A DNA stretch of 13,817 nt from a virus. Its lineage: Duplodnaviria; Heunggongvirae; Uroviricota; Caudoviricetes. This document shows positions 1-13,817 of the stretch, in pieces (positions within the stretch are counted from its first letter, which is position 1; every line of letters starts with the position of its first letter). A model generated the notes under the pieces. It ran no database searches. It saw nothing but the letters and a program-made list of their open reading frames with translations, and was not told where the DNA came from. Where the stretch lies: the IMG/VR virus record IMGVR_UViG_2645727640_000022. One strand, given 5' to 3'. A program made the translations under genes and the position numbers.

Positions 1-405
1 GAATCCACCCAGCGGCACTTTGATGGATTCATCAGTGGAGACGACAACGTATACCGGGTCGCCTTTTTTGATGGTGCTGGCATCAAAATCAGAACCGAGA
101 TTAACGGTCACGTAGCCACGCTTCATGGCGTCGCCCGGGAAGTTCTTGCCACTCCCCACCTGGCGAACCATGTCCGGCTGCGAAGTGGTCGGATAAGGGC
201 GCACGTAGATCCCCTTCACCTTGTCTGCGGTATCACCATCTGCCAGCGGCACGAAAAAACCGTCATCATCGTATTTACCAGCCAGCCCATAAGCAGCGAA
301 GGCGTTATCGGATTTAAGGACTACCGGTTCGACGGTTAAGTCCTGCGGGCGAGAGACAGCCCCGGCAATGCCAACAGGCATCCGGTACAGAAATACATTA
401 TTCAT
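1..405 (-). CDS. Phage structural protein, N-terminal 135 codons only (gene runs off the left edge); possibly capsid or decoration protein
   Basis: Minus-strand ATG at 405-403 with AAGGG Shine-Dalgarno ~8 nt upstream, 3 nt after the stop of the upstream gene; frame stays open to position 1 (translated by hand: MNNVFLYRMPVGIAGAVSRPQDLTVEPVVLKSDNAFAAYGLAGKYDDDGFFVPLADGDTADKVKGIYVRPYPTT...). Not in the ORF track because no stop lies in the window. Function inferred from position after portal/head-morphogenesis/scaffold-like genes. Confidence 0.5.
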   Translation of the reverse strand, partial: MNNVFLYRMPVGIAGAVSRPQDLTVEPVVLKSDNAFAAYGLAGKYDDDGFFVPLADGDTADKVKGIYVRPYPTTSQPDMVRQVGSGKNFPGDAMKRGYVTVNLGSDFDASTIKKGDPVYVVVSTDESIKVPLGGF

Positions 406-408
406 TTT

Positions 409-1629
409 TTACCCTTTACGGTTTGCCCAGAATTCAGCGTTTTGTTTGTTCAGGGAAGCGATACTGGTCATGCCCATGTTTGGGCGCTGTGCATCGCCGG
501 TGGTGGCGCGGGTGTTTCGCCCTTTGGCAATCTCAGACACGGCATTAAACGCCATGTCGACCGATTGTTTCGGTAATTTGCGGATATCCGCATCACCGAC
601 TATCTGGCGAACCAGCGTTTTGTCAGCAGAAGCCAGAACCTCACGTTTGAACGCGGTCGGTTTCATCTTACGGCTCAGATCGATACCCGGAACGATAACT
701 TCGGCACGCCAGGCTGAGTCACCAGTAATCGTGGTTTCCTCTTCATCGTCCTCGCCGTCACCGGTCGGATTATCGTCAGGCTTATTGTCGTTATCGCCCG
801 TCGCATTTCCTTCCAGCTTAGCCAGCAGGGCTTTCAGTAATGTTTTGAGGTCATCATCACTGTCGCCGGTTGGACCTCCGCCCATCTCTGGTGCTTTGTC
901 CGGTAGCGGTTGCTGCGGGGACAGGTTGATGTTGAGATTAACGCCCTGCGGCAAATCCCCCTCATCTCCTGTAACCGATGCGGGAGCCGACTCCACCAGT
1001 TCGTTCATGGTGTCAGCGTCACCCGTTTTGATGGCCGTGCGCATGCGGGTCCACCAGCTTTTCTTTTGATTTGCCATTGTGTCTCTGTCTCCAATTGCAC
1101 AACGATTTCCGGCTCTGCCTTTAGGGACAAGAGCCACATGGTTTCCGGTAATATCGACCTGCTGAGCCTTACCCGGCTCAGCCTGTTTATATTCCGCGTC
1201 ATAGCCACACGACACTTCGCGCAGGCCATCTTCGATCAGCTGAATGGCGTTTTCGTCTTTGACGATAAGGTCAGCCAGCATCAAATCAGACTGCACACCC
1301 GCCCCGCGCCGGACATTCTGAAGATGCCCGACCGCGAGCTCTTTCCAGTTCTCTGGATTCACCAGCCGCACATCCCCGTTTTCATCCTCGGGATGCAACA
1401 CCGTGATACTCATTCCTTCGAATGAGGCAAGCGTGGCGGGATGGAATACCTGCTCAGGAGAACGCGTGACGACTATTTCACCGAACTTATCGGGTTTCAG
1501 TTTTGGCAGGTCATCAGCACCATAGAGCTGCTTACCTGTTCGTCCTATCGGCACGTCTTTGCACAGCAACGAGCCGTCAGCCAGCTGATAGCGGGTTTCC
1601 CCCAGCCGGGTATTGAAAAAATATTTCAT
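409..1629 (-). CDS. Phage head-assembly protein (DUF2213-like by recollection; putative scaffold or prohead-associated protein) with an acidic Gly/Asp-rich low-complexity linker
   Basis: 406-aa ORF; AGGTAA Shine-Dalgarno before the ATG at 1629; starts 14 nt after the head morphogenesis stop and ends 3 nt before the next structural gene. Central low-complexity stretch with repeated TGD/PTGD motifs (…PTGDSDDD…NATGDNDNKPDDNPTGDGEDDEEETTITGD…). Family assignment is from memory, not a search. Confidence 0.55.
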   Translation of the reverse strand: MKYFFNTRLGETRYQLADGSLLCKDVPIGRTGKQLYGADDLPKLKPDKFGEIVVTRSPEQVFHPATLASFEGMSITVLHPEDENGDVRLVNPENWKELAVGHLQNVRRGAGVQSDLMLADLIVKDENAIQLIEDGLREVSCGYDAEYKQAEPGKAQQVDITGNHVALVPKGRAGNRCAIGDRDTMANQKKSWWTRMRTAIKTGDADTMNELVESAPASVTGDEGDLPQGVNLNINLSPQQPLPDKAPEMGGGPTGDSDDDLKTLLKALLAKLEGNATGDNDNKPDDNPTGDGEDDEEETTITGDSAWRAEVIVPGIDLSRKMKPTAFKREVLASADKTLVRQIVGDADIRKLPKQSVDMAFNAVSEIAKGRNTRATTGDAQRPNMGMTSIASLNKQNAEFWANRKG

Positions 1630-1643
1630 GTGTTACCTGCGAT

Positions 1644-2417
1644 TCAGGCGGGATAAGAATGGGAGGTGGGAAAAACGATTTCTTTATAACAGCGACAATT
1701 CGGGAGCTCTCCAGCGTGACCGGTCATGCCATCAAGCGTTGGAGGTTTGCCCCATTCGACAAATTTACCTTCCATTTCCCGATGAGAATGCCTGACGTCA
1801 CCATCTTCGGCTGTACGCCAGATATAACCATTCGAACCAATTGACAGCGCACGCGCCTGATCCAGCGCGCCGGTTGCACGTCCAAGTTCAGTACGGGCAA
1901 TCAGGTCAGCTCTGGACTTTGCTATATCACCCGATGCGGCTATTTCTTTAGCAAAATGTTCCGCTCTCCCACCGGTCACAACAGCTTCTGTCGCCCGATT
2001 CTGGATGTCGTACACCCTGTCAGCCGCCTCGAGGGGGAGCGATTTGATGTACTTAACCTGTTCAGCAACGATGGATTTCATCACCTGCCCTGGAGGGGCA
2101 CTGTTTACCAGATTGCGTAGCTCACGGCTGATGGTTTTGCTGTGTTTACGCCACTGCTCATCATTCTTGCGCACAATGTCGGCAGTAAAGTTTTCCGCGA
2201 CCTTTGTCGCCCAGGGGGTGATGATTTCACTGTAGCGTTCCAGCGCCTCAATAATTTCCGTGATACTGTCATTTGAACCATCGTAGCGACCATTTACGAT
2301 GTCCCCGACCGCCCGCGCTATCCTGCGTAGGCTGGTTCGATAGCGGATTTCCGCCTGACGGTTCCTGCGGTTCGTCATCAGGTTCGCCGATGCCGGGCGG
2401 CGCTTCGTCTTCGGCAT
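1644..2417 (-). CDS. Phage head morphogenesis protein (Mu gpF / SPP1 gp7 family minor head protein)
   Basis: C-terminal motifs typical of the Mu F-like family: …IARTELGRATGALDQARA…GYIWRTAEDGDVRHSHREMEGKF…ELPNCRCY…. The ORF track starts at 2432, but that ATG has no Shine-Dalgarno; the ATG at 2417 (M6) is preceded by GAGG about 9 nt upstream, so 2417 is chosen. Either start overlaps the portal 3' end by ~150 nt. Confidence 0.75.
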   Translation of the reverse strand: MPKTKRRPASANLMTNRRNRQAEIRYRTSLRRIARAVGDIVNGRYDGSNDSITEIIEALERYSEIITPWATKVAENFTADIVRKNDEQWRKHSKTISRELRNLVNSAPPGQVMKSIVAEQVKYIKSLPLEAADRVYDIQNRATEAVVTGGRAEHFAKEIAASGDIAKSRADLIARTELGRATGALDQARALSIGSNGYIWRTAEDGDVRHSHREMEGKFVEWGKPPTLDGMTGHAGELPNCRCYKEIVFPTSHSYPA

Positions 2418-3735
2418 TCTCGATGTCCTCATCGGTAATGGATGCCCCGATGCCGGTTACGTCAGAATTTTCGCGCAAATCGGTCATAGCGGCTTTCAGT
2501 GTCATCAGACCATCACCCAGCGCTGTACTGATTGCGTTGGTGGTGTTTAACGCCACCGTTGAGCGATCGACATCAGACATTTGCCAGAGCGGGTTAAACT
2601 CAAACGTGAAATCATCCGGGAGCGGCTTGCCAAGTTCCGAACGATGCATGATGTCCAGTATCCGACGCACCGGAAGACGTAAACGCCTCTCCTGCAACGA
2701 ACTGATGCGGTCGTAATAGTTGGCAAGGTCTGCATCACCGGTAGAAAATCCTTTCGGGGACTGTCCGAACAACCGCACCAGTGGGATACCAACAGCGCCA
2801 CTAATCTGTTCTGCAAACTGTGATAGGATGTCATCCAGACCACTGAAGCTGTACTGATGCGTTTCAAACTTATCCCGCGAGTCCATGAGCGTCATGCCTT
2901 CATTGCTCTGGAACTGTCGAATCAGGTCGATATTCTTCAGCAACGCTTCATACGCAGGACCACCAAGTGCGATAAGCTCGCGTAGCTTCTCCACGCTGTA
3001 GGTACGCAAATGCGCTTTGTAGACCAGCTGCGCCGCGCCGACAGTAGCGCTGTCGAACGCGGTAAGACGATCCCAGATACGCTCTACAACCGACATTCCC
3101 CATTCGTTCTCGGTCATCTTCTGCTGAAATGGCAGCGTGACGCCATCAAAGCGAATCAGTCGACTGTGATGAATGCGCCAGGCAGGAATTCCCGTTGCTG
3201 TGGTCACCACATCGTAAAACTCAGGTTTACCCAGGTCCGGCCCCATATCTTTAATGCGGCGGGTCAGTACCGGGTCAATCATCCAGCGGTCGAGCGGGAG
3301 AATCCCCTTAAACTTGCCCTTACCGATGGTTTCGGGTCGCAGCGGGGTCATTGGTGCCTGCCCCTCAATCATGATGAAACCCACCGCGCCGCCGTAGAGG
3401 CGCGACCATTTCAGCACGTCATTCAGCGCATCCCAGATTTGCAACTCATCCAGTTGTGATTCGAGAATGCCGCGATCTTTTGCATCAATTTCCGAAGTGA
3501 TGCGAATGCCTTTGCGGGTCATATCATCCGGGATAGCATCGACTGCTTCGCCGATGATCCAGGATGAACGATAGGACCATTCCACCAGCATGCGGTTACG
3601 ACTGGTGAAATTAGCCCGGTAGGTGGATGCTGAGTGCTGGTTAGGTGTCTGCATCCCTACGCGGGCAATAAAATTCTCATAACCATCAGCTGTAGCCTGC
3701 GCAGTTCGCCGCAGGGCTTGTTTGTTTCGTGCCAT
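2269..3735 (-). CDS. Phage portal protein
   Basis: 488-aa ORF immediately downstream of the terminase large subunit with ATGA start/stop overlap at 3733-3737; size, position and acidic C-terminal tail (…DEDIENAEDEAPPGIGEPDDEPQEP…) are typical of portal proteins of this head-module type. Confidence 0.7.
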   Translation of the reverse strand: MARNKQALRRTAQATADGYENFIARVGMQTPNQHSASTYRANFTSRNRMLVEWSYRSSWIIGEAVDAIPDDMTRKGIRITSEIDAKDRGILESQLDELQIWDALNDVLKWSRLYGGAVGFIMIEGQAPMTPLRPETIGKGKFKGILPLDRWMIDPVLTRRIKDMGPDLGKPEFYDVVTTATGIPAWRIHHSRLIRFDGVTLPFQQKMTENEWGMSVVERIWDRLTAFDSATVGAAQLVYKAHLRTYSVEKLRELIALGGPAYEALLKNIDLIRQFQSNEGMTLMDSRDKFETHQYSFSGLDDILSQFAEQISGAVGIPLVRLFGQSPKGFSTGDADLANYYDRISSLQERRLRLPVRRILDIMHRSELGKPLPDDFTFEFNPLWQMSDVDRSTVALNTTNAISTALGDGLMTLKAAMTDLRENSDVTGIGASITDEDIENAEDEAPPGIGEPDDEPQEPSGGNPLSNQPTQDSAGGRGHRKWSLRWFK

Positions 3736-5357
3736 CAGGCCTGTCTCCCTAGCAGCTCCCAGATGTTCAGGGCTGAATTCATTGGGGCATAGTTGATCAT
3801 CACCGAGTCGGCAAGGTTTGGCGATCGGGTTCCATCAGGCTGTTTATCAATAACGATTTTTCCCACACCATTAATGGAATAGGTCGGCTGCGAAAGCTCG
3901 ATGATGAGTTTATCTTTGAGTGCCATGCTACTGCTGATTGAGATGATTTCGTCCGGGTTGTAAGCCATACCTTCAACCACGGCGCGCCAGGTATTCTGAA
4001 AAAGTTTACGTAACCGCCACCAGCTCTGGGCTTTGGCGTTAGCGAAGAAGTCCTTGTTCAGACGTGCTGCTTGCCCGTTGTCCCCGCGAACAGCTTCATC
4101 ATCCGGATCAAATACCGCGCCACTACCTCGAAACGGTGTGGCAAGTATTGACGGTCGACGCGCAGCGTTACGCAGTTCGTTGATAGCGCGTGCATCGCCG
4201 CGAACGCCAGCGCCCAGCCCGTCCTCGTCAAAGCGAAACTCTTCGAGGTTGTCCTGTTCGCAAAAGCCGAAAACCTTCTCGACGGACTGATAAATGTCGC
4301 TGCCCACACCGGACCATTCCCGCACATTTTCCAGGAGGAAGCCATGACGGGTGGAAAAGGCATTTTTGTCCCTGCCTTCGTCGGCGACATCCATCGCGCC
4401 AAGTCGTTTGCCTGTTGGCTGGATACCCAGTTTGATATGCGCATCAACGGCAGCCTGTACCCATTCGGATGGAATCAGAACGCCTTCCGCTGATGCGCTG
4501 TAGTTCAGATCAAGTTCCTGTGCCACCACCACCGGATTATCGATTTTCTCGCATTCCCTGCGATACCACTCTTCATCCTTGCGAGGATCATCCCGCCAGT
4601 GGAATGTGAATACCGGTATCTTCCCGCCATGACGCTTCTGAGCGAACGGGTTAGCCATGCCGTTAACTGAACTCAGGTCGATACGGCAACGCGTCGTTTG
4701 TGACAACGCCGCATCAATCAGCAGAGGACGCTGAAGGAATGCAGCCTCATCAACCAGATAAAGCGTGGTACGGTCACCACGACCAATATTATCGCCAGCC
4801 TCGCCTTTGATAACGGCACCAGTTTCAGGAAACTCAACACGCATATATGGCGCGTGCTTCTTCTCACTCCACGAACCGCGAAACTCTACAGGTAGCGTTT
4901 CCACGAACTTGCGTGCCTTCCAGAACAATGCTTTCGGGTCACCAGTGCTGTCGACGTATTCCTCTTTACGGGAGCCGAAACCGATAACCATTTCTTTGTT
5001 GAAGAGACAAAGCGAGCAGGCCAGTCCGATCGCGGTCCAACTGAGCCCCATTTCACGGGATTTTTCGGTAATACCATTCTCCCGATTGCCCCAGCGTTCC
5101 ATAATCCAGTGGATCCACTCCTCCTGCTTAGGGAAGAGTAAAAACGGAATGGTCACCGGCAGGCCATAATCAATATTACGCGGGTCCGTTGTCATGCCCC
5201 AGTCGATGATGAACTGAGCCGGATTGGTTCGGTAAAACTGCTTCAATACGGGCAATATTTCAGGATTCTGGCGAATGCGCTGTAGGCGTTCCATCCGCCA
5301 TTCAAAAACCATCTGGTAATCAGGATGTTTAAAATCGAAGGGGAATGGTAACGGCAT
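3735..5357 (-). CDS. Terminase large subunit
   Basis: 540-aa ORF starting 2 nt after the terminase small subunit stop and overlapping the portal start; size and position in the terS-terL-portal order. N-terminus [44 protein letters not shown]… resembles enterobacterial prophage large terminases as I recall them. Confidence 0.8.
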
Positions 5358-5359
5358 AC

Positions 5360-5932
5360 TTAGCCCATCATTTTTCTATACGCCTCTGCAGCCTGCTCCG
5401 GCGTTAAGTTGGTAATTTCTGTTCTGACGGGTCCTCCATCAGCGCCAGTCACTTCATTTTTGACGTTGTCTTTAAACGCCTGAACAGAAACATGACGCCC
5501 AAGCAACTCAAGGTTTTTAACCTTATCAGGCCACTTAATCTTTTTAAGGATCCCGACCATTTCTCTGTCATCTCCTCGCCCCTCAAACATTTCAGCGAGG
5601 TTAAATCCACTCAGGTACCGACGCCACGATTCCGGCCACGCAGACAGAGGCTTAATACTTAAATCGTCCTCCAGGATGTCAGCCACATCGAGCCTGTCGA
5701 TCTCAACCAGTCGCATCAGCACATAATTCGCATCAATGCCCAGTTGATCAATACGCTCCTGCTTTAGCTCGTTAATACGGGCGCGTATCTCAGGTTTACC
5801 GTATAGTTCAGCCCCCGTAACATGTGCTCGACTGGAGACGTAGCCTGCGCGAATAGCTGCTTGTGTAGCATTCAGATCGACAAGAAACTCGCGACAAAAC
5901 ACCTCGTGTTTTGCTTTCAGCTTCTTAGTCAT
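5360..5932 (-). CDS. Terminase small subunit
   Basis: 190-aa ORF with the N-terminal signature of phage small terminases (…[24 protein letters not shown]…), directly upstream of the large subunit. Confidence 0.8.
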
Positions 5933-5993
5933 TTTATTTTCCAGTTATCAGGTCATTATCGAAGCCCCTCCTGGAAGAGCTTCTGTAATGCTA

Positions 5994-6518
5994 TTACCGG
6001 GACTGTTCTATTTGTCGGACACCAGCCAACTGGTTATTCGCCTTCTCGATGGCAGCCAACAATGGGTTAATCCACAGAACAGCCTGGCAATATGTCAACG
6101 TTCTGGTGGTAGTGGCACGATCACCGGCTGAGTCAATGTCCCCGGAATCGGCGTGCAATGCGCTGGCGCGTAAACGGTTCGCGTAGTTGAGCAACCCGAC
6201 AGCAATATCAACAGGAACAGGGAAATCACAGTTCTTTTCACGGAGCAGAACCTCACGGTATTTGATGACTGTCTTCTCGTGACCGATGTCGACCAGAGAA
6301 TTTAATCGGCTTGCGTTTTCTGCTATCTGGTTAAAACGATTGAAGTTTAATGCCTGATTAGCTATCACTTTCCCTTGATATTCAGCTTCACCTTCCGCTT
6401 TATCAGCCCGCAACTTTTCTGCCTGATACTTGCTGTGGTAATGGTTTGCAGACCAGACGAGCGCCCCAAAGGCAGAGAAGAAAAATGCCGCGATGACAAT
6501 CTTATAAGTCAGCTTCAT
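5994..6518 (-). CDS. Rz: Rz-like i-spanin (inner-membrane spanin subunit)
   Basis: 174-aa ORF overlapping the 3' end of the endolysin gene by 17 nt; N-terminal transmembrane segment (KIVIAAFFFSAFGALVWSANHY, compare lambda Rz …WAVNHY…) followed by a long predicted helical region; third gene of the holin-endolysin-spanin cassette. Confidence 0.65.
   Translation of the reverse strand: MKLTYKIVIAAFFFSAFGALVWSANHYHSKYQAEKLRADKAEGEAEYQGKVIANQALNFNRFNQIAENASRLNSLVDIGHEKTVIKYREVLLREKNCDFPVPVDIAVGLLNYANRLRASALHADSGDIDSAGDRATTTRTLTYCQAVLWINPLLAAIEKANNQLAGVRQIEQSR
6095..6241 (-). CDS. Rz1: Rz1-like o-spanin (outer-membrane lipoprotein), embedded in the +1 frame of Rz
   Basis: Hand translation of the +1 frame inside Rz gives (GTG start)KRTVISLFLLILLSGCSTTRTVYAPAHCTPIPGTLTQPVIVPLPPER-stop: signal peptide with lipobox LLSG-C, then a short proline-rich mature region with a second Cys, as in lambda Rz1. 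GAGG lies 9 nt upstream of the GTG at 6241-6239. Below the 60-aa cutoff and non-ATG start, hence absent from the ORF track. Confidence 0.5.
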   Translation of the reverse strand: MKRTVISLFLLILLSGCSTTRTVYAPAHCTPIPGTLTQPVIVPLPPER

Positions 6519-6978
6519 TTACCACCCCACCAGCATCTTTAAACCTGGAAATCAGGTCACCGATTTTATGTTCATACTGACCGTAACCTGCACCAGGTAA
6601 CGACGCCCAGATATTGCTGCAACGGTCGATTGCCTGACGAATATCGCCACGGTCAATCATCGGTAAAGCGCCACGCTCTTTAATCTGCTGCAGCGCCACA
6701 GCGTCCTGACTTTCTGGCGAAAAATCTTTCAGGCCAAGCTGCTTACAGTAGGCATCCCACCAGCGTGAAAGAAGCTGATACCGGCCTGCGGCTGTTGATT
6801 TAAGCTTCGGGTTTAGCGTGACAAGTTTGCGAGGGTGATCGGAGTAATCAGTGAACAACTCACCTCCGACGATAACGTCATAACCGTGATTACGTGTCGG
6901 TTGTCGCCCGTTATCCGTTCCTTCTGACCATGCCACCATATCCAGGAAAGCTTTACGTTGGGAATTTAGTGTCTGCAT
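6502..6978 (-). CDS. R: Endolysin, lambda R-type lytic transglycosylase
   Basis: 158-aa protein that matches my recollection of phage lambda R almost residue-for-residue over most of its length (…NSQRKAFLDM.AWSEGTDNGRQ.TRNHGYDVIVGGELFTDYSDHPRKLVTLNPKLKST.AGRYQLLSRWWDAY.KQLGLKDFSP.SQDAVALQQIKERGALPMIDRGDIRQAIDRCSNIWASLPGAGYGQ…). Start is 1 nt after the holin stop. Confidence 0.9.
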   Translation of the reverse strand: MQTLNSQRKAFLDMVAWSEGTDNGRQPTRNHGYDVIVGGELFTDYSDHPRKLVTLNPKLKSTAAGRYQLLSRWWDAYCKQLGLKDFSPESQDAVALQQIKERGALPMIDRGDIRQAIDRCSNIWASLPGAGYGQYEHKIGDLISRFKDAGGVVNEADL

Positions 6979-6981
6979 GAA

Positions 6982-7323
6982 TTACTCCTTAGAGCCACCA
7001 AACTTGTTACCGATTACTCGCATTGCAGCCCCACGAATAGCATCGACACCGCTCAGCCCAACACCACCACCAATGGCAACAGAAAGCGATTTAGGCCATC
7101 CGACATACTCAAGAGCGGATGCAAAAGTCAGCGTCAGAGCACCACAGAGCAAAATCTCAAGCGTTTTTCGTTTCCAGCCGCCGCCACCGCCAAAATAGGC
7201 AATGCGCAAGCCAGCCATAACAATTGACATAACCACTGCGCCCAACGGCGTATCTCCACGCCACCAACTTTGTAAGAGTTCCAGTAAGTCAGGCCAGGAA
7301 TGAGGAGCATTGTGCATTTTCAT
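6982..7323 (-). CDS. Class I holin with lambda S-like dual-start motif (Met-Lys-Met)
   Basis: Three hydrophobic segments (LGAVVMSIVMAGLRIAYF, TLEILLCGALTLTFASALEY, LSVAIGGGVGLSGVDAI) and a charged C-terminus. The ORF track start (7341) has no ribosome-binding site; the ATG at 7323-7321 is preceded by GGAGGTG 6 nt upstream and begins MKMHNAP…, two Met codons separated by Lys as in lambda S107/S105. Confidence 0.7.
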   Translation of the reverse strand: MKMHNAPHSWPDLLELLQSWWRGDTPLGAVVMSIVMAGLRIAYFGGGGGWKRKTLEILLCGALTLTFASALEYVGWPKSLSVAIGGGVGLSGVDAIRGAAMRVIGNKFGGSKE

Positions 7324-7424
7324 ACTTCCCACCTCCGCCATTACGGGGTGTTGTTGAAAGGCGGGCCCTGCGTATACGCCCGTAGGATTGGGTTATGAGC
7401 CGTCCTTCGGTGGGCCCTGAATAC

Positions 7425-7447
7425 AAAAAAAGTTCGCCATAGCGAAC
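7425..7447 (-). terminator. Rho-independent terminator on the minus strand, ~100 nt upstream of the holin start (tR'-like)
   Basis: Minus-strand RNA: GUUCGC-UAUG-GCGAAC followed by UUUUUUUGUAUU (plus-strand stem 7432-7437/7442-7447, A-run 7425-7431). Confidence 0.5.
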
Positions 7448-7674
7448 CTTGTTAAATTTGTTAAAAAAGGAGGTTATTTAACATAATGTACGTTATAGGA
7501 ACCACACGATCCCCGCTCGCAATAGATTTGCGATGAAAGGCCTATTTAATCAACTTAAGTGGTCCAGAATGACGAAATTCGAGTGAATAAAAGGTGCATA
7601 AAAAAGGGCAAAAACTGCATAGCGTTTTTTCGCAGCGAAAGCCCTGTTTTATTAACTTTTCCCCAGAATGGGGC
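7448..7674 (-). promoter_or_regulatory. Late regulatory region (expected site of the Q-dependent late promoter and Q-utilisation site); promoter hexamers not resolved
   Basis: Lies between the Q operon terminator and the tR'-like terminator, directly upstream of the lysis cassette; contains several hairpins (e.g. CCCCAGAATGGGG at 7661-7673, AGGGC…GCCCT at 7605-7645). I could not assign -35/-10 elements confidently. Confidence 0.3.
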
Positions 7675-7701
7675 AATAAAAAAGGCCCCCTTGCGGAAGC
7701 C
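7675..7701 (-). terminator. Rho-independent terminator on the minus strand, downstream of the 113-aa ORF
   Basis: Minus-strand RNA: GGCUUCC-GCAA-GGGGGCC (7-bp stem including two G-U pairs, GNRA tetraloop) followed by UUUUUUAUU; ~70 nt after the ORF stop at 7769. Confidence 0.45.
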
Positions 7702-7768
7702 TCTTCGTGATGAACTGTTTTCAACAGATATCAGGCTAATCGGCTTTTTGGAATTCCACAACTATTTT

Positions 7769-8110
7769 TTATCTTACCTTGATGCCTGATGCCGTCAGAT
7801 GTTTACGACAGTCCTGAATACCTTCGTTATAACCCGCATCGTAGAAGCTATCCGGCTTTGCCTTCAGCGCAGGAAGCGTAACGCTGGTAGCTCTTCGTTC
7901 GGCCAGAACACCTGCCTGAAAGAGTGTCCACATCAACTGAACTGCTGAATCACAGTAAGTAACATCTTCACTGTACAATTCTCGTTCAATCCTGATGCCA
8001 AGTTGAGCCTTCATTGATGCGCCAATATTACCTTTGACCTGCAACGACAGGTCTGGGTACCTCTGTTCCATGAAGCTTTCAAATCTGTTGCGAACGCTGA
8101 TCAGAGCCAT
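7769..8110 (-). CDS. Hypothetical protein, 113 aa, in the Q-to-lysis moron slot
   Basis: ORF with AAGGGAA Shine-Dalgarno ~8 nt upstream of the ATG at 8110, 31 nt after the Q stop; followed by its own terminator. I do not recognise the protein (MALISVRNRFESFMEQRYPDLSLQVKGNIGASMKAQ…). Confidence 0.6.
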   Translation of the reverse strand: MALISVRNRFESFMEQRYPDLSLQVKGNIGASMKAQLGIRIERELYSEDVTYCDSAVQLMWTLFQAGVLAERRATSVTLPALKAKPDSFYDAGYNEGIQDCRKHLTASGIKVR

Positions 8111-8141
8111 CTGGTTCCCTTACGTGATTGATTGCTGGATA

Positions 8142-13817: not shown

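Follow-up and report, generated by a model that had tools for sequence, protein, structure and literature searches.

A dispensable PF26207-family gene between the antiterminator gene Q and the putative late promoter of a temperate Escherichia coli phage

The closest described systems to the locus that we analyze here are the Q cassettes of phage 21 and of phage 933W. In a Q cassette, the late promoter (PR') adjoins the Q gene, and first a sigma-dependent pause element and then a terminator come between PR' and the late genes; PF06530 is the Q21/933W family of Q proteins (bioRxiv 10.1101/651190). In the sequence record of 933W, a putative pR' overlaps the 3' end of Q, and a putative tR' lies beyond it. 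Some phages also carry cargo between Q and the holin gene, such as the stx and tRNA genes of 933W or nmpC of DLP12. A moron, in the sense of Hendrix, is an extra gene between two genes that are adjacent in relatives; it has its own promoter and terminator, often has an odd base composition, and is expressed from the prophage.

We examined a 13,817-nucleotide stretch of viral DNA (IMG/VR record IMGVR_UViG_2645727640_000022; hereafter, the window), which is a segment of a compact temperate-phage genome and is read on the minus strand. The window encodes a cI-like repressor with HTH and S24 peptidase domains on the plus strand (11766-12440). On the minus strand, and in order of their reading, it encodes a Cro-like HTH protein (11424-11624), a PrimPol/DUF5906 primase (9225-11420), a Zn-ribbon ORF of 76 amino acids (8610-8840), and the antiterminator Q (8142-8564; 140 amino acids). 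The first recognizable late gene is a lambda-family holin (6982-7341; PF05106, E = 2e-26; phrog_126), which is followed by an endolysin (6502-6978) and an Rz-like spanin (5994-6518), all on the minus strand. Beyond the spanin, the gene order continues with the small and large terminase, the portal, a Mu-F-like protein, and a DUF2213 protein. The Q protein matches PF06530 over the full length of the model (positions 1-118 of 118, E = 5e-42) as well as phrog_79, and its identity to Q from 933W and from other Stx phages is 42-46%; the solved Q21 chains gave no direct sequence match to it. Together with a putative PR'/tR' unit and the lysis and terminase genes downstream, this places it in the Q21/933W family.

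A prophage of E. coli O55:H7 DEC5E matches the region at 100% identity, those of E. coli O103:H2 12009 and of ETEC H10407 match it at 99.9%, and the prophage is present in EHEC, ETEC, and UPEC genomes. A scan of 6900-9300 against Rfam gave nothing above threshold, and no tRNA genes were found in the window. Iterons crowd the gap that separates the primase gene from the Zn-ribbon ORF (8860-9200): there are nine copies of GGTGACRG in the window, versus 0.69 expected, and those in the gap form inverted groups around an AT-rich center (TATATATA). This gap is probably a replication origin that is served by the adjacent PrimPol/DUF5906 protein. At its right edge, the window contains a truncated fragment of an IS3-family transposase (13398-13778, minus strand; rve_3, 126 amino acids). 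Beside this fragment is an ORF of 181 amino acids (12868-13413) that has CxxC pairs and no family match.

A preliminary description of this DNA had reported an ORF of 113 codons between Q and the holin gene, without giving its strand. This ORF (7769-8110; 342 bp from ATG to TAA) is on the minus strand. That description had also noted a good ribosome-binding site and tight spacing behind Q, and we agree: 31 nt separate the stop codon of Q from the ATG of the ORF, and a Shine-Dalgarno-like AAGGGA, as read from the sequence, lies 5 nt before that ATG (8121-8116, minus strand). At its other end, a 427-bp non-coding stretch separates the ORF from the holin gene. The ORF is a genuine gene under purifying selection, because a comparison with an 86%-identical homologue in another IMG/VR locus (L022) gives dN/dS = 0.06 (dS = 1.29 and dN = 0.08).

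The ORF is variably present among close relatives of the prophage. Among 5,426 complete genomes of E. coli, the neighborhood is found in 144 and an intact ORF is found in 62-63. The intact copies are at least 99% identical across 62 genomes. We sampled 48 rows evenly from the 144 matches and found that 10 of these have a 286-bp internal deletion of the ORF, while another 12 have a different Q module and no ORF. The deletion corresponds to positions 7826-8106 of the window plus 5 bp of microhomology, so that the ATG and the last 19 codons remain. The same deletion is carried by the isolated phages vB_EcoM-689R2, 611R5, 683R1, and 606R2, which implies that the ORF is not needed to make a phage. 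Truncated or frameshifted forms of the ORF also occur (P0020, P0021, and L169). Thus, the ORF is a dispensable accessory gene and does not encode a core protein. This is in line with the preliminary description, which had called it moron-like: it is present in only some of a group of near-identical prophages.

The deletions and frameshifts among the relatives might instead be taken as a sign that the ORF is a non-functional or decaying reading frame. This is highly improbable and is already refuted by the signal of selection (a dN/dS of 0.06 with a dS of 1.29). Also, the reading frame is intact in those 62 genomes with at least 99% identity, and its motifs are conserved across genera. One decayed copy could be mistaken for something else. 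In a metagenomic protein of 143 amino acids (P0019), the C-terminus of Q reads into an internally deleted homologue of the ORF and continues through TTGTGGAATTCCAAA (translated as CGIPK), which is a block of DNA that we will describe below. We considered whether P0019 could be a fusion of Q and the ORF product (a "Rosetta stone"), but given its internal deletion and lost stop codon, it is probably a decaying locus.

The preliminary description had called the protein unrecognized. It is true that the ORF product has no matches in our scans of Pfam-A or NCBIfam, and that it does not match the models in PADLOC or the solved folds of anti-defense proteins. However, the copy of Pfam-A that we scanned does not include a model for PF26207 (none of 47 members of that family matched it either), and the homologues of the ORF are annotated with PF26207. 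The ORF belongs to this catalogued phage family, which is also known as phiTE_015. Specifically, precomputed annotations assign PF26207 (Phage_phiTE_015) to two 99%-identical proteins (P0001 and P0002) and to all 14 close homologues (with the assignment graded as weak for P0013 and P0008), and an identical protein from E. coli is named "phiTE_015 family protein" in RefSeq/PGAP. When we built a profile from the ORF product and its relatives, including distant members, it matched 727 proteins at E ≤ 1e-3. All 120 of the matches that were listed carry PF26207, and among the matches shown, the source names are only "hypothetical protein" or "phage protein." We found no papers about phiTE_015 or PF26207.

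The homology between the ORF product and undisputed members of PF26207 is evident at the profile level, and the conserved motifs align. The ORF product shares with HK022 gp59 and with ORF53 of Pocitis76 an N-terminal R..FE, a central Y....VQ..W that is followed by V.LP, and a C-terminal GYN.(A/G)I..C...(A/S)GIKV. Like the members of the family, which are phage-encoded proteins of 88-113 amino acids, the ORF would be part of an early-right operon. Unlike typical members, the ORF product belongs to a rare and divergent branch that has FQAG where the family has WQAS. At roughly residues 27-50, it also carries an insertion whose length, about 7-20 residues, varies with the relative that it is compared to. 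A search with a profile for the close branch found just 16 representative clusters among 1.84 billion proteins. Homologues at 36-50% identity are found in Rahnella, in Yersinia, in Vibrio phage Pm34, and in metagenomic phages, and 26 invariant columns are common to 13 homologues, including the motifs AVQLMW and YDAGYNEG. Among the distant members, HK022_59 (gp59) and ORF53 belong to the nin regions of HK022 and of Hafnia phage Pocitis76, respectively, and others lie within arrays of small genes in Pseudomonas and Salmonella phages. The ORF sits after Q, whereas HK022 gp59 and Pocitis76 ORF53 sit upstream of Q.

The ORF product is predicted to be a soluble protein of 12.7 kDa with a pI of 8.6, and we found no catalytic motif, DNA-binding motif, or membrane segment in it. 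In its AlphaFold2 model (pLDDT 79.6), the main helices are at residues 6-17, 55-74, and 89-107, and there is also a short helix (29-34) as well as short strands, with a small sheet. No solved or similar structure was found for the protein or its family, and a search of a viral fold library matched only members of PF26207 (Seszw and Henu5). In other words, of the profile and structure searches that the preliminary description had recommended, the former identified the family and the latter did not find a similar fold beyond the family's members. A pattern scan of genome contigs gave 39 matches, and none of these were confirmed.

Two other labels for the protein were considered and rejected. First, a weak match in BFVD hinted at a relationship to Ead/Ea22-like proteins, but when we compared the ORF product to the Ead/Ea22-like protein of Pocitis76 with hhalign, the probability was 0.05. 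Second, in PHROGs, the ORF product matches families without a known function and, in part, a family labelled as "head closure" (phrog_15831, a head-closure or connector label), and nothing else. In that match, only residues 60-112 align, to positions 9-60 of the 112 in the profile. The label is also contradicted by the location of the ORF, which is in the regulatory region and upstream of the lysis and terminase genes.

Immediately downstream of the ORF, the sequence suggests a complete cassette of late promoter, leader, and terminator on the minus strand. The putative -35 element of PR' (TTGTGG, 7761-7756) begins 7 nt past the stop codon of the ORF, within the invariant block TTGTGGAATTCCAAA, and the putative -10 element (TAGCCT, 7738-7733) is 17 nt from it. 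An extended -10-like sequence with an upstream TG (TGATATCTG, 7733-7725) is a candidate for the sigma-dependent pause element. These are followed by an intrinsic terminator (7706-7675), which we read as tR' and also as the end of the early transcript of Q and the ORF. Its hairpin (7701-7675) has a GC-rich stem and a GCAA loop and is followed by U6. A simple terminator scan did not list this hairpin, but the RNA from 7730-7660 is predicted by RNAfold to have a minimum free energy of -26.6 kcal/mol (z = -3.45), and 0 of 200 shuffled sequences folded equally well. We infer that PR' is at 7761-7733, that tR' is the hairpin at 7706-7675, and that the leader is about 50 nt. If so, then the 90 bp that follow the stop codon of the ORF are where the late promoter and the tR' of this group of prophages should now be placed.

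Related loci carry the same elements. The block TTGTGGAATTCCAAA is identical in the window and in L022, L003, L004, L025, L030, L054, L118, L098, and L176. In the Q21-type loci that contain a homologue of the ORF (the window, L022, L003 from Rahnella, L004, L025/L026, and L030), the block lies 2-8 nt past the stop codon of the ORF, and it is invariant even though the ORFs of these six loci are only about 45% identical. In Q21-type loci that lack the ORF (L054, L084, L138, L159, L118, and L098), the block lies 11-17 nt past the stop codon of Q instead. In L176, it lies inside the 3' end of Q, and the stop codon of Q is within the -10 element. Across 9 distinct loci, a -10 element of the form TAnnnT is found at a fixed spacing of 17 nt (the variants are TAGCCT, TAATCT, TATTCT, TAACCT, TACTCT, TAGTCT, and TAATGT, so that A2 and T6 are invariant). 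A GC hairpin and a run of T follow 26-50 nt after the -10 element in 8 of 9 distinct cassettes, and the sequence of the hairpin varies by locus.

Furthermore, the cassettes of L003, L004, L025, L030, and L033 align with the putative pR' and tR' that are annotated in 933W. (The row for L118 was left out of this DNA alignment.) Downstream of the -10 element, the aligned segment has the form TGnTAAGAGTGGTYAC...CAC...hairpin, and all five of these loci and 933W have TGnTAAGAG where the window has TGATATCTG. The window and the Q cassette of phages 21 and 933W have several features in common: their Q proteins belong to one Pfam family, there are promoter-like hexamers, TG precedes a -10-like repeat, and a terminator lies about 50 nt further on. 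But in the window, a gene of 342 bp parts Q from the putative PR', while Q and PR' abut or overlap in 933W, L176, L054, and L118. Also, the window's cassette shares just the -35 element, the spacer, and the -10 element with the 933W-like cassettes. The downstream half is different, and the window's putative pause element or Q-binding (QBE) segment differs from the 933W-like consensus of TAAGAGTGGTYAC...CAC.

Prophages with another Q help to locate the sites that are specific to each type of Q. L165 has a different allele of Q and no ORF, and it is about 96% identical to the window everywhere downstream of position 7650 or so. Because E. coli prophages with the other Q allele share everything downstream of this point, the Q-specific sites must be upstream of it, in 7768-7655. 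The spacer between the putative tR' and the holin gene (7342-7674, minus strand), with about 96% identity to these ORF-less prophages, is independent of the type of Q. For the same reason, we rejected another potential arrangement, with a late promoter near 7520-7485 and with the hairpin at 7450-7429 as tR': this region is common to prophages with different Q alleles. The spacer does contain that second terminator-like hairpin (7450-7429, identified by the terminator scan and by folding), and it contains three -10-like hexamers in tandem (TATAAC, CATTAT, and TTAAAT, at about 7507-7485). In L165, the 3' end of the different Q allele contains a direct repeat, GCGCTACGC-N7-GCGCTACGC (1886-1925 of L165), just upstream of TGGTATGAG, and a terminator follows 30-60 nt later. 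This repeat is possibly the binding element for that Q, with its PR' embedded in its own coding sequence.

These comparisons change the interpretation of the hairpin. In the preliminary description, the ORF had its own terminator (7675-7701), and the late regulatory region came only after it. The hairpin does exist and would stop unmodified early transcripts, but it seems to belong to the leader cassette of PR'. Because the same cassette is present with or without the ORF, the hairpin is not a private terminator of the ORF. And rather than preceding the late regulatory region, the hairpin would be the tR' of that region, which begins 7 nt past the stop codon of the ORF.

Alternatively, the ORF could be inside the late unit. 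PR' would overlap the 3' end of Q (TTGCGT-16 nt-CATAAT, at about 8167-8140), and the ORF would be in the leader and would be expressed constitutively, even in a lysogen. There are indeed promoter-like hexamers at the end of Q, with 8 of 12 matches, which is below the threshold of the promoter scan. Also, the -35 element of PR' lies within the 3' end of Q in both 933W and L176, and in other phages, a homologue of the ORF lies downstream of PR'. However, the CATAA includes the stop codon of Q, conservation of these hexamers does not extend to L003, L004, or L025, and all six of the ORF-containing Q21-type loci have the TTGTGGAATTCCAAA cassette downstream of the ORF. We therefore view a PR' upstream of the ORF as quite improbable.

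Instead, the ORF appears to lie between Q and PR'. The preliminary description had put it in the classic cargo site of the Stx genes, tRNAs, and nmpC, but in the record for 933W, the cargo is downstream of PR' and tR', and by our assignments the ORF is upstream of PR' and so upstream of the slot for Stx and nmpC. The earlier proposal that the ORF is expressed with Q fares better: co-transcription is almost certain, because the gap of 31 nt does not contain a terminator hairpin and because the gap is just 0-26 nt in relatives (the stop codon of Q overlaps the start of the ORF in L004, and the gaps are 15 nt in L003 and 26 nt in L025). We found no promoter-like site in the 31-nt gap; the only candidate is in the coding sequence of Q and is not conserved. 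Since the ORF lies between Q and the putative PR' and there is no hairpin in the gap, the early-right operon should end with this gene, which should be silent in a lysogen. The ORF is similar to the stx and tRNA cargo of 933W and to nmpC of DLP12 in that it is non-essential, is located between Q and the holin gene, and varies among similar phages. The difference is that stx and the tRNAs of 933W come after PR' and tR' and require Q, while the ORF should be made with Q and not because of Q.

How often is the junction of Q and PR' interrupted? Among 64 non-redundant Q21/933W-type loci from IMG/VR, which were ranked by their similarity to the window's Q so that the class with the ORF is over-represented, 35 have a terminator 26-190 nt past the stop codon of Q with nothing in between, 8 have an intervening ORF from PF26207, and 7 have an intervening and unrelated ORF of 214 amino acids. 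So, as for the variation in the Q-to-holin interval that the preliminary description had proposed to survey, the ORF is variably present, and most of the Q21/933W-type cassettes lack it. The 214-aa ORF comes directly after a Q21/933W-type Q in L187-L191, L199, and L205 (49-693 nt past the stop codon of Q), and it looks like another cargo at the Q junction. Overall, this shows that the classic junction of Q and then PR' can be split by a gene.

Is the ORF then a moron? The preliminary description proposed a self-contained moron in the cargo slot between Q and the holin gene, with its own terminator and with a role in host takeover or anti-defense. As with a moron, the ORF parts elements that adjoin each other in relatives: Q and the TTGTGGAATTCCAAA cassette adjoin or overlap in L054, L084, L118, L098, L176, and 933W, and the ORF splits them in the window and in five other loci. 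Also, relatives differ by the presence or absence of the ORF, a terminator-like hairpin follows it, and small early proteins of phages are often counter-defense factors. On the other hand, the ORF does not have its own promoter or its own terminator, as the hairpin is part of the PR'-leader-tR' cassette, which is retained with or without the ORF. Its base composition is not atypical either (47.4% GC overall and 48% at third codon positions, versus 45-54% GC for the neighboring genes). It has no match to a model of defense or anti-defense, and it lies upstream of PR', while the Stx genes and tRNAs of 933W lie downstream of tR'. "Moron-like" is apt only in the sense of extra DNA between otherwise adjacent elements, and we think that a self-contained moron is unlikely.

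The relatives of the ORF also adjoin other types of Q. Among homologues with 36-47% identity, those of Vibrio phage Pm34, L028, L029, and L031 come after a Qlambda-type antiterminator (PF03589); those of L035-L041 come after a DUF1133 protein, which is distantly similar to Q21; and that of L034 comes after the gene for a HicB antitoxin. In L033 and in the loci with a PF03589 or DUF1133 protein, the gap between Q and the homologue is 107-195 nt and contains promoter-like hexamers (for example, TTGCGT-17 nt-TAATCT-CTC-TAAATAGTGGGG), and in most of these loci, there is a hairpin terminator in the gap as well. This terminator places the homologue directly behind tR', with no other gene in between. 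So, in the phages with the Qlambda-type or DUF1133-type proteins and in L033, the homologue occupies the slot after tR', unlike the ORF in the window. In that position, the homologue would be a late gene and would depend on Q, which implies that the timing of expression is not conserved and which weakens any argument from timing.

Some of these loci have other features near the homologue. There are tRNA genes shortly downstream of it in L031 (4423-4724; Gln, Met, and Gly), L004 (5562-5637; Gly), and L034 (4475-4549; Asn); those in L031 and L004 follow the Q/PR'/tR' junction, as in Stx phages. In L029, there is a remnant of a 933W/Q21-type cassette downstream of the homologue (GTGTAAGAGT...GTCACACAGCTTATTGAATTAAT and a hairpin, at 4306-4410), along with the locus's own promoter and terminator upstream of the homologue. 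As L029 has a lambda-type Q, this suggests a mosaic joint, where the ORF travelled with a Q21-type PR'.

The recurrence of the family beside Q could mean that it is a component of the late switch, in which case this branch of PF26207 would modulate the loading of Q, sigma-dependent pausing, or RNA polymerase at PR'. Homologues at 36-50% identity do adjoin the Q cassettes of three Q families: PF06530 (the window, L003, L004, L022, L025-27, L030, and L033), PF03589 (L002, L028, L029, and L031), and DUF1133 (L035-L041). They are either just before PR' or just after tR', and P0019 runs from the C-terminus of Q straight into a homologue. However, most Q21/933W-type cassettes do not have the ORF (35 canonical junctions versus 8 of 64 with the ORF), and phages in which the ORF is deleted have been isolated as phages. 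The homologue in L034 is next to hicB and not Q; distant members of the family are kilobases upstream of Q, in the nin region, or are in phages with no Q seen nearby; and P0019 looks like a decaying locus. The conservation of gene order in lambdoid phages explains the persistence of this position without any functional link. We regard a role in the late switch as improbable. A more specific proposal, that the Q-adjacent branch is an unnoticed accessory factor that was recruited beside three unrelated families of Q and that adjusts the loading of Q, sigma70-dependent pausing, or termination at PR'/tR', is marginally less probable again. We attribute the tendency of the family to hug the Q/PR'/tR' junction mainly to the inertia of gene order in mosaic lambdoid genomes, although the association leaves a small chance of a functional link to the late switch.

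We propose that the ORF, which is a real accessory gene from a divergent branch of PF26207 and is dispensable to its small temperate phage of E. coli, was probably inserted between Q and PR'. It would be the last cistron of an early-right operon that comprises cro, the primase, the Zn-ribbon ORF, Q, and the ORF, so that its product would be made together with Q and would be repressed in a lysogen. Unmodified early transcripts would end at the hairpin at 7706-7675, which would also be the tR' of the PR' leader of about 50 nt, and Q-modified polymerase would read through tR' into the genes for the holin, the endolysin, Rz, and the terminase. As for the molecular function of the ORF product, we suggest with low confidence that it acts by protein-protein interaction on a target in the host or in a defense system. 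It might bind a host or defense component that is needed around the switch from early to late expression; such targets are typical of the genes of the nin region and of early accessory genes. Although the prophage is found in pathogens, there is no indication that the ORF has a role in virulence.

In summary, assigning the ORF to a catalogued but uncharacterized family is mostly a tidy-up, and the ORF itself is an unremarkable accessory gene whose location, the junction of Q and PR', is a little unusual. Across phages whose Q proteins are unrelated, the same family of small genes turns up either before or after PR'-tR'. If this association is functional, then the family would include a modulator of the textbook Q switch. 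Otherwise, PF26207 is one more conserved family of soluble proteins of about 100 amino acids that are candidates for interactions between phage and host.
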